Positions 1 to 56,131 of a stretch of DNA of 56,131 bases are shown piece after piece (position 1 is the first letter of the stretch; the number at the start of each line of letters is the position of its first letter). Location of the stretch: positions 1 through 56,131 of IMG/VR virus record IMGVR_UViG_3300031953_000014; one strand, 5' to 3'. The DNA comes from a virus (taxonomy: Duplodnaviria > Caudoviricetes). The translations under genes and the position numbers were made by a program. The notes under the pieces are model-generated. The model worked only from the letters and a program-made list of their open reading frames with translations, was not told the DNA's origin and ran no database searches.

Positions 1-121
1 GGGGAGTCGCCCATGGGGAGGGTACAGACGTTCAACATGACATTCATTTTCATTAGCCCCTGGACGCGATGTCTGGGGGTTTTCTTGTATCCGGCGCGAT
101 GCCGTGGAGGAGTTGGTTTTC

Positions 122-589
122 ATGGGTCGTGGTGGTGCTCGTAATCGTTCTGGTCCGCAGCCTGATCCGTCTTCGGGTCGTTCTGATCGGCGTGGGTTGG
201 CGTTTGGTTCGTTGCCTGTTGGTGGGTTTGTGGGTGTGGTTCCTGCGTTTCCGTTGCCTGAGGCGTCGGAGCGCGAGTTGGAGGTGTGGGGTTCGGCGTG
301 GCGTTCTCCGCAGGCTGATGCGTGGTCGCGTGAGGTGTGGCGGCATCGGACGGTGGCTTTGTGGGTGCGTTATTCGGTGCGTATGGAGGCTTTGGATGCT
401 TCGGCGGCGTTGGGGAATGTTGTGCAGCGTTTGGCTGATCAGATTGGTATGACGCCGGCTGGTTTGCGTGAGAATGGTTGGACGATTTCTCCTGCTGATG
501 CGCCTGTTGTTGCGTCTGAGAGTAAAGCGAAGGGGCCTGTTGTTTCGGCTCGAAGATTGAGGGCGGTTGCGGGCGATGGCGGCCAGTGA
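122..589 (+). CDS. terS: terminase small subunit
   Basis: MGRGGARNRSGPQPDPSSGRSDRRG N-terminus typical of actinophage small terminases; GGAGG SD; first gene, overlaps large terminase. Confidence 0.8.
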   Translation: MGRGGARNRSGPQPDPSSGRSDRRGLAFGSLPVGGFVGVVPAFPLPEASERELEVWGSAWRSPQADAWSREVWRHRTVALWVRYSVRMEALDASAALGNVVQRLADQIGMTPAGLRENGWTISPADAPVVASESKAKGPVVSARRLRAVAGDGGQ

Positions 590-1652
590 AGGGTATTTAG
601 TCGATTTTCCTACTCTTGGCGATTTGGCGGATGCGTGGGTTAAGCATCATTGCAAGATCCCGGATGGCTATAACCGTGGTGGTGAGTTTGAGTGGCCTGA
701 TTGGCAGTATTGGTGTGGCGCTAATTATTATCGGGTTCGTCCTGGTGTTGAGTGGAAGTCGCCTACTGAGCCGTTGTTGAATCAGGCGTTCGCTTATCGT
801 CGCGCTCAGATTGTCGCTCCCCAAAAACTCGGAAAAGGACCATGGTCCGCTTCTATTGCTTGTTTGGAGGCTGTTGGGCCTTCGCAGTTCCTTGGGTGGG
901 CTGGCAAGGATGACGGTTATGTGTGCGCTGACCATGGGTGTGGGTGCGGGTGGGAGTACCCGTATTTAGAGTTTGAGCCGATGGGGATGCGGCATCCTTC
1001 GCCGATTATTCAGCTTACGGCGACTTCTGAGGATCAGGTTGCGAATGTTTATCGGCCCCTGACTGCGATGATTAAACTGTCTGGGCCTTTGTCGGACCTG
1101 TTGAAGGTGCGTGAGGGGTTTATTCGTATTGCGGGCGAGAATGCCGGTGATGATTTCGACCGTATTGATGCGGTGTCGTCGTCTGCTAATGGCCGTGTTG
1201 GTAACCCTGTGTCGTTTGTGCTTCATGACGAGACGGGGTTGTACACGAAGCGGAATAAGATGCTTAGTATTGCTGATGCTCAGCGTCGTGGCGCGGCTGG
1301 TATGGGTGGTCGGACGATGGAGACGACGAATGCGTGGGATCCGTCAGAAAACTCGTATGCGCAGCGTACGTATGAGTCTCGGGTGGATGACATTTTCAAG
1401 TTTTATCGGATTCCGCCGAAGCAGTTGTCGTGGGGGAATAAGCGTGAGCGCCGGCAGATCCTCAAGTATGTGTATGAGGGTTCGCCGTGGGTGTCTTTGG
1501 ATTCTATTGAGGCTGAGGCTTCGGAGTTGAATGAAACGGACCCGGCGCAGGCTGAACGTTTTTTTGGTAACAGGTTGGTTTATGGGCAGGGTTCGTGGTT
1601 GAGGGATGGCTTGTGGGAGTCCCGTTATGCGCAGCATCCGGTGATGGCGTGA
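576..1652 (+). CDS. terL: terminase large subunit, ATPase domain
   Basis: Walker A-like APQKLGKG, Walker B VLHDETG, TTNAWD coupling motif. Confidence 0.88.
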   Translation: MAASEGYLVDFPTLGDLADAWVKHHCKIPDGYNRGGEFEWPDWQYWCGANYYRVRPGVEWKSPTEPLLNQAFAYRRAQIVAPQKLGKGPWSASIACLEAVGPSQFLGWAGKDDGYVCADHGCGCGWEYPYLEFEPMGMRHPSPIIQLTATSEDQVANVYRPLTAMIKLSGPLSDLLKVREGFIRIAGENAGDDFDRIDAVSSSANGRVGNPVSFVLHDETGLYTKRNKMLSIADAQRRGAAGMGGRTMETTNAWDPSENSYAQRTYESRVDDIFKFYRIPPKQLSWGNKRERRQILKYVYEGSPWVSLDSIEAEASELNETDPAQAERFFGNRLVYGQGSWLRDGLWESRYAQHPVMA

Positions 1653-1665
1653 TTGGTGGTCTCAT

Positions 1666-2274
1666 ATGGTCGAGTGGCTGCCTAATCCTGTTCCGGGCAC
1701 TCAGATAGCGCTTGGGTTCGATGGCTCGGAGAACAATGACTGGAGTGCTATTCGTGCTGAGACTCGCGATGGGTTCCAGTTCACGCCGAGGTATGGCCCG
1801 GATAAGCGTCCTACGATTTGGAATCCGCAGGAGTGGAATGGGCAGATACCGCGTCTAGAGGTTGGTGCGGCGGTTGATGAACTGTTCACAACCTATAAGG
1901 TGTCCCGATTTTATTGTGACCCGTCTGGGTGGTATTCGGAGATTGGCGATTGGGCGTTGCAGTTCGGGCAGGACAAAGTGTTTGAGTGGTCGAATGCGCG
2001 GATTGACCGCATGTATCACGCTATCCGGCGTTTTGAGGTCGACCTGTCTACTGGGCGTATTTCAAACGATGGGTGCCCGATCACGGCAGTGCATATTGCG
2101 AATGCCCGTAAGGTCGCGAAGCCTGGTCAAAAGTATGTGTTGGGTAAACCTGCCGATCATCAAAAGATTGATGCTGCGCAGGCGTCAATTGTGGCGCACG
2201 AGGCAGCAATGGACACGAACGAGGCCGGATGGCCTGAACTTCAAGCCGTGTCATCAAAGATGATCGGTTTCTAA
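1666..2274 (+). CDS. terminase large subunit, nuclease domain (separate gene)
   Basis: LGFDGS, YCDP and KIDAA RNase H-like acidic motifs; own SD (GGTGGT) and ATG. Confidence 0.85.
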   Translation: MVEWLPNPVPGTQIALGFDGSENNDWSAIRAETRDGFQFTPRYGPDKRPTIWNPQEWNGQIPRLEVGAAVDELFTTYKVSRFYCDPSGWYSEIGDWALQFGQDKVFEWSNARIDRMYHAIRRFEVDLSTGRISNDGCPITAVHIANARKVAKPGQKYVLGKPADHQKIDAAQASIVAHEAAMDTNEAGWPELQAVSSKMIGF

Positions 2275-2292
2275 ACGATTGGGAGGCCCGTT

Positions 2293-3708
2293 GTGGCTGA
2301 TATACAACCGGTTGAATTGATCCCAGTCTTAGAAAAGGGGCTCAAGGCGGATCAGGCGAATTTGAAGTCTTGGGACAATTATTATGAGGGCAATCAGCCG
2401 CTCAAGTACATGTCTGAGGCTATGCGTGAAGAGTTGGGTGATTCTGTTGCCGAGTTGGTGATCAACTGGGCACGGCTGGTTGCTGACGCGTATGAGACTC
2501 GGCTGGATATTGAGGGTTTCAGGTTTGCGGATTCTGATTCTGGCGATGATGATTTGTGGCATGCGTGGCAGTATAATCAGATGGATGAGCAGTCTCAGCA
2601 GGCCCATTTGGATTCGTTGGCGTTGTCGCGTTCGTATGTGACTGTTGGGTCTAATCCTGAGTCTGGGCGTCCTCCGTTGATTTCTGTTGAGTCTCCGTTT
2701 CAGGTGTGGGCGCAGAGGGATGCTCGGACTCGGCGCGTGAATGCTGCGATTAAGCAGTGGACTGATTTGGATGATGTGGCGCACACGATTGTGTATACGC
2801 CTACGACAATTGCATCGTTTTTGAAGGGGAAGAGTGGTTGGGAGGCTGACGGTTCGCCGGATAACCACAATTTTGGTGTGGTGCCTGTTGTTCCGTTGGT
2901 GAATCGTCCGCGTATTTCTCGCCCTGATGGCATTACTGAGTTTTATGATTTGCTTGATTTGGCGGATGCCGCAAATAAGATGGCCACTGATATGATGATC
3001 AGTGGCGAGTTTCATGCGATGCCGCGTCGGTATGCGTTTGGTTTGAAGCAGTCTGATTTTGTGGACCGTAACGGTACGCCGGTTTCGGCGTGGTCGATGT
3101 TGAAGAATCGGATTTGGGCTAACGAAGATCCGAATGTGAAGGTCGGTACTTTCACTGAGTCTGATTTGGCTGTGTTTCATAATACGATCAAGTTGTTGGC
3201 TCAGCTTGTTTCGCAGATTGCCGCGTTGCCGCCGCATTATATGCAGTTTGCTGGGTCTAATCCGGCGTCTGCTGATGCTATCAAGTCGTCTGAGACTCAG
3301 TTGGTGAAGCGTGTTGAGCGTAAGCAGACGTATCTGGGTGGGGCTTGGGAGGATGTGCAGCGGCTGAGTTTGATGTTTACTCGCGGCAAGGCTGAGCTTG
3401 AGGACCGCGATTTCAAGTTGGAGACGGTGTGGCGTGATCCGTCGACACCGACTGTGGCGCAGAAAGCGGATGCGGCGGTGAAACTGTATCAGTCTGGGGT
3501 TGTTCCGTTGGAGCAGACGTGGATTGATTTGGGGTATTCGGATACTCAGCGTAAGCAGATGAAGGCTATGGCGGATGCGGAGGTTGATTCTTCGCCGGCC
3601 GCTAGGTTTGCTCGGTCTTCGGACGGCATGGGTGCTGGTGTGTCTGTGGATGCGAATGTGTCGACGGTTGAGCCTACTGATGCTGGTGGTGTGGATGTCT
3701 CTGCCTGA
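2293..3708 (+). CDS. portal protein (SPP1 gp6-like)
   Basis: 471 aa; YYEG, INWARLVAD, GVVPVVPLVNR, WRDPSTPT motifs; position. Confidence 0.92.
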   Translation: MADIQPVELIPVLEKGLKADQANLKSWDNYYEGNQPLKYMSEAMREELGDSVAELVINWARLVADAYETRLDIEGFRFADSDSGDDDLWHAWQYNQMDEQSQQAHLDSLALSRSYVTVGSNPESGRPPLISVESPFQVWAQRDARTRRVNAAIKQWTDLDDVAHTIVYTPTTIASFLKGKSGWEADGSPDNHNFGVVPVVPLVNRPRISRPDGITEFYDLLDLADAANKMATDMMISGEFHAMPRRYAFGLKQSDFVDRNGTPVSAWSMLKNRIWANEDPNVKVGTFTESDLAVFHNTIKLLAQLVSQIAALPPHYMQFAGSNPASADAIKSSETQLVKRVERKQTYLGGAWEDVQRLSLMFTRGKAELEDRDFKLETVWRDPSTPTVAQKADAAVKLYQSGVVPLEQTWIDLGYSDTQRKQMKAMADAEVDSSPAARFARSSDGMGAGVSVDANVSTVEPTDAGGVDVSA

Positions 3709-5524
3709 TGTGGCGGTGCAGCATTATCGGGAGCAGCAGAGGTTGACGTTGAAGGTGTTGGCGTTTGCTCGTGAGGTGTGGGGTCGTCGTCCTCCTGCGG
3801 ATTTTGATGCGTGGTTTGCGCGTAACGGTGATGAGTTGTTGGCGATTGTTGTTGATGCTCAGTTGAGGGCCGTTAAGGGTGCTGATTTGTATGTGGGGGA
3901 TACTTTAGTGGAGTTGGGTACTCCAGTGTCCCCTGATGTGGTTATTAATCCTGAGGCGATGGCGGGTGTGGCGTCTGATGGGCGTCCGCTTGATTCGTTG
4001 ATGTTTGGTGCGGTTGTGAATGCGTCGGAGCGTGTTGAGGATCGTGGTAGGTCGGCGGCGTGGGAGTCTGGGTTTAATTGGTTGACTGTGGTGTTGCAAA
4101 CACAGTTGGCTGATATTGCTCGTTCTGCTAGCCAGTTGGCGATTGCGTCTCGTAAGAATGTTGGTTATGTGCGGATGTTGAATCCGCCGTCGTGTTCGCG
4201 GTGTGTGATTCTTGCGGGTAGGTTTTATCGGTCGAGTTCGGCGTTCCGTAGGCATCCTGGTTGTGACTGCCGGCATATTGCGTCTCTTGAGGATAATAGC
4301 GAGGATATTCGGACTGATCCTCAAAAGTATTTCAATTCGCTTACTGAGGCGGAGCAGAATAGGGCGTTTACGCGGTCTGGTGCTGAGGCTATCCGGTTGG
4401 GTGCTGATGTAGGGCAGGTTGTGAATGTTCGGCGGGGTGCTACTGGGTTGGATTCGGCGGCTGGTTCTACTGGCAGGCTGCAACGGCAGGACGTGTATGG
4501 GCGGTCATTGTTGACGTCGACGGAGGGTGTCACTAAGCGTGGTGTTGCGGGCAAGGTGATTCGTGCTCGTGGGCGTGATCCGAGGACTACGCCACGGTTG
4601 ATGCCTGAGAGTATCCTAGAGGTTGCGGAGTCTCGTGATGATGCAATGAGGCTACTGCGGCTTAACGGGTACGTGTTGGACCGTACAGGGCCTGCTACTG
4701 GTGTCGGTTCGCGCACTTCGCTCGTCCCAGACCTTAAGGGGCCAGCGCCGACAGCCATGCCGGTGGTGAAGCGTAATCCGAAGCGCCCGAAAATGGATGA
4801 GGTCACGGGCACGACAATTGACCGTGTGAGGCGTGCACAGTTGGCGGACAATGAAGCATTGCTTGCCGATACAGCCAAACAGGCGGGCGTTACCCCGGCA
4901 GTATTGTCGGAGCGCGCCAATGACGGTCTCCGCAAGTTCGCCGAAGACAAGAATGTCGCAATCAACATGCGTGACGCTTCGTTCGCATCATTCATGCGCG
5001 ACGGCAGATATAAGACACAATACGAGACAGGATCTGGCGCAAACTATGATCCGACACTCCGGGCCAACTATGAACAAGCATGGTTCGGCCAAGACAGTGA
5101 AGTGCCAGTGTACGGCTACCTGCGTTCTCGTGGTGGCGAAAAGTCGGGTGCTGACGTGTACGGCGGAATCGCACTCGTGCTACGCGATGACGTGAAAGAT
5201 TCGATGACAGTGACTGTCGGGGACTCGATGGGAATGATGGACTACACCGTTCCCGGATCATTGGGGAGTCCTGGCAGGTTCACTGGTAGCCCGGTGCGTG
5301 CCGCGAAGGTTGATAGTGCGGACGGTTACGCCGACTATCTCGCCACGACGCATTACTCTTCCAGTTATGTGGAAGCTCAAGTGCGCCGGCAAGTGACGGT
5401 CGATGATGTGGCGGAGGTTGTGTTTCGTAAGCCGCCTACGCCCGCGCAAGTATCCGCCCTCGCAGATAAGGGCATCGCGTTCTCGGTTGTAGAACTTCCC
5501 GCCAAAACTAGGAGTGTGTCGTGA
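3695..5524 (+). CDS. MuF-like minor head protein with C-terminal extension (DUF3626-like, putative toxin domain)
   Basis: CSRCVILAGR..RHPGCDCRH MuF-type motif; C-terminal GRYKTQYETG, PVYGYL, YG..LVL, TVGDS, YVEAQV motifs. Confidence 0.72.
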   Translation: MSLPDVAVQHYREQQRLTLKVLAFAREVWGRRPPADFDAWFARNGDELLAIVVDAQLRAVKGADLYVGDTLVELGTPVSPDVVINPEAMAGVASDGRPLDSLMFGAVVNASERVEDRGRSAAWESGFNWLTVVLQTQLADIARSASQLAIASRKNVGYVRMLNPPSCSRCVILAGRFYRSSSAFRRHPGCDCRHIASLEDNSEDIRTDPQKYFNSLTEAEQNRAFTRSGAEAIRLGADVGQVVNVRRGATGLDSAAGSTGRLQRQDVYGRSLLTSTEGVTKRGVAGKVIRARGRDPRTTPRLMPESILEVAESRDDAMRLLRLNGYVLDRTGPATGVGSRTSLVPDLKGPAPTAMPVVKRNPKRPKMDEVTGTTIDRVRRAQLADNEALLADTAKQAGVTPAVLSERANDGLRKFAEDKNVAINMRDASFASFMRDGRYKTQYETGSGANYDPTLRANYEQAWFGQDSEVPVYGYLRSRGGEKSGADVYGGIALVLRDDVKDSMTVTVGDSMGMMDYTVPGSLGSPGRFTGSPVRAAKVDSADGYADYLATTHYSSSYVEAQVRRQVTVDDVAEVVFRKPPTPAQVSALADKGIAFSVVELPAKTRSVS

Positions 5525-5754
5525 AAGTACCTGTCACACACTATTTGGAGTCGGGGTTTGATGCTTCCGAAGTGTATCCGGGCGTGTATGTTCTCGACGG
5601 CTTAGGGGCAGTCCTCGCGGACTCTCTGGGTGCGCAGAATGTGACGGCCACTGAAGTCGATGACGGTAGCATGTTTCTTGTTTCTGATGCGGTGTTGGAT
5701 GATGCCCGCATGCTCAGTGACGGTATTGTGAAGCGCCGAAAACTGTTGCCGTAA
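5521..5754 (+). CDS. small hypothetical protein, candidate immunity protein
   Basis: 77 aa, GTGA-coupled to the MuF-extension gene, followed by a terminator. Confidence 0.55.
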   Translation: MKVPVTHYLESGFDASEVYPGVYVLDGLGAVLADSLGAQNVTATEVDDGSMFLVSDAVLDDARMLSDGIVKRRKLLP

Positions 5755-5775
5755 CAATGTAGTTCCAGGTCAGGA

Positions 5776-5813
5776 AGGCCCCCGTTGAGCATGTAGCTCC
5801 GGGGGCTTTTTTG
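5776..5813 (+). terminator. intrinsic terminator
   Basis: GGCCCCCG...CGGGGGCT stem followed by T-run. Confidence 0.7.
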
Positions 5814-5912
5814 TACCCAAAACAAGGTTTCTTCCCGCATCGCGGGGAGATGTTAGGCCACCGCAGGCGATCTGTTGGTGGCATCAATGCCCCCGCGATG
5901 GAGGTTTCACCC

Positions 5913-6509
5913 ATGTCTACACCTATTCCGGCTGAAGTTATTGCCACTGATCCTGTCGGGGTTGCCGCTGATTCGGTCCCTACCCCGCCAGTTGTTTCCC
6001 CTGTCGATTCGGATGTTGGCGCGACGCCGACGCCTGAACCTGAGTTGGGGGAGGGTGGCAAGAAAGCTCTTGCGGCTGAAAGGTCTCGCGCTGATGCAGC
6101 CGAGAAAGCGTTGAAAGCGTTGCAGTCTAAGGCTGCTGCTGATGCGCAGGCCGCAGAGGATGCAAAGTTGTCGGAGTTGCAGTTGGCGCAGAAGCAGGCG
6201 GCTGACGCGAAAGCCGCTGCCGAAGCTCAGGCTTCAGAGAATTTGCGTCTCAAGTTTGCGTACGAAAATCAGGTTCCCCAGGCGTGGGTGGACCGGCTTC
6301 AAGGTTCCAATGTTGAAGAGTTGGCGGCTGATTGGGCGATCCTTCAGCCGACGCTTGCTCCTGTGGTTCCGGTGGTTGATCCGAATGCGCCTCGCGTGCC
6401 TGCTCCGGTCGATCATCAGGGTCCACAGCCGACTCCTCAGCTCACTGATGATGAAGAACTCTACCGGCAGGCTGGCTATGCCACTGCCCTTAACGGAAAG
6501 GCCAAATAA
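5913..6509 (+). CDS. capsid scaffolding protein
   Basis: LGEGGKKALAAER, KLSELQ, RLQGSNVEELAAD motifs; GGAGGT SD. Confidence 0.85.
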   Translation: MSTPIPAEVIATDPVGVAADSVPTPPVVSPVDSDVGATPTPEPELGEGGKKALAAERSRADAAEKALKALQSKAAADAQAAEDAKLSELQLAQKQAADAKAAAEAQASENLRLKFAYENQVPQAWVDRLQGSNVEELAADWAILQPTLAPVVPVVDPNAPRVPAPVDHQGPQPTPQLTDDEELYRQAGYATALNGKAK

Positions 6510-6868
6510 TGGCTGATTACACTCCGATTCGCAAGCCTGGCGCGGATCTTCCTATCGTTACTTCTGCTGCGGTTACGGCCGGTCAGCTTGTGTTTGTTTC
6601 GGGTGAGCAGACTGTTGCCCCGACTTCTGCGGCTACTGGCGCGTGGATTGGTGTTGCGGCTTTTGATGCGGCTTTGGGCGCGAAGGTGACTGTTCATGCG
6701 GGCGGTGTGCATGAGTTGAAGGCTACTGGCGCTGTTGCGGCTGGCGCGAATGTTGTTGGTGCTGCTGGCGGTTCTGTTGCCACTGTCGGCGCGGGCACTA
6801 TCGATCAGGTTGTTGGTGTGGCTTTGGGTGCTGCTGCTGGCGGCAAGGTTGTTGTCAAGCTTCGCTGA
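6509..6868 (+). CDS. capsid decoration/cement protein (DUF2190-like)
   Basis: Ala/Gly/Val-rich 119 aa; VTAGQLV and IGVAAFDAA motifs; lies between scaffold and capsid. Confidence 0.75.
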   Translation: MADYTPIRKPGADLPIVTSAAVTAGQLVFVSGEQTVAPTSAATGAWIGVAAFDAALGAKVTVHAGGVHELKATGAVAAGANVVGAAGGSVATVGAGTIDQVVGVALGAAAGGKVVVKLR

Positions 6869-6893
6869 TTTTCGTTTCTGCGCTTCATCTTTC

Positions 6894-6916
6894 AGCCCCC
6901 GTTGTGGGGCTTTTCT
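6894..6916 (+). terminator. terminator-like hairpin upstream of major capsid gene
   Basis: AGCCCC-CGTTGT-GGGGCT followed by TTTCT. Confidence 0.5.
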
Positions 6917-6968
6917 CATTTGAGGGGCATGCGGAGCATGTCTACTCCTTCCTTAAGGACTGATTCAT

Positions 6969-7877
6969 ATTAGCTTCACTTACCCGGCTGGAGCCCCGAC
7001 TTACTCGGGCGATTCCATCATTGCCAACCGCTTCCTCCAGTCCCCCGCGCTCGTCGCTAAGCGCGTAGACGAGATCGCATCGCAGCGTTTCATCTCGGAC
7101 GTGCTTCTCACCAAGCGTGTCGAGGCTTCCGGTGGCGCTATCGCATTCTCGTCCCTGGACCCCCTGTACGCGGACCGTCAGCCTGAGTCGATCACTCCCG
7201 GTGGCGAATACCCGCTGACCGGCATCTCCAATGGCGTGCTTCAGAACGTCGCTGTCGTCAAGTGGGGCCAGGACGCCGAGATCACCGATGAGGCTATCAA
7301 GCGTTCCGCGATGAACAGTGTCGAGGAAGCATTCAAGAAGCTGGTCAACTCGGCTGTCCGTCAGATGGATGCTACAGCCTTGTCACTGATCGCTTCTGCT
7401 GTCACTGCTACCCAGCAGGCTTCTGCCGCGTGGACCGATGACGCTAACGCGAAGATTCTGCGTGACATCATGCTCGCTAAGGCGAAGATTACGGCACTGA
7501 ATATGGGCTATGAGCCCAATGTGCTTGTCGTGGATGATGCTACGCATGCAATCCTGGCTTCTGATTCGAAGCTGACGCAGACTATCGCCCGCGAAGACAA
7601 CAGTAACACTGTCTACACTGGCCAGTTCCTCACCATTGCGGGGCTTACCCTGTTGCCGACGAACAACCTGCCGTCTGCGGGCGCATGGCTGATTGACACC
7701 AACGCGCTCGGTGGCATTGGCAAGGAAACCCTCGGGCAGGGCTACGCCGGCGATGTTGTCGAGACGAAGACCATCCGTGAAGAACTGAATGACCGGTACC
7801 GTATTCGTGCGCGCCGCAATGTTGTTCCGTTCGTGGCAGAGCCTGGTGCCGCAATTAAGATCATCACCACGGTCTGA
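6969..7877 (+). CDS. major capsid protein (HK97 fold); predicted non-canonical ATT start
   Basis: Frame open from TAA at 6954-6956; family-like N-terminus SFTYPAGAPTYSGD..RFLQSPALVAKR precedes the first GTG (7101); AAGGA SD 9 nt before ATT 6969. Confidence 0.85.
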   Translation: MSFTYPAGAPTYSGDSIIANRFLQSPALVAKRVDEIASQRFISDVLLTKRVEASGGAIAFSSLDPLYADRQPESITPGGEYPLTGISNGVLQNVAVVKWGQDAEITDEAIKRSAMNSVEEAFKKLVNSAVRQMDATALSLIASAVTATQQASAAWTDDANAKILRDIMLAKAKITALNMGYEPNVLVVDDATHAILASDSKLTQTIAREDNSNTVYTGQFLTIAGLTLLPTNNLPSAGAWLIDTNALGGIGKETLGQGYAGDVVETKTIREELNDRYRIRARRNVVPFVAEPGAAIKIITTV

Positions 7878-7892
7878 TAGGGGACTTCAAGA

Positions 7893-8114
7893 ATGGCATC
7901 GTATTTTGTTAAAGCTCCGCTGATTCAGGTTACACACTTGAATGGCAAGATTGAGCAGTTGATGGCTCCGCGCCCGGTCCCCACTGATGTTTCGCAGGAG
8001 GACTTGGATCGGCTTGAGGCTGGCGGTCTGATCGTGAAGGTTTCTGTGCCTGAGGTTGAGGTCGAGAAGCCTCGTGTTGGCCGTCCGGCTAAGGGTAATG
8101 ACAGCGCCGCTTGA
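7893..8114 (+). CDS. small head-associated protein
   Basis: 73 aa directly after capsid gene. Confidence 0.6.
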   Translation: MASYFVKAPLIQVTHLNGKIEQLMAPRPVPTDVSQEDLDRLEAGGLIVKVSVPEVEVEKPRVGRPAKGNDSAA

Positions 8115-8490
8115 CCCACTGATCTGGATAGATGATGTCGAGGGTCGGCTGGGGGAAACTCTGGCCGACCTTGACCGTGTGCGTGTGGATTCGTTTATCG
8201 CGTATGCGTCGGCACTGTTGCGTGCTCATCGCCCCGACCTTGACAATGCGTTATTGGATGGTTCACTGTCTGGTGCGCTCGTTAAGGGTGTTGTGGTGTC
8301 TGCTGTTGTGCGGGCATGGGATTCGGTGCAGATTGGTCCTCGGATCAAGTCTGAGCAGTTCCCTGAGATCACGACAACGTATACGGAGGCTAATCCTTCG
8401 CTACTGTTTTTTACTGCGGAGGAGTTGGCGTCTTTGTCGCCGATGTTGGGTTCTGCTGGCGGTGGCGCGTTTTCGATTGTGCTCGGCTGA
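8098..8490 (+). CDS. head-to-tail adaptor
   Basis: DDVEGRLG..ASALLR..LFFTAEEL..AFSI pattern; position. Confidence 0.75.
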   Translation: MTAPLDPLIWIDDVEGRLGETLADLDRVRVDSFIAYASALLRAHRPDLDNALLDGSLSGALVKGVVVSAVVRAWDSVQIGPRIKSEQFPEITTTYTEANPSLLFFTAEELASLSPMLGSAGGGAFSIVLG

Positions 8491-8873
8491 TGTCACGGCG
8501 TCTACCGGAACCGTGGGTGTTGCTTGTGGATGGTGTTGCGACTGTCGATGAGTCTACGGGTAATCGGATTCCTGCCGCGCCTATCGAGGTGCCGTGGACG
8601 GGGCTACTTCAGCAGCGGCAATTGTCTTCGTCGTCAATTGATTCGGGCAATACTGAGTTTGAGGATGGGCATGTCTCATCTTCGTTCACTTTGTTGCTTG
8701 ATCCGGGGTTGCTGCCGTTTCCGTCTTCGCGTGACAGGTTCCGTGATAGTGACGGCATTGTCTATCAGGTTGTGGGTCGCCCTCGTGCACGTAAGCCGGC
8801 GCGGGGTGCGCGTAAAGCAAATTATATTGCCGCGATTGTGCGGTGCGCTTCAGATGTGAGAGAAGGTTCGTAG
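8490..8873 (+). CDS. head-to-tail stopper
   Basis: DESTGNR, DRFRDSDG.VYQVVGRP motifs; synteny. Confidence 0.7.
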   Translation: MSRRLPEPWVLLVDGVATVDESTGNRIPAAPIEVPWTGLLQQRQLSSSSIDSGNTEFEDGHVSSSFTLLLDPGLLPFPSSRDRFRDSDGIVYQVVGRPRARKPARGARKANYIAAIVRCASDVREGS

Positions 8874-9052
8874 TGGCTGAGATTGTTGAGTTCAAGGTTG
8901 ATGGTAATACGGTGCAGACTGTCGAGGGGTCGAAGACTCATGTGCGGCATCAGAAGTTGTCGCGCAAAGAGGCGAAGGTGTTGCCTGTGGTTGAGCCGGT
9001 TAAGCCGTTGGTGAAGACTCCTGAGTCGCCTAAGGTGGACGTTAAGCAGTAA
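8873..9052 (+). CDS. hypothetical protein
   Basis: coupled ORF in neck operon with AGAAGG SD. Confidence 0.55.
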   Translation: MAEIVEFKVDGNTVQTVEGSKTHVRHQKLSRKEAKVLPVVEPVKPLVKTPESPKVDVKQ

Positions 9053-9363
9053 TGGCATCTTCTACACGGTTTACGTTGTTTCCTGCTCAGGCCCGCGAGG
9101 AAGCCCGACAGTTAACCACCAGTGGCCGCACGAAGATTGCGCGTGAGATCGCCGAGGAAGCGCAAACGATGGCACCCGTACTGACTGGCGACTACCGCGA
9201 CGGTATTGATGTCGTGGTGAACGGTTCCGATGTGCAGGTTGTCGACACGGACCCTGACGCTATCTATAAGGAGTTTGGTACTTCGAAGATGGCGGGGCTT
9301 GCTGTGATTACTGATGCGGCGCGGTCTCGTGGCAAGTATCGAGGATGGAAGCCGAGGACGTGA
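9052..9363 (+). CDS. HK97 gp10-like neck protein
   Basis: APVLTGDYRDGI, AIYKEFGTSKM motifs. Confidence 0.75.
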   Translation: MASSTRFTLFPAQAREEARQLTTSGRTKIAREIAEEAQTMAPVLTGDYRDGIDVVVNGSDVQVVDTDPDAIYKEFGTSKMAGLAVITDAARSRGKYRGWKPRT

Positions 9364-9818
9364 CGAAGCCTATAGCGTTTGCGCCTGGCGCGATCCGAGA
9401 GTATCTGCTCAGTAAAGACGAGTTTGTGGCGTTGGTCAATCCGGCGAATGTGACTACACGCGAATTGCCTGAACGGATTGTGGCACCGTGTGTGACTATC
9501 CGTGTTCCGGGCAATGTTGGCGGCGACCCTATCTTGCGGCGTCCGCTGATTGTGGTGAATGCGTGGGTTCCGCCGATTAGCGTCATGGGTGGCACGACTG
9601 ACCCTGATGAGGTTGCGTGGGATATTGCAGCTATGGCTGGGGCGATCATCGGGCGGGGCCGGAACATTAAGTACCGCGAGTCTGTGTGGTCGGCTGCATG
9701 GAATTCGGGGCCGATTGTCCCTGATCCTGACTTTCAGCGTGGCAAAGATATTCCACTCTATAGGGCTTTTGTCACTATTGAGATGAAGCAGCGCGAGAAG
9801 CCGGCACGGACCCCTTAA
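9360..9818 (+). CDS. tail terminator
   Basis: size and position immediately before major tail gene. Confidence 0.6.
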   Translation: MTKPIAFAPGAIREYLLSKDEFVALVNPANVTTRELPERIVAPCVTIRVPGNVGGDPILRRPLIVVNAWVPPISVMGGTTDPDEVAWDIAAMAGAIIGRGRNIKYRESVWSAAWNSGPIVPDPDFQRGKDIPLYRAFVTIEMKQREKPARTP

Positions 9819-9921
9819 ATGGGCGGTTCATTCTTTCACCCTATCGACGTTTGGCGTTTGCCGGTGTTGGTTGGGTTTCATTTTTCGCTCACAGTGTGTG
9901 AGCCTATATAGGAGGTTACCC

Positions 9922-10485
9922 GTGAGCACTTACGCGGACCCAAGTAAAGCATTTGTTTGGTTGGATGGCGACGTTTTCCGTGCCCCTGCCGATACCGCTC
10001 TCCCCGCTGATCCTTTCGCGCCTGTCGTGACGACTGGTAGCGCGCCTGGTGTTACGTGGGATGCGTATGGCGGCATTGAGACCGGGTTTGAGGTCAACCC
10101 GTCCCGAGACATCACCAACCTGAACGTATGGAATCGCCGTGGCGCGCCGTACAAGGTCATTAAGGGTGTCCTCGAAGAGAACATCAAGTTCCGTGCCTCT
10201 GATTACTCGAAGGCAACGGTTCTTACCGCTCTCCAGGGTGGCGCTATCACCCAGGTTGGCGCTACCGAGGTTTACAAGTGGGAGCCGGGTGACGATGAGG
10301 ACTTCGCTCTCATCTTCCGTCTCACTGATGAGGATGACGCTGCCGGCTTCTACTGCCCCCGCGTGACTCTGACGACTCCTCCGCCCCGCGTGTTCGGTGG
10401 AGAAACGCTGGATGGTTTCGACTTTGAGGTTCGGGCATTGGCACCTATTGTCCCGATCACCAACTGGTCCCCGCTCGCCCCCTGA
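9922..10485 (+). CDS. major tail protein
   Basis: GGAGGT SD; ADPSKAFVWLDGDVFRAP, WDAYGGIETGF motifs; position. Confidence 0.82.
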   Translation: MSTYADPSKAFVWLDGDVFRAPADTALPADPFAPVVTTGSAPGVTWDAYGGIETGFEVNPSRDITNLNVWNRRGAPYKVIKGVLEENIKFRASDYSKATVLTALQGGAITQVGATEVYKWEPGDDEDFALIFRLTDEDDAAGFYCPRVTLTTPPPRVFGGETLDGFDFEVRALAPIVPITNWSPLAP

Positions 10486-10511
10486 TCGACCTAGTTTAGG
10501 AGTTTCACATT

Positions 10512-10958
10512 ATGCCAGGCACCCCGCGTAAGCAGTCTCCGAAGGTTCAGCCCGCAAAGGTTGTTCCCCCGGTGGCTGCAGAATCGTCTCCGGAAGTGGT
10601 GGAGCGGTTCAACGTACTCGACATTCTTGCAGTGGGCAGTGAAGAGCCGTATCCGATCACCTTGTTCGGTGTGGACGCTGAGGTTCGGCGCACATTCACT
10701 GGCGAGGATGCGGTTAAGTTTTTCGCATTGGCCGGCGAGAAGGACTACGAAACGCTTTTGACATTGATTACCAATAAGGGTTCCGAGTTGTGGGAGAAAA
10801 TTGGCGGGCTAAACGCCACCCAAGCTGCGGCAGTCCTCAACAAGGTGATCGAATTGTCAGGATTGTTTGAGGGGAAACTCTTAGCGCCTTTGCCTGCCTA
10901 CTCTCAGGGGATGGCTGGGGCGCAGCATACGCAGGTTTCCAGTCTCGCTACGGGCTAA
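10512..10958 (+). CDS. tail assembly chaperone (short form)
   Basis: between major tail and TMP; contains slippery GGGGAAA at 10871-10877. Confidence 0.8.
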   Translation: MPGTPRKQSPKVQPAKVVPPVAAESSPEVVERFNVLDILAVGSEEPYPITLFGVDAEVRRTFTGEDAVKFFALAGEKDYETLLTLITNKGSELWEKIGGLNATQAAAVLNKVIELSGLFEGKLLAPLPAYSQGMAGAQHTQVSSLATG

Positions 10959-11356
10959 ATCTGCGGGAAGTGTTGCGTGGGCGTGACTGGCGTGATGTGA
11001 GCGAACTGCTTCAACGGCTGCCAGGGGAGTGGTCGTTGGAGGCCGAGAATATGGCCATGTTTTTGGATCGGTTCGACTTCTTTTTGAACAGTGAGTATGC
11101 GTCGTGGACTGCTGATCCGAAGGATGAGAAGCAGCGTGCGGCAGATGCTGAGAGGCGTCGGCGGGATGGCCATAAGACTCCGCCGACGCCTCTCCTGTTT
11201 CCTGTGGCTTTGCGGCCGGATGATGTGTTGAAGGTCCGGTTTGATCAGTATGAGAAGCGGGTTGCTGAGTTTAAGCCGCCTGAGCGGTTGGGTGCTGGTG
11301 GTGGCAAGTTGGAGAATGTGAAGCCGCGTGATCTTGCGTCGCTGCTCGGTTTTTAG
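10871..11356 (+). CDS. tail assembly chaperone, -1 frameshift extension (fused to frame starting 10512)
   Basis: -1 frame open from 10874 (ETLSAFAC..RYGLNLREV) to 11356; standard G/GT arrangement. Confidence 0.75.
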   Translation, partial: GETLSAFACLLSGDGWGAAYAGFQSRYGLNLREVLRGRDWRDVSELLQRLPGEWSLEAENMAMFLDRFDFFLNSEYASWTADPKDEKQRAADAERRRRDGHKTPPTPLLFPVALRPDDVLKVRFDQYEKRVAEFKPPERLGAGGGKLENVKPRDLASLLGF

Positions 11357-11655
11357 TTGATGTTTTGGTCTTCTAGGTAGCGCATGAATGCTGTTTCGGT
11401 GCATGTGTAGGGTGCGGTTCGGCCGCGCCCTGCCATGACATCGAGCGACACGTTCATTGCTGCGATTCTTTCGGATGAAGACGCGCTGGGGTCTGCCAGC
11501 GTATTCGTTGCGGCGGTCATTTCAAAGAATCCGGGTGTCACGTTTTTGAAGGTTTCGCAGGCTTGTTCGCGTGGGGTGGGCGATGCCGGTTCACTTGTGC
11601 ATCCGGTGAGGAGTAGTGCGCCGAGTATGGCTCCTGCGATTGCAATCCGTTTCAT
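11353..11655 (-). CDS. lipoprotein (moron-like)
   Basis: MKRIAIAGAILGALLLTG-C lipobox; antisense to tail operon. Confidence 0.75.
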   Translation of the reverse strand: MKRIAIAGAILGALLLTGCTSEPASPTPREQACETFKNVTPGFFEMTAATNTLADPSASSSERIAAMNVSLDVMAGRGRTAPYTCTETAFMRYLEDQNIN

Positions 11656-11795
11656 TGTCCCGCGCCTTCACTTTAGGTCCGTTGCTTTGTGGTGACGGTA
11701 TCACAGTTGTTTTCAAAGTTCATAGAGATTGCTGAGCCGCGTCACTCCCATTGTGGGGGCTTTCAGGTTCCTTAAAGAGTTTGGTGGTGGTTATC

Positions 11796-14700
11796 CTGGC
11801 CGGCGGAGTCCTAGATATCGCGGTACGTCCTGATTTGAATGGATTCAACTCAGCACTAAACAGGGGGCTTTCTGGTGCGCTAAAGATTGGCGCATCGTTC
11901 GGTGTGGCATTTGGTGCCGCTACTGCGTTCTCTGAAATCATTACGCTCGGCAACGATCTAACTAACACGCTGAACACGATGCAGTCAGTGTCGTCTGCCA
12001 CTGCATCTGAGATGGCCGCGGTTTCTGACCGCGCTAAAGAGCTTGGTAACGATATTAGTTTGTCGAATACTTCGGCTACTGATGCTGCGGCGGCGATGAC
12101 GGAGCTTGCCAAGGGCGGGTTCTCTGTCCAAGAGGCTATGGATGGCGCTAAGGGTACGTTGCAGTTGGCTGCTGCGGCTGGGATTGATGCGGCTACTGCT
12201 GCGACTATTCAGTCTCAGGCGTTGCAGGCGTTCGGGTTGAGTGCGGATTATGCGGCTACTGCTGCCGATGTGTTGGCGAATGCGGCTAATGCTTCGTCTG
12301 CTGAGATCACGGATATTTCGTCGGGTTTGGCGCAGTCCGGCGCGGTCGCTAATCAGTTTGGTTTGACGATTGAGGACACGGCGGCGACGTTGGGTGTCCT
12401 CTCGAATGCCGGTATTGCTGGTTCTGATGCGGGAACACTGTTGAAGTCTGCACTGTTGTCGTTGACGGATCAGGGCAAGCCGGCGCAGGCGGCGATTGAA
12501 GAACTCGGTTTGACTGTGTATGACGCGCAGGGCCAGTTCATTGGCATGTCGTCACTGTTTGGTCAGTTGGATGAGGCTGCGGCGAGTATGACGCCTGAGC
12601 TTTACCAGGCTGCTACTGCGACTTTGTTCGGTTCGGATGCTATGCGTTTGGCTGGTGTGGCTGCTGAGCAGGGCCAGGCTGGTTACGACAAGATGCTTAC
12701 GGCTGTTGAGCGTCAGGGTGCGGCGGCTGAGGTTGCGGCTGCGAAGTCGAAGGGTCTACCGGGCGCGTTGGCTGGTATTCAGAACTCGGCTGAGACTTTG
12801 GCGCTTGAATTGTATGACTTGATTGATGGTCCGATGGAGGACTTTGCGAGGTCGGGCGCGGACAAGCTGACTGGTGCTACAGATGCCATTGTCGACGGGT
12901 TTAAGACAGTCGGTTCGGCGCTTGCCCCAGTGTTGTCGGTCGTGGGGTCTGCGGTGTCGGCATTCAGGTCACTGCCAGGGCCTGTACAGGTTGCTACGGC
13001 TGCGCTCGTGCTGCTCAAAACGACTGGCGTGGGTGCTGCTCTTGCAGGGGCGGTGACTGCGACTACTGCCGCGTTCAGCCGGTTCGGAACTGCCATGGCT
13101 GCGCAGGCGTTTAACGCTGCGGCGGCTGGCCGTTCAATGGGAGTGCTTGGTGCCGCGACTGCTGTTGTTAGTCAGCGGGTAGGCGGGGTATCTGGCGCGT
13201 TTAAGTCTATGGCTGGTGCGCTCGGTGGCCCGTGGATGATCGCGGCTGTCGCGGCGGCGGCATCCATCTATGCAATCAATAATGAGTTTAAGAATCTCCA
13301 GGCACAGCAGGACGCCATTTCAGGGTCGTCGCGGGATGTTAGTGCGGCGCAACGAGATATGTCGAAAGCGTTTCAGGAGTCGAATGGTGCAGTGTCGGAT
13401 CAGGTGCTTGGTGCTGTTGGTATGCAGATCGATTCGGTGCGTGAGAAGGCGAACAAGCTAGCAGAGAATGGTCCGGGCGCTTTCAGTATTTTCGCTGCGG
13501 CCGGGTCTGACATTAAAGGTTGGTTTAGTGGTGTTCTCCAGGCTGGCGGGGATGCGATGATTGCGCAGCAGGCGCTAGCTGATGAGGGCGCGAAGACTGA
13601 ATCGGGTCTGCGTAATCTCGGTAAGACTAATCAGGAAGTAGCTGCGGCTGTTTCTGGTTCTGATTCGGAGTGGAATGCGTTGGCTAACGGATTGCGAGGT
13701 ACTGCGGATGGCGGCGCGGAAGCGTTGTCGGAGTTGCAGCTGTTGCGTGACGAAATAGTCAAGGCTAGGGAGTCTGCAAAGAACACAACTCCGGGATTCT
13801 TTGATCTGAAGGATGCCGTCAAGGTTCTTTCGGATGAGTCATCCACTGCGACGGATCGTATCAATGCGATGAAGGTTGCGTTGGATGTCCTGTCGGGCAA
13901 GCCGATCCCATTGTCTGATGCGTTGCAGACTTACAACGATCAGGTGCGGGCGACGGCTGCGGCTACGTCGGATGTGTGGAATGCCGCTGATGGTTGGGGC
14001 GACGCCTTGGTTGGGCAGAATGGCGCGGTCAATACTGCGACCGCGAATGGATCTAAGCTCCGTGATGAATTGTTGGCGATGAAGGATGCCACGATTGCTG
14101 TTGCTGAGTCTGGCGGCGATTTGGGGCCGGTTTGGGCGCAAAACGATGAGAGTTTGCAGCGCCTGTCTAATTCGACTGGCGTGAGCGTTGCAGCGTTGCG
14201 GGCGATGATTGAGGCTGAAGGTCTCATTCCGAAAAACATTGAGATGCTTGCAGCTTTGCGCGGTGCGGACAGTGTTGTGCAACAGTTGGAAATCATCGGT
14301 GGGCTTTTGCGTGGCGTCGGGCAGCCTGTCGACATTCCGGTGGATGCTCTCACTGATGATGCTAAACGCAAGATCATTGAGGTTGGCGGCGTTGTCGAGA
14401 CTGACATTGAGGGCAAGCCTGGGATTGTGCGGATCACTGCACCCAACCAGGAAGCATTGGACGGTATCCGTGAGGTAACGGATGGACTGAACGGGTTGCC
14501 GCCGAATAAGTCGACACAGTTACAGGTTGATGGTGTTGGTGACGCGCTCAACAAGATTAGCGTTGTGCAGGGTGCGTTGAATCGTTTGAGTGATCCTCAG
14601 CCTAGGGCGCAGGTGCCGAAGTTGAATATTCCGACTCCTGGCGGCGCTCCGCTACCGGGTAGGGCTGATGGTGGCAGGTTGCCGACTACTGGCCCTGGCA

Positions 14701-16799
14701 CGTCTGTCACGGATGGCATTCTGGGTGTAGCAGCGTCTGGTATGCCGATTGCGCGTGTCGATGCCGGCGAATGGATCATCAACGGTAATTCTTCGCAGCA
14801 ATACAATCGCGAGCTGGCGATGATTAATGCGGGGACGTTCCCTAAGCTGCCTGGGTTCAATTCTGGCGGCATTGTGGGCAGCATGGAGGATTGGGTCAAC
14901 CAGGTCCAGCCTGGCATGTCTATGACTTCAGGGCAGCGTAACACGGATAATGGTTATCATTCGTCGGGTAATGCTGCCGATTTCTCTAATGGTAGTGGTA
15001 ATACGGATGAGCAGTTGTCGTTGGCGCAGACTATCGCGGCGGCATACCCGGATTCGTTGGAACTGATTTATGATGATCCGCGTTTTTATGGACAGGAGAT
15101 CAAGAATGGTGCCCCGGTTGATTCGTCATTTTATGATGGTGCTGGGGATCATACGAATCATGTTCATTGGGCGATGGGTTCTGCGCCTTCGTTGGGGATG
15201 GTTGATGGCGCGTATGCGCCGTTGTCTGACCGGGAGCAGGTCGCGCAGGCCATTATCGATGAGGGTAAGCGGCGCGGGATAACACCTAATGGCATTAAGG
15301 CTGCCGTGATGACGGGGTTGGCTGAGTCTGACCTGTCTGTTGTTGATGGTGGCCCTGATACGTCGACTGGCCCGTTTCAGCAGCAGGAGTCTTGGGGTTC
15401 TTATGAGGATCGTATGGACCCGACTGTTTCTGCTGGCAAGTTTTATGACCGGTTGGTCGAGTTTGATTACGACAGTATGGACCCGGCGGCGGCTGCGCAG
15501 CGTGTTCAGCAGTCGGCGTTTGCTGATGGCTCAAATTATGCGGTGAAGTCTGGTGAGGCTGACGGCATAATTGCGGCGTTGGATTCGCGGGGCGATTCTG
15601 TGGCGGTTGCCGAGAAGGGCTTTGAGGGTGCCGCTAATTCGAAGTGGGCAGAGAAAGACAAGCTCGCTCTCGACTCCGCAATGGTGGCCATCCGTCAGGC
15701 GCAGGAAGACCGAGACGCTGTCTACGCAGACGATAAGAAGTCGCAGGCAGATCGGGAGCAGGCGGACCTGAAGGTCAAGCAGGCTGAGGCCAAGGTCCGT
15801 GAGCTTGAAGCGGAACGCGATACGCCGACCGCAACGAAGGACACGGACGATAAGCGGCCGGCACCAAACGCACCCGAGCTGACAACTAATCTCAACGATG
15901 AGGAGATCAGTCTCAAGTCGGCGGAATTGGCAGTCGAGAAGGCACGCCTGTCACGCAATGAGGCATACGCAGAGGAAGGCGCTACTGAGGCTGACAAGCT
16001 CGATGCCGACTTGTCTTACCAACGCGCCAAGAACGCATTGGATGAGGAGCGTAAGAAGCAGTCTGAGGTCGGTAAGGATTCCGCTAAGGGGTCTGGGTCG
16101 TCTTCTCAGGGCACGGCATCTAACCCGGTAGACCTACTGGGCAATGTCGCTAAATCGTTCGTTACGGGACAGTTGAGTGACGCTTTAGGTGTGTTCGGGT
16201 TGTCGGATGATATGGGCAGTGTTGGCGCGCTGATTACGGCTATCGCTAATTACAAGTCTGTTCCTATCGAGGGTGCACCTGAAGGTAAAACTAAGGGTTC
16301 CGAATCTGATAGCAAAGACTCGGTGCCTGGCGTTAATGCCGCTAACGGCTTGCAAGCTTTGTTCGGTGGCCAGTTCACTGAGGAGTTTCGGAAGTCGTTT
16401 GGCGCGGAGGAAGATTCCGCGTTGGTCGGGAAAGTTTTCGATGGCCGCGAGTGGCTGAAGAAGATGGAAGCTGGTCTTCGGGTGCCTACTGTTTTGCGCG
16501 ATATGGGCGGACCACTGCCTCACGGTATGGCTGCACTGAATATGTCGGGTGACACCGAGCATGTGTATACGGGCAAGCAGAACAAGGACATGTTCAAGGA
16601 ATTGGCTTCTATCCGTTCGTCGGTGGGCAGTAATGGTGGTGGCGGATTGAATATGAGTGAGTTCACGAAACAGGTCGACAGGTTGGCGGAAAACTCGTCA
16701 CGCCCGAATGTCACCTATCACACGGACAGTATCGCGGCGGCTATGCGTGAAGACCGTGTGCGGCAAACACAACAGTCCCTAACTTATTCCCGGAGGTGA
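11796..16799 (+). CDS. tape measure protein with C-terminal peptidoglycan-hydrolase-like motifs; start uncertain (CTG 11796 or GTG/TTG 11781-11787)
   Basis: ~1670 aa Ala-rich; TP901-type TMP core; YHSSGNAADF..HTNHVH and AES..GPFQQ..WG..AQRVQQSAF motifs. Confidence 0.93.
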   Translation: MAGGVLDIAVRPDLNGFNSALNRGLSGALKIGASFGVAFGAATAFSEIITLGNDLTNTLNTMQSVSSATASEMAAVSDRAKELGNDISLSNTSATDAAAAMTELAKGGFSVQEAMDGAKGTLQLAAAAGIDAATAATIQSQALQAFGLSADYAATAADVLANAANASSAEITDISSGLAQSGAVANQFGLTIEDTAATLGVLSNAGIAGSDAGTLLKSALLSLTDQGKPAQAAIEELGLTVYDAQGQFIGMSSLFGQLDEAAASMTPELYQAATATLFGSDAMRLAGVAAEQGQAGYDKMLTAVERQGAAAEVAAAKSKGLPGALAGIQNSAETLALELYDLIDGPMEDFARSGADKLTGATDAIVDGFKTVGSALAPVLSVVGSAVSAFRSLPGPVQVATAALVLLKTTGVGAALAGAVTATTAAFSRFGTAMAAQAFNAAAAGRSMGVLGAATAVVSQRVGGVSGAFKSMAGALGGPWMIAAVAAAASIYAINNEFKNLQAQQDAISGSSRDVSAAQRDMSKAFQESNGAVSDQVLGAVGMQIDSVREKANKLAENGPGAFSIFAAAGSDIKGWFSGVLQAGGDAMIAQQALADEGAKTESGLRNLGKTNQEVAAAVSGSDSEWNALANGLRGTADGGAEALSELQLLRDEIVKARESAKNTTPGFFDLKDAVKVLSDESSTATDRINAMKVALDVLSGKPIPLSDALQTYNDQVRATAAATSDVWNAADGWGDALVGQNGAVNTATANGSKLRDELLAMKDATIAVAESGGDLGPVWAQNDESLQRLSNSTGVSVAALRAMIEAEGLIPKNIEMLAALRGADSVVQQLEIIGGLLRGVGQPVDIPVDALTDDAKRKIIEVGGVVETDIEGKPGIVRITAPNQEALDGIREVTDGLNGLPPNKSTQLQVDGVGDALNKISVVQGALNRLSDPQPRAQVPKLNIPTPGGAPLPGRADGGRLPTTGPGTSVTDGILGVAASGMPIARVDAGEWIINGNSSQQYNRELAMINAGTFPKLPGFNSGGIVGSMEDWVNQVQPGMSMTSGQRNTDNGYHSSGNAADFSNGSGNTDEQLSLAQTIAAAYPDSLELIYDDPRFYGQEIKNGAPVDSSFYDGAGDHTNHVHWAMGSAPSLGMVDGAYAPLSDREQVAQAIIDEGKRRGITPNGIKAAVMTGLAESDLSVVDGGPDTSTGPFQQQESWGSYEDRMDPTVSAGKFYDRLVEFDYDSMDPAAAAQRVQQSAFADGSNYAVKSGEADGIIAALDSRGDSVAVAEKGFEGAANSKWAEKDKLALDSAMVAIRQAQEDRDAVYADDKKSQADREQADLKVKQAEAKVRELEAERDTPTATKDTDDKRPAPNAPELTTNLNDEEISLKSAELAVEKARLSRNEAYAEEGATEADKLDADLSYQRAKNALDEERKKQSEVGKDSAKGSGSSSQGTASNPVDLLGNVAKSFVTGQLSDALGVFGLSDDMGSVGALITAIANYKSVPIEGAPEGKTKGSESDSKDSVPGVNAANGLQALFGGQFTEEFRKSFGAEEDSALVGKVFDGREWLKKMEAGLRVPTVLRDMGGPLPHGMAALNMSGDTEHVYTGKQNKDMFKELASIRSSVGSNGGGGLNMSEFTKQVDRLAENSSRPNVTYHTDSIAAAMREDRVRQTQQSLTYSRR

Positions 16800-16802
16800 T
16801 TC

Positions 16803-17699
16803 GTGCCTGTAACTCAAGTATCAGTTGAAGGATTCAACGGAAACGAATGCATTCTCGCGGGGGATGGGGAAGGCGACCTTGGGGCTTTCCTGCTAACGGA
16901 TGTCGAGGGCATCTATGACGCTCCGGTGGAGACGATTAGAAACTCGCATGCGTTTCAGATTGGCTCCGATTTCGGCGGGCTCCGCAACTTGGAGCGCGTC
17001 GTCGTATTCGGTGTGTTGATTGATACGTCGAATGGGTCAACGTGGCAGGAGAATGATTCGGAGTTTCGGAAACTTTGGTCTTATACGAAGGATTCGAAAC
17101 TGTGGATTGAGACTGAGGATTCGCGCCGCTATTTGAAGGTTCGTTTGCGTGAGCAGCCGGACTTTAAGCCACAGTTTGATCCTAATCAGAATCGGATCAA
17201 TACGGTGACGTTGACGTTGGTTGCTGGCGATCCGTGGTGGTATGACTCGGAGGATGTTGATACGTGGGTTTCCACGGTCGACACATCGGACGGGTCTACC
17301 ACCACGGGCACTGTGACGGTGTCCAATCCGACTGACAATCCGATTTGGCTGAAGTGGATGATCCAGGCACCGGGCAAGCCGACATTGCCGGACTTTTCGT
17401 TTGGCGATGACAGGTTTGAGCGTGGCCTCATTGATGCTGACCGCCAGATTGTGATGCCTGAGCTGATGGCTGGCGAGCATGTCCGTGTCGATACGGACGA
17501 GCAAGCTAATGGCGGGCAGTGTGTGTCGTCTATTGATTCCGCGTATTACATGCGGATGGGTGGTGTGACGTTCTGTTATCCACTGCCTGCGTATACGGAT
17601 GAAATGGTGTTGCCGGTTGCGATGTCTCGTGCGCCGGCGGGTGTGGGGATTCAGGTTCGGTGCGAGCGTCCATTTTCGCGTCCGTTTGGGCTTTTGTGA
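16803..17699 (+). CDS. minor tail protein (distal tail, Dit-like)
   Basis: first gene after TMP; VSNPTDNPIWLKW, LPDFSF, RPFSRPFGL motifs. Confidence 0.85.
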   Translation: MPVTQVSVEGFNGNECILAGDGEGDLGAFLLTDVEGIYDAPVETIRNSHAFQIGSDFGGLRNLERVVVFGVLIDTSNGSTWQENDSEFRKLWSYTKDSKLWIETEDSRRYLKVRLREQPDFKPQFDPNQNRINTVTLTLVAGDPWWYDSEDVDTWVSTVDTSDGSTTTGTVTVSNPTDNPIWLKWMIQAPGKPTLPDFSFGDDRFERGLIDADRQIVMPELMAGEHVRVDTDEQANGGQCVSSIDSAYYMRMGGVTFCYPLPAYTDEMVLPVAMSRAPAGVGIQVRCERPFSRPFGLL

Positions 17700-17713
17700 C
17701 TGGGTGGTGAGTT

Positions 17714-19406
17714 GTGACTGTTGTTGAGACTATAGATTTTGATGCTGAGTTTGCTGCGATTTCTGCCCGGTTGGAGCGGGAGAAGGAGCGTCGGCTGATT
17801 CCTCCTCTTATTCGTTTGTGGGATGGGGATTGGAATTTGCGGGGCGAGTGCCACCGCGAAAATTCGGCTAACTTCCAGTTTTTGGATAACGAGACTGGCA
17901 CTGGCCAGATTGAGATGCCGTTGGACTATTATTTGTCGCGGTGGCTTGCTGATATTCATTTGCGTCCTACGACTAACGTGTTTGCGACTGTCGAAAAAGA
18001 TGGTGCGCGTTGGTCTGGGATGATGGATGAGTTGAAGATCATCAAGAATGATGATGGTTCGAAGGTTGTGCGGGTTTTGTTTAAGCATGACTATGAGCAT
18101 TTGAAGCATATCATTGTGTGGGCTAACCCCTTTGCCTGCGCCCCCAACTTTGGCTAGTTGGGGGCGCAGGCAAAGGGCCTGATTCTTACCTGCGGAAATA
18201 CAGTTTCCGCGTACGTGGATGTGTTTTGGTCGCGCCAGGTGGGCGTTGAAAACAACGCTGATGGTGAACATTATGCGGCTCGAATCGAGTTTGTGGATGT
18301 TGCCGGATAATCCGATGGACCCTGCCGGCTGGTTCAATTTCGATCAGTCGACGTGGTCGCAGGTTGTGAAGCCTGAGACGACGGTGGATCGTAGTGTTGG
18401 CGCGATTGTGCATGGCCGTTTCAAGTATATGCATGATGTGTCGAAGAAGGTTGCGGCGGACGGCCAGTTGTCGTGGGAGCCGCGCCGCTATCTGGATGGT
18501 GATGAGCCACCGTGGGAGGGTGCTGATCTTCGTCACGGGTGTCTTGTGTGGGATCTGGTGGATAAGTCGGCGTTTACGACTGGTACGTCTTTTGGTGGCA
18601 ACATTTTTGCGGGTCTTTTCCGTGAGCTTATCAATATTGGTGGCGATGGTAAGACTGAGAATGTTGAGCAGGTTGATGATCCGAATGTTCCGGGCGAGTA
18701 TTTTGTTCCGAAGTTTCGTGGGACTGTGCCGTCGATGCCGGGTGTTGTGTATCGGGAGTCTGAGCATACTGGTATTCAGTCGTCTGAGTTTAGTCATAAG
18801 CCTGCTACTGATGTGGGGACTGTGGCTGGTGGGCATTCGATGCCTGGTGTTAATGAACTGATTTCTGCGGGTATTCAGATGGTCGGGGATTTGACTGCGA
18901 TGATTCCGGGTGTGCCACCTTTGGGTGGTGTTGCGGATGCAATCTTGAAGCCGCTTTATACGGATGTGTTTCTGGCGTTCGGTAAGTGGAAGTCTCCGCA
19001 GAGGGCGCAGCGGTTGGGTTGGTCTCACTACCACGAGAAGTGGGGTGAAGGCGCAGACCGGGCGTACACGCTGTCGTACCTGTTGGCGCAGCGTACCGCC
19101 ATGTATCAGACCCGCGAAGTGAACCGTTGCACACTGACGGTGGCGGATGGTGCACCGTGGAATATCGGCCAAAATGGGCACGGCCACTTCTTTATCGGGG
19201 ACCGTGTCGGTTTCACCATTCTCGGTATGGAGCCTGGCCGCATTTTTGTGGAGCAGGTTACTGAGTTGACGTTGGCTTGGGATCGTTCGTCTAGTCCTAC
19301 GTGGACTATTCAGATTGGGCAGCGTGAGCCTCAAGATCCGATCATTAAGGCGATTGAGGAAATTCAGGACATTGTTTCGATGCTGAACGAGTTGGGTTTG
19401 GTCTAG
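17714..19406 (+). CDS. minor tail/baseplate hub protein split by a 52-nt insertion (parts 17714-18133 and 18186-19406)
   Basis: PLIRLWDGDW N-terminus; WANPF in frame 1 continues as FLPAEIQFPRTW in frame 2; GHFFIGDRVGF near C-terminus. Confidence 0.85.
18128..18177. repeat. perfect 22-bp inverted repeat with 6-nt loop inside the minor tail gene
   Basis: CCCTTTGCCTGCGCCCCCAACT-TTGGCT-AGTTGGGGGCGCAGGCAAAGGG. Confidence 0.97.
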
Positions 19407-19440
19407 TTTCTGTCACTTTGTTTGTTGAGGGGTATTTGTT

Positions 19441-20001
19441 GTGAGCCGGTTGCCTACGTTTGAGAATTCGCGTGATGTGCAGGATGACCCTAAGGAGAAG
19501 TTTCAGTGGGTGTTTGTTGCGATCAGGTTGGCGGGGGATACTGAGTTTACGCCTAATCCTGAGGCTCGGGAGTGGATGTCGGAGCATCTAGAAGATTTGG
19601 GGTTTCGGCATGATCCGGCTTTGATGCGTAAGAAGTTGCGGACGCCGCATCGTGGTCAGCAGCATTATTTGAACAACATTTCTGAGTGGGTTGATATTGA
19701 CGAGCCGGATGTTGCGCCGGTGTCTCTTCCGAATATGGAGGAGTTTACGTTGCATGAGCAGGCTTTGGTGGCGGAGCAGTTGCGTTATTCGGGTGTTGTG
19801 AAGCGTGATGCGGGTCCGGTTGTTGATTCGGCGTCGGTTGTTTCTGCGCCTTCGTTTAATCCTTCTGATTTTACGGTGTCGACTGTGAAGGGTTATTTGA
19901 TGGGGGTTGGGGATGGTGAGCGGCGGCGGGTGTTGGCGTTGGAGATGACGGGTAAGAAGCGTCAGGGCATTTTGAATGATGTTAGTTTGCGTGGTTTGTG
20001 A
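19441..20001 (+). CDS. minor tail-associated protein (gene-29/DUF2744-like)
   Basis: DPKEKFQWVF, WMSEHLEDLGFRHDP, PHRGQQHYLN motifs. Confidence 0.75.
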   Translation: MSRLPTFENSRDVQDDPKEKFQWVFVAIRLAGDTEFTPNPEAREWMSEHLEDLGFRHDPALMRKKLRTPHRGQQHYLNNISEWVDIDEPDVAPVSLPNMEEFTLHEQALVAEQLRYSGVVKRDAGPVVDSASVVSAPSFNPSDFTVSTVKGYLMGVGDGERRRVLALEMTGKKRQGILNDVSLRGL

Positions 20002-20186
20002 TGTCGGGGCCGGTGACGTTGTTTCCTTCGGTGATGACTGTTGGGGAATTGGCTGATTTTTTGGCGACTGATGTTGGTGTGGTGATAAGAGTGTTTGCTT
20101 CTCATTCGCGCCTTGGGATGGATGTTGGTTCGTTGGTGTCGCAGGCTGAGGCTATTCGGGTGTCCGATATTTTGGCGGGTAGGTGA
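20001..20186 (+). CDS. small protein resembling IF2 N-terminal domain (HTH-like)
   Basis: PSVMTVGELADFL..VVIRVF..SLVSQAEAIRV pattern; coupled to both neighbours. Confidence 0.6.
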   Translation: MSGPVTLFPSVMTVGELADFLATDVGVVIRVFASHSRLGMDVGSLVSQAEAIRVSDILAGR

Positions 20187-21235
20187 CTACGCCTGGGGGT
20201 AATGCCCCTGATGGTGCGTATGTGATTGGTTCGCGTTACGGGCAAGATGAGAATGAAGCTGGTATCCGCGATAGGATTCGCGGCCCCGCGCTCGGGGGCT
20301 TCCAAGACGCGCAAGCAGCGAACCTCGCCGGCATCCTCCGTGAAATCTTCAACACCGTTAACGATGACTATATAGCGGACCTGCCGATCATTCAGGACCA
20401 CTCCCACACAATCACAGAGTTGGTTGAGGCTGTAAATCAACTGATTCTTCAGGGGCAGTCGATTGTTTTCGATTCCAACAATACTTACTATCCGTCCGCT
20501 GGCATTACTTCGATTGATGTCATTTTGATTGGGGCTGGCGGTGGCGGCGGTGGAAGTTTGTTCACCAATGTGAATGGTTGGATGTCTGGCGGCGGGGGCG
20601 GAGGTGGTGGGGAAGTTCATACAAGCATTCCGTCTTCGCTTCTGCCTAAGACTGCGGGTGCGTTCGATCCGATCAGTATTTTTGTGGGCGCTGGCGGCTA
20701 TGGCGGGCCTGCGGCCGATTCTGGGCAGGGCGGCGGCAATACACGTCTTGCCGAATACTTGTCGGCTGGCGGTGGGGATGGTGGTACGTATTCGTCTTCG
20801 CCTTTGACTGCTCTTGGTGGCGCGGGGATGATCCCTGGCGGTAACGGTTCGGCGGGCGCATATGACCGTGGAGACACGGTAAAGATTCCGTCTACGTTGG
20901 CTGGTAATTCGGTGTCTGCGTATGACTTGCATGGCGGCGGGGGCGGTGGGGGTGCTGGTTCGACTACGGCTCTCGCTGGTCGCCCTGGCGGTATTGGTGG
21001 CATTTCTGCTGGCGGAAATTTGGGTACGCCTGGAGGTCCGGGGTTGGCCCCTAATGCGATTATCGCGGCGGGTGGTGGCGGCGGTGGAGGCGGCGGCGCT
21101 TCATCTAATGGGCATGGTGGCGCTGGGGGTTTCCCTGGCGGTGGCGGCGGTGGCGCTGGCGTTCCTTCCGGTACGGGCGGTCATGGTGGCGCTGGAGGCA
21201 ATGGCCGATTGTGGATCATTGAGAGGTTCGCCTGA
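20183..21235 (+). CDS. glycine-rich minor tail protein
   Basis: MTTPGGNAPDGAYVIGSRYGQD; IDVILIGAGGGG; poly-Gly tracts. Confidence 0.82.
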   Translation: MTTPGGNAPDGAYVIGSRYGQDENEAGIRDRIRGPALGGFQDAQAANLAGILREIFNTVNDDYIADLPIIQDHSHTITELVEAVNQLILQGQSIVFDSNNTYYPSAGITSIDVILIGAGGGGGGSLFTNVNGWMSGGGGGGGGEVHTSIPSSLLPKTAGAFDPISIFVGAGGYGGPAADSGQGGGNTRLAEYLSAGGGDGGTYSSSPLTALGGAGMIPGGNGSAGAYDRGDTVKIPSTLAGNSVSAYDLHGGGGGGGAGSTTALAGRPGGIGGISAGGNLGTPGGPGLAPNAIIAAGGGGGGGGGASSNGHGGAGGFPGGGGGGAGVPSGTGGHGGAGGNGRLWIIERFA

Positions 21236-21822
21236 TGGCAAACCTTTTGGTGGTCAATGTGTTTACTGCTAACGGTACGTGGTTCAAACCTGAGGGCTTG
21301 ATGTCTGTGGATGTGATTGCTCGCGGGTCTGGTGCTAACGGAATTTCTCCGTATGGCGGTACTGGTGGCGATGTTGTGGTCACGCCGCGCCGCATTGTTG
21401 GTTCGGATTTGCCGGCGTCGGTTTCTGTGATTGTCGGGTCTGCTGGCGCGGGGTCGACATTCGGGGATGTTTTGACTGTGGCTGGCGGCTCGGATTCGTT
21501 GGGTGTCGGCGTTTTGGCTGGCGGTGTGGGCGGCGCCCCTGGTGCTGATGGTGCTAGTACGTCTGGTTCTGTGGTGCGTCTGCTCGCTGGCGGCGGTGGA
21601 GGCGGCGGGACTGGTGGCGGGGGTGGCGGTTCAGGTTTGGTTCCTGGTGTCGCTACTGGTGTGCCGGGTGTCGGTTCCCCGGTTTTCTGGGAGGTTTGCC
21701 AGTCGGGGTCTGGTGGTGGCGCTGGCAAGGCTGGCGGGTTTCCGTCTGGTGGCGGTGGCGCTGGGGCTGCGGGTGCGGCTGGATGCGTGACGATTCTTGA
21801 ACATATTTTCATTCCCGATTAG
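21235..21822 (+). CDS. glycine-rich minor tail protein
   Basis: VFTANGTWFKPEG; Gly-rich. Confidence 0.78.
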   Translation: MANLLVVNVFTANGTWFKPEGLMSVDVIARGSGANGISPYGGTGGDVVVTPRRIVGSDLPASVSVIVGSAGAGSTFGDVLTVAGGSDSLGVGVLAGGVGGAPGADGASTSGSVVRLLAGGGGGGGTGGGGGGSGLVPGVATGVPGVGSPVFWEVCQSGSGGGAGKAGGFPSGGGGAGAAGAAGCVTILEHIFIPD

Positions 21823-21835
21823 GAGTACACAGGTA

Positions 21836-22177
21836 ATGGCGTTGACTGCAACATTGTTGAAAGAAAATTGGGGCGGGTTTGCTGGCGATCATCGTTTGTA
21901 TGAGTTGTCGGTTCCGTTGGTTGATCCGGCTCGTGGTAGTTCGCATTCGTTTGTGGTTGTTTTTGCGGTGAATGTTACGGGTTTGCCTGAGACGTTGATT
22001 GTGCCTGCGAATGTTGATGGTGTGGCGTTTGTTATGAATCGGTTGCCTGGTTCGGTGGTTGGTGTTGAGGATCATGCGGGGGCGTTGTGGGCTGCTGGCG
22101 GGTTTGCGCATGGTGAACCGTATGTGGTGGTTGCTGCCCCCGTCAATGATGCGCCTGTAGAAATGGTTAAAGAATGA
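21836..22177 (+). CDS. hypothetical tail-region protein
   Basis: AGGAG SD; 113-aa ORF. Confidence 0.65.
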   Translation: MALTATLLKENWGGFAGDHRLYELSVPLVDPARGSSHSFVVVFAVNVTGLPETLIVPANVDGVAFVMNRLPGSVVGVEDHAGALWAAGGFAHGEPYVVVAAPVNDAPVEMVKE

Positions 22178-22371
22178 TTCGGTCGATTGATGAGGAATGG
22201 CAGTTCAGTGCATATCCGACTGTGACTGAGGTCGCCGAGATTTGCGGCGTTACGCCAGAGTTTGTGTCTGCGATTTATGCGCAGCATTCCCGATATAGCT
22301 TGCATGCGGATCAGACGTTGGATCGGGGTGCGGCTATCCGTATTGCACAGTTGATTGACGAGGTGGCCTAA
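22174..22371 (+). CDS. small protein resembling IF2 N-terminal domain; paralog of 20001-20186
   Basis: PTVTEVAEICGVTPE..HSR..QTLDRGAAIRIA. Confidence 0.6.
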   Translation: MIRSIDEEWQFSAYPTVTEVAEICGVTPEFVSAIYAQHSRYSLHADQTLDRGAAIRIAQLIDEVA

Positions 22372-22395
22372 TGTCTTTCCGCACAGCCTATACGC

Positions 22396-23148
22396 TCACT
22401 TAGATGCTCGATAACGCGCCCGCGCCTTTTCGAGGTTGCAGGTCTTGCATTCCCTGCCTCCACGCTTTCGGCATTTTGTGTTTACTTCCGTGTATTCATG
22501 CCCACTAGGGCAGTGCGTTCTGTCTTTCGGTGCCAATAGTAGGTCAGCGCCTCGGCGCGCAGCGAGTCTCGCTGACTCACGATCTCTATGGCATGTACGG
22601 CAACGCCTGCTCGTACCCCCGCCTGGCCTGCGAGTAGTTGCAGTGTTCTCCTCTGAATACTCGTGGCCTTGAGGGCAATGAGTACGCTTCGATGTTGGAG
22701 CTTGGACATCACCGCCATTCCCGTTCGCATAGCGCATCCTTCTGCAAGCAAGGCATGATCTTACATTTTTATCCGCTTGTTGCGTGTTCTCTAGAGTGAA
22801 CTCGTGGCCGCGTTTGCAGTGAGTTTTCATGGCTTGGAAGTGCGTTCCATGAGTGATCGAGTCGTAGGAGTTTTCACTCTTCGTTCCATATACGAGATTC
22901 CCTACTCTGTTATCGGATGGAACTCCGTTGATGTGCCGAACTTCATGGCCGTCCGGGTAGGGGCCGATGAAAGATGTAGCGACTAGAGAATGAACTGTCC
23001 GACTTCTACCACTAAGGAACACGCGAACATGCCCCGACTTCAGTAATGAAGCCTTCGGGTACTTGCCGGTAATTAGGCTTCTAACTTGCCCATCGTCAGA
23101 CACCTCGAAATGATCGGGTAAGTCGATAACTGGTTTCCAGTTGCTCAT
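22396..23148 (-). CDS. NUMOD4/HNH homing endonuclease with three Zn-finger-like repeats
   Basis: WKPV..FEVSDDGQVRS; VHSLVA..F; RHINGVPSDNRVGNL; THCxxGHE[FY]..CxxC x3. Confidence 0.88.
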   Translation of the reverse strand: MSNWKPVIDLPDHFEVSDDGQVRSLITGKYPKASLLKSGHVRVFLSGRSRTVHSLVATSFIGPYPDGHEVRHINGVPSDNRVGNLVYGTKSENSYDSITHGTHFQAMKTHCKRGHEFTLENTQQADKNVRSCLACRRMRYANGNGGDVQAPTSKRTHCPQGHEYSEENTATTRRPGGGTSRRCRTCHRDRESARLAARRGADLLLAPKDRTHCPSGHEYTEVNTKCRKRGGRECKTCNLEKARARYRASK

Positions 23149-23176
23149 TGAAAACTCCCATCAAGAAGGGGCCGAT

Positions 23177-23731
23177 ATGGCTTTGATTACAGAAAATGGA
23201 TGGAGCCAATGCGGCTCTCGTGACATTGTTAAACCTGTTGTGCCTGGAACTTCCAACGTCCGCCCTGAGGTGCGAGGTGGAGTGGCAGCGACTATTCTGA
23301 TTGCGTGGTGTTCATGGTGGCATCAGAATGTAAGGCCCATTGATGTCTACAAGCCCCGAGATTACTGGGGGTGGTCGGCCACTAATGAAGTTTGGAATTC
23401 GAATCACCTTTCGGGTACTGCCGTTGACTTATGCGCGACGGAGCTTCCGTGGAAGCGTGAAGTTATGCCTCAGTGGCAGATTGATGCAGTCCAGCGTGGA
23501 TTGGCACTGTTTGACTATACCATATTCTGGGGTGGAAATTGGGCGCGGGGCAATAAAGATCAGATGCACTCCCAATTGGCTTTCGCTGAGGGCGATCACC
23601 GCAACGGTGCATTCGCGGCAAAACTGGATGCTGGATACCTTGGCATCTACGGCCCTGCGCCATCGCCGGTGCCGGATACACATGCAATCTGGGACGACAT
23701 CTTTAATCAGTTGACTGGTGGTGTCAAATGA
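23177..23731 (+). CDS. lysin A, M15-type peptidase module
   Basis: TENGW, SNHLSGTAVD, DQMH motifs. Confidence 0.85.
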   Translation: MALITENGWSQCGSRDIVKPVVPGTSNVRPEVRGGVAATILIAWCSWWHQNVRPIDVYKPRDYWGWSATNEVWNSNHLSGTAVDLCATELPWKREVMPQWQIDAVQRGLALFDYTIFWGGNWARGNKDQMHSQLAFAEGDHRNGAFAAKLDAGYLGIYGPAPSPVPDTHAIWDDIFNQLTGGVK

Positions 23732-24618
23732 TTTTCTGGGCTGACGTTTCCCAATACCAGGGCAAACCTATTGACGATTCTTACCCGCACCGAGTGTTCT
23801 CGTTCCGCACAAACAGTGGCGACAAGCGAGACACGCTGGCGATAGATAATGCGCGCAAAGCCAAAGCAATGCTCGACGCCGGCAAGCTTGACATTGTCAT
23901 ACCGTACTACTTCTTTTGGCCTGGCCAAGCGAACTGTGACCTACACAAGGCGATTCTTGAAGAGGCTGGACTGTGGGGGCATCCGAAGACGGTGTCGATG
24001 GTTGATGTCGAGGGTGCGCCACTGAATGGCGTGAAGCGTGTACGCGGTGACCAGTCGGCGGAAGTCAATGACGAGGTTGAGCGTTTGCGTGGCTGGTATG
24101 GCAATCCGAAGCGGGTTATCGGCTACTGGAATCCGAAAGCGGACCCGGAACTGTGGGCGTCGCGCCCGAACGATCTGTCGCTTGTCATCCCGCATTACAA
24201 CGGTACCGCTGGCGTCTCGTATGACTTTGCGGGCCGGTTTGCTCATCAGTATGGCGACAGGGTGCCGTGTCCCCCGTTCGGTGTCTGTGACGGCAATTTC
24301 ACTTCACTCGATATTTCGGCGCTCTCGGAGTTGCTGGGAATCACTATTGCAGGAGGAACTGTGGCTACAGCGGAGGATGTGCAACATCAGTTGCGTGGAC
24401 CTGAGTTGAATGGTTGGGCGCAATTGGGTCAGAAGTCGGTGGTGGATGGTCTCGCGGATGTGCGCGATGTGCTCACTAAAAGTCGGGCGTCACTCATTGA
24501 CCCCACAAAATCATTCGATCTGATGTCTTACATTGTGCTACTGGATGCGTGTACTTACCGTATCGCGGAGGCTGTGGAGCGGATCGAAAAGCTCGTTACC
24601 CCTAAGGATGGTAAATGA
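23728..24618 (+). CDS. lysin A, glycoside hydrolase (GH25-like) module
   Basis: WADVSQYQ, MVDVEG, FAHQY..CPPFGVCDGN, QLRGPELNGWAQLG. Confidence 0.82.
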   Translation: MIFWADVSQYQGKPIDDSYPHRVFSFRTNSGDKRDTLAIDNARKAKAMLDAGKLDIVIPYYFFWPGQANCDLHKAILEEAGLWGHPKTVSMVDVEGAPLNGVKRVRGDQSAEVNDEVERLRGWYGNPKRVIGYWNPKADPELWASRPNDLSLVIPHYNGTAGVSYDFAGRFAHQYGDRVPCPPFGVCDGNFTSLDISALSELLGITIAGGTVATAEDVQHQLRGPELNGWAQLGQKSVVDGLADVRDVLTKSRASLIDPTKSFDLMSYIVLLDACTYRIAEAVERIEKLVTPKDGK

Positions 24619-24980
24619 TGTCTAAGTTCGCTTCGCTTTATCCTCAGATTCGTGTCGCTGTGTATGGCCTTATTGCGGCTGGTTTGGCTGCGGCAGGCAT
24701 TTTCGGTGTTGTGACGGAAGATCAGACCGCGCAAGCATTGACGGCTGTAACGTCTATCCTGGGTACGTTGGGGCTACTACTGGCTGCGTCGAATGTGAAG
24801 ACTTCCGCACCTACTGTTGATGCGCCCGCTATCGCCGATGCTGTCACAGCCCGCATTAACGGCACTGTAGACACAATTGCTGCCACCGTAGAGACCTCTG
24901 TCGCAGACTTTAGGGCACAAGCGGAGAAAGCCTTAGGTGACGCCCTAAACTCTGCCACAGGAAAGCACAGGGGCGAGTAA
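24615..24980 (+). CDS. holin
   Basis: two N-terminal TM helices, follows lysins. Confidence 0.72.
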   Translation: MMSKFASLYPQIRVAVYGLIAAGLAAAGIFGVVTEDQTAQALTAVTSILGTLGLLLAASNVKTSAPTVDAPAIADAVTARINGTVDTIAATVETSVADFRAQAEKALGDALNSATGKHRGE

Positions 24981-25393
24981 TGCGTAGGCTTCCAGTCGAC
25001 CCCGCGTTGGCGCAGGAAGTAGTCGACCAAACCGCCCGCATCTACGCGACATTCGCGATAGCAGTAGGCGTCACCACCATCATCGGTGGCACCAGACGGT
25101 GGTCGGCTGAAGCCTACGACACAGCGATACAAGCACCAGGCGCGCCCGCATCATGGGGCGTCATCATCCTCACATTCGGTGCACTCATGCTATGGGCAGC
25201 CGTGTACGGGAAACGCCGCACACTCCGAGTCGCCGCACTCGGATGCGCATCATGGTGCATGTTCTTCGGCGTCACATTCGCCATCGAATACTTCACAAAC
25301 CCAGGCGTCGGACTATTAGGCACCATCATTTGGGGAACATTCGCAGTCCTATACCTCATGCGATTTCAACTGCATAGAAGGAAGTACGCATGA
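24980..25393 (+). CDS. membrane protein (about 4 TM)
   Basis: hydrophobic helices; lysis cassette. Confidence 0.7.
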   Translation: MRRLPVDPALAQEVVDQTARIYATFAIAVGVTTIIGGTRRWSAEAYDTAIQAPGAPASWGVIILTFGALMLWAAVYGKRRTLRVAALGCASWCMFFGVTFAIEYFTNPGVGLLGTIIWGTFAVLYLMRFQLHRRKYA

Positions 25394-25830
25394 TCCCAAC
25401 TCATAGGGACGCAAGGCATCCTTTCGAAGTGGTTTTAGTGCCAGTGTCTGGTATTGCCGCGCTAATGCAATTGTTATCAGGCAAGGCTCCATCCAATATC
25501 GCGGCCACAGTGTCGCCGGCGGTACAAATCATTTGGTCACTGTTAGTGCTTGCTGGCGCGGTTGCGGCTACTGCGGGGATTGCGTGGCGCGATGAGGCTA
25601 CCGGATTGTATTTGGAGATCGCCGGATTGTTCGGTATCGCTTTCGGGATGATGGCGTACGCGGCATCTGCGGTCATTGTGTCCCCTAATCCTTTCTCATC
25701 GTTTGCGGCACCGTTTTGTCTCGCTTTCGCTGGGGCATGCTTTTGGCGTGCGTGGCGGTGCATTCGAGTAATCCACAAGGCTATCTATCGGGCCAACAAA
25801 ATTCAAAGAGTGGGGAGCGGTGATTCATGA
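25390..25830 (+). CDS. membrane protein (about 4 TM)
   Basis: hydrophobic helices; lysis cassette. Confidence 0.7.
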   Translation: MIPTHRDARHPFEVVLVPVSGIAALMQLLSGKAPSNIAATVSPAVQIIWSLLVLAGAVAATAGIAWRDEATGLYLEIAGLFGIAFGMMAYAASAVIVSPNPFSSFAAPFCLAFAGACFWRAWRCIRVIHKAIYRANKIQRVGSGDS

Positions 25831-26141
25831 ACGCAGACCTAGCGGTCGCTGTACTGACATCTGCTGGTGTTTGCGCCATTGTTTCAGCGTTGATTGGTGG
25901 CCTTTTTTCGCGCCGCAAAATGTCTGCCGAGGCGACCTCTATCATTACTACAGCAGCGGGAAGTTTGGTGGGGCAGGTGCAGGCCGATAATGCGGAACTC
26001 CGCACCGAGAATAAAGAGTTGAAGGTTGAGGTTGCGCAGCTTCGTTCTGAGGTTGCGGGGTTGAAGCGGCAGTTGGATGAGATTCAGCGTGATACTCGTG
26101 CTACCCGTTCGGCTGTGGAGTCTACAGGGGAGGCGTCGTGA
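25827..26141 (+). CDS. TM plus coiled-coil lysis-associated protein
   Basis: N-terminal TM, heptad-like C-terminus. Confidence 0.65.
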   Translation: MNADLAVAVLTSAGVCAIVSALIGGLFSRRKMSAEATSIITTAAGSLVGQVQADNAELRTENKELKVEVAQLRSEVAGLKRQLDEIQRDTRATRSAVESTGEAS

Positions 26142-26473
26142 GTGGCTTTTCACCGATCAAAGAGGACATTGTGTTGACGCGGGACGCTGATTTTGTGCAC
26201 CGCTATCAGGTGTCGGATCAATTGTTTCCGGCTGGTACTAGTGCGGAGATTGTGATTACGAAGAATGATCGCGATAATTCGCCGGTTATTGCGACGTGGA
26301 CTTCGGAAACGGTGACTCCTGAGTTTATCGAGTTTTGGGTGCAGCAGTCGGACACTAATCTGATTGCTGCTCGGAGTCATTACAGGTTGATGGTTCATTA
26401 TCCGCCGGTTGCTCCGTCGACTGATGTGCAAGATTTCTGCTGGTTTCGCGGCAATATCAAGAGGGAGCAATAA
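26138..26473 (+). CDS. minor tail/baseplate protein (LtfC-like beta-sandwich)
   Basis: IVLTRDADFVH..FPAGT..CWFRG. Confidence 0.62.
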   Translation: MSGFSPIKEDIVLTRDADFVHRYQVSDQLFPAGTSAEIVITKNDRDNSPVIATWTSETVTPEFIEFWVQQSDTNLIAARSHYRLMVHYPPVAPSTDVQDFCWFRGNIKREQ

Positions 26474-26826
26474 TGGCGAACAAGTTTACTGATTCGGTGC
26501 GGGAGACTGCCGCGTTGGCGGTTACTGCTATGGGTGGTTTGATTAGTTTGCATACGGCTGATCCTGGGGTGACTGGGGCGTCGGAGGTTGCTGGTGGCGC
26601 GTATGCGCGTCTGACTACGACGTGGGCGGGCGGTGCGGTCGATGGGGTAGTTCAGGGTAGTCAGGTCGAGTTTGATGCTCCTGCGAGCGCGACGACGGTT
26701 ACGCATATTGGTTGCCGTAGTGCTGGCGGAACGTTCTTGTGGTCGTCCTCGATTACGTCTACGACGTTGCCGGCGTCATCGAAGTTTCGGGTGACTCCTA
26801 GCTTCTCGGTTCCGCAAGGTTCGTAG
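26473..26826 (+). CDS. minor tail protein
   Basis: ISLHTADPG.TGASEVAGGAYAR motif. Confidence 0.75.
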   Translation: MANKFTDSVRETAALAVTAMGGLISLHTADPGVTGASEVAGGAYARLTTTWAGGAVDGVVQGSQVEFDAPASATTVTHIGCRSAGGTFLWSSSITSTTLPASSKFRVTPSFSVPQGS

Positions 26827-27770
26827 TGGGTACGTCTACGGGCAGGCGTCCGTGGCGGACTGTGTCGGTGGGTGTGCCGGGGTCGGTGCCGTTTCCTCAG
26901 GTGTCGCGTCCCAAGATTTTCCCTGATGTGGGTATGGGAATGTTGGCGGGGGCGGCAGTTCAGCTTGTGGCGAGAGTGTCTGCGCCTGTTTTGATGCCGT
27001 TGAAGGTGTCGTCTTTGTTGGATACTACGGGCGGCTATTTCAGTATGGATGCTCAGGCTGAGATGTCGGTGGGTGTTGTGGTGGATACTTTGGTGTCTGC
27101 TGCTGCTGACGCGAATGTATCGATGTCGATGAATGTTACGGCGTCAACAGTTATCGGGCCAGCGAACTACACCGACAACTTCAACCGTGCAGACGGCCCA
27201 CTCAGCAACGGGTGGATAACCAAAATGAACACTGGCACAACAGGCAATGCCATCACTAACAACACGGCAATGTCCGCTGTACCGTCCGCAACATCAGGCG
27301 CTAACGCCACCAACCAGACGGTAAGCATTTACCCGGCACCTGCTACTACGGATAGTATGCGTGCGTTCGCTACGTCTGTGACTGCCCCCCCTGCTGGATA
27401 TTATGCGGGCATAGTCGCACGCGCAGACATTGGCATGAACAATTACATGGTTGCACTGGCGGCAGGGTCCGCCGAAACGGCAGGCATGTACACCGTCATA
27501 AACAATACGTTCACGAAGCGGGCATCGTTCGCTGCAAACGTGTTCGCGGCAGGCGACATTATTATTATGCAATGCGTCGGCAGTGTCTACAAGGTGATCC
27601 GGTCTCGCGCGGGCACTGAATCTGAGATTGCGTCGTGGACGGACTCGGGGAACATTCAACCTCGCGGCGCAAACTATCGTTACGGCGGAATCTATACGGT
27701 CGCAATTCGCAGTGCATTCAAAACCGAATACGGTCAAGCTCTCGACAATTTCGGGTTGAAAGACATTTGA
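26826..27770 (+). CDS. minor tail protein with lectin-like C-terminus
   Basis: YTDNFNRADGPLSNGW, GANYRYGG motifs. Confidence 0.72.
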   Translation: MGTSTGRRPWRTVSVGVPGSVPFPQVSRPKIFPDVGMGMLAGAAVQLVARVSAPVLMPLKVSSLLDTTGGYFSMDAQAEMSVGVVVDTLVSAAADANVSMSMNVTASTVIGPANYTDNFNRADGPLSNGWITKMNTGTTGNAITNNTAMSAVPSATSGANATNQTVSIYPAPATTDSMRAFATSVTAPPAGYYAGIVARADIGMNNYMVALAAGSAETAGMYTVINNTFTKRASFAANVFAAGDIIIMQCVGSVYKVIRSRAGTESEIASWTDSGNIQPRGANYRYGGIYTVAIRSAFKTEYGQALDNFGLKDI

Positions 27771-27823
27771 TAGTCATCGGGCAGGACTCCTGCCACACTA
27801 CTTTCTGATTGGGGTTCTGCCTT

Positions 27824-30082
27824 ATGGCTCTCGGATATTGTACTGTCCGCGTCAACATTGGCGCGCTCATCATTGACGGCATAGACGAAGATGATATTTA
27901 CGAGGATGTGCCTGTTACTGGCACTATGGTGTTAACGCCCATGTTGGATCCTGCGAAGCCTGTTCAGGTGGACGATAATGGGGTTATGAAGATTAAGGCT
28001 ATTTCGGCGTTTCCTGTCGATATTGGTTTGACTGGTAGCATTTCGCATCGGAATCGGGATTATGTTGCGGTGCCTGCGCCTACTGGTTTGACTTCTAATT
28101 TGTCGATGTTGCAGTGGCGGGCGTCGTTTAATGGGTTGAAGTATGGGTTGACTGCGGTTACGGTTCCGCCTATCTATTTTTGGGCTGAGCCTGGTCTTGA
28201 GATTAATTTGGCGGATCATATTAATGTTGGCCCGAATTCGACGGCGTTGCAGTTGTCGCGTGGTCCTCGCGGGTTTGGTATTGGTGGGGTTGTTGCTGAT
28301 GGTGATGAGTTGGTGTTTGTGTCGGAGGCTGAGGGGTCTCCGGTGTTGGGTCGGGTGGCGTTGCCTGCTGGTGGGGGTGGTGTTGCTGATGGTGGTGTTA
28401 CGTCGGTGAAGTTGGCTGCTGATGCGGTTACGCGGTCGAAGTTGGCTGTGGCGTTGCGTGATGAGTTGGATGGTAAGGCTGCTGTGTCGGCATTGTCTGG
28501 CAAGCTTGATAAAACGGAAGCTGCAAGCACTTATGCCCCGATCTGGCAGGCATCCACGGCGTACGCGATCAACGCCCCGGTGTTACTCCCCGCGCCGATT
28601 TCCGCTGTAGGCAAGCGCACTGCGGCTGGCACGTCGCGGGCCGCATTCGACGCCACAGAGCAGGCACTCTGGACCGTCGCATCAGGCAGTGGCACTACAA
28701 CAGTGGACGGACTGACAGACGCCGGGACAGTCGGTAAGGCTGTCGCGAAAGCCGGGACCGCAGCCGCTGCCCGCTCCGCAATGGGCGCAGCATCCGGCGA
28801 CCAGGCGGCAATCGTCGCCACAGTCGCGAACAAAGAGGTCATCTTCAACGACCCGACCGGCAAGCAGTCGTTCTTCATCGACGACAACGGGCGTACGTGG
28901 GTCTACTACTGGCACCCTTCGGTCGCATTCCCTGGCGCGCAACTCGCCGCATCATCGGTGCCACCGGACGCCCTGACTGCATCGGTACCGCTTGAAGTGG
29001 GGCGCAAGCAATCGAAGTATGCGGAGATCGCGGGCACCACACCGAACCGCACGCTATGGGTAAACGATGTCACGTCGGGCAGACGGTCACTCATCGCGAA
29101 CTACGGCGACCCGCGAGACCCGGTCATGTTCCCTGACGGGTGGGTCCACTTCACTGGCGACTACGGGCTACGGGCCGCGAAGGGTGACGGGTCGACAGGG
29201 CTACGGCTCGTCGGATCGGACACATCGAAGATCGCGGCTTGGGGCGGCTCACTGACGCAGGGTGTGGGTGCTACCGGCAACCAGGGGTACGTCGCGCTAC
29301 TCGCCACCGAACGCACCGACAAGACCGTATTCAACGGCGGCAAAGCGGGCGAAACATCGTCATGCGCGAACCTCCGATCCGGGGCGCTGACCGTCACGTT
29401 CGACGCATTCACCATCCCTGCCGCGACGACAGCGGTCACCGTGACGCCGAGCTCCAACCTCGAATGGCCGTCCGATCAGGACTTCTCCTGGGCCGGAACC
29501 ATCGGCGGTATCGCAGGAACCCTCGCCTACGCCTTCGCTACGAAGGTAGTGACCTTCACCCGCACGGTCGCGGGGTCGGCTACCCCTGTCGTAGCGGGTA
29601 CGGCGTTCGTGTCCTCGACCGCTTCACACTCCGACGACGTGACGATCATCCACTACAACGGCCAAAATGAGATGAAAGTGCAGAACAACGGCGCTTTCGG
29701 GACCGTGTTCGAACGCCTCAAGAAAGCACATCAGGACGCCATCGCGTATCTGACGCCGCACAGTAAGCGTTTCCTGATCCTCGGGGCCACGACATCGAGC
29801 GTGCAATTGACCGGATCGTGGCAGCATACGCAGGCTCTCGCGGTCGATGCGTGGCTCGCCGCGACCTACCCCGGCAACTTCTTCAACCTGCGAAATTGGC
29901 TCATTGCAAACGGGTTGGCACTCCAAGGGTTGACCGCTACGGCAGCAGACAACACTGCCATCGCCGGTAACACGATCCCGCCACAACTGCTCACGGATGG
30001 CATTCACTACACGGACGGTACGCACGCCATCGTCAAGACCAAGATCATTGCAGAACTCGACGCGAGAGGGTGGATGGCATGA
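27824..30082 (+). CDS. tail fibre/spike with C-terminal SGNH hydrolase domain
   Basis: SGNH blocks WGGSLT, NGGKAGETS, GQNE, DGIH. Confidence 0.75.
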   Translation: MALGYCTVRVNIGALIIDGIDEDDIYEDVPVTGTMVLTPMLDPAKPVQVDDNGVMKIKAISAFPVDIGLTGSISHRNRDYVAVPAPTGLTSNLSMLQWRASFNGLKYGLTAVTVPPIYFWAEPGLEINLADHINVGPNSTALQLSRGPRGFGIGGVVADGDELVFVSEAEGSPVLGRVALPAGGGGVADGGVTSVKLAADAVTRSKLAVALRDELDGKAAVSALSGKLDKTEAASTYAPIWQASTAYAINAPVLLPAPISAVGKRTAAGTSRAAFDATEQALWTVASGSGTTTVDGLTDAGTVGKAVAKAGTAAAARSAMGAASGDQAAIVATVANKEVIFNDPTGKQSFFIDDNGRTWVYYWHPSVAFPGAQLAASSVPPDALTASVPLEVGRKQSKYAEIAGTTPNRTLWVNDVTSGRRSLIANYGDPRDPVMFPDGWVHFTGDYGLRAAKGDGSTGLRLVGSDTSKIAAWGGSLTQGVGATGNQGYVALLATERTDKTVFNGGKAGETSSCANLRSGALTVTFDAFTIPAATTAVTVTPSSNLEWPSDQDFSWAGTIGGIAGTLAYAFATKVVTFTRTVAGSATPVVAGTAFVSSTASHSDDVTIIHYNGQNEMKVQNNGAFGTVFERLKKAHQDAIAYLTPHSKRFLILGATTSSVQLTGSWQHTQALAVDAWLAATYPGNFFNLRNWLIANGLALQGLTATAADNTAIAGNTIPPQLLTDGIHYTDGTHAIVKTKIIAELDARGWMA

Positions 30083-30813
30083 CGCTCATCATCACCGGCA
30101 CCAACCCTTATACCGGCGTCGGGGCATCAGCTCCAGGCACGGAAGACCCAAACTCAGGGCTGCTCGCACTATGGGACCCCGACACGCTCGCAGGCACTGA
30201 CGGCTCCTCGATCACCGGATCGCTGGTACCGAGTGCAGGGTCTCTGCTTTCAGACTTCACCCTCGCAGCGCCTGGCGCCGCGTCGCGGCCAACGTTGCGT
30301 ACCGGGCTGAATGGTCACAAGTACATCGACTTCTCTGCCGATGGCGCGCGGCAGCTTCGGTCGTCGCAACTCGGCACGCCGCTCACGGGAGCGTTCACGT
30401 TGCAGTTCGTGGCGAATGTCGGGGCGCTCCCCTCTGCCACTACCGGGTATCTTGCGTACTTGCGAGGCACGGTCGGGCCACTGTTGCTTCGCGCATCGGA
30501 CAACAAGTACCGCACTCGGATGACGAATGCAGCTGCCCCGAACACTGTCATCGACAGTGGCGTGACTACGCCGGGGTGGCAGGTCATCACTGCCGTGTAT
30601 GACGGCGCAGCATCGCGCATCCAAGTCAACGAACGCACTGTCACCGGCACGACCGATACCGGGTCGATGGACGGTATTTGCATCTCGGGCAACACGGGTA
30701 CGACGGCAGGATTCCTCGGGCAGGTGGCGTATGCGAAGGCGTACAACCGTGCGCTTACCGTCGCGGAGGCAGCTACGTTCCGCGCCGAGATGCAGGCACG
30801 CTTCGCGATCTGA
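30079..30813 (+). CDS. LamG/concanavalin-A-like beta-sandwich protein
   Basis: WQVITAVYDG..IQVN..YNRALTVAE. Confidence 0.68.
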   Translation: MTLIITGTNPYTGVGASAPGTEDPNSGLLALWDPDTLAGTDGSSITGSLVPSAGSLLSDFTLAAPGAASRPTLRTGLNGHKYIDFSADGARQLRSSQLGTPLTGAFTLQFVANVGALPSATTGYLAYLRGTVGPLLLRASDNKYRTRMTNAAAPNTVIDSGVTTPGWQVITAVYDGAASRIQVNERTVTGTTDTGSMDGICISGNTGTTAGFLGQVAYAKAYNRALTVAEAATFRAEMQARFAI

Positions 30814-30943
30814 TCTTCGGGGCATAAATCCAAAAGTGCTTGCACTTAACAACACATGAAACCCCGCACTCACACCGAGTCGCGGGGGCTTTCCCTACGC
30901 CCAACACGGGCACACAAGTCCCCCACAAAGGGAGGTTTGCCAT

Positions 30944-31300
30944 ATGTGGCAGACACTAACCACACTCGCAGCAATCGCCGCCAGTGTGGCATACATGCAC
31001 AAACACATCACAACGATAGGGGACACCATTATGGCTACTCAAGCAGACAATCAGGCACGCCTCGACGCCCTCGCAGACCGCCAAGACAAGGCATACGCCG
31101 AAATCGTGGCAGGCATTCAGGAACTAAAGGATGCGGCTGATGCTGGGCAGGTTTTGGATTTCACTCGCGTTGAGGGTGGTGCGCAACTTTTGGATGATAT
31201 TAATCCTGATGTTGTTGTGCCGCCTGTCGATGAGACTCCGGTTGATCCTGAGGTTCCGGTCGATCCTGAGACTCCGGTCGATGGCGAGCCTGCCGTCTAA
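30944..31300 (+). CDS. hypothetical protein, acidic PVDPE repeats at C-terminus (start may be 31030)
   Basis: GGAGG SD before 30944; ORF track. Confidence 0.6.
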   Translation: MWQTLTTLAAIAASVAYMHKHITTIGDTIMATQADNQARLDALADRQDKAYAEIVAGIQELKDAADAGQVLDFTRVEGGAQLLDDINPDVVVPPVDETPVDPEVPVDPETPVDGEPAV

Positions 31301-31317
31301 GTGACTGCATGAAAAGT

Positions 31318-31362
31318 GAGTGCCCCCGCTGCCCCTACATGGGTTGGCGGGGGCACTTTTTT
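31318..31362. terminator. terminator between convergent genes
   Basis: AGTGCCCCCGC...GCGGGGGCACT followed by T-run. Confidence 0.75.
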
Positions 31363-31373
31363 GCGTTGGCGGG

Positions 31374-31583
31374 CTAGCAGCCTAGTTCGGTGAGGATCTT
31401 GTCGAGTTTCCTTGCGCCGACGATGGTGTGCCGTCTGGTTGTGGCGGTGATGATGGTGCCGCGTTCAGAGAACCGGATGTGCATGTACCGTCCACCCTTT
31501 TCGAAGACTGATACTCCGTCGTCGTGTGTGACTGTCCATCCGGTGCGTTCCGCTGAGGTGACGCACTCATCTTTTGGTGTCAT
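31374..31583 (-). CDS. hypothetical protein
   Basis: overlap-coupled to the HTH gene; GAGGA SD. Confidence 0.6.
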   Translation of the reverse strand: MTPKDECVTSAERTGWTVTHDDGVSVFEKGGRYMHIRFSERGTIITATTRRHTIVGARKLDKILTELGC

Positions 31584-31858
31584 TGATTGTCCTCTGATTG
31601 TCCGTGCCGCCAAAACCCTTTACCGGGGCGCGCCTTGTGCCATGCGTCGATGGTTGCTTGTTTCCACCCGTAGGTGTTGCCGACTTTCACGTCAGGCGCG
31701 GGGAACAGTCGGGTGTTGATGATGTAGTCGGTACTGGTGTCGAGGGTTGCGTCTGGCCGGTCTGTTTCGATGATTGACCGCCGGCGGTAGCCTTTGACTG
31801 AGTTCACGGATATTCGTAGGTGGTCTGCTACTCCGTTGATGGATAGGTATTCGAGCAT
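31580..31858 (-). CDS. HTH DNA-binding protein (AlpA/MerR-like)
   Basis: YLSINGVADHLRISVNSVKGY..FPAPDVKVG..GWKQATIDAW..RPGKG. Confidence 0.75.
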   Translation of the reverse strand: MLEYLSINGVADHLRISVNSVKGYRRRSIIETDRPDATLDTSTDYIINTRLFPAPDVKVGNTYGWKQATIDAWHKARPGKGFWRHGQSEDNQ

Positions 31859-31945
31859 GCTTGTAGTTAACACCATTTCGGGTGGTTGTGGGTTAGGCAC
31901 CTGTTCGGGTTGTGTTGACGCCTGTTGGGGTGTTTAATGCGGTGT

Positions 31946-32131
31946 ATGACGATGATGAATGCAGTTGACCCGGTAGTTGATTTGGCTCAGGATGCGGCGG
32001 ATGCTGGGGACCGTGCCGCGTATCTCGCGGCGATGACGGATGCGCAGTTGCGTTTCAGGGTTTCGGCGGCTCGGGCGATGGGCTGGCATTGGGATGCGGA
32101 CGAGTTTTCGGCGGAGCTTGCCAAGCGGTAA
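31946..32131 (+). CDS. hypothetical protein (leaderless cassette 1)
   Basis: ATG 7 nt after -10 TTTAAT; terminator hairpin 32149-32184. Confidence 0.65.
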   Translation: MTMMNAVDPVVDLAQDAADAGDRAAYLAAMTDAQLRFRVSAARAMGWHWDADEFSAELAKR

Positions 32132-32232
32132 CTGGGTAAAGGTTGGGATGCTCCACTCGAACTCTTCGGGTGGAGCATTTCTTTGCCACAGCCCATGTTG
32201 ACATGACACCAATTCGGGTGTTTAATGAAGTC

Positions 32233-32514
32233 ATGACCAACACGGACTCCCGCAAAGCTGCAATGCTCGCCCGCCTCACGAACGCAGACCTCCTCGAACA
32301 GGCAATCGCCCTCGCAGACCGCACCGACCTCACCAACGCTGAGCGCATCACATTCGCGTGGATGATGAGCGAATTCTGCAAGCGCGCCGGATTGGTCCTC
32401 GACAATGCCCGCTACCGCACGGAAGCCCCAGTCATGGGTGCGGTTGGCGCGATGGTCGCTCAGCTTGCGGATGATGTGCTGCAGGAAATGGATTTGGCAC
32501 CGATGGCGGCGTGA
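32233..32514 (+). CDS. hypothetical protein (leaderless cassette 2)
   Basis: TTGACA-17-TTTAAT-6-ATG. Confidence 0.7.
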   Translation: MTNTDSRKAAMLARLTNADLLEQAIALADRTDLTNAERITFAWMMSEFCKRAGLVLDNARYRTEAPVMGAVGAMVAQLADDVLQEMDLAPMAA

Positions 32515-32632
32515 CAACCGATCTGCACCTGTAATGCCCCTGACTCACGGTTGGGGGCCTTGCAGGTGCAGTCAACCCGACTAGACGCCCAGCCGGGTTG
32601 ACAAGACGCCCGAACGGGTGCATAATCAACGC

Positions 32633-33046
32633 ATGGCAACAACGAAAGCTTATGCAGTTAAGGGCACCACGTCAGACGTGACCGATTGCGACCAGTGCGG
32701 ACGGTCTGACCTGCGGGGCACAATCGCGCTCGAATCACTCGATGCGGACGGCAACGGCACGGGCGTTGTGAGCTATTTCGGTTCCGACTGCGGCGCAATG
32801 GCTGCGGGCTGGACGCAGAAGGATATTCGCAAGCGGGCAAAGCTGGCGGACGATACGGAACGCGCACGGCGGAGGGCTGAGGCTGACGCGCGCTCGACTG
32901 CGTTCTGTGACGCGCGGGATGCTTGGTGTTTCGAGACATACGGCACGCGGGACGTTTGCGCCGTGCGTGACGTTGAGGGGCGCAGGCGTTCGTCGATTGC
33001 GGTGGTTGATGAGTTCATGGCGGCAACTGGTACGCCTTGGATTTGA
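32633..33046 (+). CDS. Zn-binding hypothetical protein (leaderless cassette 3)
   Basis: TTGACA-17-CATAAT-6-ATG; CDQCGR..FGSDC. Confidence 0.75.
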   Translation: MATTKAYAVKGTTSDVTDCDQCGRSDLRGTIALESLDADGNGTGVVSYFGSDCGAMAAGWTQKDIRKRAKLADDTERARRRAEADARSTAFCDARDAWCFETYGTRDVCAVRDVEGRRRSSIAVVDEFMAATGTPWI

Positions 33047-33182
33047 CGTGACACCCGAGCTTGCGGGAGGCTGCAGGCAGCAAGGTAGGCGAACCAACCG
33101 GCCGGGGCATCCTTCGAGGTGCCCATTTTTGTGCCGAAGCGGCCTACTTGACAAGACGCCCGGACGGGTGTTGAATACAGTT

Positions 33183-33404
33183 ATGACAAACACAGCAGCC
33201 ACCGCCACCCACACCCTCGTAGTAATCGACCACAGCGACAACACCGGCAACGAAGAGGAATACGCCACCCTCACGGAAGCCGCCGCCAGCCTCGACCACT
33301 TCGCCGAAGAAGGCGACCTCATCGTCGCAGAGGGCCACGACGGAATGTACGTCCTCATCGACGCAGACGGCCACCACACGTACACCGCATACATCGCAGC
33401 CTGA
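33183..33404 (+). CDS. acidic hypothetical protein (leaderless cassette 4)
   Basis: TTGACA-17-TTGAAT-6-ATG; terminator 33410-33443. Confidence 0.7.
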   Translation: MTNTAATATHTLVVIDHSDNTGNEEEYATLTEAAASLDHFAEEGDLIVAEGHDGMYVLIDADGHHTYTAYIAA

Positions 33405-33684
33405 CCACCAGCCCCCGCACTCACCAGAGGCGGGGGCTTTCTTGTGTACGGGGAAGGATAGTTTCTGCAACTAACTACTTTGGTCGGATAATGGCGGGCA
33501 TCTCCTTTTTCGGGGGTGTCCGCCATTATTTCGCGTTACATGGCGTATTGCTGGGTTCGCCAGTCGTCTTGTGAGCGACTTTTACGTGATTCTGGTACCT
33601 CAGTGACCCCTGGGCTATACGGCCACGTCTGCGTCTCCGGCAGGCGGGGAAGTATTCATGTGGGGTGCGTTCCTTCACGGGGCG

Positions 33685-33944
33685 TGGGCATCAAATGGGC
33701 ACACTTTGGGCACAAATGATGTACGAATCGAATGGATGTTCGAGGATAAGATGGGACCAACGTGTGGCCTAGCCTGCACGTTTGCCACATAACCGCAGGT
33801 CATGGTAGCTAAAATGTTGTCGTTCGCATCGAGAAGGTCAGGGGTTCGATTCCCCTCAGCTCCACCCTTAAAACCGCAGGTCAAGCCCCACTTCCGTTAA
33901 CGCGGGGTGGGGCACTTTTTTTGTTTGGGCACAATTTGGGCACA
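33685..33944. other. attP: common core 33820-33866 (3' half of tRNA-Ala, CGC anticodon) with arm-type TGGGCACA repeats
   Basis: TCGTTCGCATCGAGAAGGTCAGGGGTTCGATTCCCCTCAGCTCCACC; TGGGCA(CA) at 33685, 33696, 33707, 33926, 33937 (11-bp spacing); AACCGCAGGTCA on both sides of core. Confidence 0.85.
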
Positions 33945-35074
33945 CTTGCTTTCGCTGCGTCATCGAGGGCTGCCGCTACAGCTTCCAGATCGTCGGGGAA
34001 TAAGTCGGCGTAAGTGTCGAGGGTCATCGCTGCGGACTTGTGGCCGAGCATCGTCTGAACTGCTTTCACATTGGCTCCTGCACTGATCGCGAGGGACGCG
34101 GCGGTGTGCCGTAGATCGTGAACGGTGACGGTCGGAAACTCGGGTGTGACCGCTGCCCCTCGGCGCTCTTCCTGCTGCCTGATTCGGATGCTACGGCCTT
34201 TACAGCGAGCTACCGCAAGATTGTAGATGCGGGGTCGGTACGTGGAGACACGGAGTATCCCGCCAAGCTCACCCATGAACACGAGTTCGTCACGGCCCTT
34301 GCCTGTCATGAGTGGCGCGAGCATGTCGCTGAGAAATGCGGGGTAGGGGACTGTGCGGCGTTCATGGTTTTTGACGTTCCCCCAGATGATTTGTCCGTGG
34401 ACTTCGGATACGGCTTCGGTGATGTTGATGCGCCGGCGGAGCATGTCGAATGATCGAACTTTCAAGCCTGCCATTTCTCCCCATCGCAAGCCTGTGTATG
34501 CGAGGAAGAGGATCACTACACCGTGTGTGGTGACTTCTGCGGCGAGTTCGTGGGCTTGCTGGTGTGTGAGGTAGCCGCGTTGTGTGTGGCGTCTGCGGGG
34601 GGCTTTGATGTTGGCGCACGGATTTTTGGCGATGACGTTATCTTCGTCAGCTGCTGCGAGGATCTGTCGGAGTACGCCTAACGCTTTTTCGATGGTGGCT
34701 GTGCCTGTCCCTGCTTTTTCGAGTCCTGATACCCATGCGCGTACGTCGGATGGTCTGATGTCGCCGGCTGCTCGGGTTCCCCAGTGGTCGCGGATGTGCG
34801 CGTTGTATGCGGATTCGGTGTTGACGGTGGTTGATGCGGTTAGTCCGCTCCGGTTGGTGAGCCACACGTCGGCGAGAGCGTCGATGGTGATTTTCCCTGA
34901 TGTGGGGTCTACGTAGTCGCCGGACAGTTTTTTGACTTCGATGGTGTTGCCGAATGCTTCTGCTGCACGTTTGGTGGTGAAGCCTCGTTTTTTGGTGGGT
35001 TTGCCGTCTGGTTTGCGGTATCGGACCATGTATCGCTTGCCTGCGGCTGTGTCGTAGGGCTCGATGGTTGCCAT
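33881..35074 (-). CDS. int: tyrosine integrase
   Basis: TGLRWGE, HDLRHT, LGHKSAAMTLDTY catalytic motifs; N-terminal arm-binding domain. Confidence 0.95.
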   Translation of the reverse strand: MATIEPYDTAAGKRYMVRYRKPDGKPTKKRGFTTKRAAEAFGNTIEVKKLSGDYVDPTSGKITIDALADVWLTNRSGLTASTTVNTESAYNAHIRDHWGTRAAGDIRPSDVRAWVSGLEKAGTGTATIEKALGVLRQILAAADEDNVIAKNPCANIKAPRRRHTQRGYLTHQQAHELAAEVTTHGVVILFLAYTGLRWGEMAGLKVRSFDMLRRRINITEAVSEVHGQIIWGNVKNHERRTVPYPAFLSDMLAPLMTGKGRDELVFMGELGGILRVSTYRPRIYNLAVARCKGRSIRIRQQEERRGAAVTPEFPTVTVHDLRHTAASLAISAGANVKAVQTMLGHKSAAMTLDTYADLFPDDLEAVAAALDDAAKASVPKLCPNKKSAPPRVNGSGA

Positions 35075-35259
35075 TGGCTCCCTGTCTGGGTGTCGTTCAT
35101 TTGGATGAATACCGAAAGTTCTTTTTGCTGCTATGTGGCGGGCTTTTTGGCTGCGATAGCGGTTGAGGCTTAAAGCTTTTGATGATTGCTGGGTGATTAA
35201 TCCGCACGTGGGAGCACGAGACGTTCACTTGATCTTGTTCGATGAAACGGTTATCGGCG

Positions 35260-35598
35260 CTACCCCTGCCCTGTGAGTGTTTCGCCCGCAATGCCGGACT
35301 TGGCGCGGCGCATGATTTCCTTAGCTAAGTTCAAGTCGGAGGCAGCGGCTAGGTTCGAAAGTATATTCGATTCCATAGCTTCATCTGAGGTGAGGATGCC
35401 TGTGATGACGAGAGCTTCTACTACTGGGTGGTCGTATGCGCGGGCAATCTTGATGATGTCTTCGGCGGGTACGTCCATGCGTTTGCGTCGGGATAGGAGG
35501 CTGGACTGTTCGATGCCAGCTTTTTCTGCTGCGGCACGGTTGGAATCGGTGCCGATGACCTGGTCCAGCCATGCCTTGGTTCGTTCCGCAGTGTTCAT
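35260..35598 (-). CDS. immunity repressor (HTH)
   Basis: SNRAAAEKAGIEQSSL HTH; IARAY..PVVEALV.TGILT; divergent from cro. Confidence 0.75.
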   Translation of the reverse strand: MNTAERTKAWLDQVIGTDSNRAAAEKAGIEQSSLLSRRKRMDVPAEDIIKIARAYDHPVVEALVITGILTSDEAMESNILSNLAAASDLNLAKEIMRRAKSGIAGETLTGQG

Positions 35599-35769
35599 GC
35601 GTTGAAGTATGCCTAGCTTTGTGGGCAATTTCAACAGGGTTGAACTGGGAGTTCTCCAGAAAGTGTAGAAATTATCGGCATGTCTGTTGTGAATCGCCAC
35701 GATTGTGTGGCATGGTTCAACACAGCGAAGCAAGGCAATCACAACGGTGTAATTCACGAGGAGGACGAA

Positions 35770-35985
35770 GTGCCAACAGTTCAGATGCGGGCAGGGGCTT
35801 TGAACAGGGTTCGCAAGATTGTGAAGGCTCGGAGCGATGAAGAGTTCGCGGCGAAGTTGGGTGTGAGTCGGGAGACGTTGCGGCTGGTGGAGTCGGGGAA
35901 GCGTTGCCCGTCGAGTGTGTTCATGGCGGGGGTTGTGCTCGCTACTCGTAAGGATTTCGCTACGTGGTTTGAGGCGGCGGCGTGA
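35770..35985 (+). CDS. Cro-like HTH protein
   Basis: EEFAAKLGVSRETLRLVESGKRCPS; GGAGG SD. Confidence 0.82.
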   Translation: MPTVQMRAGALNRVRKIVKARSDEEFAAKLGVSRETLRLVESGKRCPSSVFMAGVVLATRKDFATWFEAAA

Positions 35986-36152
35986 TCGAGTTGTTGACGC
36001 CGGCTGAGGCTGCGGTGAGGGCGCGTTGCAATGTCAATTTTGTTTATAGCGCGTTGCAGGCTGGGGAGTTGCGGGGGATTCAGCGGAGGAAGCCTAAGGG
36101 GAGGTGGCTGATCGAGGGGGATGCGCTTGATCGCTGGCTGCGGGGTTTGTAG
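35982..36152 (+). CDS. excisionase-like HTH protein
   Basis: LLTPAEAA..VYSALQAGELRG..GRWLI..LDRWL, translated by hand. Confidence 0.75.
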   Translation: MIELLTPAEAAVRARCNVNFVYSALQAGELRGIQRRKPKGRWLIEGDALDRWLRGL

Positions 36153-36166
36153 CAAGGTTTTGGCTA

Positions 36167-36215
36167 GTCCCGACCATGGAGCTTCATTCGGGTTCGATCC
36201 CCGTACGGGACACGC
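36167..36215 (+). ncRNA. tRNA-like minihelix 1 (acceptor stem plus T-arm)
   Basis: GTCCCG...CGGG-TTCGATC-CCCG-TA-CGGGAC. Confidence 0.5.
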
Positions 36216-36305
36216 TGCACTCGTTCTGAGTGTTTAGCAACACAAGTTTTTGAGGCCCTTTTGTGGGTCTATTTGGCGACGGCTGTTGTTGGGCTGGGCT
36301 GCCTA

Positions 36306-36333
36306 CGTAATTTGAGAATTCCATAGTGCGTGC
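36306..36333 (+). promoter_or_regulatory. rrn-leader-type boxA-like element
   Basis: TTTGAGAATTCCATAGTGCGTG resembles the actinobacterial rrn leader motif TTTGAGAACTCAATAGTGTG. Confidence 0.55.
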
Positions 36334-36506
36334 GGTGTTGGCAGTGCGAGCGTGTCGTGCCGGTCTGATATTCCAGGTGACTTGTCCCAAGGGAGTGTGG
36401 CTGGTGCAGCGTTCTGCGGTTGGCAGTGTGCACGTGTTCGGCGCGGAATACGGGGCTTTGGTCCTACACCACCTGTTGGGTGAGGTAAGTGCGTCGATGT
36501 TTGGTG

Positions 36507-36558
36507 GTCCCGGTCCGTGTGGGTGGCGGTGTTGGTTTCGATGCCTGCCGGGACGCGC
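36507..36558 (+). ncRNA. tRNA-like minihelix 2
   Basis: GTCCCG...GTTGG-TTTCGATG-CCTGC-CGGGAC. Confidence 0.4.
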
Positions 36559-36598
36559 AAGTTTCCAGTTTCTTCTACCGCTTTTTCGAGGAGTGTTT

Positions 36599-36694
36599 AT
36601 GCGGCAGTCATGTACGCCTCGGTGGAATCCGTTGGCTGTGGTGTTTGTGGTCGTGCTCATTGAGGCGGCGATGGTCGCCTGCATCTTCTACTAA
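36599..36694 (+). CDS. 31-aa membrane peptide
   Basis: GAGGAG SD; single hydrophobic helix. Confidence 0.5.
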   Translation: MRQSCTPRWNPLAVVFVVVLIEAAMVACIFY

Positions 36695-36777
36695 AAACGG
36701 CGCATCGGATGCTGCAAACATCCGATGCGCCAGCCGCCCTATCCCCATCAACACACCCCTGCGAAGGAAGACAAGAC

Positions 36778-37293
36778 ATGACCGACAATACCGTAACCGT
36801 CCCACTCAACCACTACATGGCAACCGTCAAAGCGTTGGTCAAACAGATCGGCTTGAACGACGAACTGCGCGCCGAGATCCGCGACTACGAAGCAGCTTTC
36901 GACCAGGTCGCCAAAGACGCAGTGAATGAGGACAATGCCGCATGGTGGCTCAAGCAGTCCGCCAGCGATGTTGACCAGCCGATCCCGTACACCATCACCG
37001 ATGCAGCCCCCAACTTCAGCACAACCACCACCGACCCCGGCACCACACAGACCTACACGCTCACCGAAACCGCAGCAATCCTAAACCGCCAAGGCATCGA
37101 CACCGGCCAAAACAGGCTCAAAACATTCTTGAACACAGGCATCGCATGGACCGACCACTACGGTGAACCCCGCGAAATCGCCGCCGACTACCTCATCATG
37201 ACAGAACGCGCCAACCCATCACGCGATGCGGTAGTCCGGGTGACCCCCGAAGGTATCAACGAGCTTGAGCGCGTAATGAACGTGGCCGTCTGA
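36778..37293 (+). CDS. antirepressor (KilAC-like C-terminal domain)
   Basis: AAILNRQGIDTGQNRL..VRVTPEG. Confidence 0.72.
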   Translation: MTDNTVTVPLNHYMATVKALVKQIGLNDELRAEIRDYEAAFDQVAKDAVNEDNAAWWLKQSASDVDQPIPYTITDAAPNFSTTTTDPGTTQTYTLTETAAILNRQGIDTGQNRLKTFLNTGIAWTDHYGEPREIAADYLIMTERANPSRDAVVRVTPEGINELERVMNVAV

Positions 37294-37466
37294 TGCGAAC
37301 TGCACTCGACATCGCCGCCGACAAACTCTTAGCGAAGTCTGGGTTTGTTGAGCCGATTTGTGACGACATTCTTTGCGGTAATCCTAATGATTTGGATGCG
37401 ATCTTGAATGGCCCTGAGTGGTTGTCTTCGATGGTGTCCCGGAAAATGAAAGTCAACCTCCGATGA
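37293..37466 (+). CDS. hypothetical protein
   Basis: 57-aa ORF coupled to both neighbours. Confidence 0.5.
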   Translation: MRTALDIAADKLLAKSGFVEPICDDILCGNPNDLDAILNGPEWLSSMVSRKMKVNLR

Positions 37467-37984
37467 CCGCAATGAGCATGAAGGAAGCAGTGGCGCACAC
37501 AGGCTATTCGCCTTACGTCATCGGATTGTGGATCAAGTCCGGGCTCCTCAACCGTTCACTGGTGGACGGCAAGTACGTGTACCAGCAAGAGGATTTGGAT
37601 GCGGCATTAGACGAGTATGACCCGCGCGGCGACAAATGCTTCATCGCGGACTACAACCACTTCAGGGACTTCGGATTCACTAATGAGCGTGTGGCTGAGC
37701 GCATGGGATTGGATTACCGGCGGTTTATGGGCCGGGTTCGCAGTCTCGGCATTTATAGGGGCTCCCGCTATGAGAGAAATGCACAGGATGTTTTGGACCG
37801 ACTGATTGTGTCGGGTGAACGGTTTTCGGGTGAGGCGCTGCCTTGTGTCCATGATGAGGCTCTCGCTCAGACGTTGCTGACGCAGGCTGTCGCAGGTAAT
37901 CGTATCAGCAAGGTTGATGTAAAGAAGTCGAAGTTGTCGCGGTCTGGGTTTCCTGTGAATGTGTATGAGGGGGTGGCGGCGTGA
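37463..37984 (+). CDS. HTH DNA-binding protein
   Basis: MSMKEAVAHTGYS..WIKSGLL; second HTH-like segment ERVAERMGL. Confidence 0.62.
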   Translation: MTAMSMKEAVAHTGYSPYVIGLWIKSGLLNRSLVDGKYVYQQEDLDAALDEYDPRGDKCFIADYNHFRDFGFTNERVAERMGLDYRRFMGRVRSLGIYRGSRYERNAQDVLDRLIVSGERFSGEALPCVHDEALAQTLLTQAVAGNRISKVDVKKSKLSRSGFPVNVYEGVAA

Positions 37985-38096
37985 GTGTTTTTGGTCCGCG
38001 TGAACCGTTGTGGATTGAAGTGTTGGCCGGGTTTACCGGGTTCATCATCTGCACGATCATCTATTTCTTGATTCCATAGTCGAAAGGTTACCTGTC

Positions 38097-38600
38097 ATGA
38101 CTAACTCTGAATTGCGTCTTTCCCCTGAAATGATTGACACCACCGCCAGATACATGTCCGACATCGGCGATGTTTGCACAGCAAATCTTCTCCGGTCAGC
38201 GGCTGAAAGGCTCAAATCCAAGCGAGAATTAGAGGCGTCAGAACTTGAATCGCTAGGTGGCGTTGATGCCGCGCAGCGCGGATGGGATGCGCTTCGGGAA
38301 CACAACCCGATGACGGATGGGAAAGTCGCAAAGTTTGCGGATCTTTCACACAAGCAGAAGGTGAATTACGCGGTATTCGCGGCGGGCGTCATCGGTAAGG
38401 ATCAGGAACCGCGCAGATGGGATAAAGCTTCAGATGTCCCAGATGGAGTCCGTTTTGAATGCGCAGGTGGGGGATCGTGGACTCGCATGGGGTCATCCAA
38501 CCGCTACCAGTATACTTTTTCGAATCGAGTTACTATTGGACAAGAATGGGAAGAATTGACTGTAGATGAATACGCGCCATTCGTTGAGGTGGTCTCCTGA
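38097..38600 (+). CDS. hypothetical protein with C-terminal PR-W...APFVEV module
   Basis: ORF track; repeated module. Confidence 0.65.
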   Translation: MTNSELRLSPEMIDTTARYMSDIGDVCTANLLRSAAERLKSKRELEASELESLGGVDAAQRGWDALREHNPMTDGKVAKFADLSHKQKVNYAVFAAGVIGKDQEPRRWDKASDVPDGVRFECAGGGSWTRMGSSNRYQYTFSNRVTIGQEWEELTVDEYAPFVEVVS

Positions 38601-38803
38601 TGGCACGCACATTCAATTTCGGTGACATCATCCCCACCGACACCGCAGTAATACAAACCGCACTAGGCGAAGTCATCCCCCGATACGATGAACGCGGATT
38701 CGGCACAGGTGAAGCGTGGGGCGTCAACGACACCAGCGCTAAAGGCTACGGCGCATGGGTCAAAGAAGACTTCCCACTAACCGAACTTATCGGTGCGGTA
38801 TGA
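38600..38803 (+). CDS. hypothetical protein (stand-alone module)
   Basis: coupled ORF. Confidence 0.6.
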   Translation: MARTFNFGDIIPTDTAVIQTALGEVIPRYDERGFGTGEAWGVNDTSAKGYGAWVKEDFPLTELIGAV

Positions 38804-39690
38804 CAGCGAAAGTCACACTGTCCGCCACCATCCCAGTTGCCCAATACGCAAATCTGCAACCATCGTTTGAGGTTGAGGGGGTGACGGTCGATGATGCGAT
38901 GGCGACCGCACTTGAAACGATGAAGCGTGTCTGGGATTCGGTCGCAGACAAGCCGTTGCGTATCAATGATGCCGTGCCACAACTCGTATCTGCGGGCACA
39001 GAACTTACGTGCTGGGCGTCAGGTGTCAAAGTCTATTTCGATCCCGTAGAGCACGTCTACAGTCCCGGCAAATGGCTATCGGGGTCTACGTTCGCCAGCA
39101 AGTTTAAGTCACAGTTTCCGTCCGCAACAATCGCCGGCAAGATGGCAGCCAAGAATGGTGTCGATGCCGATGATATTCAAGCGATGTGGGCGAAAAACGC
39201 TGAAGCGTCTTCCAGTGTCGGCACGGCAGTCCACGCAGCCCTGGAGTTGTACGGCAAATACTTGTCACTGTCGGAGTCGGTCAAGGGCACGGATGAGTCT
39301 GCGCTGACAAAGAACCTGATCTTGCGGCCTATCGTGCAGGCGTTTTTTGCTGAGCATGCGGCGGAGGACGCCACGTATGAGGCTTTTGTGGCTGATCCGG
39401 TGTTGAGGCATTGCGGCCAGATCGACCGACTAGTCATCGAACCAGACGGACTTGTCATCGAAGACTTCAAGACCAATACGGACTTGACCAAAAAAGAGAC
39501 GATTGCGGCCCCATTCAAGGGTGTTGTCGAGTCAACGAGTCTCGGCGCGTACTGGTTGCAACTTTCTTTCTACGCACGAATCATCCAGTCCCACGGTCAC
39601 GCCGTGAAGGGGCTGCGCATCCATCATTGGACTGGCGTCGAGTGGGTCACATACTCGCATGACGTTGTAGACATTAGCGAGGCCATATGA
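38800..39690 (+). CDS. PD-(D/E)XK exonuclease (Cas4/RecB-like)
   Basis: GTAVH, GQIDRL, IEDFKT, YWLQLSFY. Confidence 0.85.
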   Translation: MTAKVTLSATIPVAQYANLQPSFEVEGVTVDDAMATALETMKRVWDSVADKPLRINDAVPQLVSAGTELTCWASGVKVYFDPVEHVYSPGKWLSGSTFASKFKSQFPSATIAGKMAAKNGVDADDIQAMWAKNAEASSSVGTAVHAALELYGKYLSLSESVKGTDESALTKNLILRPIVQAFFAEHAAEDATYEAFVADPVLRHCGQIDRLVIEPDGLVIEDFKTNTDLTKKETIAAPFKGVVESTSLGAYWLQLSFYARIIQSHGHAVKGLRIHHWTGVEWVTYSHDVVDISEAI

Positions 39691-40394
39691 AAGTGCAGTT
39701 GATTGCGTCCACACAGTTTCATGGCGTCGACAGGTTCACCCCAGACGACACACTCCCGCCAGATAACGCACAACACGTCATCGAAGCTGCTGGCAGAAGC
39801 TGCTACCTGTCGTTTCACAAGCCAAACCCTGCGACATCCAGCAATAAGGCGTACATCGCGAACCTGCTCGGTAGCCGGCATCTGAGCGTGGTCGAGCATG
39901 CGTCTGCATCGTTTTATGTCACTGGGGTTTCACGCAACCTGACACACGAGCTTGTACGACACCGCCACTTTTCGTTCTCGGAAGTTTCTTACAGGTATGT
40001 GGATGCGAAGAGGCTTGAGGTTGTGCGTCCGCCCGCATTCGGCAATGGCGATTGGTTGTGGTTGCAGCGCGCCAGGGATGCCGCTTTGGATTCCTATGAT
40101 TCGTATGTGTCGCGGGCGAAAACGTCTGGTGTTGTGGGGAAGAAGGCGCGGGAAGCGGCGCGGTCGTTTCTGCCGTCTTCGACTGAGTCTCGCATTGTGG
40201 TGACTGGTAATTATCGGTCGTGGATTGAGTTTCTGTTGAAGCGTGATGATCCGGCTGCTGACGCTGAGATCCGCCAGTTGGCGCAGGAGATCGGACGGCA
40301 ACTAGCCGAACTCGCACCGCACGTATTTGGTACGGAGGCACGAAAACTGTGGACATGGGACACATCCCAACAAGCACCAAAAGGGGACACATGA
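39687..40394 (+). CDS. thyX: FAD-dependent thymidylate synthase
   Basis: HLSVVEH, HELVRHRHFSFSEVSYRY, EAARSFLP, TGNYRSW. Confidence 0.95.
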   Translation: MKVQLIASTQFHGVDRFTPDDTLPPDNAQHVIEAAGRSCYLSFHKPNPATSSNKAYIANLLGSRHLSVVEHASASFYVTGVSRNLTHELVRHRHFSFSEVSYRYVDAKRLEVVRPPAFGNGDWLWLQRARDAALDSYDSYVSRAKTSGVVGKKAREAARSFLPSSTESRIVVTGNYRSWIEFLLKRDDPAADAEIRQLAQEIGRQLAELAPHVFGTEARKLWTWDTSQQAPKGDT

Positions 40395-40795
40395 AACTGG
40401 ACGCGAAAGCCCTCATAGACGCAGTACGCGCAAGAGCCGCATCCGAACCCGAACGAATCTACACATACCCAACAGTGGGGCTCACCGAGGACGGTGAAGA
40501 CATTGTCGCCGAAGAATGCGTATACGTGTACCGAACCTACGACGACGCATACGAGTTGAAACCGTCATGCCTGATCGGATACGGACTCATAGACATCGGG
40601 GTGCCGGCGGAGAAGCTCGAAAAGATTGATGTCATGCAGATTTTGGCGTTGGACAGAAAGTTTGGGTTTGGTTTGCCGACTGGCGCGTTGCGGTGGTTGT
40701 CGATAGTGCAGGATGGGCAAGATTTTTTGAAGCCGTGGGGTGTGGCGGTTCGTGATGCTGATTCGCAGTGCTTGAATGAAGGAGTGATTGTCTGA
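40391..40795 (+). CDS. hypothetical protein
   Basis: coupled ORF; CVY..PSCLIG..QD..W. Confidence 0.65.
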   Translation: MKLDAKALIDAVRARAASEPERIYTYPTVGLTEDGEDIVAEECVYVYRTYDDAYELKPSCLIGYGLIDIGVPAEKLEKIDVMQILALDRKFGFGLPTGALRWLSIVQDGQDFLKPWGVAVRDADSQCLNEGVIV

Positions 40796-41344
40796 ATGGC
40801 ACTGAAGGTCTACAAGGATGGATGTTTTTGCACAGTCCCTGATTGCGAAAATCCAGAGATAGCTACTGGCCTGTGTCCCATGCACTACAGCCGATTTCGC
40901 AAACACGGCAGTCTAGATAGCCAGCCCCGTCGGGTAAACACTATTGACGACTTGTGGGGCCGGGTTGATAAGGATGCGCCGAATGGTTGCTGGAATTGGA
41001 CCGCCGCCATTAACGCAGCGGGGTATGGGGTTGTGGGGATGGCAGGTAAAGTGCTGCGTGTTCATCGGGTGATTTATGAGCATGCGCGTGGGCCGATCCC
41101 CGAAAAGTTAGTGCTTGACCATTTGTGCCGAAACACTGCATGTTGCAATCCTGACCATCTTGAAGCGGTTACGGATGCTGTCAACTTTTCTCGCGGCAAT
41201 CATTGGGCCGCTGTAGTTCGCAGAACTGGGCTATGCAGGAGTGGGCTGCATGCAATGGCTGAGCATGCTTACGTGAGATCAAATGGAACGCAGTTTTGCA
41301 AACCTTGTCAAAATCTTAAACCTAGAAGAAAGAAGGATGCCTGA
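40796..41344 (+). CDS. HNH endonuclease
   Basis: CWNWT..GYG..VHRVIY..LDHLCRNTACCNPDHLEAVT..N. Confidence 0.9.
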   Translation: MALKVYKDGCFCTVPDCENPEIATGLCPMHYSRFRKHGSLDSQPRRVNTIDDLWGRVDKDAPNGCWNWTAAINAAGYGVVGMAGKVLRVHRVIYEHARGPIPEKLVLDHLCRNTACCNPDHLEAVTDAVNFSRGNHWAAVVRRTGLCRSGLHAMAEHAYVRSNGTQFCKPCQNLKPRRKKDA

Positions 41345-41892
41345 TGGCTTACGCGAAAAATGATGATTACATCGAGGTGCCAGAACGTATAGCCGAGTTT
41401 AGGGAGAAGTACCCAGATGGCTCGTTGCAGCCCTGGGATTTCGGCAAGCCGTATGAGGTCGTAGAGATTGGCGGGGTGACTCACATCGTTGTAGTGGCGG
41501 CTGCGTACAAGTCGCCTGACGATACGCGGCCTGGCGTCGGCATGGCGCAGGAGATTTTTCCTGGAAAAACTCCATATACCAAGGGTTCTGAATTGATGAA
41601 TGCGGAGACTTCGGCGTGGGGTCGTGCGATTGTGGCGGCGTTGGCTGCGGATACGAAGCGGGGGATCGCATCGGCGCAGGAAGTTCGTAACCGTCAGGCC
41701 GAGTCTGATATTCCGCCGTCTCAGGAGGAGTTGTTGCAGTCGCAGATTATGCGGCATTGCCAGTCCGAAAAGATTCCACGCGAGACTGCGTTAGTAAAGT
41801 TTCAGGAGTTGGGTGGTTCCGGCAAGATTAGTGAGTGTGTGGATGTGGGGTTGTTGCAGCGGTTGTTTGATGCGTTGAGGAGTGGGTCTTGA
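41344..41892 (+). CDS. putative ssDNA-annealing protein (Rad52/Sak-like)
   Basis: YIEVPERI.EF..YPDG; NAETSAWGRA; IASAQEV; near exonuclease. Confidence 0.55.
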   Translation: MAYAKNDDYIEVPERIAEFREKYPDGSLQPWDFGKPYEVVEIGGVTHIVVVAAAYKSPDDTRPGVGMAQEIFPGKTPYTKGSELMNAETSAWGRAIVAALAADTKRGIASAQEVRNRQAESDIPPSQEELLQSQIMRHCQSEKIPRETALVKFQELGGSGKISECVDVGLLQRLFDALRSGS

Positions 41893-42167
41893 TGGCGGCG
41901 AATGAGTTTCGGATTGTTGAGTCGAGGTTTCGGCGGCGTGGTTGTTCGCGGTTGTTGTCGAAGTTTGTTGTGACTCGGGTTAATGGTGTGGGTGTTGTGG
42001 AGTCGTGGCGGTTGTCGTTGCCGGCGTTGAGGTTGTTGGTTGATGTGGGGTCGGATGTGTTGGCTGTGGTTGAGGAGCGGGAGTTGGCTGAGGCTGTGGT
42101 TGAGGAGCGGGAGTTGGCTGAGGCTGTGGTTGCGGAGAGTGTGGGGGTGGATGATGGTGACCGTTGA
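41889..42167 (+). CDS. hypothetical protein with 30-bp internal tandem repeat
   Basis: AVVEERELAE x2. Confidence 0.5.
   Translation: MMAANEFRIVESRFRRRGCSRLLSKFVVTRVNGVGVVESWRLSLPALRLLVDVGSDVLAVVEERELAEAVVEERELAEAVVAESVGVDDGDR
42062..42132 (+). repeat. 30-bp tandem repeat (about 2.4 copies)
   Basis: GGCTGTGGTTGAGGAGCGGGAGTTGGCTGA repeated. Confidence 0.95.
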
Positions 42168-42306
42168 AGAACTTGCGGACGTGATGGGGTGGGTTGGCCG
42201 CGCGGAGAAAAAGGTGTTGCGGGATGCCGCGCCGAAGCCGTGGATTGTGGATGTGGCGCAACAGCATCGCCCGAAGCGGACACGCGGCCATCGGAGGGTC
42301 AAGTGA
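42151..42306 (+). CDS. small basic protein, WIxDV-RPK family copy 1
   Basis: PKPWIVDVAQQHRPKR. Confidence 0.6.
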   Translation: MMVTVEELADVMGWVGRAEKKVLRDAAPKPWIVDVAQQHRPKRTRGHRRVK

Positions 42307-42707
42307 GCGACATTGAGGTGACGCCATTATCTGAGCAGTTGGATGCGTCGACGCCTGCATATGTGAATGCCCGGTTGATGGAGTTGGAGCAAAAGTTTCA
42401 GCAGGCCCCCGTCATGTTGAGGGAGTCCCGCGAGAGACAGCAGGCCGCGCAGGAAGCTTTGTTGGTGGCGGAGGCTCATGCGGGTTTGGTTGCGGCGAAA
42501 GATCCGGGGCTGCGTAATGAGTCGGCGCGGAAGGCTTTTGTGGCGGTGGAGACTGTGAATGTTCGTGGTGTGGCGTTGGTTGCGGATGCTGCGTTCAAGT
42601 ATTTGCAGGAGCGTGTGAAGGCGTATGCGCAGGAGTTGGACAGTCTTCGTACGCGCAGTACGAATTTGCGTTCGGAGATCAATGTGTCAGGACAGGGGCA
42701 ACGATGA
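42303..42707 (+). CDS. coiled-coil hypothetical protein
   Basis: coupled ORF. Confidence 0.62.
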   Translation: MSDIEVTPLSEQLDASTPAYVNARLMELEQKFQQAPVMLRESRERQQAAQEALLVAEAHAGLVAAKDPGLRNESARKAFVAVETVNVRGVALVADAAFKYLQERVKAYAQELDSLRTRSTNLRSEINVSGQGQR

Positions 42708-43291
42708 GTGTTTCGGTTAAGCAGTTGAGAGTTGTTGCGGATGACGTGCAGTCGGAGCATCCGTATATTGCAAGCGTTCTGCGGGAATTGTCCGATAAGC
42801 GGGAAGCGGGTTGGCTTGAGGCTGCTGCGGTTGATACTCACCCGGACGCATTGCTGGCGCTGGGGATCGCAGATGCAAGCAACAATGGTCAGCGGATGCA
42901 TGATTTGCTGTCGGAGCATCGTGATCCCGATAAGTGGCTGTTTATGGCTGCGGCTGCACGCAAGTGCATTGATGCGGAACGTGAACAGAACGTCACTCCA
43001 GTACAGTGGAGCACGGGTGAGGTCATGCAAGACGACGTAACGTTGCATCGAGCGCCCCGCATATTCCGCGTGGGGGACGCCGAGCCTGCCGACCGGGACA
43101 TAATCATACTCCGAGGTATCGCGAAAGACGGTGCGAGCCGTCCCAAGGGGACTGTAGCAGTGATCCAATATGGCAAATACGGGACGTTAGGTGAGACTCA
43201 CTGGTATCAATCCGTCGACAGGAACCCAACGTGGAATTTCTGGGGATTATGGCTCGAGCTTTACGGGCCGCTAGTCGAGGTTATCCAGTGA
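42704..43291 (+). CDS. hypothetical protein with PR-F-VGD-EP...YGPLVEV module
   Basis: ORF track; repeated module. Confidence 0.65.
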   Translation: MSVSVKQLRVVADDVQSEHPYIASVLRELSDKREAGWLEAAAVDTHPDALLALGIADASNNGQRMHDLLSEHRDPDKWLFMAAAARKCIDAEREQNVTPVQWSTGEVMQDDVTLHRAPRIFRVGDAEPADRDIIILRGIAKDGASRPKGTVAVIQYGKYGTLGETHWYQSVDRNPTWNFWGLWLELYGPLVEVIQ

Positions 43292-43560
43292 CACTCACCG
43301 AAGAACAACTCACACACCTAAAACTCGCAGCACCCGACTACGGGATGACGCCACACCAAGCGTCCGCACTCCTCGAATATGTGGACAGTCTGCGCAGGCG
43401 CAATAGTGAATTGTCGCGGCAGTATCGGATTGCAGACAATTTGGCGGAGCAACTGTTGGCACCGTTGGAGTCTTTGCGCGGGTTGGCGGCGGATCATCGT
43501 GCGGGCGGGATCACTGATAGACAGTTTGTTGATGGTGTCCATTATTGGCTTGACGCATGA
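43288..43560 (+). CDS. hypothetical protein
   Basis: coupled ORF. Confidence 0.58.
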   Translation: MTLTEEQLTHLKLAAPDYGMTPHQASALLEYVDSLRRRNSELSRQYRIADNLAEQLLAPLESLRGLAADHRAGGITDRQFVDGVHYWLDA

Positions 43561-43739
43561 ATGCTGTACTGGGTGTCTGGGAATGGGCAACATTCATTGC
43601 GGGGCTCATTGCGGGCACGGTGACAGTCGGCGCAATGCTCCTCGATGTCAACAATGTCCGAATGATCGTGTACGGCTACATGGCGATGTGGTGTTGCTGG
43701 TGGACGTTCCTCATCCTGATCATCGCGAATGGCACGTAA
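43557..43739 (+). CDS. small 2-TM membrane protein
   Basis: hydrophobic; coupled. Confidence 0.55.
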   Translation: MNAVLGVWEWATFIAGLIAGTVTVGAMLLDVNNVRMIVYGYMAMWCCWWTFLILIIANGT

Positions 43740-44064
43740 GACTGGCCCGGACAAGCAGACAGTAGAGCTTGTCCGGGCCAGAAGTGGCGGCATCTGCGAA
43801 CGCTGCGGATGGCACGAAGGACAACAGTTACATCACCGCAGGGCTCGCGGCATGGGATCGACACGGCGCGAATCAACAAACGCAGTCTACTCACTCGTGG
43901 ACTTATGCCACCCATGCCATGCACACATCGAATCACACCGCACCGAAGCATTAGATGACGGTTGGCTTGTCACACAGTATTGCGATCCTGCCTGGATTCC
44001 TGTGAATGCGCGTGGAACATGGAAGCTATTAGATGCGTTGGGGGGATACCAGTTGCCGGATTGA
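43729..44064 (+). CDS. HNH endonuclease
   Basis: RSGGICERC..LHHRRARGMG..N..LCHPCH. Confidence 0.85.
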   Translation: MARKTGPDKQTVELVRARSGGICERCGWHEGQQLHHRRARGMGSTRRESTNAVYSLVDLCHPCHAHIESHRTEALDDGWLVTQYCDPAWIPVNARGTWKLLDALGGYQLPD

Positions 44065-44215
44065 GCAGTCAGGTTCGTGGGCTTTTGGATGAGATGGATG
44101 CGATTAGTTTGTGGGTGGATGAGAACCGTGATGTTGATCCTGTGGAGTTGGCGGGGTTGTGGCGGATGTCGTTGGTGTTGGAGGAGCGGTTGAAATCGGT
44201 GCGGGCTGAGGACGG

Positions 44216-44554
44216 GTGGTTGTAGTGGTTGCGGATATGGAAGATCAATGGGTTACCGATGGGGGCCAGCCGGTAGGTTCGGTGTCGGCGGAATTGTTTA
44301 CCCCGACTGGCAAGTGGAAGTATTCGGTCCAGCTCGATTACACAGGCATATACCATAAGCCTGTCTCAGTTGACGGTGTGCGCGATGAAAGCGTTCCGTG
44401 GATGCCCGAGGTAGGGCGTGCGGCGGAACTCGCCCTGGCGGCGGCTACGGACCGTGGCACATCAGGGGTGAGTATCCGGGAATTGGGTGACTACTGGACG
44501 TTGGTTGTGCCTGATCCTCCGAATGGGTGGCCAGTGTTGGTGCGGCATGGGTGA
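44216..44554 (+). CDS. hypothetical protein
   Basis: ORF track. Confidence 0.58.
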   Translation: MVVVVADMEDQWVTDGGQPVGSVSAELFTPTGKWKYSVQLDYTGIYHKPVSVDGVRDESVPWMPEVGRAAELALAAATDRGTSGVSIRELGDYWTLVVPDPPNGWPVLVRHG

Positions 44555-44897
44555 GCCGAACGTGGTGACAGTATGCGAGGAAGACTTTCGCGCCGAACTG
44601 TTCGTAACTATGACCCGCGAGTTAGTCGCAAAACTTGGGCTACGGGACGCCTATGTTCTATCGGCGATCAGATTCCGCACCAACACGAAAACAGTAGATA
44701 CGGTCGAAGTCGCCGGCGTCAGGTGGTGGCGTATATCAATTCCCGAACTCGCAGACTTCCTGGCAATTACAGTCGCCCAGACAAGAGCCGCAATTCAATC
44801 CCTGACCCGCATGGGTGCGCTAGAAAGCGTATCGCACGGTATCGGTGGTTGGACAGACCGCACCAAGTCGTACCGGGTGGCGGTTGCAGGTGGGTAA
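44547..44897 (+). CDS. winged-helix protein, stand-alone paralog of the replication initiator N-domain
   Basis: CEEDFRAELF..KLGLRDAYVL.AIRFRT matches the next gene. Confidence 0.72.
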   Translation: MGEPNVVTVCEEDFRAELFVTMTRELVAKLGLRDAYVLSAIRFRTNTKTVDTVEVAGVRWWRISIPELADFLAITVAQTRAAIQSLTRMGALESVSHGIGGWTDRTKSYRVAVAGG

Positions 44898-45759
44898 CGT
44901 GATGATCTGCGAAGACGACTTCCGTGCCAAACTGTTCATCCCGATAAACCCGGTACTGGTATCGAAGCTTGGGATTCGTGACGCCTATGTTCTTGGCGCG
45001 ATCAGGTTTCGTACTGATACGGAGCATCGGGACACTGTCGAGGATGAGACTGGTTTGTGGTGGCGTACGTCGGCGGCGGGACTGGCGTCGTTTCTTGGGA
45101 TGGCAGCTAACACTGTCCGCGCTTCCCTGAAGTCGCTGGTGGATTCGGGGATCTTGGAGGCGGTCGAGCATGGCAGTCGTGACACGGATTCACGCACACT
45201 GTCATACCGGCCGCATTTACCCGAATTGGGTAACACCCTTTTACCCGAATCGGGTAACACCCCCCTACGAAATCCAGCAGATGTTCTATCTTTATTTAAG
45301 AACTCTAATAACCCGGAACCCAAAAAAGAAGCTGGGGACAGGAAAACGACAGGGCCTCATCTTCTACCTGGAGACTGGCAACCCACCGACAATCATCGAG
45401 CTAAGGCTGAAGCGTTGGGAGTGGACATTGATGCCACCGCGGAAGCTATGCGCAAATGGGCGTTCGTAGGGGATGTGCGTAAGAAGAGTTGGAATGGAAC
45501 GTTCAACGCATTTTTGGCGAATCAGAAGCCTTCGGTGGTTGGTCCGGTGTCTGCTGCGTCCCAAGTCGATCAGATCATTGGTGCGGGGGATCGGGAGAAG
45601 CTGGAACAACTCACTGGTGTGAGGTTTGATCCTGATTATGGTGATGTGTCGCCGCGTGAACGGTATCTGCGTTTGCAGGATGAGTGGCCGTTGTGGGCGC
45701 GGGATAACCGTGACAGGTTGATTACTGCGGCTGTGTCGCGTTCTAAGCCCCGTAAGTAG
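44890..45759 (+). CDS. replication initiator (lambda O/RepA-like)
   Basis: N-terminal wHTH; internal iterons; LPGDWQP..KKSWNGTF C-domain. Confidence 0.75.
   Translation: MGNVMICEDDFRAKLFIPINPVLVSKLGIRDAYVLGAIRFRTDTEHRDTVEDETGLWWRTSAAGLASFLGMAANTVRASLKSLVDSGILEAVEHGSRDTDSRTLSYRPHLPELGNTLLPESGNTPLRNPADVLSLFKNSNNPEPKKEAGDRKTTGPHLLPGDWQPTDNHRAKAEALGVDIDATAEAMRKWAFVGDVRKKSWNGTFNAFLANQKPSVVGPVSAASQVDQIIGAGDREKLEQLTGVRFDPDYGDVSPRERYLRLQDEWPLWARDNRDRLITAAVSRSKPRK
45216..45312. other. putative replication origin: two palindromic iterons plus AT-rich tract
   Basis: TTTACCCGAAT(T/C)GGGTAACACCC at 45216 and 45240; then TTCTATCTTTATTTAAGAACTCTAATAA. Confidence 0.65.
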
Positions 45760-45847
45760 CGTTCTGGTGTTAGTTGTCGCGGGAGCCATGAAAACCCCTA
45801 GAAGCCTTCTATGTGATGGTAGCAATCGCTATCAGGATGGGTGAAGC

Positions 45848-46111
45848 ATGACTGGAGAAGTTTCTATCCCGTCCCATGCCATCTTTTGCGGTCAATGCAA
45901 AGACTGGTATACGGGCGGTAGGACTGCGCATTGCGGCGGTTGCCATAAAACGTTTTCGGCGGTGTCGTCGTTTGATCGACATCGGGTTGGTGGGAAGTGT
46001 CGGACGCCGGCGGATGCGGGGTTGGTTCGTAATGGGCGATTGTTTGAGTGCTATGGCGCTCCGGGTGGCGATTTGGTCACTGGGGTGTGGGGGGCGCTCG
46101 ACAGTGGCTAG
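45848..46111 (+). CDS. Zn-binding protein (FDxHR type)
   Basis: CGQC..AHCGGCH.TF....FDRHR..C. Confidence 0.72.
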   Translation: MTGEVSIPSHAIFCGQCKDWYTGGRTAHCGGCHKTFSAVSSFDRHRVGGKCRTPADAGLVRNGRLFECYGAPGGDLVTGVWGALDSG

Positions 46112-46226
46112 AGGGTGCCACTGTGATGCCAGTAAGGGGCATTCGTGTCATGGTCTTCAGCGTCTTTTGTCTGGGGTGTGGTCGATGCTAGTTGACAAGA
46201 CGCAGGTTCGGGTGTCTACTTGCGGC

Positions 46227-46334
46227 ATGAATCCGCGAGTGTTAGCGACTGCGATTGCAGCGACTTTTGTTGCGTATGTGGCGGTCATGTTCATGTTTGT
46301 CATGTTGGGCGATTACGCAAGGAGTGCACTGTGA
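46227..46334 (+). CDS. small membrane protein, leaderless, same operator-promoter as the 31.9-33.2 kb cassettes
   Basis: TTGACA-AGACGCAGGTTCGGGTG-TCTACT-6-ATG at 46192-46229. Confidence 0.6.
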   Translation: MNPRVLATAIAATFVAYVAVMFMFVMLGDYARSAL

Positions 46335-46561
46335 GTGCCATCGATATCGACACGAAGATCATCGACGGAAGCCTGGCAGAGGTTGAGGCAGCGCTTCACG
46401 CTATGCCTGAGGGGAGTGTGATTGCGAGCGGCGATGCAGTGTTTGTGAAAGCGATGCTGGTTTATCACGCTGAGCCTTTCTGGTTTGCGATTGGGCAGAC
46501 GGGGACGTTTGATGCGGATTGGCTCGCTCGTCGCCGTGCGCCTTTTGCGGTGCTCCGATGA
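46331..46561 (+). CDS. hypothetical protein
   Basis: AGGAG SD; coupled. Confidence 0.58.
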   Translation: MSAIDIDTKIIDGSLAEVEAALHAMPEGSVIASGDAVFVKAMLVYHAEPFWFAIGQTGTFDADWLARRRAPFAVLR

Positions 46562-46878
46562 GCATCCGAGACGATCTCGCTAACCACATTCGCGCTATCG
46601 ACGGAAGATGGGCGCTCGACGCCGCGGATCTCGCAGAGGCGATCTTGGAGCGGTTTGCGGTTCTCGAATACCGCCAACCCGACCGAACACGAACCGTCAT
46701 CACCGGACGCGAAACGACCTTCGCCGTATGGGAACTCGACCACGGAGCCGCGGTCTCTGACGCCGGCGTCATCCAAGCCCCACACGTGTACGTCAACGTC
46801 CTCTACGACGACGACCCGACACCGCATTGTGCAGCTGTCATGTCCGCTTACCGGCACGCGCTGGATGTTATGCGATGA
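46558..46878 (+). CDS. hypothetical protein
   Basis: coupled ORF. Confidence 0.58.
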   Translation: MSIRDDLANHIRAIDGRWALDAADLAEAILERFAVLEYRQPDRTRTVITGRETTFAVWELDHGAAVSDAGVIQAPHVYVNVLYDDDPTPHCAAVMSAYRHALDVMR

Positions 46879-46966
46879 GCGATGAAGGGAACAGGTTTCT
46901 ACTGTTCGTTTTCGGTGGTAATGCTGTCGTGTTGGGCGCGTTGGTTGCGTGGATGGAGTGGGTTCG

Positions 46967-47314
46967 ATGAGTGGGGTGAATCCCGCAGAGGTCATCGCAG
47001 AGCACACAGTACGCATAACCGCAGATGGCAAAGTCGAAATGACCTGCCACGGCGACAGCACGGCAGCCTGTCACCAATACCCGGACTGCGAATGCGAATC
47101 GGGGGAAACGGACGACCATCAGCACCCATTCGTTGCACACGACCAATGCTGGATGCAGTACTGGTTCGACAACGACGACATCGACCCATCCGGTGACGTG
47201 CTCGAACTCCAAAACTGCGACTACACGCCAGGAATGCAGGGGCCGATTGCAATCACTTTCTGCCACGAATACATCGAGTGGGCCTTCCTGGACGGCGCAG
47301 GGGTGACCCGATGA
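46967..47314 (+). CDS. Cys/His-rich hypothetical protein
   Basis: GGAG SD; ORF track. Confidence 0.6.
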   Translation: MSGVNPAEVIAEHTVRITADGKVEMTCHGDSTAACHQYPDCECESGETDDHQHPFVAHDQCWMQYWFDNDDIDPSGDVLELQNCDYTPGMQGPIAITFCHEYIEWAFLDGAGVTR

Positions 47315-47724
47315 GCGCCGCAGAGGTCATCGCAGAGGCGTTGGCAGAGCATAAGGCGATCAAGATCCCCAGGCCTGATGCACCGCGACAGTGCCCCGGC
47401 CATGTTGCTTGCCAGGGGTGTGACTGGATCAGCCGCGAATGTGGAGAGGTCGATCCTTGGGATGAACACGCGGCGCATCAGGCGTCTGTGATTGCAGCCC
47501 TCCCCAACATCGCCGTGGTGTCACTCCCAGAACCCGAGCAGCCCGCAAGCTGGCACGTCACCGACTGGGACGGCGGCAGGGTGTCGCTGTGCTACGGCGT
47601 CGACACTGTCCGCTGCTACATCCCCAACCCTGCGTTGGAAGTGGGGGAGGCGGAGCATCTCGGCATCGCACTCATCGCCGCTAGCCGCGAACTCGCTGCT
47701 GCCCGCGCTGTGGGTGAGCCATGA
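47311..47724 (+). CDS. hypothetical protein
   Basis: AEVIAEALAEH..C.GC..HAAHQA. Confidence 0.62.
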   Translation: MSAAEVIAEALAEHKAIKIPRPDAPRQCPGHVACQGCDWISRECGEVDPWDEHAAHQASVIAALPNIAVVSLPEPEQPASWHVTDWDGGRVSLCYGVDTVRCYIPNPALEVGEAEHLGIALIAASRELAAARAVGEP

Positions 47725-47852
47725 GCGGGAAGTCGGCGGTAGACCGCACCGACCGTGAAGTGCGGCAGGAGGCTGCACCGAAGCCGTGGATTGTGGATGT
47801 GTCGCAGCAACGCCGCCCCAAACACGCCCCCGGACACCGGAGAGTCAAATGA
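47721..47852 (+). CDS. small basic protein, WIxDV-RPK family copy 2
   Basis: AAPKPWIVDVSQQRRPKHAPGHRRVK, translated by hand. Confidence 0.58.
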   Translation: MSGKSAVDRTDREVRQEAAPKPWIVDVSQQRRPKHAPGHRRVK

Positions 47853-48093
47853 AGTCAAAGTTCTACGTCGTCGCTGACGATGACTACACCGGAACATGGG
47901 TCGATGAGCCGAACGAGAGATGAGTAAGGTGACTGTTATGGATGCACGAGTGGATCTCGCAGAGGATCAGTTGACGGATGCCGAGGTAGCCGAGTGCTAT
48001 AGCTATGCCGATAGCCTGAACGAAATTGTTGCTCCGGATGGGTATTAGGTCTCCATTATCGTGACGTGAATGCAAAGATGGCCCCGACTGCGC

Positions 48094-48249
48094 ATGAGAA
48101 CGGGGCCAGACCGTATCACCGTCGAAGACGTCGTCCGCGCCATCAAAGACCGCCAAGACTGGGAAGCTGACATCAAACGCGACATCGCTAAAACATTCTG
48201 GATCTACGACGTTGCGTCTCAGCGCCGCCCGAAGCGCCACCGCAAGTAA
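48094..48249 (+). CDS. small basic protein, WIxDV-RPK family copy 3
   Basis: ITVEDV..FWIYDVASQRRPKRHRK, translated by hand. Confidence 0.55.
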   Translation: MRTGPDRITVEDVVRAIKDRQDWEADIKRDIAKTFWIYDVASQRRPKRHRK

Positions 48250-48334
48250 CCGTCTGGCCCTGAACCGCACAAGGTTTGGGGCCAGACCCCAACCGACACC
48301 ACAGAGGTGAACGCCACCAAGAAATGAGACCCAC

Positions 48335-49660
48335 ATGGGTGCACTAGAAGCCGCCTACGAATCCACACACCGACCCACCGACGAAAAAATCTTGATCGCA
48401 GCACTCACCAATTTTGCTTTACGCGCTGATGTCCGTGAAGTCCTCCAATCGTTGCCGCCCGAAGACTTCTACAGCGGCATGTACGGAGAAATCTGGCGGG
48501 AAGCGCGAGCACTCGCAGACGATTCCCGCATCATCACACCCGACGTACTCAAATCCCGCTTCGAAAAACTCAACAAGGATCGTAGCGGGGAACCTCCACA
48601 GTGGCGTGTAATCGAGCAACTGTACGGGCAGTCAGTGAGACTAGTGGAAGTGAAACGCGGGGCCGTACTTGTCGCTGAGGCGGCAAAGAATAGGCGTCTC
48701 GTGGATGTGTTGAAGCGGGTAGCGGAAACGGTGGTGTCCTCGGAAGATTATGAGGCACCACTAGGGGTCGCGCACGCAGGACTGTCGGAACTCGACAATG
48801 CTGACAAATCCGATGATGCGGTCGGTATCGAAGCCGGGGTTGATAACTTCTGGGAACGTGTCGATGCCCCCGAGATGGCCGCAGAAACTGTGATCGGAAC
48901 ACCGTGGCCAGATGTCAACGAAATGTTGAACGGCGGCGTAGCAAAGAAACGCATGTATGTGTTCGGCGCAGAATCCGGTGGCGGCAAATCGTTGGCGATG
49001 CTCAATGTTGCATCCGAGGCCGCAATGAACGGATACAAGGTTGCCATCTTCAGTATCGAGATGGACACGGCAGAAGTAACAGCGCGGCTCATCAGCTCGA
49101 CAGGCCGCTTCCCCTATTCGAAGATCGCGCAACACGACATCCCAGAACATCAACGAGAACAAGTCGAAGCCATCACCCAATCACTGCGCGACAAACACAT
49201 CACAATCTATGACCAATCTGATGTGACGGCACAGTTTATTCGGCAGCAGTGTTTGGCGTTGAAGCGTTCTGGGGGTCTGGATTTGGTGGTGGTTGACTAT
49301 ATTCAGATTATTCAGTCGGAGCCTGGTGGGTCGCGGGATACGTCGCGGGAGCAGCAGGTGGGTGAGACGGCGAAACGGTTGAAGATTCTTGCCGGCGAAC
49401 TCGATGTTGTTTTGCTGACGGCTTCCCAGCTCAATGACAACGAGCAAGGTAACCGTCCGTCTATGCGGTCACTGCGTGAATCTAAGGCGCTCGGTATGCA
49501 CGCGGATGCGGTGATTCTGTTGCATCACGAGAAGGAGCGTGGGCATCGGACGGGGATGGTCGACATGATGTTGGTCAAGAATCGGGTGGGTAAGGAGGGG
49601 TCTGTGACGAAGGAGTTTGCGTCTCATCAGGCGCGTATCGGCAACCTAGGAGAAATGTGA
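48335..49660 (+). CDS. dnaB: DnaB-like replicative helicase
   Basis: GAESGGGKS, FSIEM, VVVDYIQI, ASQLN, LRES, KNRVG. Confidence 0.93.
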   Translation: MGALEAAYESTHRPTDEKILIAALTNFALRADVREVLQSLPPEDFYSGMYGEIWREARALADDSRIITPDVLKSRFEKLNKDRSGEPPQWRVIEQLYGQSVRLVEVKRGAVLVAEAAKNRRLVDVLKRVAETVVSSEDYEAPLGVAHAGLSELDNADKSDDAVGIEAGVDNFWERVDAPEMAAETVIGTPWPDVNEMLNGGVAKKRMYVFGAESGGGKSLAMLNVASEAAMNGYKVAIFSIEMDTAEVTARLISSTGRFPYSKIAQHDIPEHQREQVEAITQSLRDKHITIYDQSDVTAQFIRQQCLALKRSGGLDLVVVDYIQIIQSEPGGSRDTSREQQVGETAKRLKILAGELDVVLLTASQLNDNEQGNRPSMRSLRESKALGMHADAVILLHHEKERGHRTGMVDMMLVKNRVGKEGSVTKEFASHQARIGNLGEM

Positions 49661-49747
49661 TCGCGTATGACCGGGGACACACCCCGAAGGCTAAGTGTTG
49701 CGTGACGCTTTCACGCGTGTTGAGTGGCAACCAATCAAGGAGATCGC

Positions 49748-50260
49748 ATGAGTACCCCGAATTTGTTGGATGGCACGGAGCAGTTCATGCGGGCGGCGGG
49801 GCAGCCGATCCCTGACGTGCCAACAATCCCGCCGGCGTCCGTGATTGCGTTGCGCATGAAGATGCTGGTCGAGGAAGTATCGGAGCTGGTGGAGGCAGTT
49901 GGATTCCGTGACATGCAGGACTACCTCGACTGTGTCTACTCCGACGACAGTATCGATGACATCATCCAGGAAGCCATCGATGGCACCGGACGCTACAACT
50001 TCGACTTCACCGAGATGATCGACGCCTTCCATGACATTGCAGTCATCGCATATGGTGGCGCACTCGAAACCGCAGGCAGTGACGCCACCAAAGCGGCAGC
50101 CGCCGAAGTCACCCGATCCAATCTCGACAAAGTCAACGGCAAACACGGCCCCACCGTATGGGCAGGAGAACCGATGAACTCGAAAGTGAAGAAACCTGCC
50201 GGATGGGTTGGCCCCGACATCGCCGGCGTCCTCAAAGCATCCGGATGGGAAGCTACATAA
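49748..50260 (+). CDS. MazG-like nucleotide pyrophosphohydrolase
   Basis: LRMKMLVEEVSEL, IDAFHDI, EVTRSNLDK, KVKKPAGW. Confidence 0.82.
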   Translation: MSTPNLLDGTEQFMRAAGQPIPDVPTIPPASVIALRMKMLVEEVSELVEAVGFRDMQDYLDCVYSDDSIDDIIQEAIDGTGRYNFDFTEMIDAFHDIAVIAYGGALETAGSDATKAAAAEVTRSNLDKVNGKHGPTVWAGEPMNSKVKKPAGWVGPDIAGVLKASGWEAT

Positions 50261-50362
50261 CACCCTGAACGTGCAACCCGTGTGGCTCTGGTGGAATACG
50301 CAATCGCATCGCACCACAGAAAACACACACAAAATGAACACAGTCAATACGGCACAAACCTA

Positions 50363-50391
50363 TTGACATTCGAACACATGTTTGATTGAAT
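50363..50391 (+). promoter_or_regulatory. promoter with LexA (SOS) box in its spacer
   Basis: TTGACA 50363-50368; TCGAACACATGTTTGA 50370-50385 versus TCGAAC-N4-GTTCGA. Confidence 0.68.
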
Positions 50392-50493
50392 AGACTATTC
50401 CCCTTTGTGGGTCACTTGAGGTTTGCCATTTGTTTGCGCCCGGTGCATGTCTGCCCTTCCCTGTTTTATTCGTACAATCTTTGGAGTATCTAC

Positions 50494-50883
50494 ATGTCTT
50501 TACCGCTTACCGTGGGCCGTGGTTTCGTAATTTCTGACGTTGAGATGAAGTTTCTCAACGACGGCAAAGGTGTCGCTAGTTTCGCTGTCGCGTTCAAGGA
50601 TTCAAAGAAGAACGATCAGGGCGGATGGGACGATATTCGCAATACGGTGTACAGAATGACCGCGTGGGGCCGTACTGCGGAGCTTATCGCGGATTCGGTG
50701 ACTAAGTTGTCTGAGGTCGATATTTCGTTTAAGGCGTATGAGGATGAGTACACGAAGGATGGGGAGACGAAGAAGTCGTTGAAGGGGACTGTGGTGTCGT
50801 GCTCGCCTTCTTTGCCGAAGCGTGATGGTGGGGGTCAGTCGTTTGGTGGCGGCGCTAAGGCAGCCCCGAGCAACGACTGGTGA
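50494..50883 (+). CDS. ssb: single-stranded DNA-binding protein
   Basis: DVEMKF..GKGVASFAVA..TAWGRTAE..YTKDGETK; Gly-rich tail ending DW. Confidence 0.85.
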   Translation: MSLPLTVGRGFVISDVEMKFLNDGKGVASFAVAFKDSKKNDQGGWDDIRNTVYRMTAWGRTAELIADSVTKLSEVDISFKAYEDEYTKDGETKKSLKGTVVSCSPSLPKRDGGGQSFGGGAKAAPSNDW

Positions 50884-51036
50884 CCGCTCCATCCCTCGAA
50901 GACTTTGCGCCAGGCGGCAGGCATAACCGTAATGGGTGCCTGTCGCCTGCCAAGGCTTGCGAACGTTATTACGTAGTCCAGCGCTTGTGGGAGCTGGATG
51001 TGTTGCCGGTGTATTCGATGCCTGAGGGGTCTGACG

Positions 51037-51330
51037 ATGCCTGAACCGTATTTCTCTGATGATGATCCGTGGCGTCCTGAGGATGATGAGCCGCATGTAG
51101 TGAAGGTGTGGGAAGTCGAATCGGTCGGCGAACATGATGAAAACATACATTCCGATGGACTGTACTCGACGCTAGAAAAAGCCAAGGCGTCTGTGAAGGA
51201 TGCACCGTGGGAGCCGTATTCGCAGAACTGGCACGTGTTGTGGGCGAATGTCGACAGCGGATACGAGGATGACGGCGAATATTTTTCGGACTCCACATTC
51301 TATTACATCACGGAGAGGAAAGTCCTGTGA
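51037..51330 (+). CDS. acidic hypothetical protein
   Basis: GAGG SD; GLYSTLEKAKA motif. Confidence 0.6.
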   Translation: MPEPYFSDDDPWRPEDDEPHVVKVWEVESVGEHDENIHSDGLYSTLEKAKASVKDAPWEPYSQNWHVLWANVDSGYEDDGEYFSDSTFYYITERKVL

Positions 51331-51524
51331 AAGCCACGAGCATGGTTATCAATGAGCATGAGATGCGGATTCTCGGGGGTATCGGTGAGGATGGTGCCGC
51401 CGTTGTTGCGACCACGTTCATCGTATCTGGGACTGACGATCTGATTCCGTATTACGACGGGCTGGCGATGCTGGAGGTTGCTAAGCATGATTTTATTCGG
51501 CGTTGGGGGATTCATAAAGAATGA
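51327..51524 (+). CDS. hypothetical protein
   Basis: GGAGAGG SD; coupled. Confidence 0.55.
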   Translation: MKATSMVINEHEMRILGGIGEDGAAVVATTFIVSGTDDLIPYYDGLAMLEVAKHDFIRRWGIHKE

Positions 51525-51564
51525 CTCGTAGCAAGCGGCAGAAGCGTCTCGCGGCATCTCGCAG

Positions 51565-51732
51565 ATGGTGTCCTATTCGAGTCTGGAGAAGGCGCAGGCA
51601 TCGGTGGTTGGCGCTGTTTGGACGGATCGTGACAGGTCGATGGGGCAGTCATGGTTTGCGACTGTAGATGCGGGCGGTGACGAGTGGGGCGAGAGTGTGG
51701 TCTATCGGATCACTGAGAAGGAGCTTCTGTGA
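51565..51732 (+). CDS. truncated paralog of 51037-51330
   Basis: YSSLEKAQASV..W..VD.G..YRITEKELL. Confidence 0.5.
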   Translation: MVSYSSLEKAQASVVGAVWTDRDRSMGQSWFATVDAGGDEWGESVVYRITEKELL

Positions 51733-51889
51733 GTGACAGTGACCGGGATGTTCCGCCGAATTGGTGGGCGAAAGAGAGTGGTTGGGCTCGACGGTTGACG
51801 CGCCGTATGGAGCGTGTGAAGGCCCGCCAGTTGTTGCGTAGTGGCAGGTTTGAGTTGGCGGATACGCGGCAGGTTAAGGGTACGCAGGG

Positions 51890-52345
51890 ATGGTTAACGC
51901 ATTGAGTGAGCGGGAGATCAAGTTCACGGTGTCAGGCCCCGAGGTTGGGTATGAGGGTTATTCGGCGGCGGCGTATTCGGACGCGTTGACAGCGTTCGCG
52001 AAAATGCAGCGTGAGGGTTCGGTTGCGGGTGCGGCGCGGGCGTTCATGATGCCGCCGATGCGGTCATGGTTACGCCCGGTTGAGCCTCAGCCAGTGTGGG
52101 TGAAGCCAACAGAAGATGAACTGCGGGCACACATACTGGAGTCCTGGCCGGAAACCGATGTGGATGCGCACATGGCACAGCGGGCGCGTCTCGAAGCTCA
52201 ACGTGTGGCTCGTGAACGCTGGGAAGCCTCATGGCGCGGACGTATCGCATCCGGGTACAGGAAGTCTTCGCGGGAGATTCTGGAGCGCGTACAGGGTGCG
52301 TGGGGCGTGTTGCGGCATGGTGTGGATGAAGGGGATGAGTGGTGA
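51890..52345 (+). CDS. hypothetical protein
   Basis: ORF track. Confidence 0.55.
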   Translation: MVNALSEREIKFTVSGPEVGYEGYSAAAYSDALTAFAKMQREGSVAGAARAFMMPPMRSWLRPVEPQPVWVKPTEDELRAHILESWPETDVDAHMAQRARLEAQRVARERWEASWRGRIASGYRKSSREILERVQGAWGVLRHGVDEGDEW

Positions 52346-52578
52346 GTACGGCAGCGGAATATCGCAGTGACACGTTGCAGGGTATCGACTTTGATGTCCC
52401 ATGCGGCATGGTGTGGGCACGCAAAGGCATACCGACTGTGACGTGTGGCCCTGCTGACGCGGTGGCGGATGTTGATTACATCTGCAATACGTCGGAGCCT
52501 GCGTCAAAGTTTGCGTGTGCGGATTGTGTCGGCAAGTTGGAGCGGCAGGGCCGGTTGATGGGTGTTCGTTACTTTTAG
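52339..52578 (+). CDS. Cys-rich hypothetical protein
   Basis: ORF track. Confidence 0.55.
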   Translation: MVSTAAEYRSDTLQGIDFDVPCGMVWARKGIPTVTCGPADAVADVDYICNTSEPASKFACADCVGKLERQGRLMGVRYF

Positions 52579-52728
52579 AGGTGGGGTTGTTTGTGGTTGA
52601 GACTGTGCTGGTTGATGGATTGTGTGTGAGGTCAGAGTTAATCCCCGAATGGTGTTGGCACTGCAGAAAATTGCCCGATGAGCCCGCTGATGGTTTGCCG
52701 GTTGAGCATGTTATGGAGGTAGCCGAGG

Positions 52729-53376
52729 ATGAGTGACAACGTAGATCATCCAAGCCACTACACCTCGCACCCCAGCGGCGTTGAGTGCATCCAAATCACT
52801 GAGTATATGAATTTCAATATCGGCAATGCGATGAAGTATTTGTGGCGCGCTGGTTTAAAGTCGGATGATCCTCGTGAGGATTTGATGAAAGCGCGTTGGT
52901 ACGCCGATAGGGAGCTGAGGCGGCTTGATGGGATGCCTGTTCCTGCCCCTGTGGAGGCTCCTGTGGCGCGTGTATTCAATGTTGGTGACCCTGAACCTGC
53001 GGATAGGGAAACCATCGTACTGCGCGGCAATCGGCGCGACATGGACGTGCGGATCAGTTACGGCAAAGGCGGGTCGGGTGTCAACCTGACTGCATGGTGG
53101 TGCGTGGGGGATGATCCACGCTATAGCTCGCATGGGTCATGGAGTTACTGGCTCGAAAATTATGGGCCGCTCATTGAAGTTACCGAGGATGCTCCGAAGG
53201 TGGCTCGCCTGCCGCGCGTATTCGATTCTTTCGAGGATATTCCATCCGATGTGGACCTTGTATCTGATTGCGATGGCGATACGTGGGGCCGCAATGGGGT
53301 TCGTAGCAGCATGTGCGGATGGCTAACAGCCGCATGGGATGACAGCGCGCCGTTCACTGAAGTCCTAACACCCTAA
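52729..53376 (+). CDS. DUF3310-like protein with two C-terminal repeated modules
   Basis: DNVDHPSHYTSHPSGVECIQI..FNIGNAMKYLWRAGLK..EDLMKARWY. Confidence 0.82.
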   Translation: MSDNVDHPSHYTSHPSGVECIQITEYMNFNIGNAMKYLWRAGLKSDDPREDLMKARWYADRELRRLDGMPVPAPVEAPVARVFNVGDPEPADRETIVLRGNRRDMDVRISYGKGGSGVNLTAWWCVGDDPRYSSHGSWSYWLENYGPLIEVTEDAPKVARLPRVFDSFEDIPSDVDLVSDCDGDTWGRNGVRSSMCGWLTAAWDDSAPFTEVLTP

Positions 53377-53441
53377 ACATTCCTCAGCGGGGGCAGGCCA
53401 TACACGCGTCTGCCCCCGCCACCCTGCACGATAGGACACAC

Positions 53442-54590
53442 ATGAAATACCGCACCAACCGAGAAGACTTCGCCAACGCAACCGCATGGGTAGCAAGACA
53501 ACTCCCCAACCGCCCACCAACACCCATCATGGCCGGCATCCTCATCAAAGCGGAAGGGAACACACTCACCCTTGCCGGCTTCGACTACGAAACATCCACA
53601 CAAGTAACCGTGTCCGCTGAGATTGATACAGAAGGCAGCATTGTTGTTTCAGGTAAACTGCTAGCCGACATTAGCAAAAGTCTGCCCAGTAAGCCGCTGG
53701 ACGCCAGCATGGACGGCAATACGCTCACGCTGAAGTGTGGTGCATCGAAGTTTACGTTGCCAACCATGAACGTAGAAGACTATCCGACCTTGCCTCTGTT
53801 GCCAGTCAATTCAGGTTCGGTGGACGCCGACGTGTATGCGCAGGCTATCGCCCAAGTATCCATCGCGGCAGGTAGGGATGAAACGCTGCCAATGCTGACG
53901 TGCGTGAAAGTGGAAGTCGAAGGCGACAAAATTACACTTGCGGCGACTGACAGGTTCCGTCTCGCAATCCGCGAACTCTCATGGACTCCCGGACCATACG
54001 TTGCAGAACAACTATCGGCACTCGTCCCCGCCAAAACATTAACCGACACAGCAAAAAGCGTTACAGGTAGTGATGTTGCGTTAGCTATCGGCGGCGACTC
54101 TGGCCTATTCGGGTTCATCGCGGACGGCCGGCAAGTCACCACACGGATGGTCGATGCAGAGTTTCCGAAGTTTAGGCAGTTGATTCCGGCGCAGCATGAT
54201 TCGTTGGCGGTGGTGGAGATCGGGCCGCTTGTGGATGCGGTGAAGCGTATGTCGGTGGTTGCGGAACGTGGCGCGCAAGTCCGGCTCGCGTTCGATGGGG
54301 AGACTGTCACATTGTCGTCGGGTGGCGCGGAGGGGTCGGGTGAGGAGTCTTTGCCGGCTGTCATTTCGGGGCCGGGGTTGACGATAGCGTTCAATCCGAC
54401 ATACCTCACTGAATCGTTGGGTGCGGTTGATGGTGATTATGTGCAGCTCGGGTTCACGAAGCCTGGTCGTCCTGCGATCATTCAGGTGTCGGAGGGTGAG
54501 ATTGCGGAGGGCGATGGGCCGTTCCCTGCGTCGTATGGTTCTCACGTACAACTTTTGATGCCTGTCCGTATGCCGGACACCCTCGCGTGA
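53442..54590 (+). CDS. dnaN: DNA polymerase III beta sliding clamp
   Basis: 382 aa; GFDYETS, AAGRDETLPMLT, AATDRFRLA, IAFNPTYL, LLMPVR. Confidence 0.95.
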   Translation: MKYRTNREDFANATAWVARQLPNRPPTPIMAGILIKAEGNTLTLAGFDYETSTQVTVSAEIDTEGSIVVSGKLLADISKSLPSKPLDASMDGNTLTLKCGASKFTLPTMNVEDYPTLPLLPVNSGSVDADVYAQAIAQVSIAAGRDETLPMLTCVKVEVEGDKITLAATDRFRLAIRELSWTPGPYVAEQLSALVPAKTLTDTAKSVTGSDVALAIGGDSGLFGFIADGRQVTTRMVDAEFPKFRQLIPAQHDSLAVVEIGPLVDAVKRMSVVAERGAQVRLAFDGETVTLSSGGAEGSGEESLPAVISGPGLTIAFNPTYLTESLGAVDGDYVQLGFTKPGRPAIIQVSEGEIAEGDGPFPASYGSHVQLLMPVRMPDTLA

Positions 54591-55459
54591 CCCTGAAAAT
54601 AGGATCACTGTTTAGCGGCTATGGCGGGCTAGACATGGGCGTAAGTCAAGTGTTGGACGCTGAAACTATATGGCACTGCGAATGGGCGCTTGCCCCGTCT
54701 AAAGTGCTTGAACATCACTGGCATGGAGTGCCAAATTATCATGATGTGACAACGATAGATTGGGATGCAGTAGAGCCCATTGACATACTAACCGGCGGAT
54801 ACCCATGCCAACCGTTTAGTCATGCTGGAAGACGGAAAGGAACCGAAGATGAACGACATCTCTGGCCGTACGTCCGGAAAGCTATTCGCAATATACGACC
54901 CAGATTCGCATTCCTTGAGAATGTGGCCGGCCACAGGTCTTTGGGGTTCAATCGAGTTCTTGCAGACCTTGCCGAGGACGGGATGGATGTCAAGTGGGCG
55001 AGTGTACGAGCGTCCGACGTTGGAGCGCCCCACCATAGGGAGCGACTGTTTATCCTGGCGAGTACTTCCAACACCGAGGGCACAGGCCCGGGAGAACGTT
55101 TATGCCAGGGCAGATTACCACTCCAACCTAGAAGAGGCAGTTGCGATGATGCCGCACGTCCAGGAGTTGCTAGCGCCTTCGATTATGGAAGATTTGAGCG
55201 GGCTGTTAGAAGATGGGAAATCGTAACGGGGAATGCTGCGCCTTCTGCTGGATACAGAAATTCCGCTGGCGTGGCACTTTTGTCGCCATCGTTTGCTGAG
55301 TGGATGATGGGGCTTCCTGGCGGGCACATAACTGATCCTACGATTGGGTTGAGTAGCGGTGAGCAGTTGAAACTAGCTGGAAATGGGGTCGTTCCGCGGC
55401 AGGCTGCATACGCGTTGCAGTTGATGCTTTCCGGTGAGCTTGGTGTAGCAAATGGGTGA
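54587..55459 (+). CDS. DNA (cytosine-5) methyltransferase
   Basis: SLFSGYGG, GYPCQ, LENV, PHHRERLF, EWMMGLP, GNGVVP. Confidence 0.92.
   Translation: MTLKIGSLFSGYGGLDMGVSQVLDAETIWHCEWALAPSKVLEHHWHGVPNYHDVTTIDWDAVEPIDILTGGYPCQPFSHAGRRKGTEDERHLWPYVRKAIRNIRPRFAFLENVAGHRSLGFNRVLADLAEDGMDVKWASVRASDVGAPHHRERLFILASTSNTEGTGPGERLCQGRLPLQPRRGSCDDAARPGVASAFDYGRFERAVRRWEIVTGNAAPSAGYRNSAGVALLSPSFAEWMMGLPGGHITDPTIGLSSGEQLKLAGNGVVPRQAAYALQLMLSGELGVANG
54849..55226 (+). CDS. alternative-frame polypeptide nested in the MTase (TRD-like)
   Basis: AAAGGAA SD; LPTPRAQ..NLEEAV motif. Confidence 0.55.
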   Translation: MNDISGRTSGKLFAIYDPDSHSLRMWPATGLWGSIEFLQTLPRTGWMSSGRVYERPTLERPTIGSDCLSWRVLPTPRAQARENVYARADYHSNLEEAVAMMPHVQELLAPSIMEDLSGLLEDGKS

Positions 55460-55994
55460 ATTAAACGTGGTTGGTATTGACCCTTCACTCCGCAGTACAG
55501 GCGTTGCCATAATCGGCGAAGGTGAACCACCAGAACTGGTTACGGTCCGATCTGTGGGCCACCGTGAAGATTCTTACGGTACGCGGCATGCGCGGGTGAA
55601 GCGTCTTGCCGGTGAGATTGTGTCGTTCGTTAAGTCGGGTGATGCGTTGGTGGTGATTGAGGGGCCGGCGTTGAGGTCGACTGATCCGGGTGTGTGGGAC
55701 CGCAGTGGCCTCTGGTGGCTGATTTATGGGGCGATTGCGGAGTTGGGGGTGCCTGTGGGTGTGTGTCCACCGAAGACTCGCGCCAAGTTTGGGTGCGGTA
55801 ACGGTAATGGGGATAAAAAATTGGTGCGGGCGGGGATTCAGGAGTTGTGGCCTGATGTGCGGATAAAGAATCCGGATGAGGCTGATGCTTTGGTTCTGGG
55901 GACGATGGCTGCGCAGTTGGTGGGTATGGGTGTTCCGCGTTTGGATCGGCATGCGTTGTCGTTGCCGATGGTCGCTTTGGAGGTATCAGCATGA
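55452..55994 (+). CDS. RuvC-like Holliday junction resolvase
   Basis: VGIDPSLRSTGVA, VVIEG, G.GNGDK, DEADAL. Confidence 0.88.
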   Translation: MGELNVVGIDPSLRSTGVAIIGEGEPPELVTVRSVGHREDSYGTRHARVKRLAGEIVSFVKSGDALVVIEGPALRSTDPGVWDRSGLWWLIYGAIAELGVPVGVCPPKTRAKFGCGNGNGDKKLVRAGIQELWPDVRIKNPDEADALVLGTMAAQLVGMGVPRLDRHALSLPMVALEVSA

Positions 55995-56131
55995 GCTACG
56001 CAGACTTCCTGAAAAGGAAAGTGAAACTACCAGACACTCCCGGTCGGATCGTCACAGCCGATGACGTACACCCAACACTCCACGACTGGCAGCGAGAGTT
56101 GGTGGTGTGGGCCGTCAAAACATCCCGAGCC
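55991..56131 (+). CDS. N-terminus of SNF2-type helicase/methylase-associated protein (truncated by window)
   Basis: MSYADFLKRK..LHDWQRELVVWAV; GGAGGT SD. Confidence 0.6.
   Translation, partial: MSYADFLKRKVKLPDTPGRIVTADDVHPTLHDWQRELVVWAVKTSRA

What the first reader, a model, noticed from the sequence alone, without database searches (positions are those of the whole stretch)
18119..18221. 52-nt hairpin coding gap in a core tail gene: candidate programmed translational bypass (or mini-intron)
Seen: the minor-tail/hub frame reads W-A-N-P-F (TTT 18131-18133), runs into a perfect 22-bp stem (18128-18177) and stops at TAG (18155-18157) at the top of the stem. The other frame has TGA (18180-18182), then TTC(F)-TTA-CCT-GCG-GAA-ATA-CAG-TTT-CCG (FLPAEIQFP) and 400 further intact codons. 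Removing 52 nt restores WANPFLPAEIQFP, which I recall as contiguous in actinophage minor tail homologs. The gap is flanked by matched Phe codons (UUU/UUC, one tRNA). An SD-like AAAGG (18172-18176) lies 6 nt before the landing codon, the resume codon is the rare UUA, and a second hairpin GCGGAAA-TACAG-TTTCCGC (18192-18210) lies just downstream. Established: T4 gene 60 bypasses 50 nt using matched codons, a stop in a hairpin, a mini-SD and a 3' stem-loop. Unlike gene 60, the stop here is 8 codons past the proposed take-off; a second UUU (18149) is an alternative take-off. Inference: ribosome hopping, RNA-level removal or DNA-level excision gates tail assembly.
Basis: partly seen in the sequence, partly recalled or inferred. 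Interest (0 to 1): 0.88.

Follow-up and report, generated by a model that had tools for sequence, protein, structure and literature searches.

The report
Hairpin coding gap in tail gene
A 52-base hairpin splits an essential phage tail gene, and similar hairpins sit at the same conserved spots of this gene in many related prophages whose genes selection still keeps intact, which suggests that ribosomes hop over them.

Summary
A perfect 22-bp hairpin (18128-18177) lies in a 52-nt insertion that splits a Sipho_Gp37-type tail hub gene. A 95%-identical homologue and a closely related metagenome contig lack it; contigs of three sequencing runs carry it.

It is not a one-off. I found 13 more GC-rich hairpin gaps of 46-55 nt in the same gene of other prophages, at four conserved sites. 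About 24 database proteins are truncated N-fragments of the same kind, many named Nocardia.

All 14 elements share one geometry:
- The take-off codon lies at the 5' base of the stem.
- A C4-6:G4-6 clamp lies at +9 to +15.
- The landing codon matches the take-off codon in at least 2 of 3 positions and lies a few bases past the stem.

The stems keep pairing through compensatory changes. They hold 32 G·U pairs against 2 C·A mismatches, so the sense RNA is what is selected. Three carriers form a clade that diverged to dS>1 at dN/dS 0.03-0.13. The 21 startless codons after their gap show no nonsynonymous change.

Best reading: a mobile family of translational bypass ("hop") elements, unrelated in sequence to T4 gene 60. 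There are no RNA or protein data, so this is unproven.

The parts
17714..18133 (+). N-terminal coding segment of the tail hub (Sipho_Gp37-like minor tail) gene, up to and including the proposed take-off codon
   Evidence: ORF 17714..18157. Pfam PF14594 profile 2-104, E 5.9e-31. phrog_110 minor tail protein.
18131..18133 (+). Proposed take-off codon UUU (Phe), 3 nt inside the 5' base of the stem
   Evidence: Last residue shared with uninterrupted homologues. Same position in 6 of 6 site-A elements.
18128..18177 (+). Perfect 22-bp hairpin with 6-nt loop
   Evidence: In the alignment of five site-A elements, 99.1% of 110 cells are paired and 7 of 22 pairs have compensatory changes.
18134..18185 (+). 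52-nt coding gap (absent from close relatives), counted to the end of the landing codon
   Evidence: length. Absent in L026 and in the X4 contig.
18141..18145 (+). C5 run, paired with the G5 run 18160-18164: a G:C clamp at +11..+15 from the first base of the take-off codon
   Evidence: in 14 of 14 elements a C4-6 run starts at +9 to +12 and ends at +14 or +15.
18155..18157 (+). TAG, the 0-frame stop at the loop/stem boundary, 8 codons after the take-off codon
   Evidence: Its position is not conserved in the family.
18172..18177 (+). AAAGGG: complement of the Pro-Phe codons at the stem base, and SD-like, 5 nt before the landing codon
   Evidence: AAGGG is invariant in the five aligned site-A elements; G621 has AAAGAG.
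18180..18182 (+). TGA in the landing frame, directly 5' of the landing codon
   Evidence: a stop in this position in 5 of 6 site-A elements (TGA three times, TAG, TAA) and in none of the other 8 elements.
18183..18185 (+). Proposed landing codon UUC (Phe), 5 nt after the 3' base of the 22-bp stem
   Evidence: [quoted passage not shown]
18186..19406 (+). C-terminal coding segment. Resume codon UUA 18186-18188, stop 19404-19406. There is no ATG, GTG or TTG before 18219.
   Evidence: Pfam PF14594 profile 103-369, E 5.6e-71. 95% identity to L026.

Best explanation
The 52 nt belong to a family of small, mobile, GC-rich hairpin 'coding-gap' elements. These elements live at a few highly conserved sites of the Sipho_Gp37-like tail hub gene of temperate phages of Mycobacteriales (many carriers are named Nocardia). 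They are most likely skipped during translation.

Proposed mechanism (inferred, not shown):
1. The ribosome melts the lower stem and brings UUU 18131-18133 into the P site.
2. The remaining upper stem, whose C-run:G-run clamp then sits at +11..+15 at the mouth of the mRNA channel, blocks further unwinding and A-site tRNA binding.
3. Peptidyl-tRNA(Phe) lets go of UUU. The mRNA slides while the stem re-forms.
4. The tRNA re-pairs with UUC 18183-18185, a few bases past the stem, possibly helped by AAAGGG pairing with the 16S rRNA 3' end.
5. Decoding resumes at UUA 18186, giving one hub protein of about 546 aa.

Shown: the insertion, its structure, its recurrence, the covariation, the G·U bias on the sense strand, and purifying selection on interrupted genes. 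Inferred: that the skipping is translational, and every step of the mechanism. The hub is expected to be a low-copy virion protein (from general knowledge of siphovirus tail tips, not tested here). An inefficient hop could therefore be tolerated, which would explain why the elements persist in this gene.
For: 1. The insertion is real. Contigs of three runs carry it, while a 95%-identical homologue and a closely related metagenome contig lack it.

2. It recurs.
- Of 79 IMG/VR loci found with the C piece, 4 carry 5 hairpin gaps: L016, L021 (two), L025, L004.
- Two more, L117 and L122, came from a pattern scan.
- In 301 bacterial genomes of one family, 83 have the gene and 5 of these (G621, G243, G678, G600, G485) carry a gap. 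G691 came from a genus sample.
- 27 short proteins match the N fragment. About 24 of them break off at these sites, 19 right after NPF.

3. All 14 elements share one geometry.
- Length is 46-55 nt.
- The take-off codon lies 0-3 nt inside the 5' stem base in 13 of 14.
- A C4-6 run ends at +14 or +15 in 14 of 14.
- The landing codon lies 5-8 nt past the stem in 12 of 14.
- The landing codon is cognate in 6 of 14 and matches 2 of 3 positions in the other 8.
- All 5 in-frame elements contain in-frame stops.

4. The RNA structure is under selection.
- In five site-A elements 99.1% of 110 cells pair, 7 of 22 pairs show compensatory changes, and 0 of 500 shuffles reach the covariation score.
- The stems hold 254 Watson-Crick pairs and 32 G·U pairs, against 2 C·A and 1 U·C internal mismatches.
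- The sense strand folds better than the antisense strand in 11 of 14.

5. Carriers are functional.
- L016, L021 and L117 form a clade (SH-aLRT 96) in which all three are carriers.
- Their genes have dS 1.1-5 and dN/dS 0.03-0.13 on both sides of the gap.
- The 21 codons after the gap have no start codon before them and differ by 9-12 synonymous and 0 nonsynonymous codons.
- Their elements are about as diverged as the genes (counted by eye).

6. The elements are mobile and site-specific.
- The site-A element occurs in at least three separate places of the hub tree.
- CCC TTT encodes Pro-Phe in all six site-A carriers and in 0 of 76 non-carrier loci.
- No copy was found outside this gene.

7. 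Mechanistic precedent.
- In gene 60 the take-off codon is part of a stem-loop and an SD-like motif lies 6 nt before the landing site (PMC5009743, passages).
- Imperfect take-off/landing matches are known in mitochondrial bypassing.
Against: 1. There are no RNA or protein data for any carrier. Translation across the gap is inferred only.
2. The codon after the take-off codon is an ordinary sense codon (GCC here; GNN in all 14). Gene 60, the mitochondrial byps and phiHau3 have a stop, rare or unassigned codon there.
3. For UUU to reach the P site, about half of a 22-bp GC-rich stem must already be melted. Why the ribosome would not simply go on is unexplained.
4. Eight of 14 landing codons are only near-cognate. 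Some mismatch at the first or middle position.
5. All carriers found are proviruses, bacterial genomes or metagenome contigs. Blastn with four element variants found none in 50,697 GenBank phage records, so no plaque-forming carrier is known.
6. The window's own insertion is recent: it is absent from the closely related X4 contig. The evidence for selection comes from other carriers, not from this phage.
7. Similar flanking codons could partly reflect how the element inserts (short target duplication) rather than tRNA re-pairing.
8. The G·U count rests on MFE folds, which favour G·U pairs. Only 1x1 internal mismatches were counted as the alternative.
Confidence: 0.6

Rival explanations
1. RNA-level removal (a mini-intron). 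The hairpin marks the transcript for cutting and rejoining, so a mature mRNA without the 46-55 nt is translated normally.
For: It would explain selection on a sense-strand RNA hairpin, intact and selected downstream codons, and independence from frame and from 0-frame stops. No tool here could look at RNA, because the one read-laying run went to DNA contigs.
Against: - The piece to be removed is placed asymmetrically on the stem: it starts about 6 nt inside the 5' base and ends 8-11 nt beyond the 3' base. This does not look like a cut by a duplex-specific nuclease.
- It would not need the last triplet of the gap to resemble the take-off codon, yet 14 of 14 do in at least 2 of 3 positions.
- From general knowledge I know of no bacterial system that splices out such hairpins.
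- Rfam gives only sub-threshold generic hairpin matches, the best 27.5 bits against a gathering score of 45.
Confidence: 0.12
2. In this window the insertion is simply a recent inactivating hit by a selfish hairpin element. The hub gene is dead and the phage is defective, whatever happens in other carriers.
For: - The insertion is absent from a closely related contig (X4) and from L026, so it is young, and no selection can be read from the window itself.
- No carrier was found among isolated phages.
- The A-site codon is an ordinary GCC, and the 0 frame ends at TAG after 7 more codons.
Against: - The window's element has every family feature in its best form: cognate UUU/UUC, clamp at +11..+15, AAAGGG, and TGA before the landing codon.
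- Related elements persisted through dS>1 in genes at dN/dS 0.03-0.13.
- The same sequence with 0 differences is in contigs of three runs from three studies, two of which may be the source. The contig runs unbroken across the integrase region, so the DNA was not integrated there (inference).
- All other large structural ORFs are open.
Confidence: 0.12
3. Split gene. The N fragment terminates and the C fragment is made separately, by re-initiation at or near the 'landing' codon behind the SD-like AAAGGG. The two pieces then assemble.
For: - AAAGGG plus a 5-7 nt spacer is the geometry of a ribosome binding site. In L117 the codon there is TTG.
- A stop lies just before it in 5 of 6 site-A elements.
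- L004 has an in-frame ATG inside its gap.
Against: - The codon at that place is TTC, TTA or CTC in 5 of 6 site-A elements. The next canonical start here is ATG 18219, which would drop 12 conserved residues.
- In L016 and L021 no ATG, GTG or TTG precedes the 21 strongly selected codons.
- L021 would need three pieces, one of them 21 aa long.
- Site-D elements have no SD-like motif before the resume codon.
Confidence: 0.06
4. DNA-level excision. The palindrome is lost at some frequency (slippage or hairpin processing), and only the revertant subpopulation makes tails. This would be a phase-variation-like switch.
For: An uninterrupted allele exists in a closely related population (X4). Long perfect palindromes are known from general knowledge to be unstable in DNA.
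Against: - Older elements are not perfect DNA palindromes. They keep pairing through G·U, which is a mismatch in DNA, and through compensatory changes.
- The flanking repeats are only 2-3 nt long.
- The X4 allele differs at the junction (TTG where the window has TTC TTA), so it is not a simple precise deletion of the 52 nt.
- Contigs cannot show minor variants, so this was not tested directly.
Confidence: 0.05
5. Assembly or sequencing artefact: a spurious palindrome.
For: None beyond the general suspicion that attaches to perfect palindromes.
Against: It is present with 0 differences in Logan contigs of three runs. Homologous elements occur in many independent genomes and assemblies.
Confidence: 0.01

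Closest known systems
Phage T4 gene 60 bypass ('hop') cassette and its homologues in topoisomerase genes of T4-like phages
   Same: - A gap of about 50 nt inside an essential, conserved gene, inserted at invariant residues.
[quoted passage not shown]
- The take-off codon is part of a stem-loop.
- An SD-like motif lies 5-6 nt before the landing codon.
- Repeated independent insertion at the same site, with uninterrupted close relatives (abstract and section 16 of bioRxiv 2022.08.31.505936; PMC5009743 passages).
   Different: - No sequence similarity.
- No adjacent homing endonuclease gene; the neighbours here are Dit-like and minor tail genes.
- The stem is 14-23 bp long and GC-rich instead of a short tetraloop hairpin.
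- There is no stop or rare codon next to the take-off codon.
- No nascent-peptide signal could be identified.
- Several sites of one gene are hit, and the hosts are Actinomycetes.
Byps: translational bypassing elements in Magnusiomyces capitatus mitochondria
   Same: - Short inserts that disrupt the frame, many per genome, up to 12 in one coding sequence.
- They are skipped in translation.
- Imperfect take-off/landing matches with two-out-of-three pairing (PMC5009743 and PMC10732093 passages).
- That these inserts are GC-rich, hairpin-forming and mobile is recalled from Lang 2014 and Nosek 2015, which I did not read.
   Different: - Mitochondrial ribosomes and genetic code, with an unused codon in the A site.
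- Byps are spread over 12 of 15 genes. The elements here were found only in one phage gene, at fixed conserved sites, and with a fixed C:G clamp position.
Streptomyces phage phiHau3 terminase: candidate UUA-triggered bypass
   Same: An actinophage structural or packaging gene with non-coding blocks. A stem-loop and an internal SD have been proposed as signals, and a rare UUA is involved (PMC10732093 passages).
   Different: There the gaps are 7-10 nt and UUA is the hungry A-site codon at take-off. Here the gap is 52 nt, and UUA is the resume codon, present in only 3 of 6 site-A carriers.
Frameshift-stimulating stem-loops (dnaX, HIV gag-pol)
   Same: A stable stem at the mouth of the mRNA channel, 11-12 nt from the P-site codon, stalls the ribosome and hinders A-site tRNA binding (PMC7282821 passages). 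The C:G clamp here lies at +9..+15.
   Different: Those cause a 1-nt slip on a slippery heptamer. Here the frame change is 46-55 nt and there is no slippery run.
Inteins and homing introns in phage structural genes
   Same: Selfish elements that sit at the most conserved sites of essential genes and are removed after transcription. One relative (L066) carries a mini-intein-like insert in this same gene, 9 residues from site D.
   Different: These elements are 50 nt long, encode nothing, contain stops and change the frame. They would be removed neither as protein nor, as far as known, as RNA.

Membership tests
Programmed translational bypass element (functional class) | A non-coding gap inside an ORF, whose removal restores a conserved contiguous protein | tested here: met
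   removing 52 nt restores WANPFLPAEIQFPR. The two pieces abut at this junction in 75 of the 78 viral loci that hold both pieces.
Programmed translational bypass element (functional class) | Take-off and landing codons readable by the same peptidyl-tRNA | tested here: met
   UUU and UUC in the window. In the family 6 of 14 are cognate and 8 of 14 match 2 of 3 positions.
Programmed translational bypass element (functional class) | A stop, rare or unassigned codon in the A site at take-off | tested here: not met
   The next codon is GCC (125 uses in 14 window ORFs). All 14 elements have GNN sense codons there. G678 fits only under an alternative reading (GCC followed by TAG).
Programmed translational bypass element (functional class) | An mRNA structure that includes the take-off codon and is conserved by covariation | tested here: met
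Programmed translational bypass element (functional class) | One polypeptide made from the two ORFs | not testable with these tools
   Only indirect evidence: dN/dS 0.03-0.13, and 0 nonsynonymous changes in the 21 startless codons after the gap in three carriers.
T4 gene 60 / MobA cassette (homologous family) | Sequence homology of the gap, a topoisomerase host gene, an adjacent mobA-type endonuclease, and a KKYK-type nascent peptide | tested here: not met
   The host gene is a tail hub. The neighbours are tail genes. The only HNH gene in the window is at 43729-44064. The gap sequence is GC-rich and was not compared base by base with gene 60, because no gene 60 sequence was fetched. The nascent peptide was not assessed.
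Intrinsic transcription terminator | A GC-rich hairpin followed by a U-tract, at the end of a transcription unit | tested here: not met
   The scan did not call it, and there is no T-run after 18177. It lies inside a conserved ORF.
MITE / REP-like dispersed repeat | Many copies dispersed in one genome, mostly between genes | tested here: not met
   - No second copy in the window.
- No other gap-like hairpin in four phage records.
- Collection scans with element cores returned only this gene or unrelated terminators.
- The host chromosomes of the carriers were not scanned as wholes.
Group I / II intron or known RNA family | A match to a curated covariance model, or a catalytic core | tested here: not met
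   Rfam: 8 matches, all far below the gathering scores and all generic hairpins. 52 nt is too short for a catalytic core.
Intein | An in-frame insert without stops that encodes a Hint domain | tested here: not met
   52 nt is not a multiple of 3, and there is a TAG inside.

The most novel reading that the evidence does not exclude
These hairpins are a new and widespread family of bacterial 'translational introns'. They are site-specific selfish elements of about 50 nt that spread between phage tail hub genes. [quoted passage not shown] With dozens of natural variants at five sites, they would be the first large natural series of bypass signals for a bacterial ribosome outside the T4 gene 60 lineage. 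They might also throttle hub synthesis, and so tail assembly.
Probability: 0.45. Interest if true: 0.92.

Novelty: new variant of a known kind. Interest (0 to 1): 0.85.

Why it matters
Efficient long-range ribosome bypassing on bacterial ribosomes is so far known from one lineage only, T4 gene 60 and its homologues, plus one short-range candidate in a Streptomyces phage. The 2016 recoding review notes that counterparts were long presumed to exist elsewhere (PMC5009743 passage).

If the reading is right, it offers the following:
- A second, unrelated and much more varied family: 14 elements seen at DNA level and about 24 more at protein level, at five sites.
- A simple shared geometry that can be mutated and tested in reporters.
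- A different trigger, a structural roadblock instead of a stop or hungry codon.

There is also a practical consequence for annotation. These tail genes are currently filed as two short 'Gp37-like' or hypothetical proteins and may be taken for broken prophages.

My searches found no paper that describes these elements. Supplements were not available and could list candidates I did not see.

Tried and rejected
- Megablast of the gene against GenBank phages: no match.
- Exact scans for the window's hairpin: none in viral contigs and none in metagenome contigs.
- Core-only scans: 2 hits in genome contigs and 16 in viral contigs. All are unrelated terminator-like hairpins with different outer arms.
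- K-mers of the insertion elsewhere in the window: nothing longer than 11 nt, so no internal source for it.
Together with the 12 viral loci, 92 matches were folded; only four viral ones were strong hairpins, and none of the listed metagenome loci was. This says nothing about absence.
- The search for related loci with the L016 and L025 proteins gave only 2 and 3 loci.
- A class-wide sample of 401 genomes: 16 have PF14594 and none has a hairpin gap; G032 has a plain frameshift.
- Blastn of four element variants against isolated phages matched only the coding flanks.
- My first ORF-break test for other gap elements recovered only 1 of the 5 known elements in those four records and was replaced by the listing.
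- The candidate second gap at window 43742-43781 is an in-frame hairpin inside an HNH gene.
- An idea that the palindrome arose by fold-back copying of the target was dropped once homologous elements turned up in other genes' flanks.
- The careful tree search did not finish, so the quick tree was used.
- X4's Pro codon at 18128-18130 cannot be read.
Full report
**1. The observation**

The window is a whole IMG/VR virus record of 56,131 bases, classed as linear, with a CheckV completeness estimate of 94%. Gene order runs from large terminase through portal, capsid and tape measure (11751-16799) to a Dit-like protein (16803-17699). Then comes the gene in question, followed by further tail genes, an endolysin and, in the middle of the record, an integrase on the minus strand (33881-35074).

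- The 0 frame reads …IIVWANPF, with TTT at 18131-18133.
- A perfect 22-bp stem spans 18128-18149 and 18156-18177 around a 6-nt loop.
- TAG lies at 18155-18157.
- In the other frame, TGA 18180-18182 is followed by TTC TTA CCT… and 407 open codons.

The hairpin is the longest of 13 inverted repeats in the window. As RNA, the region folds at z = -6.68 against shuffles.

**2. It is an insertion in one gene**

The two pieces are the two parts of one Pfam family, PF14594 Sipho_Gp37: profile positions 2-104 and 103-369. In Rhodococcus phage REQ3 they abut in one frame and share the Phe codon. L026, 95% identical, reads IIVWANPFLPAEIQFPR without a break. Of the 78 IMG/VR loci that hold both pieces, 75 are contiguous at this junction.

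Logan contigs of three runs carry the hairpin with 0 differences; two of these runs may be the source of the record and the third is from another study. A 418-nt contig of a fourth run has few differences, skips 18134-18188 and has TTG there. So the insertion is real, it is recent in this lineage, and it is polymorphic among close kin.

**3. It is one of a family**

The three loci that were not contiguous (L016, L021, L025) each have a GC-rich hairpin of about 50 nt at or near the same place. L021 has two. L004 has one further downstream, in frame but with a stop in its loop.

A pattern built from the shared ends of the first three site-A elements found two more carriers, L117 and L122. Both have complete N and C pieces.

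In a sample of 301 bacterial genomes of one family, 83 have the gene. Five of these (G621, G243, G678, G600, G485) carry such a gap. A sample of 27 genomes of the genus of G621 added G691. In that genus, 4 of the 7 genomes with the gene are carriers.

A search with the 147-aa N fragment, restricted to proteins of similar length, returned 27 short proteins:
- 19 run through NPF into a short out-of-frame tail, often ending 8 codons later as in the window.
- 3 break after …HILCW.
- 2 break after the next conserved motif.
- Many are named by their sources as Nocardia proteins.

By my reading of these results the elements occupy five sites: W|ANPF, NPF|LP (site A, the window's site), W|(I/V)LF, WCL|KTTL and SMPGV|NELIS (site D). 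All five lie in conserved motifs.

**4. Shared anatomy**

- The 14 elements seen at DNA level are 46-55 nt long, and every residue of length modulo 3 occurs.
- All five in-frame elements contain in-frame stops.
- The last codon shared with intact homologues lies 0-3 nt inside the 5' base of the stem in 13 of 14.
- A run of 4-6 C, paired with a G run, starts at +9 to +12 and ends at +14 or +15 from the first base of that codon in 14 of 14.
- The last triplet of the gap lies 5-8 nt beyond the 3' base of the stem in 12 of 14.
- That triplet is cognate with the first codon in 6 of 14 and agrees with it in two of three positions in the other 8.
- At site D the landing triplets are TTG, GTC, GCC, GTC, GCG and TTC, against take-off codons GTG, GTT, GTC, GTC, GTG and GTC. 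The mismatch therefore moves between positions, which a fixed short target duplication would not produce.

Site-A elements have further features of their own:
- Pro-Phe is encoded by CCC TTT in all six carriers and in 0 of 76 non-carrier loci.
- AAGGGCCT follows the stem in the five aligned elements; G621 differs by one base.
- A stop in the landing frame lies directly before the landing codon in 5 of 6.

**5. Selection on the RNA**

In the alignment of five site-A elements, 99.1% of 110 cells pair. Seven of 22 pairs have changes on both sides. None of 500 shuffles reaches the covariation score, and structures slid by 1-3 columns fall to 41-59% pairing.

Over all 14 stems there are 254 Watson-Crick pairs and 32 G·U pairs, against 2 C·A and 1 U·C internal mismatches. 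The sense strand folds better than the antisense strand in 11 of 14; the three exceptions are the near-perfect palindromes, the window's among them. A decaying DNA palindrome should give G·T and A·C mismatches about equally often, so the structure is kept in the sense RNA. One caveat applies: the helices come from MFE folds, which allow G·U pairs.

**6. Selection on interrupted genes**

On a quick tree of 81 hub sequences, L016, L021 and L117 form a clade (SH-aLRT 96) in which all three are carriers. Their sister, L017, is not a carrier. The window pairs with the non-carrier L026, and L122 pairs with the non-carrier L015.

Within the carrier clade, dS is 1.1-5 and dN/dS is 0.03-0.13 on both sides of the gap. 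The three elements differ from one another about as much as the genes do (counted by eye). Vertical descent of the element is therefore the simplest reading.

The 21 codons right after the gap are not preceded by any ATG, GTG or TTG in their frame in L016 and L021. In L021 they lie between its two elements. They differ by 9-12 synonymous codons and by no nonsynonymous codon among the three carriers.

These codons are therefore translated, in continuity with nothing that a normal start could provide. This is the strongest argument that carriers make a functional product. It also argues against the split-gene reading.

**7. Mobility**

The site-A element sits in at least three separate places of the tree. 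The elements of the window and of L122 share their basal parts, although the two genes are only about 52% identical in protein. The element is always accompanied by CCC TTT.

No copy was found outside this gene:
- not in the window;
- not in four whole phage records;
- not in collection scans with element cores.

No endonuclease gene adjoins the hub gene here. How the elements move is unknown. Gene conversion between related prophages is my guess.

**8. How it most likely works**

Translational bypassing is the one known process that joins two ORFs across such a gap. It uses a take-off codon that forms part of a stem-loop, a matching landing codon and, in gene 60, an SD-like motif 6 nt before the landing site (PMC5009743 passages; bioRxiv 2022.08.31.505936 abstract and section 16).

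The constant position of the C:G clamp fits a roadblock at the mouth of the mRNA channel. [quoted passage not shown] This would replace the stop or hungry codon that the known systems use. All of this is inference.

What speaks against it:
- the ordinary A-site codon;
- the need to melt half of a very stable stem first;
- the many near-cognate landing codons;
- the lack of any carrier among isolated phages;
- the total lack of RNA or protein data.

RNA-level removal is the main rival. It explains the RNA selection equally well, but not the codon resemblance or the asymmetric position of the gap on the stem.

**9. What is known, and novelty**

The elements work like gene 60 and like the mitochondrial byps, but they are not members of the gene 60 cassette family: the host gene is different, there is no mobA-type neighbour, there is no stop at take-off, and the sequence is GC-rich. 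They are not terminators, not a known Rfam family, not dispersed repeats and not inteins.

Five literature searches found no description of them. The nearest items are:
- the phiHau3 terminase work (PMC10732093, passages);
- remarks on possible bypassing in Corndog tmp (PMC4351075, passages);
- remarks on possible bypassing in Bxb1 primase (PMC12646305, passages).

Supplements were closed. Lang 2014 and Nosek 2015 were not read; I know them only through citations and review passages.

**10. Verdict**

I rate it a new variant of a known kind, of high interest to the recoding field and easy to test.

Noticed in passing
L066:3718-4173 (IMGVR_UViG_2772190757_000004): The same hub gene carries an in-frame insert of about 150 aa. 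It starts with Cys, ends in His-Asn and is followed by Thr, so it looks like a mini-intein. It lies 9 residues after hairpin site D. The gene appears to be a hot spot for selfish elements.
   Followed up: partly
window 43742-43781: A perfect 15-bp hairpin with a 10-nt loop lies inside the 5' end of an HNH endonuclease ORF (43729-44064). It is in frame for that ORF, while the stop of the upstream ORF falls in its loop. It is not a coding gap.
   Followed up: yes
window 11150-11194: A perfect 15-bp inverted repeat with a 15-nt spacer lies in the stretch between a chaperone-like ORF (10512-10958) and the tape measure gene. It could relate to the usual chaperone frameshift or be a regulatory site.
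   Followed up: no
window 1-56131: The gene order is that of a virion-form genome: terminase at the left end and integrase in the middle. The 41,797-nt run contig covers window positions 295-42091 without a break at the integrase region. So the DNA in those runs was not integrated there, although the phage encodes an integrase.
   Followed up: partly
L113:1288-1297 and L108 (G032:C54) around 1461-1478: Two other homologues have plain frameshifts without any hairpin. These are ordinary breaks or sequencing errors, unlike the elements described in this report.
   Followed up: partly
window 53387-53419: A 12-bp GC-rich hairpin lies between two tandem ORFs (52729-53376 and 53442-54590). Its G run comes first and its C run second. 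It is terminator-like and intergenic.
   Followed up: no
P0027: One short N fragment ends in a peptide that looks like translated sequencing adapter at a contig end. It is an artefact and not a carrier.
   Followed up: no
window 18186-18188 and the same position in relatives: The rare Leu codon TTA (12 of 6965 codons in 14 window ORFs) is the resume codon in 3 of 6 site-A carriers, but stands at that position in only 2 of 76 non-carrier loci. It may travel with the element; its meaning is unknown.
   Followed up: partly
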